The position numbers and the translations under genes are program-made. From contig JAYVZS010000141.1 of assembly GCA_043783155.1 (NCBI GenBank), positions 5,428 through 69,427 of the forward strand: a DNA stretch of 64,000 bases. The letters are read 5' to 3'. This document shows, piece after piece, positions 1 to 64,000 of the stretch (within the stretch, counting starts at the first letter, position 1; each line of letters begins with the position of its first letter). The notes under the pieces are model-generated. The model was not told where the DNA came from, did not search any database, and saw only the letters and a program-made list of their open reading frames with translations. This DNA is from Bacteroidota bacterium. GTDB lineage: Bacteria; Bacteroidota; Bacteroidia; AKYH767-A; 2013-40CM-41-45.

Positions 1-153
1 TGCCATAAGCAATTACTCCTGCAATAAAAATGAATAACAATAAAGCAATCCATAATTTACCTTTTGCACTTGTGTAAGTGATGCTTTTTAATACATCACT
101 TTCCATTTCCAGGTTTATCGCCTCAGCAGTATTATTTTCTGTTTTTAAATTCA
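1..153 (-). CDS. NrfD/PsrC-like polytopic membrane subunit; only the N-terminus is in the window and the gene continues beyond position 1
   Basis: The minus-strand reading from an ATG at 153 gives MNLKTENNTAEAINLEMESDVLKSITYTSAKGKLWIALLLFIFIAGVIAYG. This is a hydrophobic helix typical of NrfD-family quinol-interacting subunits, and it sits directly downstream of a Tat-secreted 4Fe-4S protein. Confidence 0.45.
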
Positions 154-165
154 TACCGAATGATG

Positions 166-1080
166 TTAAGATTTTGAATCATTCATATTTGGTTTCGGAT
201 AAAGGCGATTTGTCGGTGGTAAATAATACACGCGCGGCTTAGTTCCCAACTCTTCCATAAAACGATACGCTGCTCTGTCTTCAAGCATTTGTGAAAGTTT
301 CTCTGTTTGCCCTGATTTATTTGTAACAGCATCCTCGTTCTCATCGCCAAAATAAATTGCATCCATTGGGCAACCTGTTACACAACCGGGCAATTCATTT
401 TTCCTTGACATGTGTGAACAAAAATCACATTTCTCCACACAACCCTTCTTACTTTGAAAAGCATTTTCAGGTGAAGCATTCATTTCCACAATGGTTGGCT
501 TGACGGGCTCCTCCCAATTAAACAAACGAACAGAATAGGGACAGGCAGCCATGCAAAAACGGCAACCGATGCAACGATCGGTATCAATTGCCACAATTCC
601 GTCTTCTCTTTTAAATGTGGCATCTACCGGGCAAACTTTTGTGCATGGAGGGTCATCACAATGAAGACAGGGCTTCGGAAAAAAGTAGGGAGCTTCTTTA
701 GGTGCGTCCTGCATTTCAAGCACCTGTATCCATTCCTTCTCTTTAGGTAGATAGTGCATCTTGTTACATGCTTCCGTACATTTCCCGCAGCCATCACATT
801 TGGCAAGGTCAATCACCATCACGAATTTTTTTCCTGCAATTCCTTTGCGCGATTCTTCGTTTGTGATGCCTTTGAAATTTGTATGCACGGGAATTTGTCC
901 TTCGTCCACATAAATTAAATTCCCGGCAGTATCAAGCAATGGAATTTTTTTTCCTGTTAAAGAACCGGTTGTTTTAGTATCGCTGTTGCATCCGACAACA
1001 CCTGCGGCTAACGCTGCTGCTCCGGTTATTAAACCTGCTTTGAGAAATGACCTGCGGCTGTTTTCTTCTTCTTCCAACAT
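166..1080 (-). CDS. Tat-secreted 4Fe-4S dicluster ferredoxin-type subunit (NrfC/PsrB-like) of a membrane quinol oxidoreductase complex
   Basis: The N-terminus carries a twin-arginine signal (RRSFLKAGLITGAAALAAG). There are four Cys-x2-Cys-x2-Cys-x3-Cys-Pro-type cluster motifs (CDGCGKCTEAC, CLHCDDPPCTKVCP, CIGCRFCMAACP, CDFCS...CVTGCP). Confidence 0.8.
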   Translation of the reverse strand: MLEEEENSRRSFLKAGLITGAAALAAGVVGCNSDTKTTGSLTGKKIPLLDTAGNLIYVDEGQIPVHTNFKGITNEESRKGIAGKKFVMVIDLAKCDGCGKCTEACNKMHYLPKEKEWIQVLEMQDAPKEAPYFFPKPCLHCDDPPCTKVCPVDATFKREDGIVAIDTDRCIGCRFCMAACPYSVRLFNWEEPVKPTIVEMNASPENAFQSKKGCVEKCDFCSHMSRKNELPGCVTGCPMDAIYFGDENEDAVTNKSGQTEKLSQMLEDRAAYRFMEELGTKPRVYYLPPTNRLYPKPNMNDSKS

Positions 1081-1283
1081 TTGGATAAAATTTAATTGTT
1101 AATTAGTCAATATTACTTTCAATGCTTTTTCTTTTGCAGCATTTCCAAATGTATCGGTGAACTATTTTTTAGCTCGCCATTTTATTTTATTGTCAGCAAT
1201 AGTGATAGGTAATATTTTTGAAACGACGGGGACCGCAATCAATGTGTTATTCAAAGGTAATTATTCCTAAAAAATGTTCTGCC

Positions 1284-2747
1284 TTATCGAATCAACTGAA
1301 CAGTTCCCTTTATTTCCTTTAAGCCGTCTGTTCCACACGTAGAAGAATATTTTGCTATCCAGTAATAGATGCCTTCAGAACAAGGCGTTCCTCTATTTTC
1401 ACCATCCCAATTATTAGAAACGTCCTGGGTAAAAAATACTTTTTCACCCCAACGGTTGTATATCACCATTTCAAAAGTGATAACATTGGTTATATTCAAA
1501 TTAAACTTATCATTCATTCCATCTTTATTTGGAGTAAACACATTAGGAGCAAACAGGCTCAACGCAGGAGCATTGGATGTGATAATCGTTGCAACTGTTG
1601 ATTTGGCGCATGTATTAGTCGCATTAACTGTGTAAATGCCGGGTGATAAATTGACAGCTGTTGAACTGTTCTGCAAAGGGTTCGTATTCCAAATAAAAGA
1701 ATAATTACCGCTTCCACCGTTAATGCCGACCGTGGCGCTGCCACTATTCGAATAACCACATTCTACATTGGTTTGAGATGTGATCACACATTGATAAACT
1801 GTTACATTAACAGCAGAGGAACCAGGAGGATTACAAGTACCCGAGGTTGTTAAAGTTACTGTGTAAGTTCCAGGCGAATGAAAAACATGCGTAGGATTTT
1901 GATTGATTGATGAAATATTTGTGTCACTAAAATTCCAATTCCAATTATCCGGACAAAGATTTGAACTTCCCGTAAATTTAAGAGTATCCTGATTGCATGT
2001 ATAAGTAATTGAAGGCTGAAGAGGTGGGGCATTCTCAATTTTTACATCATCAAAAGCAAAACCATCGTAGTTGTTGCAAGCCGTTCCTGCACCAAACGTA
2101 AAACGGAACCTGACATTCGGTTTCCCCGCTAACCCTGTAAGGCAGTGTCGTGCAGTAATCCAACCGTGACTCCCGAAGCCCCCTTGGCAACTTCCATTTG
2201 TTACTCCAATCCGGCCTGACCATCCATCGTTAACCGGAATCCAGACGGGAGAATTCAAAAAATGTACATCGTTATAATTATACCAGTTCTGGGTCATACA
2301 ATTACTCACGTCAGTGGAAGAACCAAGAGTTATCCAAGTACTCCCTCCATTGAGGGAGTATTGTATATTGCTTCCATCCCAATGTCTCTCCATTTCCCAA
2401 AAAATTTTGAATTCTATATAAGGATATGTAAGAGAGGAAAAATCGAAACAAGGACTTTTTACATACGATTGCTCTCCATCATTGTATCCAGTGCCTGTCA
2501 ATCCTCCCGTAACCCAACATTTGGTTCCGGAAGCAGCGTTTGTTATTACCGGTTTGGATGGATGACCGAAAGCCCAGTCTGAATGAAGACCAGCGCTAAT
2601 CCATCCTCCATTACCAGACTCGAAATTTTGAAAATAAGGATATGATGTGATACATTGGCTATAACCATTTGATATCAAAACGAAAAACCAGAAGAAAACA
2701 AATGAAGCTACTTTCAAAATCATCCTATAAATGAAATTTAAAAACAT
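1284..2747 (-). CDS. secreted T9SS cargo protein with a type B C-terminal sorting domain (gliding motility-associated C-terminal domain)
   Basis: The N-terminus is hydrophobic (signal peptide). The C-terminal ~90 aa match the CHU_C/T9SS type B sorting domain (FTPNKDGMNDKF...YNRWGEKVF...GTPCSEGIYYW...). The N-terminal part looks like a jelly-roll domain and is rich in W, G, N and S. Confidence 0.75.
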   Translation of the reverse strand: MFLNFIYRMILKVASFVFFWFFVLISNGYSQCITSYPYFQNFESGNGGWISAGLHSDWAFGHPSKPVITNAASGTKCWVTGGLTGTGYNDGEQSYVKSPCFDFSSLTYPYIEFKIFWEMERHWDGSNIQYSLNGGSTWITLGSSTDVSNCMTQNWYNYNDVHFLNSPVWIPVNDGWSGRIGVTNGSCQGGFGSHGWITARHCLTGLAGKPNVRFRFTFGAGTACNNYDGFAFDDVKIENAPPLQPSITYTCNQDTLKFTGSSNLCPDNWNWNFSDTNISSINQNPTHVFHSPGTYTVTLTTSGTCNPPGSSAVNVTVYQCVITSQTNVECGYSNSGSATVGINGGSGNYSFIWNTNPLQNSSTAVNLSPGIYTVNATNTCAKSTVATIITSNAPALSLFAPNVFTPNKDGMNDKFNLNITNVITFEMVIYNRWGEKVFFTQDVSNNWDGENRGTPCSEGIYYWIAKYSSTCGTDGLKEIKGTVQLIR

Positions 2748-3228
2748 TGTTGTCCCGAATTAATTAAATTATAAACCCAATTACAACCATTGTTGATTTC
2801 TTTTTTCTTTTTATTGCTAACAGAAAGATGATATACCTGTCATTATTCATAAAAGAATTCTTTGTGGCGACGTTTGCACAAAGCCAACATCAAAATATAA
2901 AAGTTGCAATGAAATTGAGAGTTTCATTTTTTTCACGTCGCAAATTAAGTAAAATGAATTGGAACAGGCATGAAGAAAAGAATATGTTAACCGGGATATC
3001 CAACCATTGAAATAAAATCGCAATTATGAATTTTAACATTTTCACTTAAATATCTAATGATTAAAGATCCGTATCGAGCAAGAAAACGACTCCACCCGAC
3101 TCCTTTACTGAACAGATTAGAAATATTTAACGTCTTACTGGAAATTCTGAGGCGAAACATAATATTCCTGTTAATACAAATTCGTATTAAAGAAAGTTCT
3201 AAAGCACTCATTTGGTATAAATAAATTT

Positions 3229-3612
3229 CTAACGGGTCATGGTGAGATAGAAGATTATATATATTTTTAAAGGATGTAAAAGAAAATCATCAGCACCGGA
3301 ATTGAGTGACGATATTTCCATCAGTTCGTCTTTTCTGTCAGACAAAATAATGACAATTGAATTTTTAAGGCGACTTAACGATTTTATAGAAATGCAAAGT
3401 TCCATTGCAGAAAGTTCATTGCCGCATGAATCAATACTAATTACCTCGGGAATAAAACGTATGGAAGCATTAATTGCATCTGAATATTTTGTAACAGGTT
3501 CGGTCACAAACCCGCAATCAGTAAGCAACTTTGAAAGCGCTTCCAAATCCTTATTCTTACCTCCTACTAAAAGAAGTTTACAGAAATTATTTAATTTTTT
3601 CGACGTGTTCAT
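3229..3612 (-). CDS. stand-alone atypical response-regulator receiver domain (the acidic pair is replaced by GG)
   Basis: The receiver-like pattern is KLLLVGG...VISIDSCGNELSAMELC...IVIILSDRKDE...SGADDFLLHPLK. The phospho-Asp-equivalent D, a T/S and a K are present, but the DD metal-binding pair is GG. Confidence 0.45.
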   Translation of the reverse strand: MNTSKKLNNFCKLLLVGGKNKDLEALSKLLTDCGFVTEPVTKYSDAINASIRFIPEVISIDSCGNELSAMELCISIKSLSRLKNSIVIILSDRKDELMEISSLNSGADDFLLHPLKIYIIFYLTMTR

Positions 3613-3933
3613 TTTTCACATGTCGGGCAAAGATGGGCCAGCGATGCAAACAGCAAATTACACAACCGTAATTTTATTGTTACATTTTGGTTTGGTAATT
3701 CCAGGAGATGTAATCCATGTATCGGTTATAGATGTCGCATCCCTGCATTTCATGAATAGTAAAAACGCTGATGTTTTTTCTTACCTTCGCCATCAATATT
3801 GCTATTTGATTCAAATCATAAGCAAAATCGTTCGATGTATAAGGTTTCCCGCGGGAATAACCGAAACGCTTCGACTATCTTAAGTTATTTTATACCCGAT
3901 TTTCATCACTCAATTTTCCGGTTTCAATCCATC

Positions 3934-5259
3934 ATGTCAAACATCGTAGCCATAGTAGGTCGCCCAAACGTAGGCAAGTCAACGCTTTTCAATCGCCTCA
4001 TCGAAGCAAGAAAAGCTATTGTGGATGAACAAAGCGGTGTAACACGCGACCGGCATTACGGTCACGCAGACTGGAACGGCAAACGCTTTTCACTTATTGA
4101 CACCGGCGGTTATGTGCGCGGCTCTGATGATATTTTTGAAGAAGAAATCCGGAAGCAGGTTGAAATCGCGATTGAAGAAGCAAACGTTATTTTGTTTGTG
4201 GTAGATGTGGAAGCCGGCGTTACCGACCTCGATGATGCCGTTGCCAATATACTCCGCAGAGGGAAGAAAAAAGTTTTTCTTGTCGTCAATAAAGTGGATA
4301 ACAACTCTCGCATCAATGATGCAAGTGAGTTCTATTCATTTGGATTAGGTGAACCATATTGCATTGCCGCTATTAACGGCGCCGGTACGGGAGATCTATT
4401 GGATGCAATTGTCGCGGAGTTCCCCGAAGATTATGTGGATCCGAATGAGGGCCTGCCGAAGTTCGCCATCATCGGTCAGCCGAATGTTGGAAAATCTTCT
4501 TTGCTGAATACTTTGATTGGTGAAGAACGTACCATTGTTACTCCGATTGCCGGAACAACCCGGGATACCATCAACCAGCGTTACAGCAAATACGGCCATG
4601 ATTTTATTTTGGTTGACACTGCCGGACTCCGGCGTAAAGCAAGAGTAAAAGAAGATATTGAATTTTATTCGGTGCTGCGTTCGCTTCGGGCAATCGAAGA
4701 ATCGGATGTTTGTATTTTAATGATCGATGCCGAAAATGGCCTCACAGCGCAGGACTTAGCCATCTTCCATCTCATCGAGAAGAATCGAAAAGGCGCTGTG
4801 ATGGTGGTAAACAAATGGGATCTTGTAGAAGGGAAAACGAATCAATCGTCAAAAGAATTCGCTGATAAGATCAAACAGAAACTATTGCCGTTCGATGATG
4901 TGCCGATTATTTTTACTTCCGTACTCACCAAGCAGCGTATTTTTAAAGTGTTGGAAACGGCCGTGAAAGTATATGAAGGAAGAAAAGATAAAATTCCGAC
5001 TTCAAAATTGAACAAGATCATGCTTCCGATTATTGAAAACAATCCGCCGCCTGCTTTGAAAGGAAAATACATCAAGATAAAATACATTACGCAGCTGCCA
5101 ACGCCTGCACCACAGTTCGCGTTTTTCTGTAATCACCCGAAGTATATCAGCGAATCATACAGACGCTTTCTCGAAAACAAATTGCGTGAGAACTTCGACC
5201 TGAGTGGTATTCCCATCAATATATTTTTCAGGAGCAAAGATAAAGAGGACGAGGACTAA
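3934..5259 (+). CDS. der: ribosome biogenesis GTPase Der (EngA) with two tandem GTP-binding domains and a KH-like C-terminus
   Basis: Two G-domains are present ([20 protein letters not shown]; [24 protein letters not shown]). The true start is taken as the ATG at 3934 ([16 protein letters not shown]). The ORF-track extension back to 3799 is non-conserved. Confidence 0.9.
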
Positions 5260-5307
5260 AATTTAATTTTCAATTAGCAATGATCAATTCATCAATTGAA
5301 AAATTGA

Positions 5308-5658
5308 CTATTGGTCATTTAATAAGACCGCTTCTTTTATCCATTTTTTCAACTGCACTTTTGGAATGTCTTTTTCGGAATAGACTTTAATGTGCCGCAT
5401 CCCCTTTCCGGTTCCGACGAATAATTTTTTCGGATCAGTGAGTTCCACGGCACGTATAAAACCGATATTGATGTAATCCACTTTTTTATATGTATAAACA
5501 AAAGCGAGGTTGCCTTTGTATATAAAAGTCAGGTTACTCCATTTAATAGCTTCCGTAATTTTTTTATCCGTCCCAAGAAATATATCTCGGACATGCATGA
5601 CCAGCTTTCGTTTTTCATCGGGTATACCCAGACAGAACTTTTCGATTTTCGCATCCAT
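5308..5658 (-). CDS. small DUF1801/YdhG-like domain protein
   Basis: This is a 116 aa protein with the pattern ...ITEAIKWSNLTFIYKGNLAFVY..., which is typical of the DUF1801 family. The assignment is from memory of the family only. Confidence 0.45.
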   Translation of the reverse strand: MDAKIEKFCLGIPDEKRKLVMHVRDIFLGTDKKITEAIKWSNLTFIYKGNLAFVYTYKKVDYINIGFIRAVELTDPKKLFVGTGKGMRHIKVYSEKDIPKVQLKKWIKEAVLLNDQ

Positions 5659-5711
5659 ATTTTTTATTTAACGTAAATTTGTTTCATTAATCAAAAATAG
5701 CAAAAAACTCT

Positions 5712-7202
5712 ATGAAAATAGTTCACACTTCTTTGGTCCGAAAAAACATTTGTGCCTTTCTAATCTTACTCGCGGTTTTGCTGAACAGCTTTATGAGCAA
5801 CGCGCAGAATACAGCTACCATTTCAGGAACTGTTGAACCTCTGACGACAATTTCCGCTCAGCTTGCCATTGACCGTTTGCACCTCGGTAAAAAAATTGAA
5901 ATCAATTCTGCTGAATTGAAGAACGGAGAATTTCATTTTACTATTAATCTGGATCATGGATATCTTGTTGAATTGACAACAAACAATATTCAGCATAAAA
6001 TATATCTTGAGCCGGGAGATAATCTTCAACTCCAAATAAAAGACAGTGCTGTTATTTTTTCAGGAAAGGGCGCCGAACAGAATTTCTTCCTGAAAAAATT
6101 TTACAGGCAGTTTAAAAATGACTTTGATGACAGCGTGCAGTTTCCAAAAATCCTGAGCTCAGGAGTAGATGTCTTTGAGATGTCCATTTTCGACAATAGA
6201 AAAAAACAAAACGATCTTTTCAAAAATGATCCGGATAAAAATAAATTCTCTTCTTCCTTTACCGCGTTTATACAAAACATGATCAGTTACCGTTACTGGA
6301 ACCTGATGTTCGCCTACCCGATTATCACCGCCAACAGCAACAAAGGTTTAATCGTAAACGGTTTGCCGACAGTAATGCTCGATGGATTAATCCGTGTGCA
6401 ACTGAACAATGATTCAGCACTCATCAGTGAATCGTACCGGGAATTCCTGAAGTATTATGTAATTTATTTTACTTCGCAGGCAAATGGCTTCAATAAATTC
6501 ACAGACTTCTCTATTTCCGCCGACAAAAAATTAACGCTGGCGAAAGAACGTCTCAAAGGAGAAGCGTACAAATTCTGGCTCGCAAAATTCACACTTGAAG
6601 AATGTGGACGTGTTGGACCTTTCCTGATAAAAAAATTATATACCTCGCTGATGGAGGTTGACAAAGAAGCCCGTTATACACCTGTTATAAATGAACAATG
6701 CGGCGAACGAATGGCAATGAAGGAAGAGAAAAAACCGGAAGAAAAAAAAGCCAGAGCGAATACAAACGTATCAAAAGGAAATGATGAACTGGATCTTACT
6801 GATGTTGACGGAAAACATGTTTCGTTGAGTGATTTTAAAGGCAAAGTCGTGTACATTGATTTTTGGGCAAGCTGGTGCGGACCATGCAGAATGATGATGC
6901 CTTACTCAAAAAAAATGCATGAGGACCTCAACGACAAACAAAAAAAGCAAATTGTTTTTCTTTATATCTCGATAGACGGTGATGCCGCTTCGTGGAAAAA
7001 AGGAATCCAGGACCTGGGCATACAAGGAGTCAATGTGAACTCTCCGGGCAACTGGAGTTCAAAGGCATGCAAGTATTTTCAGATCAACAGCATTCCACGT
7101 TACATGATCATGAATAAAAAAGGCGACATCGTTGACTCCAATGCCAAACGCCCCGCTGATCCTTCTGTGCTGGATGATTTGATGAAGTATGTGGTGGAAT
7201 AA
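5712..7202 (+). CDS. TlpA-like thiol-disulfide oxidoreductase (AhpC/TSA/redoxin family) with an N-terminal DUF4369-like domain, secreted
   Basis: A signal peptide is present. The thioredoxin active site WASWCGPC lies in the C-terminal third, and the domain architecture is typical of Bacteroidota TlpA-like lipoproteins. Confidence 0.8.
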   Translation: MKIVHTSLVRKNICAFLILLAVLLNSFMSNAQNTATISGTVEPLTTISAQLAIDRLHLGKKIEINSAELKNGEFHFTINLDHGYLVELTTNNIQHKIYLEPGDNLQLQIKDSAVIFSGKGAEQNFFLKKFYRQFKNDFDDSVQFPKILSSGVDVFEMSIFDNRKKQNDLFKNDPDKNKFSSSFTAFIQNMISYRYWNLMFAYPIITANSNKGLIVNGLPTVMLDGLIRVQLNNDSALISESYREFLKYYVIYFTSQANGFNKFTDFSISADKKLTLAKERLKGEAYKFWLAKFTLEECGRVGPFLIKKLYTSLMEVDKEARYTPVINEQCGERMAMKEEKKPEEKKARANTNVSKGNDELDLTDVDGKHVSLSDFKGKVVYIDFWASWCGPCRMMMPYSKKMHEDLNDKQKKQIVFLYISIDGDAASWKKGIQDLGIQGVNVNSPGNWSSKACKYFQINSIPRYMIMNKKGDIVDSNAKRPADPSVLDDLMKYVVE

Positions 7203-7219
7203 TTTTCCTCTGAAATTTG

Positions 7220-8602
7220 TCAAAGTCCGCTCAACAATTTATTGAATTCAGTATTGCCGCGAAGACTATTGAATGATTCTTCACTTTCAACTTTTCCTTT
7301 GTCTTTCAAACCGAGTTGAACCGCTTCCTTCAATGCTGCAATCGCCTTTCCCTGGTCGCCTTGACGCGCATACATGCAAGCAGTGAGAAATGGTTGCTCT
7401 GAATTTTCAGGATCCGCCAATTTATAGATGGCGAGAAATTGCTGAGCAGCTGAAAAATTATTTTGTCTGATCGCGTTGTTTGAATACGAGTAAGAAGCCA
7501 GCGACAAATAACCAAGCAACCGCTGGTACATCATTTCCTGCTCACCCGCTTTCAGATTACGCATCCTTGAAATTTCATCTCTCCACCAATTCAAATCTTT
7601 GCTTTGGAAACACTCCATGTAATTCTGCTTGAGATTGCTTTCCATTTGAAAATTGCCTTGCTGTTTTTGTAATTCTTTTTTATAAGAATCTCCATTCATC
7701 AGCGATGTTAGTTTTTGCCGATACGATGAAACATCAACGACTCCCTGCAAAAAAGCAATCAACTGGTTAAACTGATCATACTGAGTTAAACTGTTTTTCG
7801 ATGCCGCAATTAATTTATTTTTTTTCTGCAAATAGTTTTTGACAAGATTGTTATCGGTCGCCAATAATTTATTCCGCATTGCATTGAAGTCGCACCAATA
7901 GAAAGCATCTTCAAATGACAATGAATCAGGCCATTCATGTTTGCCCTTCCATTCGATGAGCGCATGATTTATTTTTTTTGCTTCCAGCACAGGACCGGAA
8001 GCCATCACTTCCGTGAAATTCATATCACGAACACCCGCGAAGCCCAATGCGGGAGGAAGTTGATGAATATTATCAAAAGGAATGGCAGCGCCACAATAAA
8101 TAACGGACAGCAATTCCGGATGATTAGAAGCTCCGACCAGCGCGACTTTTGAACCTCCTGAAAAACCGGCAAGTGAAATTCTTTTTTTATCTGACGAATA
8201 TTTTGTCCCCGCTTCCGCAATCAAACTATTCACAATGATATTTGTCTGATCAAACTGCAAACCGTTTTTAGCATTATAAGAACCCATCAGTATATAACCG
8301 AACTGATCGGCAAGCGACCTGAACAATCCTACAGGGTAACTTCCGCTTCCATGCGGATCAAAAAAAATGATGACAGGAAATTTGAGAGCATCCGTATAAT
8401 TTTTCGGGAGATACAAAGAATACGATTGAGAAGCGTCGTTGTCACAAAAAACTGTCGGTGTAATTTCCCCTGCTTTTAATTCCTGTGTTACTTTCGGCTG
8501 CTCAGTGACAGGAGGGGCGGCTGTTTCCGTCTTCTGTGATTTTGTTGAGCAGGAAAAAATTGTCAGGGTCAAAAAGAAAAAAAGCAGCTGTTGTGTTCTC
8601 AT
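7220..8602 (-). CDS. secreted alpha/beta-hydrolase (esterase/peptidase S9-like) with a C-terminal TPR-like region
   Basis: There is a lipoprotein-type signal (LTIFSCSTKS) and the nucleophile elbow GFSGGS. The C-terminus is helical and repeat-like (...ACMYARQGDQGKAIAALKEAVQLGLKD). Confidence 0.6.
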   Translation of the reverse strand: MRTQQLLFFFLTLTIFSCSTKSQKTETAAPPVTEQPKVTQELKAGEITPTVFCDNDASQSYSLYLPKNYTDALKFPVIIFFDPHGSGSYPVGLFRSLADQFGYILMGSYNAKNGLQFDQTNIIVNSLIAEAGTKYSSDKKRISLAGFSGGSKVALVGASNHPELLSVIYCGAAIPFDNIHQLPPALGFAGVRDMNFTEVMASGPVLEAKKINHALIEWKGKHEWPDSLSFEDAFYWCDFNAMRNKLLATDNNLVKNYLQKKNKLIAASKNSLTQYDQFNQLIAFLQGVVDVSSYRQKLTSLMNGDSYKKELQKQQGNFQMESNLKQNYMECFQSKDLNWWRDEISRMRNLKAGEQEMMYQRLLGYLSLASYSYSNNAIRQNNFSAAQQFLAIYKLADPENSEQPFLTACMYARQGDQGKAIAALKEAVQLGLKDKGKVESEESFNSLRGNTEFNKLLSGL

Positions 8603-8657
8603 GATTTTCTTAGAATTATAGTTACTGCAATATTAAATAAATAAAAAATAATGATAC

Positions 8658-8717
8658 CCACTGAGACACTATAGGCACTTAGATTAGAGAACCTTAGTCC
8701 TCTTAGTGTCTCAGTGG
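8658..8717 (-). terminator. stem-loop downstream of metK on the minus strand: a perfect 14 nt inverted repeat (CCACTGAGACACTA ... TAGTGTCTCAGTGG) with a T-rich tract after it on the minus strand
   Basis: The two arms, 8658-8671 and 8704-8717, are exact reverse complements. On the metK strand the hairpin is followed by an A/T-rich run. Confidence 0.55.
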
Positions 8718-8808
8718 TAAATTTTTCCAACGCCCATTGATCCTTTTTAAAAATTGCGCAATAAAAAAGGGACCGAAGAAGTCCCTTTCTTTCTTTTTTC
8801 TTTGATTG

Positions 8809-10062
8809 TTATTTTAAACCAAACGCCTTCTTCACTTTGCCAACGTAGTCTAATTTTTCCCACGTGAAAAGTTCAACACGTTTGGTGATTTTTTTTCCGT
8901 TCGGTGTAGTGAAGGTTTTATTCACCCATTCATTCTTTCTTCCCATGTGCCCGTAAGCCGCAGTCTCAGAATAAATCGGGTTGCGCAACTTCAAACGTTG
9001 TTCAATGAAGTAAGGACGCATATCAAAAATACCTTCTACAATTTTCGCGATCGCTCCGTCTGTCAACTTCACTTTCGCTGTTCCGTTCGTACTCACAAAA
9101 ATTCCCATTGGTTTCGCTACCCCGATGGCATACGAAACCTGCACCAGGGCTTCATCGCAAACACCTGCCGCCACTAAATTTTTCGCGATATGACGAGTTG
9201 CATACGCCGCAGAACGGTCAACCTTTGAAGGATCTTTTCCTGAAAACGCTCCGCCTCCGTGCGCACCTTTGCCACCATACGTGTCAACAATAATTTTTCT
9301 TCCCGTTACACCCGTATCACCATGCGGACCACCGATTACAAATTTTCCTGTCGGGTTGATGTGGTATTGAATCCTGTTATTGAAAAGATGTTTGTATTGC
9401 GGATATTTTTTCATCATACGCGGCATCAGAATTTCAATCATGTCCTTGCGAATCTTCGCCGCCATCTTCTCGTCCTTGTCAAAGTCATCGTGCTGCGTAG
9501 AAATTACGATCGCGTCAATTCTCACCGGCTTGTTGTTATCATTGTATTCCAAAGTAACTTGCGACTTAGCATCTGGGCGTAAATATTTTATCTGCTTTTC
9601 TTCTCTGCGAAGTTCAGCCAATTCAATCAACAGCTTGTGAGCAAGGTCAAGCGCCATCGGCATGTAATCTTTTGTTTCATTGGATGCATAACCGAACATC
9701 ATTCCCTGGTCGCCGGCACCTTGCTCCTCTTTCTTCTTGCGTTCAACACCCTGGTTGATGTCGCTCGACTGCTCATGAATCGCGGAAAGAATTCCGCATG
9801 AATCCGCTTCGAACATGTATTCGCTTTTCGTGTAACCGATGCGTTTGATTACGTCACGTGCAATGGTCTGAACATCGAGGTACGTTTTCGATTTCACTTC
9901 TCCCGCAAGCACGACCTGTCCGGTTGTAACCAATGTTTCGCACGCTACTTTCGAACTTGGATCGAATGCAAGAAAGTTATCAATGAGTGCATCTGAAATC
10001 TGATCCGCAACTTTGTCGGGATGGCCTTCTGATACTGATTCTGATGTAAATAAATATGACAT
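8809..10062 (-). CDS. metK: S-adenosylmethionine synthetase
   Basis: The N-terminus [28 protein letters not shown] is present, along with [19 protein letters not shown] and other MetK signature blocks. Confidence 0.95.
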
Positions 10063-10215
10063 GTTAGTTTAAGTTTTGAGTTTTAAATTGAGTATCCGGA
10101 CTGCCTGATTCGCGTATTTGTAAATTCGTATTCAATTCGTAATTCGCTACGGAGGTATATTAAATAATTTAACCGGAGCGCAAAAGTAAATAAATTGAAT
10201 GATCTGCAAAAGGGA

Positions 10216-10608
10216 CTAAAGTTCCTTTAATTTGTTGACGAGAATGTTGAGAAAATTGGTAAGCGGCTTAATTGCCATCATTTTCATCATCGGGTTCAGA
10301 TCTGCATCAAAAGCAAGCTGAACAGCGCACTGGCTTTGCAAATCCTCGATCATACAACTAAGCGTAAAGTCAAAAGGAGCGCTGCCGTTTTTGATCACCT
10401 TGATCAGACTATTCGGAGTTTTTTCTACGATCTTCATCCCAAGCGTTGCCATCCCTTTAATGGTAAATGTACATTCGTCAGCCGTCGATTTCCAGCCGAC
10501 CACCTGTTCCGGCATCAGCTTCTGAAAGTTGTTGAAATCACTTAAGAAGTCAAACGCTTCTTTCGCTGTTTTGTTGATGGTTGTTTTGTCGCTCTCTATT
10601 CTTGTCAT
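10216..10608 (-). CDS. SRPBCC (polyketide cyclase/START-like) family protein
   Basis: This is a 130 aa protein with the pattern ...AKEAFDFLSDFNNFQKLMP..., typical of SRPBCC small-ligand-binding proteins. Confidence 0.45.
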   Translation of the reverse strand: MTRIESDKTTINKTAKEAFDFLSDFNNFQKLMPEQVVGWKSTADECTFTIKGMATLGMKIVEKTPNSLIKVIKNGSAPFDFTLSCMIEDLQSQCAVQLAFDADLNPMMKMMAIKPLTNFLNILVNKLKEL

Positions 10609-10711
10609 GGGTGCGTCAAATTAATTAGCACAACTTAATATCAAATTATCAAATTTTTTCTCCGTTTCTCCCATTCACCGATTCATCTTTGTCTATCAAC
10701 TGCCGATTGGC

Positions 10712-11353
10712 TTACCTTCCCCACGTCTCCGGCGATTCCCGCCATGCCCGAAGCGTTTTCAAATCCTCTTCCGTTATGAATTTACTCTCCACTGCTTTTT
10801 CAATCAGGACATCATAATTACTCAATGAATACATCGGGCATTTGCCTTTTTTAAAATTGTCGGTGGCTGTTTTAAATCCGTAGGTGAAAACTGAAAGCAT
10901 CCCGTTCACTTTACAACCGGCATCACGCAATGCTTTCACCGCTTTCAATGAACTTTGTCCGGTTGAAATTAAATCTTCAATAACGATTACGGATTGCCCG
11001 GGAATAATTTCTCCTTCGATCAGGTTTTCTCTTCCGTGATCTTTCGGGGATGACCTCACATAAACAAAAGGAAGCCCGAGTGCTTCTGCTACAAGCGCCC
11101 CTTGTGCAATTGCTGCTGTGGCAACGCCGGCAATCACATCCGGTTTACCGAATATTTCTTCAATCACTTTTACCAATGCCTGGCGAATAAACGTTCTTAC
11201 TTTCGGATGAGAAAGTGAAATACGATTGTCACAATAAATCGGCGACTTCCATCCCGACGCCCATGTAAACGGCTGATTGGGTTGTAACCGGATTGCTTTT
11301 ATCTGCAACAGAAACTCGGCGATTTTTAAAGAGGTTTCATCTTTTTGAGACAT
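10712..11353 (-). CDS. pyrE: orotate phosphoribosyltransferase
   Basis: The PRPP-binding motif VIVIEDLISTGQS is present, and the N-terminus is the type I OPRTase helical region (AEFLLQIKAIRL). Confidence 0.9.
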   Translation of the reverse strand: MSQKDETSLKIAEFLLQIKAIRLQPNQPFTWASGWKSPIYCDNRISLSHPKVRTFIRQALVKVIEEIFGKPDVIAGVATAAIAQGALVAEALGLPFVYVRSSPKDHGRENLIEGEIIPGQSVIVIEDLISTGQSSLKAVKALRDAGCKVNGMLSVFTYGFKTATDNFKKGKCPMYSLSNYDVLIEKAVESKFITEEDLKTLRAWRESPETWGR

Positions 11354-11466
11354 GGGGCAAACATACGCAGGAGGCTTTGAGTTTGCAAGGGTTTAGATTA
11401 GATAGTGTTTAAGTCCGTAAGTGTTTCTATGTTTAAGGATTGACACATTTTGTTTAAAGATTTTCT

Positions 11467-12156
11467 TTGATCAACGGAAATTTCTTACGTACTTACATAC
11501 TTAAGCACATCAACACTTCAACACTTCCGCCCTTGCATACCGTCTTCATCAACGACAAGCCACTACATTTCATCAGCACGTATGATAAAATCGAACTTGA
11601 AAATGCGAAAGAGAATGTGATTTTTTCCGAGCATGATAAAAGCATGGCTGAACTAATTTCTATACTTGAAAATAAAGACGAACCATCCGAATTATTTTAT
11701 CTCTCTGAAAATCCGGATGCAAGTTGGGAGCTTTTTCTTTCTCAATGTTCATTGATTGAAGCTGCCGGCGGACTGGTACAAAATAAAAAGGATGAGTTTC
11801 TCCTGATCTTCCGGCTTGGCAAATGGGATTTACCAAAAGGAAAACTTGAATACGATGAATCGGCTGAAGAAGCCGCCATCCGGGAAGTAGAAGAAGAATG
11901 CGGCATCGACAAACTCTCAATATTAAAAAAGCTTCCGATTACTTTTCATACGTATATCCTGAACAAAAAAAGAAAATTAAAAAAGACTCATTGGTTTCTG
12001 ATGCAAACAGAAAGCAGCGATAATCTTATTCCTCAAAAAGAAGAAGACATACAGGAAGCCCGCTGGATGAAAGAAAAAGAAATTAAGTCGAAGGTATTTG
12101 CAAATACGTATACATCTGTTGGCGAATTGCTCCACAACTTTCTTGAGAAAAAATAG
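11467..12156 (+). CDS. NUDIX hydrolase with an N-terminal extension (the ORF as drawn begins at a TTG; the first in-frame ATG is at 11644)
   Basis: The Nudix box is GKWDLPKGKLEYDESAEEAAIREVEEECGI. Confidence 0.7.
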   Translation: MINGNFLRTYILKHINTSTLPPLHTVFINDKPLHFISTYDKIELENAKENVIFSEHDKSMAELISILENKDEPSELFYLSENPDASWELFLSQCSLIEAAGGLVQNKKDEFLLIFRLGKWDLPKGKLEYDESAEEAAIREVEEECGIDKLSILKKLPITFHTYILNKKRKLKKTHWFLMQTESSDNLIPQKEEDIQEARWMKEKEIKSKVFANTYTSVGELLHNFLEKK

Positions 12157-12164
12157 TTTGATCC

Positions 12165-12620
12165 TTAAATTTTTACCCCGGCCGGTACAAATGCCGATAC
12201 ATCACCGTTGTAAAGTAAAATATCGCGCACAATAGTAGAAGAAATGTGCGACAATGCCGGATCGGAAACAAGAAAAACAGTTTCAATCTCCGGAGCCATG
12301 GTACGGTTCATCTGTGCGATGGCGCGTTCAAATTCAAAATCGGCTGACGTGCGCAAACCCCGAAGAATATAATTGGCATTGATCTCTTTGCAAAAATTAA
12401 CGGTGAGACCGCTGTAATGCATCACCTTGATTTTTGATTCTCCGGCAAAAACATTTTTGATAAAATGTTCGCGCCTGTCCTGGGAAAAATAGTAATGCTT
12501 GCCGGTATTCTGCCCGATACCAATTATAATTTCATCGAAGAACGAAAGAGCCCGTTTCACAATGCTTTCATGACCACGTGTGATGGGATCGAAGGAACCG
12601 GGGAAGACTGCAATTTTCAT
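12165..12620 (-). CDS. coaD: phosphopantetheine adenylyltransferase
   Basis: The N-terminus MKIAVFPGSFDPITRGHESIVKRA carries the HxGH-type nucleotidyltransferase motif. The ISSTIVR motif is near the C-terminus. Confidence 0.9.
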   Translation of the reverse strand: MKIAVFPGSFDPITRGHESIVKRALSFFDEIIIGIGQNTGKHYYFSQDRREHFIKNVFAGESKIKVMHYSGLTVNFCKEINANYILRGLRTSADFEFERAIAQMNRTMAPEIETVFLVSDPALSHISSTIVRDILLYNGDVSAFVPAGVKI

Positions 12621-12650
12621 CAGCATTAAATATATGATGCGAATATACGA

Positions 12651-12754
12651 AACCGTTTAAAATTCATTTCAAATATTCGCTATTGAATATGCTTCGACTT
12701 CGCTCAGCATGACCTCGTGCACGATGTCACCCTGAGCGAAGTCGAAGGGTGAGC
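12651..12754 (-). repeat. ~105 bp intergenic repeat element, copy 1: an AT-rich arm followed by a nested GC-rich hairpin (CTTCGACTTCGCTCAG ... CTGAGCGAAGTCGAAG, with an inner TCGTGCACGA palindrome)
   Basis: Nearly identical to the reverse complement of 33097-33220. The 16 nt arms 12693-12708 and 12732-12747 are exact reverse complements. Confidence 0.7.
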
Positions 12755-12815
12755 CGGCTATAACATTTTCTCACATAGAAATTTAAACAGTTTCTACAAA
12801 GAGAGAGATAATAAA

Positions 12816-13355
12816 TCATTTCATTCCTTTGAAAATACTAAATGCGCAATTCCCGTATTTCCGTATTTCATCGGGCTGGACAATGCTTTGAAGTTTTCGT
12901 TTTGCCTGGTGCTCGACGATTAACCAGCCACCTTCATTCAACAACTTTTTTTCCATCACGATGTCGGGAATTTTATCTGTTGTTACCAATTCATAAGGCG
13001 GATCAGCAAAAATGATGTCGTAGGTTGAATCATTCTTTTCAAGAAAACGAAATACATCGGCACGAACTGTTTTTGCCTTTTGCAAATCGAGTTTCCTGAA
13101 TGTCTCACTCGCAAATTTAACACAGTGAACATTTTCATCCACGGCAACAATATTCGAACTTCCACGTGAACCGAATTCAAAACTGATGTTGCCGGTACCG
13201 CAGAATAAATCAAGCACAGAAATTTCTTCAAAGTCAAAATAATTCATCAGGATATTGAAGATACCTGTTTTTGCGAAGTCAGTGGTGGGTCGCACAGGCA
13301 GCTGATTTGGAGCCGTGATAATTTTTCCCTTAAAGATACCGCTTATGATTCGCAC
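12816..13355 (-). CDS. rsmD: 16S rRNA (guanine966-N2)-methyltransferase
   Basis: The SAM-binding motif LDLFCGTGNISFEFGSRG and the DPPY motif (IIFADPPYE) are present. It is ~180 aa long. Confidence 0.85.
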   Translation of the reverse strand: MRIISGIFKGKIITAPNQLPVRPTTDFAKTGIFNILMNYFDFEEISVLDLFCGTGNISFEFGSRGSSNIVAVDENVHCVKFASETFRKLDLQKAKTVRADVFRFLEKNDSTYDIIFADPPYELVTTDKIPDIVMEKKLLNEGGWLIVEHQAKRKLQSIVQPDEIRKYGNCAFSIFKGMK

Positions 13356-14245
13356 AATGCAAGACTAAACAGGTTGAAATAAAAATGTGCGGGAATTTCT
13401 TTGAACACATAACTGAAATCGAAGACATTTAAACGAGGTGCAAAACTGATGTTCCGGATGTATTTGTAAAGCGCGTGATACGCGATAGATTCTTTCTCAA
13501 CCCCACCCATTAAAAAAGCAGAAACCGTTTCAGGATTCAACTGCAGACGGTCGCAGGCAAACATGACATAGTACAACAGGTCATCGCTGTTTTTATAACC
13601 GAATGAGTTAATAAAAATTAATTTCTTCCCTTCAGTGACAATGATATCGACAAAGCCCTCGCGGATGTTTAACAACAACGTTTTGTCATTTGATTTTTTA
13701 AATGAAAGGAAGATGCCTTCAAGTAAAGAGGTAGCATGATGATGAATAGCCGGCTGATTAAAAATATGATTCATCGCATCTTCTACCGGCTTTGAAACAG
13801 CGAACGTATTTACAGTATCGAACGAACGGATACTTTCAGCATGAATGACCGCATTGGTATCACTGAAATTAAAATGAAAATATTTCTCCGCATCCTCTTT
13901 CCTGAATAATGCAGAAGGAACAAGCGTAGACAGTTCATTCACGACAGCCACAGAAGTATTTTTAAATCGATCGTTTTTAAGGATCCTGCTTTGCTCGGAA
14001 ATTTCTTTCAGCCAAATTGCCTGTCTCAACGGATCGGGAATACTGTTCGTCCGGAAAACTTCCATCGCAAGAAATTTATTTTTCTTTCTATCGAGAAGTG
14101 CGAGGGCAAATTCAGAGGAGGAAACACTTGAAAACAAATCGCAGACAATATCCTTCTTCATCTCCAGGGATTCATCCCTGAAGAAAATAGCCGCTCCAGG
14201 ATTTTTAGTGCTGAATTTGAAAATATTATCTGTTGCTGAATTCAC
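13343..14245 (-). CDS. hypothetical protein, possibly DUF3822 family (commonly found next to rsmD/coaD in Bacteroidota)
   Basis: A 300 aa ORF with coding-like composition and no recognisable catalytic motif. The family guess comes from gene context. Confidence 0.35.
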   Translation of the reverse strand: MNSATDNIFKFSTKNPGAAIFFRDESLEMKKDIVCDLFSSVSSSEFALALLDRKKNKFLAMEVFRTNSIPDPLRQAIWLKEISEQSRILKNDRFKNTSVAVVNELSTLVPSALFRKEDAEKYFHFNFSDTNAVIHAESIRSFDTVNTFAVSKPVEDAMNHIFNQPAIHHHATSLLEGIFLSFKKSNDKTLLLNIREGFVDIIVTEGKKLIFINSFGYKNSDDLLYYVMFACDRLQLNPETVSAFLMGGVEKESIAYHALYKYIRNISFAPRLNVFDFSYVFKEIPAHFYFNLFSLALCES

Positions 14246-14334
14246 GACATTCTTAGTTTGAACAGAACAAATCTACATTATTTTAGAAAGAAGGAAAGAT
14301 GCAATCTATTTTTTTAAGTTTGCAACCCGAAATT

Positions 14335-14409
14335 GCGCTGTTAGCTCAGTTGGTTTAGAGCATCGCCTCGACAAGGCGGGGGTCAGTGGTTCGAGTCCAC
14401 TACAGCGCA
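14335..14409 (+). tRNA. tRNA-Val (anticodon GAC)
   Basis: A cloverleaf can be drawn by hand: acceptor GCGCTGT/ACAGCGC, D-stem GCTC/GAGC, anticodon stem TCGCC/GGCGG with loop TCGACAA, T-stem AGTGG/CCACT with loop TTCGAGT. The architecture is almost identical to E. coli tRNA-Val(GAC). Position 33 is C rather than U. Confidence 0.85.
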
Positions 14410-14436
14410 CTTATTAGTTTTGAGTTCGGGGTTCTT

Positions 14437-15045
14437 TCAGATTACTTTGATAATCATCCTCAATCCGAAAACCACCAGCACTGAACCGACAGTCCAGTTG
14501 ATCCAATGCAAAACGGAAGCATTCAACAAATGAGAAATGCGGTTGGCAACAAATGATTTTAATAAATCGGTACTGAAGACGGTTCCTAAAACACAGGCGA
14601 AAAAAACCGCCTCGTGAAACTTTGTATAATCTTCTTTCAGCTTGACAAGCCCGATGATACCGATCCAGAATAATAACACGGCAGGATTCAGTGTATTCAT
14701 CGCAAAACCCTTCAGCATAAATTTCGCGTGAACGGTTTTTTTATCGTCATCCACTTCTTTGGGTTTTATCTTTCTGAAAAAATTAATCAAGCCAAAACCA
14801 ATCAGCAATAAACCACCAATCCATCCCATCGCGACTTTATATTTTCCGGCGAGATCAATCTGTGAAGCAAATGTATTGGCAATCAAAATGCAGCATGCGT
14901 CGCTCAGCAACACACCAACAGCGAGGTAAACACCTGCCTTGAAACCTTCGTGCAACGAGGTTTGCAGCAACGTAAAAAAAACCGGCCCCAGCATGATGGC
15001 GAGAACCAATCCGAAGACAATGCCGCTTATTATCGGGTCAAGCAT
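14437..15045 (-). CDS. LysE/RhtB family amino-acid exporter
   Basis: A 202 aa polytopic membrane protein with the N-terminus MLDPIISGIVFGLVLAIMLGPVFF, typical of LysE-type translocators. Confidence 0.75.
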   Translation of the reverse strand: MLDPIISGIVFGLVLAIMLGPVFFTLLQTSLHEGFKAGVYLAVGVLLSDACCILIANTFASQIDLAGKYKVAMGWIGGLLLIGFGLINFFRKIKPKEVDDDKKTVHAKFMLKGFAMNTLNPAVLLFWIGIIGLVKLKEDYTKFHEAVFFACVLGTVFSTDLLKSFVANRISHLLNASVLHWINWTVGSVLVVFGLRMIIKVI

Positions 15046-15080
15046 TTTTGATAAAGATCATTTTTTATTGTTAATAATTG

Positions 15081-15318
15081 AATCGGAGAAACGGAGAACG
15101 GGTGAATCGGAGTACCATCTCCACTTCTCCCGCTCTCCCTTTCGCCGTTTCTTCCACTCTCCGCTTCCAATATTTTTTTTCGCTCTCACTCACTTTCCCA
15201 CTCTCACACTCTCCCTTTCTCCCATTCTCCGTTTCAGCGATTCTTCCACTCCGTAATTCCAATATTCTCACGCTCTCACTTTCCCACTCTCCGATTCTCC
15301 CAATCGCCGTTTCTTTTT
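15081..15318. repeat. ~240 bp pyrimidine-rich low-complexity element bounded by ~30 bp terminal inverted repeats (MITE-like)
   Basis: The left end AATCGGAGAAACGGAGAACGGGTGAATCGGAG (15081-15112) matches the reverse complement of the right end CTCCGATTCTCCCAATCGCCGTTTC (15289-15313). The interior consists of three degenerate ~80 bp CT-rich direct repeats (CGCTCTCAC...CCACTCTCC...CCAATATT). Confidence 0.6.
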
Positions 15319-16842
15319 TTATTCAAAATTCAAAAACCTCTCCCACTCCTCCAACTGCGTCGGTTTCATTACACGTGGAAATTTATTTTGTCCACCGAGT
15401 CTTCCCTTACTTGCCATAAACCGGTAAAATTTTTCTACAGGAACCAATTCAACAACAACATCTCTCAACGCGCTTCTTCGTTCCACTTCGTAATCATCGT
15501 TCAATAATTTTAATGTGGAATCAAGATATTGTCCCAATTCTTTTTTATCAGCCTGCGCACTTGTGCCGAGAAACCATTTGTGTGCAAATGTTCCTTCGCT
15601 CGGAATTCCTGCCACCGTAAATTCAGAAATCTCCATGTTGAATTTCTGTGAAAGTTGTTCCACCGCCTTGTTCATGTTATCAACGGAAAGATGTTCTCCG
15701 ACCAAACTAAGAAAATGTTTTGTACGGCCACTGATAATGATCTCAGCATTTTCTTTTGAGGTAAAACGAACAACATCACCAATCAGGTAACGCCATGCTC
15801 CTGCGCATGTGCTGAGCAAGATCGCGTAATCTTTTCCCTCCTCCACTTCATTCACCAAAAGAGTCTGCGCGTTCTCAACCGGTTCTCCATTCGCGTCAAA
15901 ATTCTTTTCATCAAAAGGTATGAACTCGAAAAAAATACCGTTGTTCAGAATCAGTTTCATCGAATGACTTCCCGGCTCCGACTGGAAAGCGATGAAACCT
16001 TCTGATGCGGGATACATCTCAATATAATGAATGGGGTGAGCGAAAAATTTCTCAAAACTTTTTTTGTAGGGTTCAAACGAAACACCTCCATGCGCATACA
16101 CTTCGAGATTCGGCCAGATATCGTGAATCGTTTTCAGGTTGTAATGAGTAATCACTTTCTCCATGAGCAGTTGCACCCATGCAGGCACGCCGGTGATGAT
16201 GCCGATGTCCCAGTTGTGTGCCTGCCTTGTAATTTCTTCCAGCTTGATGTTCCAGTCTTTTTCTTTCGATATTTTTTTTCCGGGCTTGTAATATTTCTGA
16301 AACCAGATCGGAACCCGTCGAGCGGAAATTCCGCTTACATCACCTTCGTAATAGCCGCCGTACTTTTTTAAATCGGTGCTGCCACCGAGCCAGAGAATTC
16401 CTTTTTCAAAAAATGCAGCGGGCAAATCATATTTGCTTAACGTCATCATCTGTCGGATACTTGCTTTGCGAAGAGCTTTCACCATTTCGCGTGTGACAGG
16501 AATGTGCTTGCTGGCACTCTCTGAAGTTCCTGAACTCAAGGCAAAATATTTTACACGACCGTTCCACGATACATTTTCTTCGCCGGCAAGACAGCGGTGC
16601 CACCATTTTTCAAACATGGAATTGTAATTGAACACCGGTACGTGTTCCTGGAACTGCCGTACGAAATTCCTGGCATATAAAAATTCAGAGAACTTATACT
16701 CGTTTGCAAAAGAGGTGAACTCAGCGGTACGCAGCAACTTCTTTAAAACTCTTCGCTGTTGCTGGATAGGAGTTTGCTCCCTCCGCTTCACACGCTGCGA
16801 AAGTTTCAATCCTTGTTTAATCAATGCACCGAGTACTGGCAT
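15319..16842 (-). CDS. GH3 auxin-responsive-promoter family protein (acyl-adenylate-forming amido synthetase-like)
   Basis: It is ~507 aa with a family-typical N-terminus and conserved blocks (…YALSSGTSE…, …GVPAWVQLL…). The assignment is from memory of the bacterial GH3 family. Confidence 0.65.
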   Translation of the reverse strand: MPVLGALIKQGLKLSQRVKRREQTPIQQQRRVLKKLLRTAEFTSFANEYKFSEFLYARNFVRQFQEHVPVFNYNSMFEKWWHRCLAGEENVSWNGRVKYFALSSGTSESASKHIPVTREMVKALRKASIRQMMTLSKYDLPAAFFEKGILWLGGSTDLKKYGGYYEGDVSGISARRVPIWFQKYYKPGKKISKEKDWNIKLEEITRQAHNWDIGIITGVPAWVQLLMEKVITHYNLKTIHDIWPNLEVYAHGGVSFEPYKKSFEKFFAHPIHYIEMYPASEGFIAFQSEPGSHSMKLILNNGIFFEFIPFDEKNFDANGEPVENAQTLLVNEVEEGKDYAILLSTCAGAWRYLIGDVVRFTSKENAEIIISGRTKHFLSLVGEHLSVDNMNKAVEQLSQKFNMEISEFTVAGIPSEGTFAHKWFLGTSAQADKKELGQYLDSTLKLLNDDYEVERRSALRDVVVELVPVEKFYRFMASKGRLGGQNKFPRVMKPTQLEEWERFLNFE

Positions 16843-16999
16843 TTATTTTTGTTGGAATGCGACCCGCTTATTGCGGGCTGTTGCGAACAAAAATACTCAT
16901 TGAAAGATGAAAAGCAATTATGAAATCTTTAAACGGTAAATTGTTTAAAACAAAAAAGCCGTCACGTAAAACACGCCGCGGCCCTTTCAATAACATCAT

Positions 17000-17025
17000 T
17001 TCTAATTATGAAATCATAATTAGAA
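17000..17025. promoter_or_regulatory. perfect 12+12 bp palindrome TTCTAATTATGA-aa-TCATAATTAGAA in the icd/GH3 intergenic region
   Basis: The arms 17000-17011 and 17014-17025 are exact reverse complements. A half-site copy AATTATGAAATC also occurs at 16916-16927. Confidence 0.4.
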
Positions 17026-17117
17026 GCGGTCTCAAAATAAATCTGACTTTCATTTGGATAAATATTTCACGCAAGGGGCGCTGAGAAACAGATAAGCTTT
17101 GCATTTTGAAATGACCT

Positions 17118-18419
17118 CTACATATTCTTAATAATCTCTGTTCCGAATTCAGAGCACTTCAATAATGTTGCACCCGGCATCAGCCGTTCGAAATCGTACG
17201 TGACACGTTTGGAAGCAATGCTCTTCTCAATTCCTTTGTAAATAAGATTCGCGGCTTCAATCCATCCAAGATGTTCAAACATCATGGCACCGCTCAGAAT
17301 CACGGAGCCAGGATTTACCTTATCCAGTCCGGCATACTTCGGTGCTGTTCCATGTGTCGCTTCAAAAATAGCATGACCGGTAACACCGTTGATGTTCGCG
17401 CCCGGAGCAATTCCGATTCCGCCGACCTGTGCTGCCAATGCATCACTCAGATAATCTCCGTTTAGATTCAATGTTGCAATCACGTCAAAATCTTCAGGCC
17501 GTGTAAGTACCTGTTGTAATGTTATATCAGCAATGGAATCTTTGATGACGATGCCCGCTCCCGGTTTGCCGTCAGGAATTTTACACCACGGTCCGCCGTC
17601 AATTTCAACAGCCTCGAAAAAGTTTTTCGCAACCTGGTAAGCCCAATCGCGGAAAGCGCCTTCGGTAAATTTCATGATGTTACCCTTGTGAACAATCGTC
17701 ACGCTTTTTTTCTTGTGTTTGATCGCATACGAAATAGCGCTGTGAATCAAACGTTCTGTTCCGAGATTACTCACCGCTTTAATTCCGAGACCAACTTCAG
17801 TTGTGACGGTGCGTTTAGTGTATCCGATGTCTTCCAATTGTTTCTGCCAACTTTGTGATGCTTCATCTGTACCGAAACGAATTTTCTTAAAGTCCTTCGG
17901 AAATTCTTTGGCGATAAAATCAAGTATTTTTTTCGCTTCAGGAGTTCCCGCAGCATATTCGATACCGGCATAAATATCTTCTGTGTTCTCACGGAAGATC
18001 ACCATGTCAACGGCACCGGGATTTTTAACCGGCGATGGAACTCCTTCGAACCAACGCACGGGGCGAAGGCAAACAAACAGATCAAGAATCTGACGAAGTG
18101 CTACGTTCAGTGAACGGATACCTCCGCCGACAGGCGTTGTCAAAGGCCCTTTTATTCCAACTAAGTATTCCCTAAACGCATCAAGCGTTTCATCGGGTAG
18201 CCAGTTATTGGTTTTCTTGAATGATTTTTCGCCGGCAAGAACTTCTTTCCAGACGATTTTCTTTTTTCCATTGTATGCTTTTTCTACAGCAGCATCCAGC
18301 ACCCGCACTGATGCAGCCCAGATATCAGCCCCTGTTCCATCCCCTTCAATAAAAGGGATAATCGGATCATCAGGAACTTGCAGAATTCCCGCCTTCATGG
18401 TAATTTTATTTCCAGCCAT
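17118..18419 (-). CDS. icd: NADP-dependent isocitrate dehydrogenase (prokaryotic homodimeric type)
   Basis: The match to E. coli Icd as I remember it is collinear along the whole length ([84 protein letters not shown]...LLKCSEFG). Confidence 0.95.
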
Positions 18420-18463
18420 TGTGTCTTTTGATATTAAAATTGAGGCGCAAAAATAGGATTTAA

Positions 18464-20074
<1,611 letters not shown>

Positions 20075-20243
20075 GTAACGAAGTGATGAGGTAGCTAAGT
20101 AACGAGCTATAACTTCATCACTTAGTCAGCTCGTTACCCAATAACCAAAGTACAAATAAGAAACGAGGTGAATAAGTAACGAAGTTACGAGGTTTAACAT
20201 CATCACTTAGTCACCTCATCACCCAATAACCAAAGTACAACCA
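20075..20243 (+). repeat. structured duplicated element filling the atpD-atpC spacer: two ~80 nt units, each ending ...CATCACTTAGTCA(G/C)CTC(G/A)T(T/C)ACCCAATAACCAAAGTACAA, with long-range complementarity between GTGATGAGGTAGCTAAG and CTTAGTCACCTCATCAC
   Basis: Direct repeat by inspection (20112-20155 versus 20197-20240) plus an inverted complement (20084-20100 versus 20203-20219). Confidence 0.6.
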
Positions 20244-20483
20244 ATGCATCTCGAAATTATCACCCCCGATAAAAAAATCTACAGCGGAGAAGTTACCTCC
20301 GTCAGCGTTCCCGGCATGAGCGGGCGTTTCCAGATGTTGAAGAATCACGCTCCTATTATCTCTACGTTGATGAATGGAAAAGTAAAAGTGAAAGACAGCG
20401 AAGGCGAAAAAGAGTTTGATGTAAAAGGCGGCGTGGTAGAAAATTTGGATAATAAGATTGTGATTCTCGCAGAGTCAGTATAG
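20244..20483 (+). CDS. atpC: F0F1 ATP synthase subunit epsilon
   Basis: It is 79 aa and begins MHLEIITPDKKIYSGEVTSVSVPGMSGRFQMLKNHAP, which is typical of epsilon. Confidence 0.9.
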   Translation: MHLEIITPDKKIYSGEVTSVSVPGMSGRFQMLKNHAPIISTLMNGKVKVKDSEGEKEFDVKGGVVENLDNKIVILAESV

Positions 20484-20511
20484 AGAGGCGAGATATTAGA
20501 TTCAAGAATCA

Positions 20512-20538
20512 AGACGTTCAGAGATGGACGTCTTTTTT
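20512..20538 (+). terminator. rho-independent terminator after atpC (AGACGT-tcagagatgg-ACGTCT followed by TTTTTT)
   Basis: A 6-7 bp stem with a T-run, 30 nt downstream of the atpC stop. Confidence 0.6.
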
Positions 20539-20709
20539 ATTGGTGGCGATGACCGTTGAATTAACAATACTCCCGTTTGCTAAAAAAATTACCACAGAGA
20601 CATGGAGGACACGAAGAACCATGACACTTTATCAACTAACCTCTATGCTCTCTGTGCCTCCGTGATAAAAAAATATTTATAATAGAGTCCAATGGAATTT
20701 CTATCAACA

Positions 20710-20745
20710 AAAAAACCCATCAGTAAACTACCTGATGGGTTTTTA
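20710..20745. terminator. bidirectional terminator hairpin AAAAACCCATCAG-taaactac-CTGATGGGTTTTT
   Basis: A 9 bp perfect stem (20715-20723 / 20732-20740) flanked by an A-run and a T-run. It lies just downstream of the gldN stop on the minus strand. Confidence 0.7.
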
Positions 20746-20762
20746 TTTAGGAATTGAATGAA

Positions 20763-21614
20763 TCAATATTCCCACATATCATGTTCGAAATTTGTGATTT
20801 CGGTTTTAATTTTTTCCGCTTCAAGCAAAGCATGCAAACCCTGGTAGTAATCTTCTATCCGTCGGTCATATACATTCGATTCTTTGTAGATGTAACTTGA
20901 GAACAATCGTTTCTGAAAGATGTCGTCGAACGATCTTCTCTCTGCATCATTTTCCCGGTTGAACGCTTCCTGGTGTGCAAAAATGCTTCGGGCTTCAGGA
21001 TAGTAAATCCAGAAAAGAGGTTTCTTTGTATTTCCCGGACGAATCGTACCCGATTCATCCACATCGTAAATCAATGGTGCAATTCCGATAATCCTGACAT
21101 CCATCACTGAACGTTGCTTATCAAAAAACCAATCTTCTTTTATCCTGTAAGCTATTACTTTTTCAGGTGAGAACTCTTTTTTAATGAGCGTATCGAACTC
21201 ATCATACGGAGGATCCGGTCGGTTCATTTTAACAGTATCCGTTCTTGCACCACCCTTAGCGGTAATTTTATCGTAGTTTATCGGAAGTGTAAATTCATCA
21301 TCGTCTGCACTGTAAGCAGTCAATGAGCCTTCCTTAATTTTATCGAAAAGCAGATCAATCAGACTCATGCGATCATCAGTTTTAGCGATCGGATACCTGA
21401 ACGGAAGATTAATTTTTTCGTTGAGATCAATGACTCTCCAGATGCGCCGGCTCCACATCACATCGGCTTCGCGCAGATATGGATACGCTAACGGCTCTCT
21501 GCTTTGGGTATGTTCTTTTACAAACACACCATCCAGAACGTTTTGTTGCGCAAATGTAGATCCACCTGTAAGCAGCAGAACAAATGCAAGAACAAATAAG
21601 ATTTTGAATTTCAT
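20763..21614 (-). CDS. gldN: T9SS/gliding motility protein GldN (PorN)
   Basis: It is the last gene of the gldKLMN operon. The signal peptide MKFKILFVLAFVLLLTGGSTFAQ is followed by a conserved GldN N-terminal block (DGVFVKEH...PLAYPYLREADVMWSRRIW). The start is chosen at the ATG at 21614; an alternative start at 21653 exists. Confidence 0.8.
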   Translation of the reverse strand: MKFKILFVLAFVLLLTGGSTFAQQNVLDGVFVKEHTQSREPLAYPYLREADVMWSRRIWRVIDLNEKINLPFRYPIAKTDDRMSLIDLLFDKIKEGSLTAYSADDDEFTLPINYDKITAKGGARTDTVKMNRPDPPYDEFDTLIKKEFSPEKVIAYRIKEDWFFDKQRSVMDVRIIGIAPLIYDVDESGTIRPGNTKKPLFWIYYPEARSIFAHQEAFNRENDAERRSFDDIFQKRLFSSYIYKESNVYDRRIEDYYQGLHALLEAEKIKTEITNFEHDMWEY

Positions 21615-21639
21615 TTTTACCTCCTTAGTCAGCATGAAA

Positions 21640-23292
21640 TTATTGAATGACAAAACTCATTGGTGACAAACTACGCGTAGACTGATCTGCGCCTGTCGCC
21701 ATTTTCGCTTTAATGTATTCGATATAAACTTTAGATCCTCCGCGTAACTTTGAAACTGCATCACGCATAGGTTGCGTTAACTGGTTACCTTGTCCTTCTA
21801 TTTCAATCGGATCTTTTCCTACCTGAATGATGGTGATTTTAAACGAGATGATTTTGAAGAACAACTCAAAGTCGAAATTCTCAAGTTTAGGAATCAATGT
21901 TCCGGCAGCAAGCAGGTTTTTATTAATCGGTCCTCCTTTGCTGTTAGAAATTTCTGCAACAGGATCGGGAACACGTTTTACACGATACGGGAAACTACCC
22001 ATCGGTGTTGCTTTTCCTCCGATTTCAGCAGATACTTTTATCGTTGACGTTCCAACAGTAGTTACATTCATAAAATAGTGACCAGCACCACCTGTTGCAG
22101 TGGTATTTGGTCTATAAGAGCCACCACCGCCTTCAATGGAAACTTTTACTTTATCATTTGAAACACCTGGAACTGAAATCGCCATCGGGTTATCCACACC
22201 AATATACAATACATTCATCTTTTCCGCGGCAACAACTGAATTTGGTTTTTGCGCTATGTAAGAAGATGAGAAAGGATAATGTTTATACGTTCCATCCGGT
22301 TTCTTTACGCGTATAATTCCACTCCATTTTTTTTCTCCTTCTGAACCCGGGTGATCCGTATAAATCGCGTAGTCACCATCAATCGGTAATGCTTTAGCAT
22401 CACAACCGTTACACTTGTCGCCTTTTTCATCCGTAGAAGCATTCATAAATACTTCCGGCTTCATGGTCGAAGAAGTAGCTGAAAGAAAAACTTTTGCCTG
22501 GAAATCACTACCGATTGTCACGACCGTGCTATTCGGAATTACTTCTGCGTTAAACGTATTTAGCTTGATAACATTTTTATCCACTGAAGAAAGTAATTCA
22601 TCCGTTACGTGTGATTCAGCATTCCGAACATCACTTTGATATTTTGTAAGAAGAGCTTCCGTTGCCACAACAGGGTTGTGATAAAAGTTAAACATTTCCC
22701 ATGTTCTTTTTCCTTCACTCTTATAAGCTTCACTTTTCGGGTCCGGGTCTTGTGTTGAAAGCAATACATTAAGACTTTGCTCATATTCCTTCTCTGAACC
22801 AACAGGAGCATTCGCGACAATTGTTTTCTTCAGTTGATCTATCAGTCCTTTCAAACGGGTCGCTTCTTTTCCTTTTCCATCGTGTTCAGAGCCGCACATG
22901 TATGTTGTAGGGATGTCGTAATTTTCTTTACTGTCCATGTCCTTCAACTCGGGAGTTGGTTTCCCCTTTTCAATACCATCCGCCTGCCTGATCAGTTTAT
23001 CCTTTATATCCTGGATATTCTTTACCAACTCGTCTGCTGCCTTTTTAATATTGGTTGCCTTCGCGTTTACAGCACTATATTTAGCTGCATCCACTTCCAT
23101 CGCTTTTTGAAAAGCCAGATAAGTAACCTGGTTCTTCTTCTCAATATTGCCTTTAGAAAGTTCGATACTGTCATTGATGGTAACGAACGCATTGATTACT
23201 TCCTTTGTTATATTAAGAGCCAACAGAGCCGTCAACACGAGGTACATCATGTTGATCATCTTCTGCCGGGGGCTTAGTTTTCCGCCTGCCAT
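21640..23292 (-). CDS. gldM: T9SS/gliding motility protein GldM (PorM)
   Basis: The N-terminus MAGGKLSPRQKMINMMYLVLTALLALN, with a single TM helix followed by a large periplasmic region, is the characteristic GldM start. Confidence 0.85.
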   Translation of the reverse strand: MAGGKLSPRQKMINMMYLVLTALLALNITKEVINAFVTINDSIELSKGNIEKKNQVTYLAFQKAMEVDAAKYSAVNAKATNIKKAADELVKNIQDIKDKLIRQADGIEKGKPTPELKDMDSKENYDIPTTYMCGSEHDGKGKEATRLKGLIDQLKKTIVANAPVGSEKEYEQSLNVLLSTQDPDPKSEAYKSEGKRTWEMFNFYHNPVVATEALLTKYQSDVRNAESHVTDELLSSVDKNVIKLNTFNAEVIPNSTVVTIGSDFQAKVFLSATSSTMKPEVFMNASTDEKGDKCNGCDAKALPIDGDYAIYTDHPGSEGEKKWSGIIRVKKPDGTYKHYPFSSSYIAQKPNSVVAAEKMNVLYIGVDNPMAISVPGVSNDKVKVSIEGGGGSYRPNTTATGGAGHYFMNVTTVGTSTIKVSAEIGGKATPMGSFPYRVKRVPDPVAEISNSKGGPINKNLLAAGTLIPKLENFDFELFFKIISFKITIIQVGKDPIEIEGQGNQLTQPMRDAVSKLRGGSKVYIEYIKAKMATGADQSTRSLSPMSFVIQ

Positions 23293-23350
23293 ATTCGTGG
23301 TGTGTTTGTGGTTGAGTGGTTAATTTTGTTGATGTGGTAAGAACTGTTGA

Positions 23351-24166
23351 TTACGATTTAAGTGTCATTGCTGACAACATGTTACCATAAACAGTATTGA
23401 GCTGAGACAGATTCTTAGCCAACATAGCAACTTCATCACGATATTTCTTGGTATCATCAAGGGAAGAATTCAGGTTCGACATCAAATCATTGATGCCTTC
23501 ATAGAACTTACCTGTTTGTTTCAAATGTTCGCTGGAATCCTGAAGTTGTAATTCATATACAGCATTCAAAGCAGCGAGGTTTTTACCAGCAGACGTTACC
23601 TGATCTTTGTACACACGTACGTCATCAGAAGAAGAAGCAAGCTGATCAACGGCCTGCGCAGCTTTTGTATAAGAAGAAGACATATCACTTATTGATTGTG
23701 AAGCTTTGCCTACATTCTTGATATAATCATCCGTTGCAACAGTAGCATCGCTCAGGTCAGCGAGTTTACTTGTGTTATCGCCCAATGATTTTAAACCCGT
23801 CCCCAAACTCTGAATCAGATCAGGACCTATATTGGCATCGGCCAGAAGTTTATCCATGTATTGAGCAATGGGATCTTTACCACCGGCATTCTTTTTCTTT
23901 CTTCTGTCCATTTCAGATTCATCCTGCATTCCTGCAAGTTCAGGATATACAAGCGACCAATCCACGTCCTCATGTGGCGGTTCAAACGCAGAGAAAAAGA
24001 AGATGACTGCTTCTGTTCCAAGTCCTACTGTGAGCGCAATTCCGGCTCCCGGTAAGTGTTGAATTTTAAATAAGGCTCCAACGATTACGACAGCTGCTCC
24101 CCATCCGTATAACCTGGCCATAAATTTTTTGAAATTTTTACTTTGCGTTAATTCCGTAAGTCCCAT
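23351..24166 (-). CDS. gldL: T9SS/gliding motility protein GldL (PorL)
   Basis: There are two N-terminal TM helices (GAAVVIVGALFKI...TVGLGTEAVIFFFSAFEP), then the block DVDWSLVYPELAG and a cytoplasmic coiled region. This matches GldL. Confidence 0.85.
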   Translation of the reverse strand: MGLTELTQSKNFKKFMARLYGWGAAVVIVGALFKIQHLPGAGIALTVGLGTEAVIFFFSAFEPPHEDVDWSLVYPELAGMQDESEMDRRKKKNAGGKDPIAQYMDKLLADANIGPDLIQSLGTGLKSLGDNTSKLADLSDATVATDDYIKNVGKASQSISDMSSSYTKAAQAVDQLASSSDDVRVYKDQVTSAGKNLAALNAVYELQLQDSSEHLKQTGKFYEGINDLMSNLNSSLDDTKKYRDEVAMLAKNLSQLNTVYGNMLSAMTLKS

Positions 24167-24273
24167 AGTGAAATTAAGTTTGTGGTGTTAATCTGGTTAG
24201 ACAATAATAAATAATGCTGAATTAAATTGTTGATTCAGTTGATGATTAAATAAATACAATGTGGAGAATAATC

Positions 24274-25560
24274 CTAGTAATCTGCTTTATCTCTCCCTAA
24301 GAAACTCATGACACAACGAAAACCAATGTAACATTTTGCTGTATCCTGATACTCGTAAGAACGAGTGCCGGTTTGTAAATAATAACCGACATCTTTCCAT
24401 GAACCCCCTCTGATAACTTTTCTTTTCATAGCCGGCAGATCTGTTTCCTTGGCTTCGTACTCATAATCTGTACTTACATCATGTGTGAAGCTATATGCCG
24501 ACTCATCGTATGCGTTGCTTGTCCATTCTGAAACGTTTCCTGCCATGCAATACAGACCGTAATCATTCGGCCAGTAAGAAGTGGCTTTCACCGTGTATAC
24601 TCCACCATCATCCATGTAATTTCCGCGCATCGGTTTGAAGTTTCCAAGAAAACAACCACGGCTGTTACGAATATACGGACCTCCCCAAGGATACGGAGAT
24701 AAATCCAGACCTCCTCGCGCCGCATATTCCCATTCCGCTTCAGAAGGTAATCTGAAATCCTGGGTGTATGCTTCGCCGCTCTCTGCAAGGTAACTGCTTA
24801 ATAACTGGGTTCTCCAGATACAAAATGCACGCGCCTGTTTCCAGTTCACTCCTACGACAGGATAATCATCGTATGCCGGATGCCAGAAATACATTTGAGT
24901 TAACGGCTCATGATATGAATACACGTAATCAGCGATCCATGCTAATGTATCAGGATAAACATTTAAGATGTCTTTTTTGATGAAGACCGAACGGTCCTTC
25001 ATTCCTTGTTCGCGGTTGCCTTTCTGAGCGGCAGCACGTAAGTCGATCCAGTAATATTCAAAATTCAATTTACGGGTATCAATTTCTTTTCTCTTGTAAA
25101 AACGCTCTGTTTCAGGAAGGAAAAGTTCTGCAAGCGTTTCAACATTGGCTTCTTCATCCCACTTAATTTTTGCTCTCCAGTTAATGTGCTCACCGTATTC
25201 ACCTTCATCCACGAGATGTTCTCCTCCAAGTAAACGATGCGCCAGAGAATCTTTCACCCAGTCAACGAACTGTCGGTATTCATTGTTTGTAATTTCAGTA
25301 TTGTCCATGTAAAACGCAGGAACGGTTACCGTTTTTCCCTGTGAAGTGATGGAATAGGAAATATCCTGATCACTTGGTCCCATATTGAATGATCCGGCAG
25401 GAATGTAAACCATTCCGTATGGATCAGCCTGATACCATTTCTCGCGATGCGGAGAGCCGGTGAGTTCACCCTTATTTCCGCTTTTACATCCCGCCACGAT
25501 TAGCAGAACAAGTGAGAAGATAAAAGGATATCTTCTTAGTTCTGTTAGTTTCTGAATCAT
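24274..25560 (-). CDS. gldK: T9SS/gliding motility lipoprotein GldK (PorK), formylglycine-generating-enzyme (SUMF1) fold
   Basis: A lipoprotein signal (LVLLIVAGCKSG) is followed by an FGE-sulfatase-like domain (RLPSEAEWEYAARGG...IRGGSWKD). Confidence 0.85.
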   Translation of the reverse strand: MIQKLTELRRYPFIFSLVLLIVAGCKSGNKGELTGSPHREKWYQADPYGMVYIPAGSFNMGPSDQDISYSITSQGKTVTVPAFYMDNTEITNNEYRQFVDWVKDSLAHRLLGGEHLVDEGEYGEHINWRAKIKWDEEANVETLAELFLPETERFYKRKEIDTRKLNFEYYWIDLRAAAQKGNREQGMKDRSVFIKKDILNVYPDTLAWIADYVYSYHEPLTQMYFWHPAYDDYPVVGVNWKQARAFCIWRTQLLSSYLAESGEAYTQDFRLPSEAEWEYAARGGLDLSPYPWGGPYIRNSRGCFLGNFKPMRGNYMDDGGVYTVKATSYWPNDYGLYCMAGNVSEWTSNAYDESAYSFTHDVSTDYEYEAKETDLPAMKRKVIRGGSWKDVGYYLQTGTRSYEYQDTAKCYIGFRCVMSFLGRDKADY

Positions 25561-25721
25561 TTGACTTGGGGCTTAATATTATTTGTGAACTGAATAAGTT
25601 TACCAAACGAACCTAATAAATCTTTATTGTGTCCATTTAAATGTGAACTACTTTAACGCCTTGCTACTATATATAGTTTCAACAAATTTAACCTGTATCC
25701 CTGCAGGTTATTCTCTAATTA

Positions 25722-26669
25722 TCAGAGGAATCTTACATTTCTGTGGAACTGGCGAATGATGTGTTTCACCGGCTTGAAGCAATATCCAACCATTATTTCA
25801 TGCGTTCCGCTGCTGTACGTTCCTCCAAGATCTGATGTTGTAAAATCGTATGAGTAACCGAACTTAAGACCAGGAACTCCCGGTATGTCCTGGATACCGA
25901 TCATAATGACAATCGCATCCTGTAAACGATATGATAAACCTGCCCAATATTTACTGTCGATCATCAGGTTTGCATTGATGTCAACCTGCGTAGAAGCTGC
26001 ATCTGTTTTAACAAGGAGTGATGGTTGCAATTCAAGCGAAGAAGTAAGACCCAGTTTATAACCACCCTGCAGATAATAATGTCTTGCAAGTTTTGTTTTA
26101 ATATTACCGTATTTAATAGTGCCGGCTGGTAAATGCGAAGAAGACAGACCGACATATAATTTATCCGTGTTATAGTAAGCACCGAATCCCGCATCGAATG
26201 TGCTGCCATTTACGTTAACTGCACCCGTATTGGGATCTCCCGGAATACTCGGATCGTTTTTATCACTCGCTACAAATACACCGTTTATACCTTTTTGCAT
26301 CAATCCTAATTCAGGACCGATACCTAATTTACCTGCACCAAGATCCATCCGATATGCAAACGCTAATTTCACAGCTAAGTTTTTCTGAAAACCAATTTGT
26401 TCTGACATGACAGTGAGACCAATTCCACTGCTGATGTCTTCAATGTATGCATCACCGGTAAACAAAAAAGTTTTTGGTTCTCCGCCGAAACCTGTCCACT
26501 GATTACGGTACAAAAGTGTTCCGCAATATGCTCCGTTTGCTCCTGCAAAACCAGGATTCACCGCCAGTTTGGTAAACATGTTCTGACTGAACTGTGGGTC
26601 CTGCTGAGCCCATGCCGTAAAACCGGTTCCAAAAACAATCAGTGTTAAAACAATGTATAATTTTCTCAT
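25722..26669 (-). CDS. porP: T9SS membrane protein PorP/SprF family
   Basis: After the signal peptide comes QQDPQFSQNMFTKLAVNPGFAG, the signature opening of the PorP/SprF family. The gene lies immediately upstream of gldK. Confidence 0.8.
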   Translation of the reverse strand: MRKLYIVLTLIVFGTGFTAWAQQDPQFSQNMFTKLAVNPGFAGANGAYCGTLLYRNQWTGFGGEPKTFLFTGDAYIEDISSGIGLTVMSEQIGFQKNLAVKLAFAYRMDLGAGKLGIGPELGLMQKGINGVFVASDKNDPSIPGDPNTGAVNVNGSTFDAGFGAYYNTDKLYVGLSSSHLPAGTIKYGNIKTKLARHYYLQGGYKLGLTSSLELQPSLLVKTDAASTQVDINANLMIDSKYWAGLSYRLQDAIVIMIGIQDIPGVPGLKFGYSYDFTTSDLGGTYSSGTHEIMVGYCFKPVKHIIRQFHRNVRFL

Positions 26670-26848
26670 GTGTCGGGTTAGTGTTTTTTCGTAAAAGAGA
26701 ACTGATACTCCGGGATAATTTATCTAAGAGCGGGTAAAGTAAGTAAAAATAAAAAATAAAAACAAAATTTTTTTCAGCGCCTCAATGTTAATATTAAGAG
26801 GATCGTTTCACTTGTTACTTGATTTCTGACTTCTTCCTGACAAAACTA

Positions 26849-28018
26849 TTAGCTGATCTTCTGAAATGACTGCCACCAACGTTCCGGCATCTCATCTTTG
26901 CACGCTGTTTCGTAATCCTTGTAAGAACAAGGCACGAGGTGATGACGATGGTATTTTACCTTCGCATTCGGATACGGAACTTCCATCCACCAGCGGCTGC
27001 TTTTCTCACTCTTATAAAAAACAATTTCATGCTCCGATTTTTTCAACGACACACGGTATTTTACAAATCCCGACTTACTTGAAACCGGTAATTCCTTTTT
27101 ACGGTGATAATACCCGTCGATAAAATACCACATCATCTGGGCAATGAGGTGTGATGTCTGATCATGATTGTCGAACAACGGATTCGCTTCGTAAAACCCG
27201 ATCGATGTAAGCTTATCACTGAGGCCGGCATACCGAACAATCTGGCAGGCTTCTTCTCCGTAAAATCCATTGGGTGATGCATTGCCGTTTCCGGGTGCAT
27301 CCGACTGGCGAATAGCCGTCATGTCAAAACTCAAAATGTCTGCATTTCTTACAATGGGTTCCACTTCCTCCAGGTCTTTTCTCACCTGCCCCAGCCGGTA
27401 TGCATCAAAAAAAAGTTTATCCATTAATTCGATCTGGTCGTTGCCGACGAAATAAGTCTGGTAACCGATGTTGCTGAAGTTAAAAAGGAAGTTCGGCTCG
27501 TGCAGAATTATTTTTCCGAGATAGGTATTGGCGCGAATCTCTTCTTCGGTAGAACCTAAATCAAACTTCGCATCTACCGAAACAATGTTTACGGTTTCCT
27601 CTAATTGCTGATACGCTACATATTGAGCATAAGTGAGGTCCTGGCTTCCGCCGAGAATAACAGGAAGAATTCCTTCTTTCAGCAATTCAATCATGATGGA
27701 CGACAAAGCCGCATACGTATCTTTTAATGTTTCACCGAGGATAATATTTCCGAGATCAACAACCTGGTAAGGATGTTTGGATTTTTTCAGCTGATAAAAT
27801 TTTTCGCGGATGATGTCGGGAGCTTTCCCACAACCGTCATTGTAAACGGATCCGCGATCTTCTTCCACACCGATTAAAGCAAGCTGGCAATCGCTGCGGT
27901 CAGGAAATTTTTCAACGTCAAGAAATTTTTTCACAACGCTTCCCATCACCGTTTTACGGTCTTCATACACGTCAAATCTTGATCTGTCGAGTGGCTTAAA
28001 GAAAACGGATATATCCAA
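26849..28018 (-). CDS. arginase/agmatinase/formimidoylglutamase-family metallohydrolase
   Basis: It has the ureohydrolase fold pattern (…SFDMTAIRQSDAPG…, with D/H-rich metal ligands). The assignment is moderately secure. Confidence 0.55.
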   Translation of the reverse strand: MDISVFFKPLDRSRFDVYEDRKTVMGSVVKKFLDVEKFPDRSDCQLALIGVEEDRGSVYNDGCGKAPDIIREKFYQLKKSKHPYQVVDLGNIILGETLKDTYAALSSIMIELLKEGILPVILGGSQDLTYAQYVAYQQLEETVNIVSVDAKFDLGSTEEEIRANTYLGKIILHEPNFLFNFSNIGYQTYFVGNDQIELMDKLFFDAYRLGQVRKDLEEVEPIVRNADILSFDMTAIRQSDAPGNGNASPNGFYGEEACQIVRYAGLSDKLTSIGFYEANPLFDNHDQTSHLIAQMMWYFIDGYYHRKKELPVSSKSGFVKYRVSLKKSEHEIVFYKSEKSSRWWMEVPYPNAKVKYHRHHLVPCSYKDYETACKDEMPERWWQSFQKIS

Positions 28019-28030
28019 CGGAGAAGGGTT

Positions 28031-28134
28031 TTAGAGACGCAAGATTTTGCGTCATTGTTGAGGCGCAATATTTTGCGTCTTTGCTGAGACGCAAGATGTT
28101 GCGTCTTTGTTGAGACGCAAGATGTTGCGTCTTT
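28031..28134. repeat. four tandem ~26 bp palindromic units (consensus TTGAGACGCAAGATGTTGCGTCTTT; half-sites AGACGCAA/TTGCGTCT) between the topA stop and the start of the arginase-family gene
   Basis: The units start at 28031, 28056, 28083 and 28109. The last two are identical except for the first base. Each unit is a self-complementary 8-4-8 hairpin. Confidence 0.75.
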
Positions 28135-30631
28135 ACTTTTTCTTTGTCGCTGCTTTCTTGACCGGAGCTTTCTTTGCTGTTGGTTTTGCGGAGGCCGCTT
28201 TTTTTGTCGGGACGGCAATGTCTTCAACCGTTTCGACTTTTTTAGTTCCGAACGATTTTTTTGCACCGAAACCTTTGTTCGCGAATCCTCCTCCGCCTTT
28301 ATTTCCGAAACTCTTCTTGCCCCACTTCTTGGGTTCAGGAGCATTGGCAACGAGTTCATAAATTTCAGGCAGCGTGAGCGACTTCGGATCTTTATCTTTC
28401 GGAATTTTTACATTCTTATCTTTCACCGCGATGTATGGTCCCCAGCGGCCATTCAACACCTGCACTTCTTTGTCTTCATCAAATACCTTGATGATTTTTT
28501 CGGCCTGTGCTTTTCTCTTTTCTTCAATCAATTCAACCGTACGTTCAAGTGTTACAGTATACGGATCGTCTTCTTTCTTCAATGAAACAAATACATCTTT
28601 GTGTTTTGCATACGGCCCAAAACGACCGATGGCAACGGTGATGTCTGCCTCTTCATATTGACCAACCATTCTCGGCAATTTGAAAAGGTCAATCGCTTCT
28701 TCAAATGTAATCGTCTCAATACGCTGATTCGGCCGAAGCTTCGCGTAACGCGCTTTCTCCGCTTTACCTGCTTCAATTTCTTCCGTGGTTCCGATTTGCG
28801 CCATCGGTCCGAATTTTCCAACGCGTACTAATAAAGTAAGTCCGCTTGCAGGATCTTTACCCAGAATTTTTTCTCCCGAAACACGCTCCGACGTTTCTGT
28901 TGTCACCTCCACTGTTTTATGAAACGGATCATAAAATTCCTTGATCATCTTCTGCCATTTCAAGTCACCGTTGGCAATGTCATCGAATTCTTTCTCCACG
29001 TAAGCCGTAAAATTATAATCGAGAATTTCTTTAAAATTAAGAACGAGGAAATCAGTCACCAGCATGCCGATGTCTGTCGGGAACAATTTATTTTTTTCAG
29101 CGCCTGTATTTTCAGTTTTCTTCTCACTCTTTATTTTATTATCCTTCAGCGTGATCACATCATAATGACGTTCTCTTCCTTCACGTTCTTCTTTCACCAC
29201 ATATCCTCTTTTCTGAACAGTGGAAATAGTTGGAGCGTAAGTAGAAGGCCGGCCGATGCCAAGCTCTTCTAATTTTTTTACGAGCGATGCTTCCGTGTAA
29301 CGTGCAGACGGGTGTGTGAACCGCTCTGTGGCCGTGGCTTCCATCAGTTTCAGATTATCACCGATGTTCATGGCCGGCATGATTCCTTCTTTTGTTTCTT
29401 CATCGTCATCATCGGTATCGGAACTTTCCATGTACACTTTCAGGAACCCATCGAACTTGATAACTTCCCCGGTTGCAACCAGTTCATCTTTTGATTGAGA
29501 AGATGAAATAGTGACGACTGTTTTCTCCAATACTGCATCAGCCATCTGAGAAGCCAATGTTCTTTTGCGGATGAGATCATACAACCGCTGATCGCGCGAA
29601 TCACCGTCTACAGATTCAACAGCCATATCAGTAGGACGAATGGCTTCGTGAGCTTCCTGCGCCGACGCCTGTTTGGTTTTGTATTGATGAATTTCTACGT
29701 ATTTTTCTCCGTAGTTGGAAGTGATCACTTTCTTCGCCATGTCGAGCGCATCCTGCGAAAGACTTACCGAGTCCGTTCTCATGTAAGAAATTTTTCCGCT
29801 CTCATACAGCTTCTGCGCAATCACCATCGTTTGAGAAACTGAGTAGCCAAGTTTACGGCTGGCTTCCTGCTGTAAAGTAGAAGTAGTAAACGGTGCCGAC
29901 GGAGATTTTTTTCCGGGCTTCACTTCAAGATTTTTCACTTTGAAATCGGCCCCGATACAACTCTTCAGAAATTCTTCGGCTTCTTCTTTCGTCTTAACTT
30001 TTTTCGGAAGTTCCGCTTTGAATGTCTTTCCGTTCACTTCAAAAATTGCGACTACCTTATAAGAAGAAGTAATTTTGAATGAGTCGATCTCGCGTTCACG
30101 TTCAACCACCAGACGTACGGTAACAGATTGAACACGACCGGCAGAAAGCGACGGACGAACTTTTTTCCACAACACCGGCGAAAGTTCAAAACCGACTAAG
30201 CGATCGAGAACACGACGCGCTTGTTGAGCATCCACAAGATGTTTATCAATGGTGCGTGGATTTTCGATCGCAGCAAGAATCGCTTTTTTTGTGATCTCAT
30301 GAAATACAATTCGTTTTGTAGAATTCTCTTTCAGGCCAAGTGCTTCAAACAAATGCCATGAGATGGCTTCACCTTCGCGATCCTCATCCGTTGCCAGCCA
30401 AACCACTTCGGCTTTCTTCACAAGTTTTTGTAATTCTTTGATGACATCTTCCTTTTCAGGACTGATTTCATACACAGGTTCAAAATTATTCTTGATGTTG
30501 ATCCCCATTCCGCTCTTCACTAAATCGCGCACATGCCCATAGCTCGACTTCACGGTGTAATCGGATCCGAGGTATCCTTCAATCGTTTTTGCTTTGGCAG
30601 GTGACTCTACTATTACGAGATTTTTTGACAT
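28133..30631 (-). CDS. topA: DNA topoisomerase I with a lysine-rich C-terminal tail
   Basis: The TOPRIM N-terminus MSKNLVIVESPAKAKTIEGYLG is present and the active-site Tyr region is conserved. The protein is 832 aa and ends in a K/A-rich tail. Confidence 0.95.
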   Translation of the reverse strand: MSKNLVIVESPAKAKTIEGYLGSDYTVKSSYGHVRDLVKSGMGINIKNNFEPVYEISPEKEDVIKELQKLVKKAEVVWLATDEDREGEAISWHLFEALGLKENSTKRIVFHEITKKAILAAIENPRTIDKHLVDAQQARRVLDRLVGFELSPVLWKKVRPSLSAGRVQSVTVRLVVEREREIDSFKITSSYKVVAIFEVNGKTFKAELPKKVKTKEEAEEFLKSCIGADFKVKNLEVKPGKKSPSAPFTTSTLQQEASRKLGYSVSQTMVIAQKLYESGKISYMRTDSVSLSQDALDMAKKVITSNYGEKYVEIHQYKTKQASAQEAHEAIRPTDMAVESVDGDSRDQRLYDLIRKRTLASQMADAVLEKTVVTISSSQSKDELVATGEVIKFDGFLKVYMESSDTDDDDEETKEGIMPAMNIGDNLKLMEATATERFTHPSARYTEASLVKKLEELGIGRPSTYAPTISTVQKRGYVVKEEREGRERHYDVITLKDNKIKSEKKTENTGAEKNKLFPTDIGMLVTDFLVLNFKEILDYNFTAYVEKEFDDIANGDLKWQKMIKEFYDPFHKTVEVTTETSERVSGEKILGKDPASGLTLLVRVGKFGPMAQIGTTEEIEAGKAEKARYAKLRPNQRIETITFEEAIDLFKLPRMVGQYEEADITVAIGRFGPYAKHKDVFVSLKKEDDPYTVTLERTVELIEEKRKAQAEKIIKVFDEDKEVQVLNGRWGPYIAVKDKNVKIPKDKDPKSLTLPEIYELVANAPEPKKWGKKSFGNKGGGGFANKGFGAKKSFGTKKVETVEDIAVPTKKAASAKPTAKKAPVKKAATKKK

Positions 30632-30654
30632 TCTTTTTTAGATGTAAGTGGTTA

Positions 30655-30705
30655 GAATCAAGAATCAAGACAACGCGGCAATCTTGATTCTTGCGTCTTG
30701 AATCC
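30655..30705. repeat. CAAGAATCAAGAC / CTTGATTCTTGCGTCTTG inverted and direct repeats in the topA leader region
   Basis: GAATCAAGAATCAAGAC (30655-30671) versus ATCTTGATTCTTGCGTCTTGAATCC (30681-30705). It shares the TTGCGTCTT word with the 28031-28134 array and the TCTTGATTCTTG word with 33276-33332. Confidence 0.55.
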
Positions 30706-30910
30706 TTGTTCTTAATTTTTTTCGCGGGGACAAATAAACGCATTTTATTTTTTTCAAAACAATAATGAATTTCAACAGGTAAATAAATTGGTGTGTGAAA
30801 ACTGCATTTTACCAATGAAAATGTGTGTGTTGAATAGATACAAATTTAGAAAAAGAGGTCGAAGGAAAGAGAAATTATAAAAGTTGAGCAGACGAGCAGA
30901 TAATATCTGA

Positions 30911-31333
30911 CTATCTCGATGAAAAATTTATCGGTAGATTATAATATACCGCAACCTGTTTTCCGTTTTGTTTACCAGGAATCCACTTTGGCATCAACCT
31001 GATAACCCGTAATGCTTCTTCATCAAATGCACCACTCATGCCTCTAATTATTTTGGGATGCACAATATCTCCGTTTTTATCAACTACGAAATTTATATAT
31101 ACCCGACTCAAAACTGTATTTTTGTCCAAGGGGGGAAACTTTAAATTATTTCTTAAAAAATTAATCATAGCTTCTTCCCCACCGGGAAATTGAGGCATCT
31201 CTTCAACAATTGTAAAAGGCGTCTCATCAGCTGAAGTCGAATCCTGTTTTTGAGAAGAACCCTGTGCCTTACAATATAAATATGGAGTATTAAGAATAAT
31301 AAAAAGCAGAAGATGTTTGTGAAAATATCTCAT
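30911..31333 (-). CDS. small secreted TonB C-terminal domain protein
   Basis: The C-terminal ~90 aa carry a TonB-C-like pattern (EEMPQFPGGEEAMINFLRNNLKFP...VYINFVVDKNGDIVHPKIIRG...). The start is set at the ATG at 31333 (MRYFHKHLLLFIIL). The longer ORF back to 31528 would overlap the miaB promoter region. Confidence 0.55.
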   Translation of the reverse strand: MRYFHKHLLLFIILNTPYLYCKAQGSSQKQDSTSADETPFTIVEEMPQFPGGEEAMINFLRNNLKFPPLDKNTVLSRVYINFVVDKNGDIVHPKIIRGMSGAFDEEALRVIRLMPKWIPGKQNGKQVAVYYNLPINFSSR

Positions 31334-31514
31334 CCAATAAAACAATTTAGAAGTGTGAATGTAAAAATTACCGCGCAATCCGCAATTTAAAATCCAAAAT
31401 TCGCATTCTTCAACCTCTGCCACATTGGCAAGGATGCATATTAAATCTATCTTTGCGCCCATGTCATTTGAAGAAAATAAAATACAGGATGAATCGCGGC
31501 AGGGTGAAGTGTAC

Positions 31515-32990
31515 ATGACCTCACTCAAACCCTCTCCAAAAGAGAGGGCTTCCGGAGAAGTAAAAAAACTTTATTTAGAAAGTTATGGTTGCGCCATGAA
31601 TTTTTCTGACAGCGAAATCGTGGCTTCTATTATGACTGATCTCGGATTCATCACCACGAACACAACCGATGATGCAGATGTGATCTTCCTCAACACCTGT
31701 GCAATACGCGATAATGCAGAGTTGAGAATCTGGGCTCGCTTAAAAGATTTCAGAGGCATGAAGCGGAAAAATCCTTCGCTCATCGTTGGCGTTCTTGGTT
31801 GCATGGCCGAACGGTTGAAATCAAAATTATTAGAACAGGAAAAATTAGTTGACATTGTAGTGGGTCCGGATTCATACCGCGATTTACCGAATTTAATTGC
31901 CACTGTTGATTCGGGACAAAAAGCCGTGAATGTTTTATTGAGCCGTGAAGAAACGTATGCTGAAATCAGCCCGGTTCGTTTAGGAAGCAATGGCATCTCA
32001 GCATTTATTACCATCACACGCGGATGCGACAACATGTGTTCATTTTGTGTCGTTCCTTTCACACGCGGAAGAGAACGCAGCCGCGAACCTGAATCCATTA
32101 TCAACGAAGCACGACAACTTTCTGAAAACGGTTACAAGGAAATTACATTGCTGGGACAAAATGTGGATTCATATTTATGGCATCCGGATACGAATACAAA
32201 GAAGGAAATTTTTAAGAGAAATGAAGAAGCGGAGATTGAGGGAAACGGAGAGGCGGAGAATCGCCCACTCGCCGATTCACCCGCTCGCCGATTCGAATAC
32301 AAAGATGCAGTGTCGTTCGCCGATCTCCTCGAAATGGCAGCGAAAGTAAATCCTGACATGCGTGTGCGTTTTTCAACTTCCAACCCACACGATATGACGG
32401 ATGCAGTGTTGCACATCATGACGAAATATGAAAACATCTGCAACTACATTCACCTTCCTGTTCAAAGTGGAAACAGCGATGTACTTGAGAGGATGAACCG
32501 TGGTTACTCCCGCGAAGATTACATCAAACGAATTGAATCCATCCGGAATATTATTCCGGGCTGTGGAATTTCTACCGACATCATCACCGGTTTTTGCGGA
32601 GAGACGGAGGAAGAACACCACGAAACTCTTTCGCTGATGGAATGGGCCGGTTATGAATATGCATACATGTTTAAATATTCCGAGCGTCCAGGAACACAGG
32701 CAGCACGTCAGTACAAAGATGATGTTGTTGAAGAAATAAAAGCACGACGACTGACGGAAATCATCAACATGCAATCGAAACTTTCTCATCAAAGCAATCT
32801 GAAAGATCTGAATAAAACATTTCGCGTTTTAGTTGACAGCGTTTCAAAACGTTCCGACAAACATTTGTGTGGAAGGAATGATCAGAATAAAGTGATTGTA
32901 TTTCCAAGGGAACAATATAAGCCAGGAGATTATGTGAATGTTTTGGTTACAGACTGCACACCGGCAACATTGCTCGGTGAGGTTGTTTAA
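31515..32990 (+). CDS. miaB: tRNA-i6A37 methylthiotransferase
   Basis: The MTTase N-domain ([13 protein letters not shown]), the radical-SAM CxxxCxxC motif ([13 protein letters not shown]) and a TRAM domain at the C-terminus are present. The start is uncertain between 31461 and 31515. There is a low-complexity insertion at 32241-32295. Confidence 0.9.
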
Positions 32991-33096
32991 AAATGTTGGG
33001 ACGAGAGGCGGAGGACGAGGGACGATAGCGACAATATAATTCAAAAGATGATTCAAAAACTGTTTAAATTTCTATGCAAGAAAATGTTATAGCCAG

Positions 33097-33220
33097 CGCA
33101 CCCTTCGACTTCGCTCAGGGCGACATCGTGCGCGGGGTCATGCTGAGCGGAGTCGAAGCATGAGCGGAGTCGAAGCGCATGTGCAATAGCAAATATTTGA
33201 AATGAATTTTAAACAGTTTC
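33097..33220 (+). repeat. ~120 bp intergenic repeat element, copy 2 (reverse orientation relative to copy 1, with a 17 bp internal tandem duplication)
   Basis: CCCTTCGACTTCGCTCAGGGCGACATCGTGCGCGGGGTCATGCTGAGCGGAGTCGAAG followed by CAATAGCAAATATTTGAAATGAATTTTAAACAG. Its reverse complement aligns base-for-base with 12651-12754. Confidence 0.7.
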
Positions 33221-33275
33221 TTATTCCCTTCGTGAAAAAATTACCAACTCATAAAATATGCAGCCCCTGTCTCAC

Positions 33276-33332
33276 GTCTTGATTCTTGACTCTCATATCT
33301 TGCGTCTTGATCCTTATATCTTGATTCTTGCT
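33276..33332. repeat. three tandem ~19 bp repeats (CGTCTTGATTCTTGACTCTCAT / ATCTTGCGTCTTGATCCTTAT / ATCTTGATTCTTGCTTCTAAT) immediately upstream of the sigma-54 activator gene
   Basis: Direct inspection. It shares the motif ATCTTG(A/C)(T/G)TCTTG with 30655-30705, 28031-28134 (on the reverse complement) and 58272-58330. Confidence 0.6.
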
Positions 33333-33343
33333 TCTAATAATAT

Positions 33344-34573
33344 ATGACTCCTCTCGAAATAAAACAACGCTTCGGCATCATCGGCAACTCACCATTGCTC
33401 GATCATGCAATTAATGTAGCGCGACAGGTTGCCCCGACTGAAATCTCCGTGCTGATCAGCGGAGAAAGTGGCGTCGGTAAGGAAGTATTTCCTCAAATCA
33501 TTCATCAACTGAGCGCACGCAAACACGGACCGTACATCGCTGTAAACTGCGGCGCTATCCCCGAAGGAACGATTGACTCCGAATTATTCGGACATGAAAA
33601 AGGTTCATTTACAGGAGCGCATGAAGCACGCAAAGGATATTTTGAAGTATCAAACGGCGGAACTATTTTCCTGGATGAAGTGGGTGACCTACCTCTTAAC
33701 ACACAGGTCCGTTTACTTCGTGTACTTGAAACAGGTGAGTTCATCAAAGTGGGGTCATCGAAAGTGCAGAAGACAAACGTTCGTGTTGTCGGCGCTACCA
33801 ACGTGGATTTGTTGAGAGCGATTGAGAACGGAAAATTCCGCGAAGATTTGTATTATCGTTTAAACACCGTTCCGATCCGTGTTCCTCCGCTGCGCGACCG
33901 GAAAGAAGACGTGTATCTACTCTTCCGGAAATTCGCTTCCGATTTCGCTGAACGGTATCGCATGCCTGCTTTGGTATTGCAACCCGATGCGCAAAAATTC
34001 CTGACCGATTACCGCTGGCCGGGAAATATCCGACAGTTAAAAAATATCACCGAACAACTTTCTATCCTCGAAAAAAACCGTGAGATAACCGGTGAAACTT
34101 TATTGCGTTACTTACCTGCTGCTCCGTTCAGTAATTTGCCGGTGCTGATGAAAGACGGAGCAAAAGTTGGCGGAGAATTTTCGGAACGAGAACTGTTATA
34201 TAAGGTGTTGTTCGATATGAAGAAGGACATGAACGACATGAAGCAACTCGTAAACGACCTGATGCAAAATTCAGGCGGTGATCCCGAGTGGAAAGAACGC
34301 AATGCAAATATTCTCAATAATCTTCGCGTTGAACCTACTCCTTATATCCAGACATCGGATCCTAACGTTACCATACAACCAAATGTAGAGTCTGCGCCGG
34401 CTCATCATCCTCATGTGGAAGTGGAAGAATCACTATCATTGGAGGAAAAAGAAAAAGAGTTCATCAAAAAAGCATTGATCAAACACAAAGGCCGAAGGAA
34501 AAATGCAGCGAGAGAGCTGGGGATTTCGGAGAGGACGCTGTATAGGAAGATGAATGAGTATGGGATCCACTGA
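33344..34573 (+). CDS. sigma-54-dependent transcriptional activator (AAA+ domain plus C-terminal Fis-type HTH) with no N-terminal sensor or receiver domain
   Basis: Walker A GESGVGKE, GAFTGA (as GSFTGA), an ESELFGHEKG-like block and RWPGNIRQL are present. The C-terminus reads AARELGISERTLYRKMNEYGI. Confidence 0.85.
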   Translation: MTPLEIKQRFGIIGNSPLLDHAINVARQVAPTEISVLISGESGVGKEVFPQIIHQLSARKHGPYIAVNCGAIPEGTIDSELFGHEKGSFTGAHEARKGYFEVSNGGTIFLDEVGDLPLNTQVRLLRVLETGEFIKVGSSKVQKTNVRVVGATNVDLLRAIENGKFREDLYYRLNTVPIRVPPLRDRKEDVYLLFRKFASDFAERYRMPALVLQPDAQKFLTDYRWPGNIRQLKNITEQLSILEKNREITGETLLRYLPAAPFSNLPVLMKDGAKVGGEFSERELLYKVLFDMKKDMNDMKQLVNDLMQNSGGDPEWKERNANILNNLRVEPTPYIQTSDPNVTIQPNVESAPAHHPHVEVEESLSLEEKEKEFIKKALIKHKGRRKNAARELGISERTLYRKMNEYGIH

Positions 34574-34627
34574 GTTGGTGAGTGGATGAATTGGTGAAAT
34601 GAAAAAAGTAATAAGGAAGAAGTAATA

Positions 34628-35194
34628 ATGAATAAAAAAAAACTCATTGATACGTTAGTGCTAAGATTCTTCTCAGCATTTATTCCTTATTCCTTATTAA
34701 TTATTACTTCATTACTTATTACCTCATCACTTATTTCTTCTTGCAAGGTCAACTACTCCATGTCCGGCGCTTCCATTTCTCCGGATGTAAAAACTTTTAC
34801 AGTAAAATATTTTCAAAAAACTTCCGCGCTGGGTCCTTCGTCGTTGAGCCAGTTGCTCACAGAAAAACTGAAAGACCGATTTCTTTCTCAGACTACATTA
34901 AAACTTGCCGACAAAGATCCTGATCTTATTTTTGAAGGTACGATTACCAATTACGCCGTCACTCCACTGGCCATCCAGCCGAATGAAACAGCAGCGAATA
35001 ACCGGCTCACGATTTCCATTTCTGTCAAGTTCACGAACCTCAAAAACGAAAAACAGAATTTTGAAGCTACCTTTTCGCGGTATGCCGACTACCTCAGCAA
35101 TCAAAGTCTTACAACGGTAGAAACCGATCTCATCACGCAGATCAATGAATTGTTAGTGGACGATATTTTCAACAAAGCTTTTATCAACTGGTAA
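34628..35194 (+). CDS. LptE-like lipoprotein (candidate LPS-assembly lipoprotein)
   Basis: There is a lipobox around LISSC, and the protein has the size and beta-rich composition of LptE-family proteins. The call is tentative. Confidence 0.4.
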   Translation: MNKKKLIDTLVLRFFSAFIPYSLLIITSLLITSSLISSCKVNYSMSGASISPDVKTFTVKYFQKTSALGPSSLSQLLTEKLKDRFLSQTTLKLADKDPDLIFEGTITNYAVTPLAIQPNETAANNRLTISISVKFTNLKNEKQNFEATFSRYADYLSNQSLTTVETDLITQINELLVDDIFNKAFINW

Positions 35195-36663
35195 TGGAAC
35201 GTCGCCAATTCATAGAACTGATGGACAGCACCCAATCGCTCAACAAAGAAGCGATACCGGTATTGCAGGATTTCGTCAGCCGCTTTCCGTATTGCCAGAC
35301 AGGTCAATTATTGCTTGCTAAATATTTGCACGACAACAATAACATTCATTTTGATCAGCAATTGAAAACAGCGGCCGTGTATGCTGCCGACCGGAAAATT
35401 TTACACAACCTCATCCACCTTCAAAACGATAATTCTTTCAAAGAAGGATCTCCTGTCTTCAGGGAAGAACCTGTCTTTCCTTTCAAGTCAGTGTTTACAG
35501 AAGAAATCATAACACCGGCAGTTGAAATAAAAACTGTAACAGAAGAAAAAGTCTTTGTTGAATCACCTCCTGAACAAAATGTTTTCAGCAAACGTTTTTC
35601 TGCTCCTGAAACGAAAACAACTCCTCTTGAAGAAATAAAAGAAGAAATAAAACTGCCGACAATTCAGGAAGAACCTTCTGTGCAGGAAGAAACGTTCAGA
35701 GAATGGTTCAACGAAGCTGAATTATCAGGAGACGTAATCGAAGAAAAACCAAAAGCGCAGACAGATCCTCATGAAGTGATCAGGAGAAGGTTGAGTGAGT
35801 TATTGGGCGGAAATGTTTTGAAGAAGGATGACACCGATTTCAAAAACGATTACACCGACAAGAAAAATGATTCGAAGGATTTATTAGACACTTCTACCGA
35901 TTTGAAGAGTGGTTACACCGATTCGGAAAAGGATTTGTCCGAGGATTTCACCGATCTTAAAAAAGATTACACCAATTCTAAGACGAAGGAATTCATTGAC
36001 GATAAAAAAGTAACTGATGAAATTAAAGTTGAACAGGAGATTATTCCTGTTGACGCATCGTTTGATGTTGAACTGAAATCAGAAGAAGAAGAAATTATCA
36101 ATGATCAAATTGGAAAAGTGAAGGATGTGATCGACCGGATCGGGCTTGAACATGCTATGGAAGAAACCATCCTTCATTCCATCGAAAAGTTACCGTTAAT
36201 AAAAGAGGAAGTCAGCGAAGACTTTTCTCCTCAAAACGCAATTACATCTTCCGAAACCCATTCCTTCCTCGACTGGCTAAAGATAACCGCTGGCGAAAAT
36301 TACGGTCATGTTGAAGAGGTTCATGCTGAAGAAAATATCCCGGGCGAAATTGCTGCCGGTGAATCAGAATCCATGGAGCCCTACATCAGCAAAGAAGAAC
36401 TCATTGATCAGTTCATTGCCACTGAACCGAGAATCGTCCCGTCGAAAGTGGAGTTTTATTCTCCTGTCAACCAGGCAAAAAAGAGCATTGCCGAGCATGA
36501 TGACATTGTTTCTGAGACCTTAGCGAAGATCTACCTGAGCCAGGGAAACCTCTTGAAAGCCCGCTCGGGTTTCGAAAAATTAAGCTTGCTTCATCCCGAA
36601 AAAAGCAGTTACTTTGCGGCCCTTATTCAGGAAATTGATACTCACTTAAACAAGCAAGAATAA
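35194..36663 (+). CDS. hypothetical acidic protein with internal D/T/K-rich tandem peptide repeats and a TPR-like C-terminus
   Basis: Repeats of the form (D/K)(F/Y)TD(L/K)K(K/N)D (DFKNDYTDKKND, DLKSGYTDSEKD, DFTDLKKDYTNSK) occur in a strongly acidic central region. The C-terminus reads LAKIYLSQGNLLKARSGFEKLSLLHPEKSSYFAALIQEI. Confidence 0.5.
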   Translation: MERRQFIELMDSTQSLNKEAIPVLQDFVSRFPYCQTGQLLLAKYLHDNNNIHFDQQLKTAAVYAADRKILHNLIHLQNDNSFKEGSPVFREEPVFPFKSVFTEEIITPAVEIKTVTEEKVFVESPPEQNVFSKRFSAPETKTTPLEEIKEEIKLPTIQEEPSVQEETFREWFNEAELSGDVIEEKPKAQTDPHEVIRRRLSELLGGNVLKKDDTDFKNDYTDKKNDSKDLLDTSTDLKSGYTDSEKDLSEDFTDLKKDYTNSKTKEFIDDKKVTDEIKVEQEIIPVDASFDVELKSEEEEIINDQIGKVKDVIDRIGLEHAMEETILHSIEKLPLIKEEVSEDFSPQNAITSSETHSFLDWLKITAGENYGHVEEVHAEENIPGEIAAGESESMEPYISKEELIDQFIATEPRIVPSKVEFYSPVNQAKKSIAEHDDIVSETLAKIYLSQGNLLKARSGFEKLSLLHPEKSSYFAALIQEIDTHLNKQE

Positions 36664-37061
36664 TGTATACAGTCATCACAGTTTTAATCATCATCGTTGC
36701 CGTCCTTTTAGTTCTGGTTGTATTGGTTCAGAATTCCAAAGGAGGCGGTTTGGCTTCCGGTTTCGCAAGTTCCAACCAGGTGATGGGCGTTAAAAAAACC
36801 ACCGATTTCATTGAGAAATTAACCTGGGGTCTCGCTCTTGGTTTAGTTGTATTGTGTCTCGCTGCAAGTTTTGCTTTGCCGACGAAAGATGCAAGGGCGA
36901 ATGTAGGCAGCACAATGCAGGAACAAATTGATAATGGCGCTGCCGGTACTCAAAATCAAAAAGCACCTGCAACTGCTCCTGCTCAAAAACAGCCAGGACA
37001 GGCTCAACCGGTTCAGACTCAGCCGGCACAGCCTGCTCAGCCAGCTCCTGCTAAGAAATAA
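36663..37061 (+). CDS. secG: preprotein translocase subunit SecG with a P/A/Q-rich C-terminal extension
   Basis: The N-terminal TM helix and the motif LVQNSKGGGLASGFASSNQVMG are present. The C-terminal ~45 aa are low-complexity (PAQKQPGQAQPVQTQPAQPAQPAPAKK). Confidence 0.8.
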   Translation: MYTVITVLIIIVAVLLVLVVLVQNSKGGGLASGFASSNQVMGVKKTTDFIEKLTWGLALGLVVLCLAASFALPTKDARANVGSTMQEQIDNGAAGTQNQKAPATAPAQKQPGQAQPVQTQPAQPAQPAPAKK

Positions 37062-37115
37062 AGCGCCTCGCCCCTAACCCGCTCTCCAAAAGATGAGGGG
37101 AATGGAAGGCGTCAT

Positions 37116-37148
37116 GATGTCACCGCAAACTGTGACATCTTTTTTTTC
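37116..37148 (+). terminator. rho-independent terminator after secG (GATGTCAC-cgcaaact-GTGACATC followed by T8)
   Basis: An 8 bp perfect stem followed by a long T-run. Confidence 0.75.
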
Positions 37149-37254
37149 AAATGACAACTTTGACAGAAAAATCCGGTGGCACTATATTCGACAATGGCGG
37201 TCGAAATTAATTTCAATCAAACTATATTCTTTAACAATCTAAAATAAAAGTAAC

Positions 37255-37545
37255 ATGAGCAAATTCACCATCAAACCAATTGCAGGCACCCAGAACCGGG
37301 TGATCGTTGAACCTGCGAAGGCCGAAGAAAAAACAGCCAGCGGAATCATCATCCCTGACACGGCAAAAGAAAAACCTCAGCAAGGAACAGTTGTTTCTAT
37401 CAGCGAGGTTGACGAAAAAGGAAACAAGCCCTCTGTAAAAGTCGGCGACAAAGTATTGTACGGTAAATATGCCGGTACAGAAATCACGCACACAGGCAAA
37501 GAATATCTGATCATGCGTGAGTCTGATATTTTTGCGATCCTTTAA
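37255..37545 (+). CDS. groES: co-chaperonin GroES
   Basis: It is 96 aa; the motifs [18 protein letters not shown] and [14 protein letters not shown] are present. Confidence 0.95.
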
Positions 37546-37625
37546 TCAGTAACGGGGTTTCTAAGTTACGAGGTAACGAAGTTAGTAAGATCCTCTTCGT
37601 CACCTAATCACTTGGTCAGTTTTTT
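37546..37625 (+). repeat. groES-groEL spacer element related to the atpD-atpC spacer element (shared words TAAGTTACGAGGT, AACGAAGTTA, CACCTAATCACTTGGTCAG) followed by a T-run
   Basis: It shares k-mers of 10 nt or more with 20075-20243. An imperfect hairpin GAGGTAACGAAG/CTTCGTCACCT is followed by TTTTTT. Confidence 0.5.
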
Positions 37626-37672
37626 CAACATTCAATTTATATCAATTAACAAACTAACATAAATAATCATAA

Positions 37673-39319
<1,647 letters not shown>

Positions 39320-39358
39320 ACAAACAGTTTTTAGTTTCATCCGAACATTTAATAAAGA

Positions 39359-39384
39359 CCCTGCCTCATCAGCAGGGTTTTTTA
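39359..39384 (+). terminator. rho-independent terminator after groEL (CCCTGC-ctcatca-GCAGGG followed by a T-run)
   Basis: A 6 bp GC-rich stem followed by TTTTTTATTTTT. Confidence 0.75.
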
Positions 39385-39394
39385 TTTTTACCAG

Positions 39395-39437
39395 CGCCGT
39401 CATTGCGAGCGTAGTGAAGCAATCCCAAAGCACCACC
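39395..39437 (+). repeat. CATTGCGAGCG...GAAGCAATCCC hairpin repeat, copy 1
   Basis: GTCATTGCGAGCGTAGTGAAGCAATCCC matches the reverse complement of 40911-40950 (CCATTGCGAGCGAAGCGAAGCAATCCC). Confidence 0.65.
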
Positions 39438-39504
39438 CAATCCAAAATTTTAAATTCCATATTCGAAATCCTAAAAATCCCGATCTCGAAGTTGGTTTTT
39501 AGGG

Positions 39505-39580
39505 AATATCGAATAGAGAATGTTGAATATTGAAGTTATGAAAATAATGAATATTGAACCCGAAATTTTGAATATTAAAT
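39505..39580. repeat. degenerate tandem TGAATATTGAA-type AT-rich repeats
   Basis: The word GAATATTGAA or a 1-mismatch variant occurs four times within 76 bp. Confidence 0.5.
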
Positions 39581-39630
39581 GTGAAGAAAGGTTTTTACTT
39601 TTACATTCGCATACTCTTTAACATACTACC

Positions 39631-40077
39631 ATGACCCTCGAAGAAACAATTAACAACGATTTGAAAACCGCCATGCTGGCGAAAGATGAAGTATCAGTAA
39701 GAAGTCTGAGAGCTGTGAAGTCGGCTATCTTACTGGCGAAGACTTCCGGCAGTGAAACTGTTTCCGCGGAAGATGAAATAAAAATGCTGCAGAAGCTGGT
39801 GAAACAACGCAAAGAGTCTGTTGACATTTATCAGCAGCAAAACCGGCCTGAACTCGCCAAGACAGAACTGGAAGAAATTGCGGTGATTGAAAAATATCTT
39901 CCAAAGCAAATGGGAGAAGAAGAAATAAAAGCAGAGTTGAAAAAAATTATTGAGCAGGTTGGCGCGAAGTCGGCGGCGGAGATGGGCAAAGTAATGGGCG
40001 CAGCTTCAAAACATTTTGCCGGCAAAGCCGATAATAAAGTAGTGTCGCAATTGGTGAAGGAGTTATTGGGAGCGTGA
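39631..40077 (+). CDS. yqeY: GatB/YqeY domain protein
   Basis: It is 148 aa and begins MTLEETINNDLKTAMLAKDEVSVRSLRAVKSAIL, which is typical of YqeY. Confidence 0.85.
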   Translation: MTLEETINNDLKTAMLAKDEVSVRSLRAVKSAILLAKTSGSETVSAEDEIKMLQKLVKQRKESVDIYQQQNRPELAKTELEEIAVIEKYLPKQMGEEEIKAELKKIIEQVGAKSAAEMGKVMGAASKHFAGKADNKVVSQLVKELLGA

Positions 40078-40206
40078 GGAGTTGGCAGTGGCAGGATATG
40101 ATTAGCAGTTGGCAGAGGCAGAAGGCAGTTGAGGTAATTTTTTAGTTAACATGATTGCTTAGTAGCAGCGTTTTATATATTTTTTTAATTGTAAAAATTT
40201 TTAAAC

Positions 40207-40766
40207 ATGAACAGAAAGCAAAAGCAGGTGATCCTGCCGGATGAAACCATCATCAGTAAGATTTATTTAATAAGGAAGCAGAAAGTTATGGTCGATAAAG
40301 ATCTTGCTTTACTCTACGGGGTACTTGTTAAGAATCTTAATAAAGCAGTCAAAAGAAATGCGAAACGATTTCCCCCTGATTTTATGTTTCAACTTACGGA
40401 GAAGGAACATGATTCTCTAAGGTTCCAAATTGGAACCTTAGAGAAAGGAAAACATTCAAAGTATTTACCTTATTATTCACAGAACAAGGAGTTGCTATGC
40501 TTTCAAGCGTTCTTAATTCTGAAAGAGCGGTGGAGGTAAACATTCGAATCATCCGCATATTTACTAAGATGCGGGAAATGATCATGACGAATAAAGACAT
40601 TTTGCTGAAGCTTGAATTATTGGAAAAAAGAATGATGAAGCAAGACGAAAAGACAAAAAAACATGATGATGAAATACAATTGATCTTTACGTACCTAAAA
40701 GAGTTGCTGAATCCTTCGCATCCGTCAATGAAAAAAATTGGTTACAAAAGGTATAATGATGAGTAG
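40207..40766 (+). pseudogene. ORF6N (KilA-N-like) domain gene disrupted by a single-base deletion frameshift near 40481
   Basis: ORF 40207-40539 reads ...RGQKVMVDKDLALLYGV..KNLNKAVKRNAKRFPPDFMFQLTEKE...KYLPY. The +1 frame then continues FTEQGVAMLSSVLNSERAVEVNIRIIRIFTKMRE... (40497-40766). Together they reconstitute the canonical ORF6N domain pattern LPYAFTEQGVAMLSSVLNS. Confidence 0.55.
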
Positions 40767-40910
40767 AGGTTTTGGTGGAACAAACCTGGCTTCAGGTCTA
40801 AGATCACAATTTGTGACCTTAGAGATTGATGCCTTCGATTCTTTTTTAATGTTTACTATGACAAAAGCAGCTAACTTCCTAGCCCTGACCGAAATGGAAA
40901 GCCCGCGCAG

Positions 40911-40975
40911 AGTTGTTGCGAGCGGGGGGATTGCTTCGCTTCGCTCGCAATGGATGGCGTGGGTTCGCTCAACGA
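40911..40975 (-). repeat. CATTGCGAGCG...GAAGCAATCCC hairpin repeat, copy 2 (opposite orientation to copy 1)
   Basis: GTTGCGAGCGGGGGGATTGCTTCGCTTCGCTCGCAATGG has the arms TTGCGAGCG / CGCTCGCAA. The ORF-track ORF 40738-40992 is a spurious translation across it. Confidence 0.65.
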
Positions 40976-41204
40976 CCCGGCGCGGCTTGTAATGGAGGGC
41001 AGGCAGAATGGAAAATAGAAGTTGTACAGGATCGCTCCAAATCTTTAAAATCTTTTAATTTTGAGCCCTTGTAAACATGAAATATAATTTTAATCTTTGG
41101 CGCGAAATCGTCGATGATTTATGTGCCCGCAATTCAAATTATAATACTCACAAAGGCAGACGTTAGCGGGTTCCGCCTGACTTTTGTGAACAAATTAACA
41201 CCTA

Positions 41205-41399
41205 ATGAAAACAGGAAAAGTAAAATTCTTTAATGAGGCGAAAGGTTTCGGCTTCATCGTAGCTGACGACACAAACGCGGAAGTGTTTGTACATCACAGT
41301 GGATTGATTGACAAGATTCGTGAGAACGACCTTGTTGAGTTCGAAGTTACGGAAGGAAAAAAAGGACTGAATGCAGTGAACGTGAAGAGAGTCAAATAA
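41205..41399 (+). CDS. cspA: cold-shock protein (CspA family)
   Basis: MKTGKVKFFNEAKGFGFI...VFVHHS carries the RNP1/RNP2 motifs. It is 64 aa. Confidence 0.9.
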   Translation: MKTGKVKFFNEAKGFGFIVADDTNAEVFVHHSGLIDKIRENDLVEFEVTEGKKGLNAVNVKRVK

Positions 41400-41422
41400 C
41401 TCATCGTCTGCAAGAATCTGAA

Positions 41423-41452
41423 ACGGGAGCCCAAAAGGTTCCCGTTTTTTTA
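41423..41452 (+). terminator. rho-independent terminator after csp (AACGGGA-gcccaaaaggt-TCCCGTT followed by a T-run)
   Basis: A 7 bp stem followed by TTTTTTT. Confidence 0.75.
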
Positions 41453-41601
41453 TGAAACTTGATTTTCAGGAGCCCGAAGCACGCAGTGAAAGTCTTAGTT
41501 TCATCAATCCCGATAGGGCAGCTAATCGGGATCGTACCAGCGAGATCACATGCGCACATACATAAACACATACACACTTTTTCCTGCTCACTCTCTCACC
41601 T

Positions 41602-42039
41602 TCACGTATGCTCATGCGTCCTCATAAATTCGTCCACAGAAATTTTTCCGGAACCAAATACAACGAAGAACAAGAGCAAAGCAAGCACAAGAATTGAAAG
41701 TCCAAGTTCGGAGTGAATGGAGAAAAATCCTTTTTGTGCATTCACAAAGAAGATGGCTCCCAGCAAAATGGGTACCTGGAAAAGACAGGCAATTCGTGTA
41801 ACCAGACCGATGGTGATTAAGAAGCCACCCATCAGATGAGCCAACGCAACAATGTGTGTGAGTGCGACAGCATAAATGGAAACGGCGCTGTTGGCAATCA
41901 TTTCATTGATTGCATCGGTGTTCTGAAGAAAGAAAAGTCCTTTGAAGAAAATAATCAGTCCGAGAATAATCCGGAAGAAAGCCAGCCACTTGCTTTGGTG
42001 CGTATCGCCCCATGTTTCAATTTTTTGGAAGACATTCAT
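41602..42039 (-). CDS. DoxX family membrane protein
   Basis: It is 145 aa with four predicted TM segments and a DoxX-like pattern (FFRIILGLIIFFKG...). Confidence 0.7.
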   Translation of the reverse strand: MNVFQKIETWGDTHQSKWLAFFRIILGLIIFFKGLFFLQNTDAINEMIANSAVSIYAVALTHIVALAHLMGGFLITIGLVTRIACLFQVPILLGAIFFVNAQKGFFSIHSELGLSILVLALLLFFVVFGSGKISVDEFMRTHEHT

Positions 42040-42138
42040 GATAGTTGGTTTTAAGGGTTAGACATGAATTTGAATCTCACGAAGTTTATGAAAATTTTTT
42101 TTCAAATGCAATTTCGCAATATAAATGGTTCTTGCAGA

Positions 42139-42196
42139 CGCAAAGTGCGCTGAGGGCAACATGGTTTTATTTCTTTTCGTTCTTTGCGCCTTTGCG
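42139..42196. promoter_or_regulatory. inverted repeat CGCAAAGTGCGC ... GCGCCTTTGCG upstream of the sugar MFS transporter; it shares the 16-mer TCTTTGCGCCTNTGCG with the palindrome upstream of GH92
   Basis: The arms are 42139-42150 and 42186-42196. Compare 52620-52691. Confidence 0.5.
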
Positions 42197-42259
42197 AGAG
42201 ATTCTATACTTTGCATGCACTCTGAAAGGTCAAAAATTAACAAATCCTAAATCAATTGT

Positions 42260-43714
42260 ATGAATCAAAACTCAACAGGTAAATCAGCATTGCCGGTTTT
42301 AATCTCCGTATTTTTTTTCTGGGGATTTGTGGCAGCTTCGAACGACATTCTCATTCCTGTTTTCAAAGAGAAATTAAATCTTGAACAATGGCAAAGTCAA
42401 TTGATTTCTGTTGCTTTTTATGTTGCCTATACAGTCGGCTCGCTTATTTATTTCATGGTTTCAAAAGCTACCGGCGGAGACTTGCTTAATAAAATAGGAT
42501 ACAAAAACGGAATCGCGTTCGGACTTGTATTTTCTGCTCTTGGAACATTGTTGTTTTATCCGGCGGCCATGACTTCTTCTTTCGGTTTAATGATTGCCGG
42601 ATTGTTTGTAGTCGGCCTTGGTTTTTCACTCCAACAAATTGCTGCCAATCCTCTTGTCATTAATATCGGTGATCCCAAAAAAGGTTCTCAGCGTTTGAGT
42701 TTAGCAGGCGGAATCAATAATATCGGAACAACGATTGGTCCTGTCATTGTGAGTTTGGCGATTTTCGGTTCACTGAAAGCAGGTGCAAAACTTGACAACC
42801 TTGAATCGGTAAAAACTCCTTACTTAATATTAGGTGCGGCATTTTTAATTGTCGCAGTCATTTTCAAGTTCTCGAATCTTCCGAATAAACTTGTTCATGA
42901 AGAAGATGATACAAAAACGTCTTCGTCTTTTTCTTCTTCAATTCGGAAAAGTGCTATTCATTATCCGCAGTTATGGCTCGGCATGATTGGTATTTTTGTG
43001 TATGTCGGTGTTGAAGTTTCTACAGCATCAAATCTTCCGGAGTTTATGCGCCAGCATCTTCATACATCTACCGACCAGGTTGCCCCTTATGTTTCACTTT
43101 TCTGGGCAAGTCTTATGATCGGAAGATGGACGGGAGCCGTAGGTGCTTTCGATTTGAAAAGCGGAACAAAAAAAATACTCGGTTTCGTTTTGCCATATGC
43201 GGCTTTCGGTGTGTTTCTTCTTGTGAACTTGCTTGCTGGTCACGACCTCACACCATTCTATCTTTATTTAGTTGTGATTATTGCCATCATCATTGCCAAT
43301 ATGGTTAGTAAGGGAAATCCTGCCCGTCAGCTTTTGATTTTTTCCACGCTTGGTATTACTTCTTTGCTGATTGCAATTCTTGCCGATGGAATGGTGAGTG
43401 TATATGCAATCATCAGCGTTGGTTTATTTTGCTCTACCCTCTGGCCTTGTATTTTCACTCTTGCAATTGCGGGATTAGGTAAATATACCAATGACGGTTC
43501 ACGGCTTTTAATTATGATGATTATGGGCGGAGGTTTGATCAGCTGGTTGCAGGGCTTTCTTGCGAAAGAGCAACTGCTCGGAATTCAATGGAGTTATTTA
43601 ACAGGAATAGTTTGCTTCGCCTATCTTGCTTTTTACGGATGGAGAGTAAAACAAATTCTGAAGCAACAAGGCATCGACTATGATACAGTTGCGGGGGGCG
43701 ATTCTTCGCATTAA
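42260..43714 (+). CDS. sugar MFS transporter (FucP/GluP-like glucose/galactose/fucose:H+ symporter family)
   Basis: It has 12 TM segments, and its N-terminal region is similar to FucP/GluP-type permeases (...LISVFFFWGFVAASNDILIPVFKE...). It is the first gene of the glycan locus. Confidence 0.75.
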   Translation: MNQNSTGKSALPVLISVFFFWGFVAASNDILIPVFKEKLNLEQWQSQLISVAFYVAYTVGSLIYFMVSKATGGDLLNKIGYKNGIAFGLVFSALGTLLFYPAAMTSSFGLMIAGLFVVGLGFSLQQIAANPLVINIGDPKKGSQRLSLAGGINNIGTTIGPVIVSLAIFGSLKAGAKLDNLESVKTPYLILGAAFLIVAVIFKFSNLPNKLVHEEDDTKTSSSFSSSIRKSAIHYPQLWLGMIGIFVYVGVEVSTASNLPEFMRQHLHTSTDQVAPYVSLFWASLMIGRWTGAVGAFDLKSGTKKILGFVLPYAAFGVFLLVNLLAGHDLTPFYLYLVVIIAIIIANMVSKGNPARQLLIFSTLGITSLLIAILADGMVSVYAIISVGLFCSTLWPCIFTLAIAGLGKYTNDGSRLLIMMIMGGGLISWLQGFLAKEQLLGIQWSYLTGIVCFAYLAFYGWRVKQILKQQGIDYDTVAGGDSSH

Positions 43715-43779
43715 AAGTAAGCAATGCAAACAAGTGTTTTGTGTAGTAAAACAGAAGCAATTTAAAAAGCAGTCAATAC

Positions 43780-44733
43780 ATGAGAGTCGCAGCAGGGATC
43801 GACATCGGCGGTACAAATACTTTTTTCGGTTTAATTGATCGCGAAGGAAAAATTCTATTCCGAGACGTTGTTCCAACGACTGATTTTCCGGATCCGAAAG
43901 ATTTGGTAAACGCAGTCTCAAACAGAATTACGGAACTCCAGCCACCAGATTCTGAACTGATCGGAATTGGAATTGGCGCTCCTAACGGAAATTATTTTGA
44001 GGGCTCTATCGAATTCGCTCCCAATTTAAAATGGAAAGGAGTTGTTCCGCTTGCAAAATTATTCAAAGAAAAATTAAAAGTAAACACGGTTCTTACCAAT
44101 GATGCCAATGCAGCCGCGCTCGGCGAATTGTACTTTGGAGGAGCGAAGGGAATGAAAGATTTTATTTTCATCACGCTCGGAACCGGCCTGGGAAGCGGTA
44201 TTGTCGTGAACGGACAAATGGTGTATGGTCACGATGGCTTTGCAGGGGAAATCGGTCACACCATTGTTATTCAGCATGGCCGGCAATGCGGCTGCGGGCG
44301 AAAAGGTTGTCTTGAACAATATTGCTCTGCATCGGGAATTGTGAAGACATATTTTGAAATTCTGAAAAGCAGTCATCCTGATGCCTTGAAGAATTTTGAT
44401 GCTGGCAAGGTAGATGCAAAATATATTTTTGAAAAAGCATTAGAAGGAGACAAGGCGGCTTTTTATGCATTCAACTATACCGGTGAATTATTGGGTTTTG
44501 CTTTGGCAAACAGTGTAGCGTACACAAGTCCGGAAGCAATCTTTTTATTCGGAGGGCTTGCACAGGCAGGGGAGTTACTTTTCAATCCGACGTTGCTGAG
44601 TTTTGAAAAAAATTTATTGCAGATCTACAAAGGCAAGGTGAAAGTTCTGCCGTCATCGTTGCCGGAAAATGACGCGGCGATTCTTGGTGCTGCTTCACTG
44701 ATCTGGAACGAAATTAAGGAAGGAGTCATGTAA
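43780..44733 (+). CDS. ROK family sugar kinase (glucokinase / N-acetylhexosamine kinase-like)
   Basis: The N-terminus is GIDIGGTNTFFGLID, and the ROK zinc motif CGCGRKGCLEQYCSASG is present. Confidence 0.8.
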   Translation: MRVAAGIDIGGTNTFFGLIDREGKILFRDVVPTTDFPDPKDLVNAVSNRITELQPPDSELIGIGIGAPNGNYFEGSIEFAPNLKWKGVVPLAKLFKEKLKVNTVLTNDANAAALGELYFGGAKGMKDFIFITLGTGLGSGIVVNGQMVYGHDGFAGEIGHTIVIQHGRQCGCGRKGCLEQYCSASGIVKTYFEILKSSHPDALKNFDAGKVDAKYIFEKALEGDKAAFYAFNYTGELLGFALANSVAYTSPEAIFLFGGLAQAGELLFNPTLLSFEKNLLQIYKGKVKVLPSSLPENDAAILGAASLIWNEIKEGVM

Positions 44734-44758
44734 AAGAATGAATAAGTAAAAATGAATT

Positions 44759-47056
44759 ATGAGTAAGAACTTTTTTTTATCTTTCATTTTATTTTTTGTG
44801 ATTTCTGTTTCAATTGCACAAACGGATAGCCGGGAAACCGTTCTTCCATTAATTCCGAAACCTGCTTCTGTGAAGTTATCGGAAGGGAATTTTTCGTTGT
44901 CTTCTAAAACAATCATTGTTGTTGCAGACAGCGAATTGCAATCAGATGCGGAGGTTTTTAATCTGGAGTTAGAAAAGATCTGTGGTTTTAAACTTCCTGT
45001 GCTTTCTCCAGGTCAGAATGTCAACAATGATGGAATCATAAATATTATCCGGCAGCACAATAAAAACGTACGCAGGGACAGCTATGTTTTGAAGATTCAT
45101 CCAAAAGAGATTTCTGTTGAAGGAAAAGACGCCGGAACTTTTTACGCGTTGCAGTCACTTATCCAGCTCATTCCTGTTGGCGTGGAAAATCAATTTTCAA
45201 TTCCCTGCTGTGAAATAAAAGACCAACCGCGTTATTCATGGCGCGGAATGCACCTCGATGTTGGCAGGCATTTTTTTCAGAAGGAGTTTGTCAAAAAATA
45301 CATCGATATGATTGCCATGTATAAAATGAATACATTTCACTGGCATCTTACCGAAGATCAGGGGTGGAGGATTGAAATAAAAAAATATCCAAAACTTACA
45401 GAGGTCGGAGCATGGCGAAGCGGTTCCATGGTCGGAGCATTCAATGACCAGCAATATGACACCATTCGTTACGGAGGTTTTTATACTCAGGATGACATCA
45501 AAGAAGTTGTTGCTTATGCTGCAAAGCGTCACATCACGGTTGTTCCGGAAATTGAAATGCCCGGCCATTCGCTTGCAGCGCTTGCATCCTATCCTGAACT
45601 TTCATGCACAAGTGGTCCGTTTGAAGTGGCAAAAGCATGGGGAGGTTTTGATGATGTGTATTGTCCGAAGGAAGAAACATTTCAGTTCATCGAAAATGTA
45701 TTGACGGAAGTGTTCCCGCTTTTTCCCGGGAAATATATTCACATTGGAGGGGATGAATGTACGAAGTTGCGCTGGAAAAATTGCGTGCACTGCCAGGCGT
45801 TAGTGAAGCGATTGAAATTAAAAGATGAGAATGCATTGCAAAGTTATTTTATCCGACACATCGAAAAATTCGCGAACTCGAAAGGAAAACAAATCATCGG
45901 CTGGGATGAAATCCTGGAAGGTGGACTGGCTTCCGGTGCTACTGTTATGAGCTGGAGGGGAACTGAAGGTGGCATAGAAGCAGCGAAGAAACATCACAAT
46001 GTCATCATGACTCCGGGCTCGCATTGTTACTTCGATCACTACCAGGGAAATCCGGATAACGAGCCACTCGCCATCGGTGGCTATACAACGGTTGAAAAAG
46101 TGTATTCATACGAGCCAACGCCGATTCAGTTGAAAGCGGATCAACGAAAATATATTTTAGGTGCGCAGGGAAATGTATGGACGGAATATATCCTCACTCC
46201 CCAGCAGGTTGAATACATGGCCGTGCCTCGCATGAGTGCGTTGGCTGAAGTACTGTGGAGTCCGAAGGAAATAAGAGACTATCCTGACTTTCAAAAGAGA
46301 TTGATCAAACATTTTTCTCTTCTCGATAAACTGAATATAAATTACGCAAAAACGATTTATGAATTGAAGACGTCGGTGAAGCCACTCGCTGAGCAGAACG
46401 GAATTTCGTTTGAGCTGTCGTCGCCCTTTACGTCAGGAAAAATATTTTATTCGCTGGATGGAAATAATCCGGATGCCAATTCAACACTTTATTCTTCTCC
46501 TATCGCCATCAATAAAAGTTGTACGGTAAAGGCCGGGTATTTTGAAAATGGGATACTAAAAGGAACTGTTGAGGCACAGGAGTTTTTTGTCAGCAAGTCA
46601 ACCGGAAAAAAAGTAACACTCGACATACCGCCTCATGAAAATTATTTTTGCAACGGAGCGCAATCGCTCGTGGATGGTATCAAAGGTAATTTGCACAAGC
46701 ACGGACAAAACTGGCTGGGTTGGTGGGGAAAGAATATGACTGCTACCATTGATCTTGGAGCGAAAGAATCAGTTTCAAAAATTTCGATGCATGTATTTGA
46801 TGATGAAGCGGCGTGGATTTATCTTCCGGTGGAAATAGAGATATTCACGTCTGATGACGGAATAAATTTTACGACCTTGAGGAAGTTTTCATCCGAAGAA
46901 ATAAAAAAATCGAATGAGTTGATTGAAGTAAATGCAAACGATCAATCGGCACGCTATGTAAAAGTAATGGCGAAGAATGCCGGAAAAATTCCGGATGGTA
47001 AGCAAGGCGGAGGAAATAATGCATGGTTGTTTGTAGATGAAATTTTGGTGGAATAG
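44759..47056 (+). CDS. GH20 beta-N-acetylhexosaminidase with a C-terminal F5/8 type C (discoidin-like) domain, secreted
   Basis: It has a signal peptide and the GH20 catalytic region (FHWHLTEDQGWRIEIKKYPKL, HIGGDE), followed by C-terminal beta-sandwich domains. Confidence 0.9.
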   Translation: MSKNFFLSFILFFVISVSIAQTDSRETVLPLIPKPASVKLSEGNFSLSSKTIIVVADSELQSDAEVFNLELEKICGFKLPVLSPGQNVNNDGIINIIRQHNKNVRRDSYVLKIHPKEISVEGKDAGTFYALQSLIQLIPVGVENQFSIPCCEIKDQPRYSWRGMHLDVGRHFFQKEFVKKYIDMIAMYKMNTFHWHLTEDQGWRIEIKKYPKLTEVGAWRSGSMVGAFNDQQYDTIRYGGFYTQDDIKEVVAYAAKRHITVVPEIEMPGHSLAALASYPELSCTSGPFEVAKAWGGFDDVYCPKEETFQFIENVLTEVFPLFPGKYIHIGGDECTKLRWKNCVHCQALVKRLKLKDENALQSYFIRHIEKFANSKGKQIIGWDEILEGGLASGATVMSWRGTEGGIEAAKKHHNVIMTPGSHCYFDHYQGNPDNEPLAIGGYTTVEKVYSYEPTPIQLKADQRKYILGAQGNVWTEYILTPQQVEYMAVPRMSALAEVLWSPKEIRDYPDFQKRLIKHFSLLDKLNINYAKTIYELKTSVKPLAEQNGISFELSSPFTSGKIFYSLDGNNPDANSTLYSSPIAINKSCTVKAGYFENGILKGTVEAQEFFVSKSTGKKVTLDIPPHENYFCNGAQSLVDGIKGNLHKHGQNWLGWWGKNMTATIDLGAKESVSKISMHVFDDEAAWIYLPVEIEIFTSDDGINFTTLRKFSSEEIKKSNELIEVNANDQSARYVKVMAKNAGKIPDGKQGGGNNAWLFVDEILVE

Positions 47057-47203
47057 TTAAGATATTTAAATCAGGGATGTAATTGTGGATTATAGATTTC
47101 GAATTGAAAAAATAACCATGCCGCTTAATCAAGGCGATCAATTTGAAATCCGTAATAATAAAAACATGTTACGCTTAGACATAAAGCGAAAAATCAACCT
47201 CTC

Positions 47204-48181
47204 ATGAAATCAAGAAGGGACTTTGTAAAACTGACCGCTCTGAGTGCAGCGTTTTTTTCCTTTAGTAAATCATTCGGAAAAAGTAAATTTTCTTCCGATG
47301 GAATAACCAAACCAATTGTGATCTCGACCTGGAAACACGGACAGGAAGCAAATGTTGAAGCATGGAAAACACTTGTTGCAGGCGGCCGTGCATTGGATGC
47401 TGTGGAAAAAGGTGTGATGAATACTGAGGAAGATTTGAGAAACCTGAGTGTAGGGCTTGGCGGACTTCCTGATCGTGACGGTCACGTTACTCTAGATGCC
47501 TGCATCATGGATGAGAATGCCGGTTGCGGCTCCGTCGCTTTTCTTGAGCATATTAAACATCCGATATCTGTTGCGCGGATGGTGATGGAAAAAACTCCAC
47601 ACGTGATGCTCGTCGGTGAAGGAGCGTTGAAGTTCGCGCTCGACAATGGTTTCAAAAAAGAAAAAATGGATCGCACGCCCGAATCGGATAAAGCATGGAA
47701 GGAGTGGCTGAAGAAGGCTGTGTACAAACCGATTGTTAATTTTGAAAATCATGATACAATCGGAATGGTTGCCATGGACGCAAACGGAAATTTATCGGGT
47801 GCATGTACAACAAGTGGAATGGCTTACAAACTGCATGGACGTGTAGGTGATTCTCCGATTATCGGCGCAGGTTTGTACGTCGATAATGAAGTAGGCGCTG
47901 CAACTGCGACAGGAACCGGAGAAGAAGTTATTCGCATTTGCGGAACTCATCTTGTTGTTGAACTGATGCGTCAGGGCAAATCTCCGGAAGAGGCCTGCCT
48001 GGAAGCAGTTGAACGGATTGTAAAAAAACAACCAAAGAAATCGAAAGACTTACAGGTTGGATTTATTGCATTGAATAAAAATGGCGAGCACGGCGCGTAC
48101 TGCTTACAAAAAGGATTTAACTATGCCGTGTATTCCGACAAAATAAAAAATGAAATGATTGACGGGAAGAGTTATTATTAG
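47204..48181 (+). CDS. N4-(beta-N-acetylglucosaminyl)-L-asparaginase (glycosylasparaginase; Ntn-hydrolase, isoaspartyl peptidase/asparaginase family), Tat/Sec-secreted
   Basis: The N-terminus carries a twin-arginine-like signal (MKSRRDFVKLTALSAAFF). The autoprocessing/nucleophile region is HDTIGMVAMD...GACTTSG and the glycine-rich loop is GRVGDSPIIGAG. Confidence 0.85.
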   Translation: MKSRRDFVKLTALSAAFFSFSKSFGKSKFSSDGITKPIVISTWKHGQEANVEAWKTLVAGGRALDAVEKGVMNTEEDLRNLSVGLGGLPDRDGHVTLDACIMDENAGCGSVAFLEHIKHPISVARMVMEKTPHVMLVGEGALKFALDNGFKKEKMDRTPESDKAWKEWLKKAVYKPIVNFENHDTIGMVAMDANGNLSGACTTSGMAYKLHGRVGDSPIIGAGLYVDNEVGAATATGTGEEVIRICGTHLVVELMRQGKSPEEACLEAVERIVKKQPKKSKDLQVGFIALNKNGEHGAYCLQKGFNYAVYSDKIKNEMIDGKSYY

Positions 48182-48299
48182 AAAAGAGATTTGAGATGTG
48201 TGATATGAGATGGGGGAACTCTTGTTCGCATATTCGTACATTCGTTTTTTAAATTCGCTATTCGCTACAGGAATTGAACTTTCGTACTTTGAAAAAATA

Positions 48300-49046
48300 A
48301 TGTCGAAAATAAAAATTGAAATCGTCTGTACTAACATTGAATCCGTTATCGCAGCCGAACAAGGCGGCGCTGACAGAGTTGAGTTGTGCGACAATCTCGT
48401 GGAAGGAGGAACCACACCAAGTTATGGTATGATTGAAGTCGCGCGAAAAAAAACCTCCATCGGTTTGTTTGTCATGATTCGTCCGCGCAGTGGAGATTTT
48501 TTATATTCAGAGGAAGAATTTGAAATTATGAAACTCGACATCCATGTATGCAAACAATTGAAAGCTGATGGAGTCGTATTCGGTTTGTTGGATGCGAACG
48601 GAAACGTTGATGTGAAGCGAACAAAGGAATTGGTTGCTCTTGCAAAACCAATGCTCGTCACTTTCCATCGAGCTTTTGATCTGGCAAAGGATTCTTTGAA
48701 TGCATTGGAGGATATAATCAATTGCGGATGCAATCGAATTCTTACTTCCGGGCAACAACCAACTGCAATTCAGGGAGAACAATTAATTTCGCAGATGATT
48801 AAAAAAGCGGGCGATAGAATAATCATTTTACCCGGAGGTGGTATCCGGCCCGATAATGTAGTTTCGCTCCTGGACAAAACAATGGCAACTGAAATACATT
48901 CTTCCGCAAAGAACAGTCGGGCGAGCAAAATGAAATTTAAATGTGATACTGTAACAACAGGAAACCCGTCATCCGATGAATACCGCGTTACCATCGCGGA
49001 TATAGATACAATAAGAAAATTAGTAAAAACTGTAAACGATTTTTGA
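48300..49046 (+). CDS. cutC: CutC family protein
   Basis: MSKIKIEIVCTNIESVIAAEQGGADRVELC... matches the CutC TIM-barrel family. The start is set at the ATG at 48300. Confidence 0.8.
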   Translation: MSKIKIEIVCTNIESVIAAEQGGADRVELCDNLVEGGTTPSYGMIEVARKKTSIGLFVMIRPRSGDFLYSEEEFEIMKLDIHVCKQLKADGVVFGLLDANGNVDVKRTKELVALAKPMLVTFHRAFDLAKDSLNALEDIINCGCNRILTSGQQPTAIQGEQLISQMIKKAGDRIIILPGGGIRPDNVVSLLDKTMATEIHSSAKNSRASKMKFKCDTVTTGNPSSDEYRVTIADIDTIRKLVKTVNDF

Positions 49047-49049
49047 TTT

Positions 49050-49871
49050 ATGTTTCGTAAATTTCCGGAGATGAAATTTCTAATACACATTGTCTTTGCC
49101 GTATTTCCCGTTTGCCTGTTTGCAGTGAACAGTCAACATCAACAGCAGGAAGAAAAACACAAAGGCACCTTTTATTTTGAGTGGGGCTATAATAAAGACT
49201 GGTTTTCGAAAAGTGATATACACTTTGTAAATCATATTGGAGGTGAATATGATTTTACATTATATGATGTAAAGGCAGATGACAGACCCAGCTTTAACCG
49301 TATAATTGACTGGCAAGTCACCATTCCTCAGTTTTTATACCGCTTCGGATATTATTTCAATAACAAACATGATCTTGGAATTGAAATTGGTTTTGATCAT
49401 ACAAAATATGTGGTCATACAGAATCAAACTGTTCATATCACCGGCTCTATTCACGGAGAAGCACTTGATAAAGACACCATTATTCAACCTGGTTTTCTTT
49501 TATTCGAACATACCAACGGGGCCAATTTTTTAATGGCAAGCTTGCTGAAAAGAACCCGGTTTTTTCAGAGTGGAAATGGGAAACATGTATTAAGTTATGT
49601 GCTAAAGCCGGGGGCCGGTATTGTAATTCCGAAAACGGACGTAACCCTTTTTGGAAAGCGCAGAGACAATGTGTATCACGTTGCCGGGTACATTGCCGGA
49701 CTTGATATTGAACTTCGGTATGAAACGGGTAAACATTGGTTTGCCGAAACCGGTTTAAAAGGAAGTTTTGCCAACTACGTTAATGTGCTTACGATTGGTG
49801 ATGCGAAAGCGAATCACCATTTTTATTCATTGGAATTGCTTCTATCTGTAGGGTACGCAATTCCCTGGTAA
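49050..49871 (+). CDS. hypothetical secreted/outer-membrane beta-barrel-like protein embedded in the glycan locus
   Basis: It has a signal peptide, alternating aromatic/hydrophilic strands and a C-terminal aromatic residue (…VGYAIPW). There is no recognisable catalytic motif. Confidence 0.45.
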   Translation: MFRKFPEMKFLIHIVFAVFPVCLFAVNSQHQQQEEKHKGTFYFEWGYNKDWFSKSDIHFVNHIGGEYDFTLYDVKADDRPSFNRIIDWQVTIPQFLYRFGYYFNNKHDLGIEIGFDHTKYVVIQNQTVHITGSIHGEALDKDTIIQPGFLLFEHTNGANFLMASLLKRTRFFQSGNGKHVLSYVLKPGAGIVIPKTDVTLFGKRRDNVYHVAGYIAGLDIELRYETGKHWFAETGLKGSFANYVNVLTIGDAKANHHFYSLELLLSVGYAIPW

Positions 49872-49969
49872 TAAAATAAAGTGAGTAAAAATTTTGTTGC
49901 CGGATGTGAAGAAAATGCTCGCTCTATCTATCTTGCAAACGAAATTTAGTCAGTTGCCTTTCCTGACAT

Positions 49970-52612
49970 TTGGAGATGCTATCAGTTGAGAATATAACAA
50001 TGAGAAAAAATATGAATTCGACTATGTTTTATTTCCGGGTGCCAGTGAAACACAGAGGTAAATTTTTTATTGAAAAAATACGGAATGGCAAAGCTTTTTT
50101 CTTCATTCTGATTTTTGCAACAACAACAACTTTTTCCCAAACTCAAACACGAAATCTTTCAGGAGAACCTAAATCGACATGGCAATTCAGAAAGGCTGGC
50201 GATTCAAAATGGCTTTCCGCAACGGTTCCCGGAACCGTACATACTGATTTATTCAGCAACAAAATTATTGATGATCCCTTTTTTGGCGACAATGAAAAAA
50301 AACTTCAGTGGATTGATACCTGCCGCTGGGAATACCAAACCTCTTTCAATTGCGATTCAACATTGTTAGCCAACAGACATGTTGAACTTCAGTTTGACGG
50401 ACTGGATACGTATGCAAAAGTATTTCTCAATGATAATCTTATTCTCATTACCGATAATATGTTTCGGACATGGTTTGTCAGTTGCAAAAGTTTTCTGAAA
50501 GAGAAAGACAATCATCTTGTGATACAGTTTGAATCAGCATCGAAAAAAGGGAAAGAGCTGGCGAGAAGTTTACCGTATACATTGCCGGGTGATGAAAAAG
50601 TTTTTACCCGCAAAGCCGCGTATCAATATGGCTGGGACTGGGCACCACGATTTGTAACATGCGGTATCTGGAAGCCGGTGAAATTAAATTGGTGGAATTT
50701 TTTCAAGATCAACGACATCCATATTGTTCAGGATGAAGTATCGGATACATCAGCCACCATGGTTGCGGAAGTAAATGTAAAAACGGATGAACCAACAACC
50801 GTTTATTTTAAAATGAAGTTGGAAAATGCGGATCAGGATTCAATGTATTTCGAGCAACCCATTCGTCCGGGTGAAAACACGCTGAACCTTTTGTTCAAAG
50901 TAAAAAATCCGAAACGCTGGTGGTGCAATGGAATGGGCGAACCATTCGTCTACCATCTTTCCATTCAGTGTTCCAATGTATTTGCGAAATCGGAAGTGAA
51001 GAAACTTACGTTTGGAATACGGACCGTGCAGGTTGCGCAGGACTATGATTCTCTCGGTCGAAGTTTTTCGTTTTCATTAAACGGAGTTCCTGTTTTTATG
51101 AAAGGCGCGAATTATGTACCGGCGGATAATTTTCTTCCTCGCGTGAATGAAAAACGATATTCAGAAATCATTCAATCCGCCGTTGATGCGAACATGAATA
51201 TGTTGCGCGTGTGGGGCGGAGGTGTATATGAAGACGATCAGTTTTATAATCTCTGTGATGAAAATGGAATTCTGGTGTGGCAGGATTTTATGTTTGCCGG
51301 CGGCATGTATCCGGGCGATTCTTTGTTTGTCGAAAATATCAGGCAGGAAGCAACAGACAACGTGATGCGTTTACGAAGTCACCCTTGCATTGCCTTGTGG
51401 TGTGGTAATAATGAAGTTGATGAGGGTTGGCATAACTGGGGCTGGCAAAATCAATACAAGTATTCTAAAAAGGATTCCACTGCAATCTGGAATGATTACC
51501 TGAAAATATTCCAGGATGTTCTTCCGAAAGTGGTTGAACAAAATGATCCGGGAAGATTATACTGGCCATCGTCTCCTTCGATCGGTTGGGGACACCCGGA
51601 AAGTTTGCAACAGGGTGATTCGCACTATTGGGGTGTATGGTGGGGTAAGGAACCGTTTGAAGCTTACAAAACAAAAGTCGGAAGATTTATGAGTGAATAT
51701 GGTTTCCAGGGAATGCCTTCGCTGACGACGTTCAAAAAATTCTGTGACGCGAAAGATATAACTCCAACTTCCTTTGCAGTTAAAAATCATCAGAAGCATC
51801 CTACCGGTTATGAAACCATTCAATCGTATCTTGAAAAAGAATACAAAGAGCCGCGGGATTTTGAAGACCTGATTTATGTTTCTCAGTTACTGCAGGCGGA
51901 TGGAATCAAAACGGCGATTGAAGCGCATCGCCGGGCGAAACCGTTTTGCATGGGAACGTTGTACTGGCAGCTGAACGATTGCTGGCCGGTTACTTCATGG
52001 AGCAGCACTGATTATTACGGAGAATGGAAAGCACTTCATTATACAGTTAAGAAAGCGTATCAGAAATATCTTGTATCTCCTGTCGTGGATAACGGAAAAA
52101 TAAATGTGTACGTCGTAAGTGACGGTAAAAAGGAAACAAACGCTTTTCTTGAAATGAAACTCCTTGATTTAAATGGAGCGGCTAAATGGTCGAAGAGTTT
52201 TTCCGTTGAAATTCTTCCGGACTCAAGCAAAATTTATTACAGCGTTGATTCAGCTGAAGTATTGAAGACTGCCGATCCGACTAAATCTGTTTTTTCTGTC
52301 AAACTGATAAAAGACAATTCAGTCCTGTCTGAAAATTTATTGTACTTCTGTCTCGTAAAGGATTTAAAGATTACTCAGCCATTGGTTACTTATTCGTTCA
52401 GCTTAAGGGGAAGCCAGACTATACTTGAACTGGATTCAAAAACCTTTGTGAAAAAGGTGTTCATTGATTTCCTGGACATGAAAGTTAAACTGAGCGACAA
52501 CTATTTTGACTTGCTTCCAGGAGAAAAGAAAACCGTTGAAGTAGAAAGCAACTTTACTTCAGGCGAACTGACGAAAAAAATAAAAATAAAATCGTTGTTT
52601 GATACATTCTAA
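49970..52612 (+). CDS. GH2 beta-mannosidase, secreted
   Basis: GH2 sugar-binding, immunoglobulin-like and TIM-barrel blocks are present (…NGVPVFMKGANYVP…, …WQDFMFAGGMYPGD…, …WCGNNE…). The true start is probably internal (for example the M at 50024, preceding the signal peptide FFFILIFATTTTFSQ). Confidence 0.85.
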   Translation: MEMLSVENITMRKNMNSTMFYFRVPVKHRGKFFIEKIRNGKAFFFILIFATTTTFSQTQTRNLSGEPKSTWQFRKAGDSKWLSATVPGTVHTDLFSNKIIDDPFFGDNEKKLQWIDTCRWEYQTSFNCDSTLLANRHVELQFDGLDTYAKVFLNDNLILITDNMFRTWFVSCKSFLKEKDNHLVIQFESASKKGKELARSLPYTLPGDEKVFTRKAAYQYGWDWAPRFVTCGIWKPVKLNWWNFFKINDIHIVQDEVSDTSATMVAEVNVKTDEPTTVYFKMKLENADQDSMYFEQPIRPGENTLNLLFKVKNPKRWWCNGMGEPFVYHLSIQCSNVFAKSEVKKLTFGIRTVQVAQDYDSLGRSFSFSLNGVPVFMKGANYVPADNFLPRVNEKRYSEIIQSAVDANMNMLRVWGGGVYEDDQFYNLCDENGILVWQDFMFAGGMYPGDSLFVENIRQEATDNVMRLRSHPCIALWCGNNEVDEGWHNWGWQNQYKYSKKDSTAIWNDYLKIFQDVLPKVVEQNDPGRLYWPSSPSIGWGHPESLQQGDSHYWGVWWGKEPFEAYKTKVGRFMSEYGFQGMPSLTTFKKFCDAKDITPTSFAVKNHQKHPTGYETIQSYLEKEYKEPRDFEDLIYVSQLLQADGIKTAIEAHRRAKPFCMGTLYWQLNDCWPVTSWSSTDYYGEWKALHYTVKKAYQKYLVSPVVDNGKINVYVVSDGKKETNAFLEMKLLDLNGAAKWSKSFSVEILPDSSKIYYSVDSAEVLKTADPTKSVFSVKLIKDNSVLSENLLYFCLVKDLKITQPLVTYSFSLRGSQTILELDSKTFVKKVFIDFLDMKVKLSDNYFDLLPGEKKTVEVESNFTSGELTKKIKIKSLFDTF

Positions 52613-52619
52613 AATAGTG

Positions 52620-52691
52620 TCACGCGGAGGCGCAAAGATCGCAAAGTTTTATCATGAAATTTTTCTTAGCGATCTTTGCGCCTCTGCGTGA
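52620..52691. promoter_or_regulatory. near-perfect 23 bp inverted repeat (TCACGCGGAGGCGCAAAGATCGC ... GCGATCTTTGCGCCTCTGCGTGA) with a 26 nt spacer, immediately upstream of the GH92 start codon
   Basis: The arms 52620-52642 and 52669-52691 are reverse complements except for one position, which is a G·U pair in RNA. The core GCGCAAAG/CTTTGCGC is shared with 42139-42196. Confidence 0.6.
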
Positions 52692-52707
52692 TTTAAAAAG
52701 ATATTCA

Positions 52708-55509
52708 ATGAAAAAGATTCTCACCACATTATTCCTTATTCCTTATTCCTTATTCCTTTTTGGACAGACCGATTATACCAAATACGTCAACCCATTCATC
52801 GGAACCGGCGGTCACGGTCATACTTATCCTGGCGCTACTGTTCCGTTTGCCATGGTGCAGCTCAGTCCCGATACGCGCATCGACGGAAGCTGGGATGGCT
52901 GCGGGGGTTACCATTACAGTGATTCAATCATCTATGGTTTTTCTCATACACATTTAAGCGGAACAGGTTGTTCGGATTATGGTGATATCATGCTGATGCC
53001 GATGGACGGCGAACCGTCACTCGATAATAAAATTTATTCTTCAAAATTTTCTCACGCCGATGAATCAGCATCAGCCGGATATTACTCTGTGAAATTGAAA
53101 GATGATAACACGTTTGTGGAACTCACATCGACCACTCGCGTAGGAATACATCGTTATACTTTTCTGAAGCCAGGAGATGTGTCTGTTGTTCTTGATCTCA
53201 CGCATCGTGATAAATTACTAGAAGGGAAAATTCATAAAGTAAATACAACCACTTTTGAAGGATTGAGAAGATCAGAAGCATGGGCGAAAGATCAGTGGGT
53301 TTTTTATCGCATTGAGTTTTCGAAACCTGTTGTTGATTCATACATCGAAAAAAAGAATGGCAATGATCAGAAAGCATGGTTCAAATTCAAACTCGACAGG
53401 AATGAAAAGTTATTGGTGAAAGTGGCCTTGTCGTCGGTGAGCGAATATGGCGCCGGAAAAAATATGGAAACGGAACTTCCCCATTGGGATTTTGATCGCG
53501 TTAAAATGGAAGCGCACGATGCATGGCAAAAAGAACTGACAAAGATTGAAGTGTCGGGCGGAACAGATGAGCAAATGAAAATTTTCTACACCGCTCTTTA
53601 TCATACAATGATTCAACCGAATATTTATAACGATGTGGATGGACATTACCGTGGTCGTGACTTGAAAATTCACCAGGCAGATGGATTCAATTATTATTCA
53701 GTGTTTTCATTGTGGGATACGTTTCGTGCATGGCATCCGCTCATGACGATCATTGATCGCAAACGTACACTCGACTACATCAAAACTTTTCTCGCGCAGT
53801 ATGAACAGGGTGGCTTGCTTCCTGTCTGGGAATTATCTTCGAACGAAACGGAATGTATGATCGGTTATCATTCTGTAAGCGTGATTGCAGATGCTGCCGT
53901 GAAAGGCATCACGGGTTTTAATATGGAAGAAGCATTTGAAGCGATGAAAAAAAGCGCTGAGTCGAGAGATCGTTATGGTCTTGCTGCTTATATGGATAAA
54001 GGTTGTTTGAGTGTAGAAGATGAAGCAAACTCCGTTTCTAAAACACTGGAGTATGCGTATGATGACTGGTGCATTGCACAGATGGCTCAACTGCTTCATC
54101 ACGAAAAGGATTACCAGTATTTCATGGAGCGATCGCAGTCATGGAAAAATTTATATGATCCTGAAACCGGTTTTATCCGTCCGAGAAAAAACGGCGGATG
54201 GCTGCAACCGTTTGATCCATTTGAAGTGAATAACAATTACACGGAAGCAAATGCGTGGCAATACACTTTTTTTGTTCCGCAGGAAATTCCTTCTTTGATT
54301 GAATTGTCAGGAGGAAAAGAAAAATTTGAAAAAAAATTAGATGATCTTTTTACTGCTGAAAGTAAAACAACGGGAAGGGAACAAGCGGATATCACAGGTA
54401 TGATAGGACAATATGCACATGGTAACGAACCAAGTCATCACATGGCGTATTTATATAACTATGTCGGCAAGCCACAAAAGACGGAAGCGAAAATAAAACA
54501 AATTCTGAATGAATTTTACCATGCCGCTCCCGACGGACTCATTGGCAACGAAGACTGCGGACAAATGAGCGCGTGGTTTGTAATGAGTGCAATCGGGTTG
54601 TACCAGGTTTGTCCGGGCAGAAATCACTTCGAAATTTCAAAACCTTTATTTGATCACGTGAGTCTTTACCTGGATGAAACCAATCGTTTCATTCTGAGTT
54701 CTTCAGGAACGATGAAAAGCGATACGCTTGTAAAGATTTTGTATCACTTAACGGACATTAATAAGAAAGCGGATTTCATATCTTCTCCTATCACGATTGA
54801 TCCGGTGGTGGAGTCAGATCAACTTGCTTTTAAGGATAAAATGAAAGTTCAGTTTTCAGCGGCTGTCGCTTCCGATAAAATTTATTACACTACCAATGGT
54901 TCGGTACCTGATCTTCAGTCTACGGTTTTTAATCCTAAGTCGCCCATCACAATCGATTCGACTGTGACCTTTAAGGCGATGGCGGTAAGCGACAAGGGAA
55001 AGAAAAGCAAAATCGTAACAGCCTGTCTTCGCAAAAATCCTCATCCGGATTGGAAGATTAAGATATTCTCCAAATATTCTCCCCAGTACACTGCAGGTGG
55101 TGACGATGGAATTATTGACGGCATACGTGGTGAGGCGGAGTGGACGAAAGGAAACTGGCAGGGTTGCCAGACTGATTTTGAATGCGTGATTGATCTTGGG
55201 AAAGTACAATCGATTTCAAAAGTTAGCGCCGGTTTTCTTCAGGATACACGTGCATGGATCATGATGCCGAAGCAGGCAGAGTTTAGTTTTTCAACCGACG
55301 GAATTAATTTTTCAGAGATGACTGCGATAAAAAATGCAGTGCGCGACAGCGATTACATCACCCAGACAAAAGATTTTTCAGGAACGGTAAAAGTGAAAAA
55401 AGTGCGCTACGTAAAAGTGAAAGCCATCAACTACGGAAAACTTCCCGAGTGGCACATGGGCGCCGGCGGACAAGCGTGGATTTTCCTCGATGAGATTAGT
55501 GTTGAGTAA
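52708..55509 (+). CDS. GH92 alpha-1,2-mannosidase with a C-terminal F5/8 type C-like domain, secreted
   Basis: The signal peptide MKKILTTLFLIPYSLFLFG is followed by the GH92 N-terminal signature YVNPFIGTGGHGHTYPGATVPFAMVQLSPDT. The protein is 930+ aa. The in-frame upstream extension to 52654 is rejected. Confidence 0.9.
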   Translation: MKKILTTLFLIPYSLFLFGQTDYTKYVNPFIGTGGHGHTYPGATVPFAMVQLSPDTRIDGSWDGCGGYHYSDSIIYGFSHTHLSGTGCSDYGDIMLMPMDGEPSLDNKIYSSKFSHADESASAGYYSVKLKDDNTFVELTSTTRVGIHRYTFLKPGDVSVVLDLTHRDKLLEGKIHKVNTTTFEGLRRSEAWAKDQWVFYRIEFSKPVVDSYIEKKNGNDQKAWFKFKLDRNEKLLVKVALSSVSEYGAGKNMETELPHWDFDRVKMEAHDAWQKELTKIEVSGGTDEQMKIFYTALYHTMIQPNIYNDVDGHYRGRDLKIHQADGFNYYSVFSLWDTFRAWHPLMTIIDRKRTLDYIKTFLAQYEQGGLLPVWELSSNETECMIGYHSVSVIADAAVKGITGFNMEEAFEAMKKSAESRDRYGLAAYMDKGCLSVEDEANSVSKTLEYAYDDWCIAQMAQLLHHEKDYQYFMERSQSWKNLYDPETGFIRPRKNGGWLQPFDPFEVNNNYTEANAWQYTFFVPQEIPSLIELSGGKEKFEKKLDDLFTAESKTTGREQADITGMIGQYAHGNEPSHHMAYLYNYVGKPQKTEAKIKQILNEFYHAAPDGLIGNEDCGQMSAWFVMSAIGLYQVCPGRNHFEISKPLFDHVSLYLDETNRFILSSSGTMKSDTLVKILYHLTDINKKADFISSPITIDPVVESDQLAFKDKMKVQFSAAVASDKIYYTTNGSVPDLQSTVFNPKSPITIDSTVTFKAMAVSDKGKKSKIVTACLRKNPHPDWKIKIFSKYSPQYTAGGDDGIIDGIRGEAEWTKGNWQGCQTDFECVIDLGKVQSISKVSAGFLQDTRAWIMMPKQAEFSFSTDGINFSEMTAIKNAVRDSDYITQTKDFSGTVKVKKVRYVKVKAINYGKLPEWHMGAGGQAWIFLDEISVE

Positions 55510-55590
55510 AGTGCGATGTAGAGAGTATAAAGTATATAGTACTCTATACTTGATACTCCATACTTTATATAATATCAGTCTTTCCAACGT

Positions 55591-57141
55591 CTAATGAGCA
55601 TCCACCGGAACAGCAACCGATTTTTTAAATCGTTGCATAAACAATAGCGGAATACAAAGAACAAAAAACATTCCTGTAAACCAGAAGCCGTCCATGTAAC
55701 TCAACAGAAAAGTCTGTTTTAGCACAGCGCCTTCAATCGCTTTGTAAGCAAGTGATGTAGCGTCAACAGCAGCATACCCTTTCGCGATAAAAGCATTGTA
55801 CATGTTGTTGAAGCGCTCAACAAAAGCCGGGTTAAATTGATTCACGCTTTCCAACAAAACGGAACGATGAAATCCCTGTCGCAGGTGAATGAGTGTGGTG
55901 ATTAATGCGATTCCGAATGAGCCACCAAGTTGTCGCATCATGTTATTCAATCCCGTTGCCTGTGAAAGATCTTTCGGTTGCACTTCACTGAAGGCAAGAG
56001 CGGTGAGCGGAACAAAGAGTAAACTCAACCCGACTCCTCGCAGTATAAGGGGGATGTAGAAATTACTTTCACCCGATGCAAGATTTGATTTTCCGAGTGT
56101 GAATGTAAATAAATAGAAAAAGAAAAAGCCGAGTGATGCTAATATCTGTGCAGGAATTTTGTTCTGGAGCATTTTTCCTACCAGCGGCATCATCATGATC
56201 GTAGCCAATCCGCCGGGGATCAACAACTCTCCCGTCTGTTGCGCCGTGAATCCTAACAGGTTCTGGCAGAAGATCGGAAAAATAAATACAGATGCAAACA
56301 ATCCGAATCCGAGAATGAATGTCGTGAACATACCAATGGCAAGCGAACGGTTTTTCATGATGCGAAGATTCACGACCGGATGTTCGGCGTACAATTCCTG
56401 CAATACGAATCCTGTCATCGACAACACAGAAAGAATCGTGAGCAAAGTGATATAAGGCGTATTGAACCAGTCTTCACTTTCTCCTCTTTCCAAGACAATC
56501 TGAAGAGATCCGATCCCGACCGTCAGCAAAATAATTCCAAGCCAGTCCACGTGATCGCTTTGATGTTGTGCATGCACAGAATCTTTGATGAAGTTAAGAG
56601 TGAGTAAGACGGCAATGATGCCGAGTGGAATGTTGATGAAAAATATCCATGGCCATGTCCAGTGATCGGTGATGACTCCGCCAAGTGTCGGTCCGAATGT
56701 CGGTCCGACAACAACTCCCAATCCGAACAGAGCCATCGCCGTACCGAGTTGTTTCTTCGGCCACGATTCAATCAGGATGGCTTGAGCCGTCGATAATAAT
56801 CCGCCACCACCGATGCCTTGTATGAATCTGAAAATAATAAGTTCCCAGATGTTGTGCGCATTTCCGCAGAAGAAAGATGCAATCGTAAAGAGCACAATGG
56901 AAGCTGTGAAATAACTTCTGCGTCCGTAGCGATTGCTCAGCCAGCCGCTCATCGGAAGAATGATTACGTTCGCGACAGCATAAGCCGTTACCACCCAACC
57001 GACGTCTTCGAGAGTCGCTCCGAGATTTCCCATGATCTGCGGCAACGATACATTCACAACAGTCGTATCAATCAATTCAAGCAATGCAGCAAGAATGACT
57101 GTGAAGGTAATGATGAATTTTCTAAAACCTGTTTCTACCAT
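55591..57141 (-). CDS. emrB: MFS drug efflux transporter, DHA2 (EmrB/QacA, 14-TMS) family
   Basis: It is 516 aa with ~14 TM segments, and its N-terminal region is typical of EmrB (VSLPQIMGNLGATLEDVGWVVTAYAVAN). Confidence 0.85.
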   Translation of the reverse strand: MVETGFRKFIITFTVILAALLELIDTTVVNVSLPQIMGNLGATLEDVGWVVTAYAVANVIILPMSGWLSNRYGRRSYFTASIVLFTIASFFCGNAHNIWELIIFRFIQGIGGGGLLSTAQAILIESWPKKQLGTAMALFGLGVVVGPTFGPTLGGVITDHWTWPWIFFINIPLGIIAVLLTLNFIKDSVHAQHQSDHVDWLGIILLTVGIGSLQIVLERGESEDWFNTPYITLLTILSVLSMTGFVLQELYAEHPVVNLRIMKNRSLAIGMFTTFILGFGLFASVFIFPIFCQNLLGFTAQQTGELLIPGGLATIMMMPLVGKMLQNKIPAQILASLGFFFFYLFTFTLGKSNLASGESNFYIPLILRGVGLSLLFVPLTALAFSEVQPKDLSQATGLNNMMRQLGGSFGIALITTLIHLRQGFHRSVLLESVNQFNPAFVERFNNMYNAFIAKGYAAVDATSLAYKAIEGAVLKQTFLLSYMDGFWFTGMFFVLCIPLLFMQRFKKSVAVPVDAH

Positions 57142-57213
57142 TTTATTGTTTACGGTTTACATGTTTGTTGTTGACGGTTAGAAGCAGAACTATAAACCGT
57201 AAACTGTAAACGA

Positions 57214-58260
57214 TTAGTCTATCTTAACCGACACTCTCACACTCATTCCTGCTCTCAGTTTATCGGCTATCTCTTTATCCGCATTCAGTTTTATTTTCAC
57301 CGGAATGCGCTGCACCACTTTTACATAATTTCCTGTTGCATTATCGGGAGGAAGTAAACTGAACTTCGCACCTGTAGCGGGAGAGAAGGAATAAACCGTT
57401 CCCTGTATTGCCTGATCAGGAAATGCATCTGTATTTATTTCTACCGGTAAACCAACTTTCATTTTTTCAAGTTGTGTTTCTTTGAAGTTGGCGATTACAT
57501 AAATTCCGCTTTCGGAAACAACAGAGAAGAGGGGAGTTCCGGCATTTACAAATTGACCCGACTGGATATTTTTCCTTGAAGCCAATCCCGAAGCGGGAGC
57601 GATGATGGTTGCGTAACTTAACTGAAGTTTCGCGTAATCAAGATCTGCCTGGCGCTGAGCGATTGAACTTTGTGCGACACCAACCTGCTGGCTCACCGAC
57701 TGCTCCTGCATCGAAGCGGAAGATTGTTGCTTCGTAATGGATTCCAGCTGCGCTTCGGCAGAAAGTTTTTCCGCTTTCGCCGCATCGTATTGTTGCTCCG
57801 TGACCGCTTTATCTTTCAACAGGTTTTCATAGCGGTTAAAATCCTGTGTCGCTTTCCAAACACGCACTTTCGCCGCTTCCACGTTTGAAGACGCACTTGA
57901 GATATTCGCCTGTGCTGTTCCGACATTTGCTTTTGCGACAGAAATATTCGCGGTCGCATTGTCGAGTGCTGCCTGTGCCTGAAGCTCTTTTATTTTCAGA
58001 TCGCGGTCGTCGAGTTTTACCAGCGTATCGCCTTTGTTAACGTGTTGGTTTTCTTCGAAGCGGATTTCATCCACATAACCCGAAACGCGCGACAGCACCG
58101 GGCTGATATCGGTATCCAGCTGTGCATCGTCCGTATCAACATGATGGAGGGAATAAATGTATTTGTTGATTCCGAAAACTGCCGCACTTATCATCACGAT
58201 TGCAAGGATGATCAATGGTGTTCTTTTTTTCTTTGATTTTTTTTCTTCAGTATTTTCCAT
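57214..58260 (-). CDS. emrA: HlyD-family membrane fusion protein (EmrA-like)
   Basis: It has an N-terminal TM anchor and a long coiled-coil (AQAALDNATANISVAKANVGTAQANISSA...), followed by beta-barrel/lipoyl domains. Confidence 0.85.
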   Translation of the reverse strand: MENTEEKKSKKKRTPLIILAIVMISAAVFGINKYIYSLHHVDTDDAQLDTDISPVLSRVSGYVDEIRFEENQHVNKGDTLVKLDDRDLKIKELQAQAALDNATANISVAKANVGTAQANISSASSNVEAAKVRVWKATQDFNRYENLLKDKAVTEQQYDAAKAEKLSAEAQLESITKQQSSASMQEQSVSQQVGVAQSSIAQRQADLDYAKLQLSYATIIAPASGLASRKNIQSGQFVNAGTPLFSVVSESGIYVIANFKETQLEKMKVGLPVEINTDAFPDQAIQGTVYSFSPATGAKFSLLPPDNATGNYVKVVQRIPVKIKLNADKEIADKLRAGMSVRVSVKID

Positions 58261-58271
58261 GATGTTTTTTT

Positions 58272-58330
58272 TCTTGGTTCTAATATCTTGGTTCTTGTAT
58301 CTGGTATCCTGTATCTGGTTTCCTGATTCT
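58272..58330. repeat. tandem 14 bp repeats (ATCTTGGTTCTTGT / ATCTGGTATCCTGT / ATCTGGTTTCCTGA) between the tolC stop and the emrA start
   Basis: Direct inspection. The unit is related to the ATCTTGATTCTTG family. Confidence 0.55.
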
Positions 58331-59644
58331 TTAATTCACCTTACCGGTCGACTTCAATAATTTATAGTATGCCACTTGTGTGTCTGCCTTCGCTATGGCG
58401 AGATTAATTTTCGCGTTCAGCAACGCATTGTCGGCATCCAGCAAATCACTCATCACAACGAAATTGTTTTTGTATTTCGAATCGGTGATGCGGTAATTTT
58501 CTTCGGCCTGTTCCACTGATTTTTGTAACACTTCAATTCTTCGTTTCGATTCTTTTAATGAAAGATAATTTTGGTTGACTTCCATTTTCACAGCATCCGA
58601 TAATAAATCAAGTGACGCTTTGTTTTGGCTGAGCGTCGCTTTTGCTTCCGCAATAGTGTGTTTGTTTGAATAGAGGCGCATGAGGTCCCACGAAAAAAAT
58701 ATTCCGGCATCCCACGTAAAAGTAAATTCATCCTGCGGCGGAATTACACGCGGATTCGGACGCATGTCATACATGTTTCCTCCTACACTGATCTGGGGCA
58801 TGAAACTGTTTTGTGAAATCTTCAGGTTGTTTTCGGCTGATTTCATGCGCAGGTTGGTTGCCTGCAAATCATTCCGCGTGGAGGCAGCCAGTGTCATGTA
58901 GTCGGCCAATGGTTTTTCTTCATTCACTTTGCCAGATGAAGTTGAATCCACATCCATGATCACATCATTCAATCCAAGCATCAGGTTCATGTTGTAATTG
59001 GCAATGCTTTCACTATTTTCAATATCCATCTGTGTCAATTCAACATTCGATTGCTGAAGCTGCCAGCGAAGCAAATCATTGTGTGTTGCTGTTCCTTGTT
59101 GTTCCATGTGTTGCATCTCGTCAACGTGCTGTGTAACCTGTTTCATATTATCGGCAAGAATTTTTTTCGACTCTTTTATTTTGTTAAGGTTATAATACGC
59201 CTGGATGATGTTATACGTGATTTCATCTTTGTCCTTGTCAGCATCTAATTTCGCGGCCTGCTGTAAAAGCTGTAAGGAAGTCTGCGCATACTTCAACCGG
59301 AAACCTGAGAAGACTGTTTCACTCACCGACAAACGTGTTGAATAAGTATTTACATATACCGGAAAAAGAGAAAACGGTTCGAGCCCGGGAAAGTGAATCA
59401 GCGGTTCGTTGATGTCGCTCAGGCGCTGATAGTTGGCCGACAAGTTCACAGCCGGTAGAACAGCATCAATGGCCTGGCTATATTTCGCGTCAGCAATGTC
59501 TGATTTGCTCTGCGAAATTTTCAGCGACTTACTGTTATCGAGACCAAGTTTGATTGCCTGCTCAAGACTGATTTGCTGATGTTGTTGTGCTGATACCGCT
59601 GCAAAGAACAGGGTGAAAAGGAAGACGAGTTGTAGTTTATTCAT
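58331..59644 (-). CDS. tolC: TolC-family outer membrane efflux protein
   Basis: It has a signal peptide and two repeated halves of coiled-coil/beta structure typical of outer-membrane factor (OMF) proteins. It is 437 aa. Confidence 0.85.
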   Translation of the reverse strand: MNKLQLVFLFTLFFAAVSAQQHQQISLEQAIKLGLDNSKSLKISQSKSDIADAKYSQAIDAVLPAVNLSANYQRLSDINEPLIHFPGLEPFSLFPVYVNTYSTRLSVSETVFSGFRLKYAQTSLQLLQQAAKLDADKDKDEITYNIIQAYYNLNKIKESKKILADNMKQVTQHVDEMQHMEQQGTATHNDLLRWQLQQSNVELTQMDIENSESIANYNMNLMLGLNDVIMDVDSTSSGKVNEEKPLADYMTLAASTRNDLQATNLRMKSAENNLKISQNSFMPQISVGGNMYDMRPNPRVIPPQDEFTFTWDAGIFFSWDLMRLYSNKHTIAEAKATLSQNKASLDLLSDAVKMEVNQNYLSLKESKRRIEVLQKSVEQAEENYRITDSKYKNNFVVMSDLLDADNALLNAKINLAIAKADTQVAYYKLLKSTGKVN

Positions 59645-59665
59645 GGCGCTTTTATAATAGGGAAA

Positions 59666-60310
59666 TTATTTTTTGATGACTAAATGATTCGTCAGCAATT
59701 CCCGCAAATGTTTTTTAACACGCAGTTTATTTTTTTCATCAAAGATTGTATTGGTCTTAGGATCGAGGTTGAGTAGTTTGCAAACCATCATCGACGAATC
59801 CGTTACTTTCGAAATGGTTCCGACCAGCGTCGCAATCGTACATTCAATGTCAACTTTCCTGAATACTTTTTTACGCTGACCTTCTTCAATCATCTTGCGA
59901 ATTTCATTCATGTTGCGCATGAGAATTCCTGTAATCACTTCATGCATTTTAGAACGTTGCTGCAAGGCGATTTCACGTTGAAGAATTTTATGGAACCGGT
60001 GATTGTCGAAAATACGGTCCACATAGATGTCGACGAGCTTTTCAATTTTGGTAATCGGATCATATTGTTTCTGGTTCAGCGACTGAAGTTTTTCATGGGC
60101 ACCTCCGGCACGATATTCTACCAGCGCTTCAAACAATTTTTCTTTCGAACCGAAATAATAAGAAACCATGGCCACGTTGATATGTGCTTTCGTAGCAAGT
60201 GTACGTACGGAAGTGCCTTCGTACCCATGCTCGGCAAAAAGTGCTTCCGCGACTTCCAATATCTGTTCTCTCTTGTTTATTGTTTTCAAAACGGGGGCAA
60301 AGTTAAACAA
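59666..60310 (-). CDS. TetR/AcrR family transcriptional regulator
   Basis: The N-terminal HTH is KREQILEVAEALFAEHGYEGTSVRTLATKAHINVAMVSYYFGSKEKLF. Confidence 0.85.
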   Translation of the reverse strand: MFNFAPVLKTINKREQILEVAEALFAEHGYEGTSVRTLATKAHINVAMVSYYFGSKEKLFEALVEYRAGGAHEKLQSLNQKQYDPITKIEKLVDIYVDRIFDNHRFHKILQREIALQQRSKMHEVITGILMRNMNEIRKMIEEGQRKKVFRKVDIECTIATLVGTISKVTDSSMMVCKLLNLDPKTNTIFDEKNKLRVKKHLRELLTNHLVIKK

Positions 60311-60435
60311 GTGTTTAAATTAAACAAATGTTTAATAAATTTTTTAGGGGGTAACTGAAGAGGTCGCTCCCGACAGGAAATTATGCTTCTATTGTTGAAG
60401 TTTTACCTTTACATCTTCAAATAAACAATCTGTCT

Positions 60436-61323
60436 GTGTCTGAACGAAAGATCACCCCTTCCTTTGATTTATACAAAACGCTTGACAATGACAAGCGTTT
60501 TGAGTTCAGCCTGCTGGAAGAAAGCTACCATCCGTATGATGCTTCACTGCCGCATCGTCATAATTATTTTGAAATCCTGTTGTTCAAAGAGAGCGGTGGA
60601 ACACATGAAATTGATTTTGCGGCTTATCCGATCAAAGAGAATTCGCTTCACTTCATTTCACCCGAACAGGTGCACGTGATGCGAAGGGAAAAGCATGTAA
60701 CCGGATATGTATTGTCCTTTACCAAAGAATTTTTCCTGGAAGAAATGAATGGTTCGGCTTTTCTTGATAGTCTTCCTTTTTTTAATAACCCATATACATC
60801 TCCCGTCGCCGGTCTCAGTAATTCGGAGCTGCAAAAGCAACTGTCAGAAATCATTTCGAAAATGCAACAGGAATATTTTTCTTCAAATGAGGATAAGACG
60901 GAGTTACTCTTACCTTATCTTTCCATCTTTCTCGTCCTAGCGAAGCGAGTGTATGCTTCGGAAACTGTTTCCGGGAAATCCATTCCTGTCCGTTCAGATA
61001 ATACCTACAAATTTAAAAAACTGGTGGAACAGAATTTCAGACAGATGAAATCTGTTGCCGAATATGCTGAGATACTTAACATCACCTCGGGTCATCTGAA
61101 TGATACGGTTCAGAAGGAAATCGGGAAAACCACCAGTGAGATTATTCACGAGCGGATTATCCTGGAAGCAAAACGCCTGTTGTATCATTCACCAAAAAGT
61201 GTGAAGGAGATCGCGTATGAACTTTTGTATGACGACCCTTCTTACTTCGCCCGTTTTTTCAAGACGCATACACAGCTAACGCCTGAACAATTCAGAAAGC
61301 GCATCCGTGAAAAATACCAGTGA
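60436..61323 (+). CDS. AraC family transcriptional regulator (N-terminal cupin-like sensing domain, C-terminal double HTH)
   Basis: The C-terminus has the AraC-type HTH pattern (…SVAEYAEILNITSGHLNDTVQKEIGKTTSEIIHERIILEAKRLL…YFARFFK…). Confidence 0.8.
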   Translation: MSERKITPSFDLYKTLDNDKRFEFSLLEESYHPYDASLPHRHNYFEILLFKESGGTHEIDFAAYPIKENSLHFISPEQVHVMRREKHVTGYVLSFTKEFFLEEMNGSAFLDSLPFFNNPYTSPVAGLSNSELQKQLSEIISKMQQEYFSSNEDKTELLLPYLSIFLVLAKRVYASETVSGKSIPVRSDNTYKFKKLVEQNFRQMKSVAEYAEILNITSGHLNDTVQKEIGKTTSEIIHERIILEAKRLLYHSPKSVKEIAYELLYDDPSYFARFFKTHTQLTPEQFRKRIREKYQ

Positions 61324-61433
61324 TTCCGTATTATTGTTATTGATATAGGAGTATAATAGCTATACTCTTGCATTGAAATAGTCGATTGATTTATTAACAT
61401 TCTTAATTCATCATTGATAAATAACAAACTCCA

Positions 61434-62678
61434 ATGCGAAATTCAAAATCAATACTTGTTATTATTATTGTCTTTGCCTCTATAACAGCAAGCGGACAAT
61501 GGACTTCTCTCAACTCATCAACAAGTCTCAACCTCGGCGTCATCAAACAAACCCCTTCAGGCGCGCTGTTGGTTGCAAGTTCCGGGGAAGCATTTCCACC
61601 TTCTTCGGGAATCATTTTGAAATCGGATAACGAAGGTGCTACGTGGTACATTGTGGCGAACAATAGCAAGGGATTCAGTGACATTGTATTTCCATCACAA
61701 AATTTTGGGCTGGCGATCGCGAAAAGCCGTGATACCATATTTAGGAGTACTGACGGAGGAAATACATGGCAGGAGCAATATTCAATAAATAGCTTTGGTT
61801 CAGGATATGGTTTCCCACAGGTTGCGTTTACGGATTCGCTCACCGGTTATGCACCCGGATATAAAACAAGCGACGGAGGTAACTCCTGGGTTTTGCAAAA
61901 CCAGACGCTAAATTTTTTTCCTTACGTGCCAGCTGGCATAACATTCCTGAACGATTCTACGGGAGTTGTTGTTGGAAATGGATATTGGGGTGTTAATTAT
62001 AAAACGACAGACAGGGGTGTGACGTGGTCTGCTGTAATCGTTCCTTATTTTACATGGGAAATTTATTCTGTTTATTTTCCAACTGCAAGCATCGGCTATT
62101 GCACAAGTAATAAATTGCAAACGGCACATGAAACAGAAATTTTAAAAACGGTGGATGGTGGCGATACGTGGACAAGTATTTATACCCAATCTCCGTTTAT
62201 CTATTGTCCATCTGTTTTTTGTACCGACTCCAATACGTGTTATGCAGTGGGCAGTTCAGGGACCATTATGAAAACGACGGATGGTGGTGTTACATGGGGT
62301 TCACAAGGATCAGGCACAACCCAAACTCTTCGAAAAGTTTTTTTCACCAATGCAGATACCGGCTACATTGTCGGTGACAGCGGCACCATTCTGAAGACAA
62401 CCAATGGCGGCGGCTTTGTCGGAATCCGGGAATCCATAGGCGATGCAACGTTTAAAGTGTTTCCCAGTCCTGCTCATGATGAATTGACGGTTGAGAACAA
62501 TTTGAATCAATCAGTTCTATTCGGGTTGTACAATTCTATGGGAGAGAAAATCATCGACAAAACATGGAAGGAAAAAATAAACAAGATTGATATATCCGCA
62601 GTTTCAAACGGAATATATTTTTATAAAATCACTTCTGAGAAAGGCATTCTTAAAGCAGGAAAAATTATTAAACACTAA
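61434..62678 (+). CDS. secreted BNR/Ycf48-like repeat protein with a type A T9SS C-terminal sorting domain
   Basis: It has a signal peptide and at least seven repeats of the form (S/T)xDGGxTW. The C-terminal ~80 aa match the T9SS CTD pattern (…FKVFPSPAHDELTVE…NGIYFYKITSEKG…). Confidence 0.7.
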   Translation: MRNSKSILVIIIVFASITASGQWTSLNSSTSLNLGVIKQTPSGALLVASSGEAFPPSSGIILKSDNEGATWYIVANNSKGFSDIVFPSQNFGLAIAKSRDTIFRSTDGGNTWQEQYSINSFGSGYGFPQVAFTDSLTGYAPGYKTSDGGNSWVLQNQTLNFFPYVPAGITFLNDSTGVVVGNGYWGVNYKTTDRGVTWSAVIVPYFTWEIYSVYFPTASIGYCTSNKLQTAHETEILKTVDGGDTWTSIYTQSPFIYCPSVFCTDSNTCYAVGSSGTIMKTTDGGVTWGSQGSGTTQTLRKVFFTNADTGYIVGDSGTILKTTNGGGFVGIRESIGDATFKVFPSPAHDELTVENNLNQSVLFGLYNSMGEKIIDKTWKEKINKIDISAVSNGIYFYKITSEKGILKAGKIIKH

Positions 62679-62699
62679 CCATTTCTAATTTCAATCCCC

Positions 62700-64000
62700 A
62701 TGAAACATTTATTATTTATTCTAATCGTCTTGTTGTTTTTAACAGGGATAAGCGCCGAAGCGCAAACTCCGCCTGTCTGGACACACGATATTAATTCTTC
62801 TCCCGATACAGCTTCTCTTTTTCCTGTCCGTACTCTCAATGACGACAGCAATCATGTATATGTATTAAGCACATACATGAAAACAGTGTCCGTCGGAAAT
62901 GATGAGTATAAAATATATTTGAAAAAATATGATCAGGCGGGTGCGTTAATCTGGACTTTAATATACGATCATGCCGGGACCGGTAAGCCGCAAGGGTTCG
63001 ATATGGTGATGGACCATGATGGGAACTGTTACATTGCCGGCGGACTCATGGCAACGACATACTCTAAACCTCTTATTATAAAAGTAAATACCGCCGGAGG
63101 TGTTTCATGGGAAAGAGATTCAACAACTGCTTTTAACTCTGGTAATTATGACCAGGTATTTTTTAATCACAATCGTTTGTATCTAAAGAGTTCTTATGGT
63201 ATTGCGAAATTTGATTTAAGCGGCAGCGAACGTTGGTCGCTCGGTCTTCCGGTCGGTCGCATGGCCGTTGACAATGAGGGGCAGTCCATCGTCTCTGTCT
63301 ATTTTGGAAACCCGACAAATATTTTGCGGTATGATTCTTCCGGCGTTTTAAATTTTTCTGATACAACGATCGATGCAATGCGGATTGCAACGGATGCCGA
63401 CAACAACTTCTACCTGATGTCACATAATTATCCTGTGTATAATCTTACGAAATATGATAGCGCCGGGAATTTCGAATGGAACAGAGATGTATTTTCACAA
63501 GCCAGTCCTTTTGGTGACATCGGTTTTGAGGTGTTGACGGATTTCAACAAGGATGTAATTCTGGTCGGCCTTGGTGACAGCATCTACAAGTGGTCGCCAT
63601 CGGGTAATCTTATTTGGGCGAAGTCGATGCATCGTTTAGACAGTTACCTCATCTCTGCGAAAATTGTATTTAATAATCTTATTGCTGTCGCCGGAACATC
63701 GTACGATTCCGTCGGGTATTTCCTGAAGGTGTCAACGTTTGATCTTAATGGAGATGAGAACTGGTCGGGCGTTTACAACGGTAATACAGGCGGCTCGGAA
63801 TTTGAAGTCGATTTCACCGTTGATAATTCCGGCATCTACACCATTGAAAATAATAATCAGAATACTACACTGGCAAAATTTGCAAGCCCTTTTCAATCGG
63901 CGATTGATTACAATTTACTGTGTGTAGATAGTGTGTGGTACGATCCCGCCAATCCTGCTTTCGTCAATGTGAGAGTATTTAACGGCAATGTTTCTCATCT
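62700..64000 (+). CDS. secreted beta-propeller-like repeat protein (SBBP/PQQ-like repeats); truncated by the window end
   Basis: The ATG at 62700 is followed by the signal peptide MKHLLFILIVLLFLTGISAEAQ. The ORF remains open to position 64000 and contains repeated …G(N/D)xY(I/V)xG… motifs. This ORF was translated by hand and is not in the ORF track. Confidence 0.5.
   Translation, partial: MKHLLFILIVLLFLTGISAEAQTPPVWTHDINSSPDTASLFPVRTLNDDSNHVYVLSTYMKTVSVGNDEYKIYLKKYDQAGALIWTLIYDHAGTGKPQGFDMVMDHDGNCYIAGGLMATTYSKPLIIKVNTAGGVSWERDSTTAFNSGNYDQVFFNHNRLYLKSSYGIAKFDLSGSERWSLGLPVGRMAVDNEGQSIVSVYFGNPTNILRYDSSGVLNFSDTTIDAMRIATDADNNFYLMSHNYPVYNLTKYDSAGNFEWNRDVFSQASPFGDIGFEVLTDFNKDVILVGLGDSIYKWSPSGNLIWAKSMHRLDSYLISAKIVFNNLIAVAGTSYDSVGYFLKVSTFDLNGDENWSGVYNGNTGGSEFEVDFTVDNSGIYTIENNNQNTTLAKFASPFQSAIDYNLLCVDSVWYDPANPAFVNVRVFNGNVSH

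Follow-up and report, generated by a model that had tools for sequence, protein, structure and literature searches.

A hairpin dimer bounded by terminal inverted repeats in two operons of a Bacteroidota genome, probably a low-copy repeat insertion

Several families of short, non-coding, palindromic repeats have been described in bacteria and their phages. Correia elements (NEMIS/CREE) of Neisseria, ERIC/IRU, RUP and Nezha are each present in tens to hundreds of copies, and the target duplication of Correia elements is TA. Correia-type MITEs are co-transcribed with adjacent genes, their hairpins can be substrates of RNase III, and some carry outward promoter-like boxes. T4-type phages possess promoter-early stem-loop (PeSL) cassettes, which are dispersed intergenic modules of a stem-loop plus promoter-like sequence. 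The described class closest to the element analysed here is the REP superfamily of Proteobacteria, especially REPs tagged with CGTC or TGTC and their head-to-head dimers (PMC3733652). In CGTC REP families 1-4 (Di Nocera 2013), an unpaired CGTC (or TGTC/CCTC) forms the terminal head, the stem measures 8-9 bp and the loop 4-5 nt (PMC3733652). Most REPs are located a short distance 3' of an ORF, where the neighbouring genes are convergent or co-directional, and some are found in frame within ORFs (PMC3733652). For the CGTC class, no dedicated transposase is known (PMC3733652).

Here, we describe an element that occurs twice in a 64-kb stretch of DNA from a Bacteroidota bacterium (hereafter the window, meaning the whole stretch analysed). 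The element is a further member of an already known kind of repeat. We estimate a probability of roughly 60% that it is a low-copy, lineage-specific, non-coding insertion, similar to a REP dimer/BIME or to a MITE, which was copied as a 146-nt unit bounded by inverted repeats and is co-transcribed in two operons.

Two copies in operon-internal spacers and their absence from relatives

Reading and aligning both loci confirmed two copies of the element on opposite strands of the window.

12649..12794, minus strand: copy 1 of the element, 146 nt, aligned to copy 2
33056..33220, plus strand: copy 2 of the element, 165 nt, aligned to copy 1
33162..33178, plus strand: 17-nt tandem duplication of part of hairpin unit B' (GAGCGGAGTCGAAGCGC), in copy 2 only

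Copy 1 lies in the spacer between rsmD (12816-13355, minus strand, stop at 12816) and coaD (12165-12626, minus strand, start at 12626), two genes whose sense strand is the minus strand. Copy 2 is found in the spacer that separates miaB (31425-32990, plus strand, stop at 32990) from the gene for a sigma-54 activator (33344-34573, plus strand, start at 33344). The flanking genes are co-directional at both sites, and the element is found 21 nt from the stop codon of rsmD (copy 1) and 65 nt from that of miaB (copy 2). Elsewhere, the source genome, which is that of an uncultured bacterium, carries the gliding/T9SS genes gldL/M/N and PorP/SprF. A preliminary description of this DNA had given the repeated unit as about 105-110 bp, but the similarity runs on for about 40 nt on the side that it omitted, to 146 and 165 nt. 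Its almost base-for-base alignment of the copies stands in so far as they are 93% identical over aligned positions (136/146), and fails at the remaining positions and at the 17-nt duplication of copy 2. The AT-rich tail is indeed kept in both copies, as is their orientation relative to the co-directional neighbours (the minus-strand pair rsmD-coaD and the plus-strand pair miaB-sigma-54 activator); with two copies only, such agreement has a prior of 50% (p = 0.5).

Patterns of 31 nt and 38 nt taken from the arms each had two matches in the window against 0 expected in shuffles, which excludes chance for the two-copy match. Independent assemblies of the organism carry both sites identically, with the copy 2 sequence identical in L100, L101 and L103, so that the element is not an assembly artefact. 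Short-read Logan contigs are broken inside the element at both sites, and it thereby interrupts short-read assemblies at exactly the two places where it occurs.

Both copies are closed off at their ends by a terminal inverted repeat of 12-13 nt (GAAACNGTTTAAA / TTTAAACAGTTTC), which had been overlooked previously. Between these repeats and the GC-rich core lie two AT-rich arms.

12649..12661, no strand: outer terminal inverted repeat of copy 1, GAAACCGTTTAAA, partner of 12782-12794
12782..12794, no strand: outer terminal inverted repeat of copy 1, TTTAAACAGTTTC, partner of 12649-12661
33057..33068, no strand: outer terminal inverted repeat of copy 2, AAACTGTTTAAA, partner of 33208-33220
33208..33220, no strand: outer terminal inverted repeat of copy 2, TTTAAACAGTTTC, partner of 33057-33068
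12662..12688, minus strand: AT-rich arm of copy 1 on the side of the downstream gene, reading AATATTTG then ATGAATTTTAAAC on the sense strand
12753..12781, minus strand: AT-rich arm of copy 1 on the side of the upstream gene, left out of the preliminary description

The terminal repeats gave four exact matches in the window, a count reached by 0 of 100 shuffles. The element is sharply bounded: at both ends of both copies, the limits of copy-to-copy similarity coincide with the terminal inverted repeat, and similarity of the flanks beyond the termini was not significant (p = 0.2 and 0.34). Homologous downstream flanks, including a look-alike of the coaD start, were considered and rejected (p = 0.2). 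Outside the two copies, the window contains no further terminal repeats and no element with the same ends. With GAAAC...GTTTC taken as the ends, GTA is a candidate target duplication at copy 1, and no direct repeat was found around copy 2.

Comparison of orthologous sites revealed presence/absence polymorphism at both sites among the relatives compared. At site 1, one relative (L135/L136), whose DUF3822 neighbour is 66% identical, has an rsmD-coaD spacer of 51 bp without the element. The sequence TTCGTATATTCG just upstream of coaD is common to this relative, to the 79% relative L127 and to the window, where it follows right after the element. The native sequence proximal to coaD is thus intact, and the element lies upstream of it. 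L127 has no GC hairpin at this site and shows a marginal match to the left terminus (p about 0.05); judging from this relative, part of the arm could be old resident sequence, or an older relative of the element could once have been there.

At site 2, the sigma-54 activators of the relatives are 88-91% identical, and the element is absent in L106, L108, L111, L233 and L234. The miaB-activator spacer measures 80 bp in L111 and 172 bp, with other repeats, in L108. L106 and L233 carry a gene of 119 aa at this position (PF05635, 23S_rRNA_IVP, a four-helix-bundle family) between inverted simple repeats, and in L234 this gene is shortened to 76 aa. The window retains a remnant of it, with the simple-repeat block downstream.

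33222..33254, plus strand: remnant of the PF05635 gene, its last 10 codons and stop (YSLREKITNS plus stop), outside the repeat itself

Since this 3' end of the PF05635 gene follows right after the element, the element has replaced most of the resident gene, of which about 330 bp are missing at site 2.

This adjacency also raises the question of whether the element is itself the decayed front end of a PF05635 gene cassette, consisting of the upstream region and the first codons. The presence of the gene at site 2 in relatives and the position of its 3' end next to the element in the window would agree with such an origin, as would the resemblance of the element end ATGAATTTTAAACAG (MNFKQ) to the gene starts MTHNFKQL and MAHHFKQL. 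However, the sequences upstream of the gene in L106, L233 and L234 bear no relation to the arms and lack a hairpin, and the supposed start is repeated, inverted, at the other end of the element, as befits a terminal inverted repeat and not a gene start. Moreover, there is no trace of such a gene at site 1, and a weak reading of the alignment places another candidate for the old start upstream of the element in the window. We consider a gene-derived origin to be highly improbable.

The preliminary description had expected many more copies genome-wide. For the composite, none was found in the collections and contig sequence covered here. The 19-mer TTTCAAATATTNGCTATTG from the AT arm matched 42 loci in one genome per GTDB species and AATAGCNAATATTTGAAATG matched 15 loci in JGI metagenomes, all of them chance matches without extension, and the hairpin-arm junction TCGAAGGGTGNGCNGGCTATAAC had 0 matches in viral contigs. 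About 20 kb more of the source contig (10 kb on each side, ~84 kb in total) held no third copy, and nhmmer with the whole element and with each arm found only the known copies in the relatives' loci (~300 kb). The ORFs of 29 and 30 aa that are called across the element are spurious. All six frames of the element were also translated and searched as proteins, in order to detect spurious ORFs across further copies, and nothing scored. A full-text literature search with the DNA strings and the peptides of the spurious ORFs yielded nothing relevant. No transposase family, Y1_Tnp included, was present in gene tables covering ~57 of the 64 kb of the window. As the arms and termini were found nowhere else in these searches, we conclude that the composite is low-copy and lineage-specific, in contrast to its cosmopolitan core unit. 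With arms that have only chance matches in GTDB and JGI, the composite does not display the multiplicity that is a hallmark of REPs and MITEs. The expectation of many copies did not hold for the composite (no third copy in ~84 kb, arms with chance matches only in GTDB and JGI), and was borne out for the inner hairpin unit, as described below.

Two copies, with no third in GTDB, JGI or the ~84-kb contig, might also result if a spacer with a REP dimer had been copied once, by illegitimate or palindrome-stimulated recombination, and no mobile family existed. Such a one-off event would be in line with the lack of a target duplication and of a matching autonomous element, with the disappearance of about 330 bp of the resident gene at site 2, which resembles a replacement more than a clean insertion, and with the marginal left-end match of L127 at site 1. 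It does not predict, however, that exact inverted repeats of 12-13 nt bound both ends of both copies. The empty site 1 of the 66% relative also speaks against it, and the 7% divergence between the copies means that the event was not very recent. While we regard a single recombinational copying as the foremost alternative, it seems unlikely to us compared with a repeat insertion that was copied together with its termini.

The hairpin unit within and beyond the element

In both copies, the GC-rich core of the element is a head-to-head dimer of a hairpin unit of ~28 nt. Each unit consists of a head of the (T/C/G)GTC type, a short stem of differing sequence and the invariant 14-nt loop TGAGCGAAGTCGAA, which contains two CGAAG mini-hairpin motifs.

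12725..12752, plus strand: unit A of copy 1, TGTC-ACCC-TGAGCGAAGTCGAA-GGGT-GA, head-to-head with unit B
12689..12714, minus strand: unit B of copy 1, GGTC-ATGC-TGAGCGAAGTCGAA-GCAT (head, local stem, 14-nt loop, local stem)
12715..12724, no strand: palindromic 10-nt spacer TCGTGCACGA, separating the heads of units A and B
33098..33125, minus strand: unit A' of copy 2, TGTC-GCCC-TGAGCGAAGTCGAA-GGGT-GC
33136..33161, plus strand: unit B' of copy 2, GGTC-ATGC-TGAGCGGAGTCGAA-GCAT

The local stems of the copy 1 units are TCACCC/GGGTGA in A and ATGC/GCAT in B. The core had earlier been read as 16-nt arms around an inner palindrome, which is accurate for copy 1, where the arms CTTCGACTTCGCTCAG (12692-12707) and CTGAGCGAAGTCGAAG (12732-12747) enclose TCGTGCACGA (12715-12724), but not for copy 2, where one arm has a mismatch (CTGAGCGGAGTCGAAG) and the palindrome is degenerate (TCGTGCGCGG). 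Whole copy 1 folds at -63.4 kcal/mol on the sense strand, and folds are far stronger than those of shuffles (z = -9.0 for copy 1, and -6.0). The sense strand folds better than the antisense strand (-63.4 vs -56.5 kcal/mol for copy 1; for the hairpin of copy 2, -42.0 vs -35.1). The reason is that, of five imperfect positions in the stem, four form G.U pairs when read on the sense strand. The resulting advantage, which is not statistically significant, hints at tolerance at the RNA level.

We queried viral contigs in IMG/VR for the unit outside the element. The 18-mer CTGAGCGAAGTCGAAGGG was found in 56 IMG/VR contigs and the 16-mer CTGAGCGAAGTCGAAG in more than 120 among the matches listed; the two scans combined gave at least 146 loci, with a G+C content from 32% to 73%. 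These include at least 145 distinct copies of the unit (counted as distinct 32-mers), on phage and bacterial contigs. Next to the fixed C-G pair, the two adjoining positions of the stem can pair in 133 and 131 of the 145 distinct units, with 56 and 64 double changes, respectively. The covariation score of these units was 0.505, against 0.194 for shuffles (reached in 0 of 500) and at most 0.188 for slid partners. Among the non-redundant units listed, complementarity beside the fixed C...G was present in 140/159 (62 expected) and 136/159 (53 expected). The structure of the unit family is thereby directly established. Because the core units are found in so many unrelated phage and bacterial contigs, the element is best viewed as an ordinary inserted repeat and not as a gene.

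The arrangement of the units is varied. Among the 159 non-redundant units in the matches listed, 115 occur as singletons, and for the other 44 an inverted partner lies no more than 120 nt away. One phage contig contains eight co-oriented singletons with the stems TCAC/GTGA, TAAC/GTTA, TAGC/GCTA and CCAC/GTGG, and in the relative L135 two units lie in frame within a methyltransferase ORF. The window contains two related single units as well, whose loops slightly differ from TGAGCGAAGTCGAA.

39398..39425, plus strand: single related unit CGTC-ATTGC-GAGCGTAGTGAA-GCAAT-CC, 3' of the groEL terminator and outside the composite
40928..40957, minus strand: single related unit CCATCC-ATTGC-GAGCGAAGCGAA-GCAAT-CC, inside a GC-rich patch

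The heads are variable: 28 of the 145 units carry CGTC or TGTC, and in the window the head reads TGTC in unit A, GGTC in unit B and CGTC in the unit at 39398. Counts of G.T wobbles are in favour of the GAGCGAAG strand, by 39 to 17, and this strand is antisense to the flanking genes in 15 of 20 cases, based on rough ORF calls.

To characterise the genomic neighbourhoods, we considered unit-adjacent ORFs on contigs below 55% G+C. These 102 ORFs belong to 53 Pfam families, none of which occurred more than twice, and among the 25 families listed for them there was no transposase, Y1/HUH or GIY-YIG family; no transposase or nuclease recurred next to the units. GC-rich hairpins of this kind can be associated with small GIY-YIG nuclease genes; we dropped such an association for the unit, as no such family appeared among the 102 ORFs. 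Rfam at its gathering threshold had no match in 11 unit-bearing phage loci, and blastn of the hairpin found none in the PLSDB plasmids. The loop was also compared by eye with a tRNA T-arm and with a hammerhead core, neither of which fits.

Speculatively, the unit might be a single-stranded DNA recognition hairpin for a trans-acting enzyme that spreads it across phyla, although we think this doubtful. If true, the unit would represent a REP class whose signal is specified by the loop and not by the head, and the element in the window would be one of its vehicles. The hairpin family is easily defined by its fixed loop and covarying stem and seems to be absent from Rfam, and the wider family may merit a systematic census.

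Signals in the two operons and a proposed course of events

Besides a REP/MITE-type element, the readings put forward in the preliminary description included a small-RNA gene and a cassette of terminator plus promoter. A small-RNA gene in two paralogous copies would account for the strong folds, the conservation of the fold and the intergenic location of both copies. Yet Rfam had no match at the gathering threshold anywhere in the window, and its E-value mode listed nothing but eukaryotic hairpin models, which are meaningless and score far below the threshold, so that no RNA family could be assigned in either mode. The element also lacks promoter and terminator consensus sequences, and relatives whose proteins are about 90% identical do not carry it. 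A palindrome that is nearly perfect on both strands is typical of DNA repeats, and the core is a member of a dispersed repeat family with units inside ORFs as well. This makes a small-RNA gene very improbable, and the element has neither coding capacity nor a known RNA family.

The favoured reading of the preliminary description was a punctuation cassette, in which the hairpin would stop or process the upstream transcript and the AT arm would serve as a promoter for coaD and for the activator gene. Consistent with this, both copies have the same orientation relative to the genes and fold better on the sense than on the antisense strand. The consensus of the Bacteroidetes -7 box is TAnnTTTG, and AATATTTG in the arm on the downstream side matches it at five of six positions. 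Conversely, there is no terminator-like site at 12500-12900, where the hairpin is followed by GCATATTCAATAGC and not by a T tract. An exact TAnnTTTG does not occur in the element, nor does a -33 TTTG/TTG at the expected spacing upstream, and the degenerate -7 form is common, with 259 occurrences in the 128 kb of the window's two strands, or about one per 500 nt. The native sequence TTCGTATATTCG upstream of coaD has been kept, which makes a new promoter unnecessary, these gene pairs are expressed in relatives that do not have the element, and two copies agree in orientation by chance with p = 0.5. With no T tract, no TAnnTTTG and a degenerate AATATTTG as its only promoter-like feature, the cassette is not supported, and we judge it improbable, though less so than a small-RNA gene.

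What withstood the analysis is the REP/MITE-type option, on account of the terminal inverted repeats, the head-to-head dimer core and the absence of the element from the orthologous spacers of relatives. In the course of events that we propose for such an insertion, a hairpin dimer would have become wrapped in two AT-rich arms with terminal repeats, and the whole 146 nt would then have been copied. Secondary insertion would have placed it in two operon-internal spacers, rsmD-coaD and miaB-sigma-54 activator, and at the latter site it would have taken over most of the place of the PF05635 gene. Mobilisation may have depended on an enzyme acting in trans, not encoded nearby, or on palindrome-driven recombination. 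Co-transcription with the flanking genes would yield a long hairpin (about -63 kcal/mol). By analogy with enterobacterial REPs and BIMEs, this predicted hairpin would most plausibly guard the 3' end of the upstream mRNA, damp read-through or act as an RNase III-type processing site, while the downstream genes would retain their own native upstream sequence. The functional role of the element, if it has any, is probably that of a co-transcribed hairpin inside two operons.

For annotation, both loci should be marked as repeat insertions, neither as genes nor as regulators. More generally, a widely shared GC-rich hairpin unit can gain local AT-rich ends and enter conserved operons of an AT-rich Bacteroidota genome, and in one case insertion into such an operon cost a small resident gene.

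Comparison with known repeat families

Like Correia elements and similar MITEs, the element is a non-coding, intergenic sequence of ~100-160 nt with terminal inverted repeats that can form a long hairpin. Unlike them, it has two copies, shorter repeats (12-13 nt) and no clear target duplication, and on the inside it has a REP-like dimer that is also present in unrelated genomes. Of the features by which MITEs are recognised, terminal inverted repeats and presence/absence polymorphism were found, but copies beyond the two in ~84 kb and, in the window, a related autonomous element with the same ends were not. The single units that lie in frame in the methyltransferase ORF of L135 are reminiscent of Rickettsia palindromic elements and of intragenic REPs, small palindromes that likewise insert in frame into protein-coding genes, whereas the copies in the window are intergenic and have no sequence relation to Rickettsia palindromic elements. 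PeSL cassettes are similar in being dispersed intergenic stem-loop modules, as illustrated by the eight co-oriented units on one phage contig. They differ in that no promoter consensus accompanies the unit, which is also present in bacterial chromosomes and inside ORFs.

Differences from REPs concern the stem, the loop and the head. The unit is not a member of CGTC families 1-4, as it combines a covarying stem of 3-6 bp with an invariant loop of 12-14 nt, and the CGTC/TGTC head is limited to 28 of the 145 units. REPs usually exceed 100 copies per genome; in the 64-kb window there are two dimers, a partial duplicate and two single units of related sequence, and the relatives contain a few. In contrast to GTAG REPs, which go with a RAYT (Y1 transposase), the units have no GTAG head, and no Y1_Tnp was found in ~57 of the 64 kb or among the 102 unit-adjacent ORFs. 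The dimer in the window also differs in being embedded in AT-rich arms with a terminal inverted repeat of their own.

The likenesses are nevertheless closest to this superfamily. At ~28 nt and with a stem supported by covariation, the units are within the 20-40 nt of a REP stem-loop, and like CGTC/TGTC REPs they are short imperfect palindromes, some of them with an unpaired head of the (C/T)GTC type. They share with REPs a position shortly after the upstream ORF, the occurrence of intragenic units and the lack of a dedicated transposase. As with REPs and BIMEs, some units are solitary and others form inverted pairs (head-to-head or tail-to-tail) able to refold as a single long hairpin and, as with CGTC REPs, the dimers are heterodimers whose stems differ and whose units are separated by small palindromic spacers.

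Further units and other features of the window

The palindromic unit, a hairpin of about 28 nt with a variable stem and a fixed loop, was also found outside the two-copy repeat.

Features in the window outside the copies of the repeat
12627-12650, minus strand: TTCGTATATTCG, directly upstream of coaD
14335-14409, plus strand: tRNA gene
about 39361-39389: groEL terminator, a classical hairpin with a T-tract downstream of groEL
39398-39425, plus strand: single CGTC-headed unit CGTCATTGCGAGCGTAGTGAAGCAATCC, stem ATTGC/GCAAT, loop GAGCGTAGTGAA
40880-41010: GC-rich patch, downstream of an ORF6N-domain gene; the rest of the spacer is AT-rich
40928-40957, minus strand: unit ATTGC-GAGCGAAGCGAA-GCAAT, within the GC-rich patch

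The single unit after groEL, which lies a few bases 3' of the terminator, shares its loop family with the core of the two-copy repeat. The GC-rich patch is probably another composite repeat. Additional GC-rich inverted repeats occur in it besides the listed unit. A frameshift seems to divide the upstream ORF6N-domain gene into two ORFs, 40207-40539 and 40497-40766. The tRNA gene, which lies between a DUF3822 gene and a LysE-family gene, was the sole Rfam match in the window at the gathering threshold.

Surroundings of the two copies

The two-copy repeat is a systematic breakpoint in assembly. Some Logan short-read contigs from the same organism have their 3' ends about 35 nt inside copy 1 (L129-L134), and others begin within copy 2 and include about its last 30 nt (L102, L104 and L105).

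Beside copy 1, the TTCGTATATTCG element is conserved between the window and two relatives: it is found at the end of L127 (neighbour-protein identity 79%) and at about 11470-11505 in L135 (66%). It is probably the native promoter or a regulatory box of coaD, and its TAtaTTcG stretch is similar to the Bacteroidetes -7 motif.

The spacer between miaB and the sigma-54 activator, which holds copy 2, is a hot spot of variation (window 32991-33055 and 33255-33343). In three relatives, this spacer contains a PF05635 four-helix-bundle gene with inverted simple repeats on either side, in the pattern GAGAATCAAGAGGCAAGAATCAAGA / TCTTGACTCTTGCATCTTGACTC.

PF05635 gene region in relatives
L106, 9523-10000: 119 aa
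L233, 1261-1821: 119 aa
L234, 1292-1850: shortened to 76 aa

The gene and its bracketing repeats together resemble an intervening-sequence-style cassette, of which the window retains the last 10 codons of the gene and the downstream simple-repeat block.

Strand bias and units in phages and relatives

Among 145 distinct units from IMG/VR contigs, stem G.T wobbles were more common on the GAGCGAAG strand (39 versus 17 A.C, p = 0.005). This strand was antisense to co-directional flanking ORFs in 15 of 20 units on IMG/VR contigs below 55% G+C, based on crude ORF calls (p = 0.04). If both biases hold, the folded strand often differs from the mRNA strand.

Eight single units occur on one 36-kb phage contig (IMGVR_UViG_3300038435_000085). 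They share one strand, lie within or beside short intergenic gaps, and have identical loops and different stems. In L135, single units GCTTCGACTTCGCTCAGCATGAC and CCTTCGGCTCCGCTCAGGATGAC (59-81 and 261-283) lie within an N6_N4_Mtase-domain ORF, which stays uninterrupted despite their presence. These intragenic units resemble the intragenic REPs and RPEs of other phyla.

Follow-up and report, generated by a model that had tools for sequence, protein, structure and literature searches.

The spacer behind topA in a bacterium of the Bacteroidota holds four short hairpins in tandem. At a probability of roughly 0.8, this array is the relic of a GTAG-class REP, that is, of a hairpin element mobilised by a RAYT transposase of the Y1/HUH type, which has suffered decay of its tags and has been amplified head-to-tail behind topA. 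The array is an ordinary genomic parasite relic and not a dedicated regulator. A conspicuous spacer structure is thereby explained as the remains of a mobile element, and the idea of a topoisomerase-specific regulator or operator is removed. All positions given below refer to the window, by which we mean the whole 64,000-nt (64-kb) stretch of DNA that was analysed.

The Array and Its Flanking Genes

The array lies between topA, which encodes DNA topoisomerase I, and a gene for a protein of the arginase/formimidoylglutamase family, both of them on the minus strand (Table 1). Downstream of the arginase-family gene are porP, porK/gldK and gldL in the window, and gldM and gldN as called in a matching contig (L001), a gene order by which the organism is assigned to the Bacteroidota. 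The homologs of the arginase-family protein are almost all 389 aa long, and the TTG start is kept in congeners. Together, the homolog length and the conserved TTG support this start of the gene, so that the spacer from the topA stop to the TTG measures 114 nt. The TTG (window 28016–28018) is conserved in four congeneric species (L128 10001; L129 2297; L130 6238; L132 10001; L186 2576), and the sister species discussed below has an ATG at the start of this gene. Gene callers that pick an internal ATG instead give a protein of 365 aa and, wrongly, a spacer of 186 nt.

Tandem Repeats Finder (TRF) reports an array of period 26 with 3.9 copies, a score of 160 and 89% matches. Within it are four palindromes of 20 nt. 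When the 64 kb were scanned for AGACGCAA-N4-TTGCGTCT with up to three mismatches, four matches were obtained, all of them within the array, where 0.28 would be expected; none of 100 shuffles gave four matches. TRF and the pattern scan thus bear out the original prediction, made from the letters of the window, that four tandem palindromic units of about 26 bp follow topA. Two of its finer points hold in part. Each unit was described as a perfect 8-4-8 hairpin, which is true of those at 28087 and 28113 and fails for the one at 28035, with an A/A mismatch, and for the one at 28061, with A·C on the mRNA sense. Likewise, the units were said to fill the whole 114-bp spacer; hairpins and linkers do cover 98 nt of it, with 16 nt left over. 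The four units are thus short palindromic stem-loops of the 20–40 bp class, two perfect and two with one mismatch. The loops, CATC, AATA and AATC, are all in one orientation, and the 6-nt linkers are CAACAA and CAGCAA.

Table 1. Features of the array, its flanking genes and the separate TCTTGATTCTTG repeat, with positions in the window. Units are numbered in mRNA order.
Feature	Position	Strand	Description
topA	28133–30631	−	DNA topoisomerase I, 832 aa, upstream cistron; TIGR01051, 673 bits
5′ tag	28133–28136	−	Decayed tag GTAA (family consensus GTAG); the TAA inside is the topA stop
Unit 1, type A	28113–28132	−	AGACGCAA-CATC-TTGCGTCT, perfect 8-4-8; 0 nt past the topA stop
Unit 2, type A	28087–28106	−	Same sequence as unit 1; linker to unit 1 is CAACAA
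Unit 3, type B	28061–28080	−	AGACGCAA-AATA-TTGCGCCT; A·C mismatch in sense, G·U in antisense
Unit 4, type C	28035–28054	−	TGACGCAA-AATC-TTGCGTCT; terminal pair gone, A/A mismatch
3′ tag	28031–28034	−	Decayed tag CTAA (family consensus CTAC), TTAG on the + strand
Entire array	28034–28134	.	26-bp period, polymorphic copy number; TRF
Spacer remainder	28019–28034	−	16 nt, last hairpin to TTG start
Arginase/formimidoylglutamase-family gene	26849–28018	−	389 aa, TTG start, downstream cistron
TCTTGATTCTTG copy	20503–20514	−	
TCTTGATTCTTG copy	30659–30670	−	
TCTTGATTCTTG copy	30682–30693	+	
TCTTGATTCTTG copy	33277–33288		
TCTTGATTCTTG copy	33319–33330		
TCTTGATTCTTG copy	58286–58297		

A scan of the 16-nt spacer remainder with a consensus of the sigma-70 type, which does not cover Bacteroidota promoters, found no promoter-like site. 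Nor was a promoter motif of the Bacteroidota type seen there by eye. No promoter was seen in the spacer and the two genes point the same way, so transcription of the array together with topA is probable.

A Separate Repeat in the Window

The original prediction also listed degenerate relatives of the half-site at 30655–30705, 33276–33332, 58272–58330 and 20497–20515. These belong to a different repeat, TCTTGATTCTTG, which is built on TCTTGAT heptads and has six matches in the window at up to one mismatch, against 0.87 expected. The first two TCTTGATTCTTG locations were seen to be intergenic. Beyond the array there are three extra TTGCGTCT octamers, no more than chance would give (2.4 expected).

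The TCTTGATTCTTG copies at 30659 and 30682 form an inverted pair. In the topA leader, some 28 nt before the ATG, this pair makes a hairpin of 13 bp (ΔG −20.5 kcal/mol, z −3.6). Structured repeats thus stand on either side of topA, the leader hairpin at its 5′ end and the array at its 3′ end. Another repeat, with a unit of 85 bp in two copies (83% matches) and with internal inverted repeats, lies at 20069–20240 and occupies the spacer between atpD, which ends at 20074, and atpC, which starts at 20244.

A Widespread Family of Tagged Hairpins

The likeness to REPs that had been noticed in the window holds up well, as the core of the array equals exactly that of a GTAG-tagged, extragenic, RAYT-associated hairpin family. 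A scan with the 16-nt core, with one genome per species, places this family at at least 120 loci (L007–L126). A further 45 viral-contig stretches from IMG/VR (L140–L184) also carry the hairpin, the shared sequence being 16–28 nt long. The array thus matches an established repeat family. Two of the window units agree with the family core at 16/16 positions and two at 15/16. The tags agree at 3/4 and 3/4; that is, the terminal GTAG itself is absent in the window, where GTAA (28136–28133, minus strand) and TTAG (28031–28034, plus strand) are found.

By record title, about two thirds of the loci listed are from Bacteroidota (Hymenobacter, Spirosoma, Mucilaginibacter, Bacteroidales, Prevotellaceae, Chitinophagaceae and others). 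The remaining taxa among them include Planctomycetota, Chloroflexota, Desulfobacterota, Patescibacteria, Cyanobacteria and Acidobacteria. Both isolates (Hymenobacter, Spirosoma, Nostoc) and closed MAG chromosomes are represented. REP families are often species- or genus-specific, and the breadth of this hairpin across phyla is therefore unusual. In one viral stretch (L141), the hairpin adjoins a phage capsid gene, just 3′ of a protease gene.

Of the 152 matches listed, 85 have GTAG on the 5′ side and 85 have CTAC on the 3′ side; 48 have both tags, and 122 have at least one. Because these tags flank most of the matches, the matches are not chance finds. The family consensus, GTAG-AGACGCAA-N4-TTGCGTCT-CTAC, makes a 12-bp stem of −18 kcal/mol as RNA. 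Among the matches listed, 120 of 153 copies (78%) are extragenic, in DNA of which ORF proxies span 81%. By the direction of the genes on either side, 69 contexts are unidirectional, 19 convergent and 9 divergent. The window copy is likewise extragenic, with topA ending on one side of it and the next gene, which runs in the same direction, beginning on the other. Family members are often found as inverted pairs 50–120 bp apart, with the tags outermost, and other genomes have 2–5 hairpin copies per 8–20 kb. Stems are maintained: 9 of 17 core variants with two mismatches show compensatory Watson-Crick changes. No recurring neighbour protein family or cargo was found near the hairpin, as at most 6 of the 120 loci listed share one.

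The largest REP super-family is recognised by a terminal GTAG (PMC3733652). The GTAG tag, the extragenic placement and the maintenance of the stem together indicate that the family behaves as a REP. The hairpin sequence is not among the families in the available parts of PMC3733652 or PMC12306157, and a literature search for the exact sequence returned unrelated primers and constructs.

Within the 64-kb window and some 20 kb of flanking DNA from related contigs, neither a second hairpin copy (at up to three mismatches) nor a RAYT homolog was found, and no GTAG-tagged hairpin with a stem of 10 or more, whatever its sequence, occurs in the window. An E. coli-like high density of REPs is thus excluded locally, in the window and the related flanks. 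This isolation, along with the imperfect tags and an array form that is unique, is what one would expect if the palindrome had arisen and duplicated independently at this site, its likeness to the widespread hairpin being coincidental. Such a local origin is nevertheless very unlikely, given a core match of 16/16 and flank matches of 3/4 and 3/4 to a family whose members are most frequent in this very phylum, the presence of the same module, with GTAA/CTAA flanks, in the sister species, and an expectation of only about 0.28 matches in 64 kb even at three mismatches.

Several copies elsewhere depart from the usual form. In an Anaerolineales MAG (L025 2896–3107), five GTAG-tagged copies stand in tandem with a period of 45/57, head-to-tail and with longer linkers. 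At L021 2004–2776 and L107 7645–7700, core copies with GTAA…CAAC flanks are in frame within long ORFs. The L021 ORF exceeds 1025 aa, and the copies in it separate repeated domains that by eye resemble acyl-carrier-protein repeats; the L107 ORF has at least 1329 aa, and its copies are translated into repeats like VKTQ(N/D)IASQ. These copies may be intragenic REP insertions. L021, L107 and L076, all with GTAA…CAAC flanks, had been considered as similar intergenic arrays and were rejected, as all are inside long open reading frames. A preference of the family for abutting stop codons was also set aside, because the spike at distance 0 is gone under frame control (17, 20 and 12 open frames).

The RAYT-Like Genes of the Family

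At one locus (L015), an ORF with HUH and Y-x3-NP motifs has hairpin doublets on both sides. It matches the NCBIfam model NF047646, ‘REP-associated tyrosine transposase’, with E = 1.2e-15 and 57.6 bits, a score under the curated cutoff of 80, and it has a weak match to Pfam Y1_Tnp. Relatives of this ORF adjoin a hairpin at two further loci (L066, L103), and the repeat-flanked RAYT arrangement is found for the family in L015, L066, L103 and L134–L137. At E ≤ 1e-10 the RAYT-like protein family comprises about 8,000 proteins, and JGI names many of them RayT. The converse search, which started from RAYT homologs at three independent loci (in Draconibacterium orientale, an Edaphocola sp. and a JGI metagenome), found the hairpin, exact or compensated, within the gene or no more than 60 nt away in all three. 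Judged by these sequence features, the hairpin family is a REP family with a cognate RAYT-like clade. No such REP/RAYT system, spanning Bacteroidota and other phyla, was found in the REP literature searched.

A tagged hairpin also lies in frame inside RAYT-like genes (L134 10346–10373; L135 10371–10398; L136/L137 10299–10326; L103 436–463). Its translation, a peptide like RDAMHCVS or VETQC(I/V)ASL, falls in a variable loop that has the HUH motif on one side and FGPQSKNLASIIRGFK on the other. The in-frame hairpin is present in 77 of 120 RAYT-like homologs; P0122 and the L015 gene are without it, and P0123 has two copies. If the conservation of the hairpin across phyla is owed to its being carried in frame, transposase and target would form one self-contained unit, mobile between lineages and also via phage. 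Confirmation of a REP/RAYT system with a hairpin conserved across phyla and usually embedded in its transposase gene would bear on the persistence and spread of REPs and of their domesticated transposases. Two linked readings are rather unlikely: that conservation across phyla is due to the in-frame RAYT hairpin, and that copy number at topA acts as a dial which differs between strains and sets TopA output or the coupling to the secretion genes.

Copy Number among Strains

Identical TopA protein is encoded on eight contigs. The window and one further contig (L004) have four units, and two contigs (L001, L002) have ten, the ten-unit counts being from short-read assemblies and the exact number uncertain. 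Aligned with the window across some 22 kb, L001 and L002 show 99.94–99.96% identity outside the array and no further gap. This makes the array a hypervariable variable-number tandem repeat (VNTR), with four versus ten copies among close strains as counted in short-read assemblies. That the array has been extended, as the original prediction had it, is borne out by these alleles of near-identical strains. In mRNA order, the units of the window are A-A-B-C and those of L001 are A-A-A-A-A-B-C-A-B-C. Across the alleles the linkers are CAACAA, CAGCAA and CAGTAA; the last, found in L001 and L002, holds the tag remnant GTAA.

A search of JGI metagenomes for further 26-bp arrays of this unit found none; it gave two junction matches, both of them coincidental and in the coding sequence of rplT. 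Three independent short-read contigs (L003 4979; L005 2871; L006 2720) terminate within the first unit of the array, which indicates that metagenome assemblies are broken up here by the repeat. Hypervariable and disruptive to short-read assembly, the 26-bp repeat could also serve as a strain marker.

These contig ends raise the question of whether the repeat, or the difference in copy number, was produced by short-read assemblers; the ten-unit alleles, at 260 bp, are longer than typical short reads. The likelihood of an artefact is close to nil. The 104-bp four-unit allele is identical in independent assemblies (the window and L004), ten units are found in two separate assemblies that differ only in linker variants, and a homologous module is present in the sister species.

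The Site in Related Species

In the sister species (about 83% nt identity, two samples), the same site reads TAA-AGACGTGATGCATCGATAAC-GTAA-AGACGCGA-TGTA-TCGCGTCT-CTAA. That is, it has one decayed and one intact unit, and the intact unit carries a compensatory A>G/T>C pair. ATAA stands at the position of the 5′ tag, and GTAA precedes the intact unit. The hairpin is missing in five other congeneric assemblies (L128/L129, L130, L132, L186) with the same gene order, the spacers of which are unrelated, of four distinct kinds and 39–124 nt long. Absence in close relatives and variation in length indicate that any function of the array is dispensable. The simplest history would be one insertion behind topA in the ancestor of the two species, decay of the tags and then amplification in one of them.

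The distribution also bears on the alternative given in the original prediction, an operator array for a dimeric regulator. Spelled out, the units would be bound by a dimeric factor governing either the arginase-family gene and the type IX secretion genes or topA itself. Tandem 8-4-8 palindromes just upstream of a gene start have the look of an operator, and the inner ACGCAA-N4-TTGCGT resembles boxes of the LacI/PurR type, although the array loops are without the central CG typical of LacI-family sites. Within the 64-kb window the motif occurs only at the array, which, by the test proposed with the prediction, would by itself favour a local operator; the wider genome data overturn this. Operator sites would be conserved at orthologous regions, and the hairpin is wholly absent in the five congeneric assemblies with identical gene order (L128, L129, L130, L132 and L186), which contradicts this alternative. 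The copy number changes from 4 to 10 among 99.95%-identical strains. In many phyla the palindrome turns up in settings that have nothing in common, bearing REP tags and associated with RAYT, and no regulator gene recurs near it. An operator array is thus exceedingly improbable.

A topA-Specific Element?

The position of the array suggests a dedicated topA control element, as follows. The units would have been selected either as a supercoiling-responsive structure, through cruciform formation or gyrase binding, or as an RNA rheostat, with copy number as a contingency switch. The array begins 0 nt past the topA stop, its copy number is polymorphic, the site is kept in two species with a compensatory change that preserves the stem, and the topA leader has its own, separate 13-bp hairpin. 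In E. coli, BIME-2 repeats are cleaved by gyrase, according to work listed in the references of PMC12306157, which adds to the attraction of this reading.

The family-wide data point the other way. In 165 other hairpin loci listed (1.25 Mb), neither TopA nor an arginase-family protein is encoded, so that the topoisomerase or gyrase link hinted at in the original prediction does not extend to the family: the count for TopA is 0/165. Moreover, five other congeneric assemblies are without the hairpin, compensatory maintenance is family-wide and not specific to this site, and the family shows no frame enrichment in its abutment of stop codons. A dedicated control element is therefore distinctly unlikely, and a REP relic that came to rest behind topA is preferred.

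RNA Folding and Termination

As RNA, the sense strand of the spacer folds at −50.5 kcal/mol (z = −7.8). Single units fold at about −10 kcal/mol (−9.5 to −10.5), except that the sense strand of type B is weaker. For unit 1 the values are −9.6 kcal/mol in sense and −10.5 kcal/mol in antisense; for the type B unit they are −4.6 versus −10.0 kcal/mol. Type B pairs fully on the antisense only, which is a small point against a purely sense-RNA role. With Rfam 15, at gathering and at permissive thresholds, only a tRNA was found in the window, the matches to the array having E ≥ 0.03, far below the gathering scores.

Hairpins followed by T-rich tails could be transcription terminators that end topA or antisense transcripts. 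On the plus strand such tails (TTTGTT, TTTGCT and TTTACTTTTTC) do stand behind the hairpins, and a scan listed three terminator-like sites. The plus strand, however, has no upstream gene to terminate, and on the minus strand, which is that of the genes, the tails are CAACAA and CAGCAA, with no U-tract. The array thus lacks the U-tract behind a GC-rich hairpin that, on the transcribed strand, defines an intrinsic terminator. In this region 6 terminator-like sites were found, against 5.4 expected from shuffles. Termination is a highly improbable explanation of the array.

Proposed History and Effects

The history that we propose for the REP relic is as follows. One copy of GTAG-AGACGCAA-N4-TTGCGTCT-CTAC would have landed behind the topA stop in the ancestor of this species and its closest sampled relative. 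The tags then decayed, GTAG to GTAA and CTAC to CTAA, which probably immobilised the element. Next, head-to-tail copies of a 26-bp module consisting of the tag remnant, the hairpin and 2 nt would have accumulated. The most likely cause is replication slippage, or else unequal recombination, between the self-complementary units, the outcome being strains with 4 to 10 copies. REPs reiterated in tandem are on record (PMC3733652), and head-tail arrangements are reported to be rare (Di Nocera et al. 2013, PMC3733652).

If transcribed, the array would fold into successive stem-loops, each of about −10 kcal/mol and the first of them 0 nt past the topA stop. For REPs in general, roles in mRNA stabilisation, transcription termination and supercoiling have been hypothesised (PMC3733652). 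By analogy to E. coli REPs, the likeliest side effect would be that the topA message is shielded from 3′ exonucleases, or that terminating ribosomes are hindered and less TopA is made, or both. E. coli REPs within 15 nt of a stop are associated with ribosome stalling and lower translation (PMC12306157, citing its ref. 17). By the same analogy the first hairpin, being no more than 15 nt from the stop, could stall terminating ribosomes and lower the yield of TopA. The array may also loosen the coupling of expression to the genes downstream, those of the arginase family and of type IX secretion, and the strength of the effect would depend on copy number.

Comparison with Known Systems

The closest likeness is to the GTAG-tagged REP/RAYT systems (Nunvar 2010, PMC2817692; Ton-Hoang 2012, PMC3333891; Di Nocera 2013, PMC3733652). 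As in these, the units are short palindromic stem-loops. The family to which they belong shares the GTAG tag and the location outside genes, mostly downstream of or between co-directional or convergent genes. It also shares inverted dimers 20–100 bp apart, tandem clusters, complementary changes in the stem and repeat-flanked RAYT-like genes. The window copies differ in having decayed GTAA/CTAA tags, in being the only copies in 64 kb and in having no RAYT nearby. A difference at the level of the family is that GTAG often pairs with CTAC, making a 12-bp stem, rather than forming an unpaired end.

With the E. coli REPs that lie close to stop codons (ref. 17 of PMC12306157), the array shares its position, as a stable hairpin 0 nt past the topA stop is well inside the range of less than 16 nt in which translation is reported to be lowered. 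Unlike E. coli, the host here is a member of the Bacteroidota, and the stop abutment of the family is without frame preference.

Enterobacterial BIMEs are REP clusters that bind gyrase, IHF and Pol I. The array resembles them in placing several REP-type palindromes in one intergenic spacer of a co-directional gene cluster. BIMEs are made up of regularly spaced REPs in alternating orientations, as described by Nunvar 2010 (PMC2817692). The array consists instead of direct head-to-tail copies with 6-nt linkers and its loops all face one way, so that the original description of it as BIME-like does not apply.

Bacterial VNTR or minisatellite loci are generated by slipped-strand mispairing. The array shares with them a short period, here of 26 bp, a copy number of 4 versus 10 at 99.95% identity and the duplication of an A-B-C block. 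It differs from them in its unit, which is neither an arbitrary nor a coding repeat but a self-complementary relic of a mobile element.
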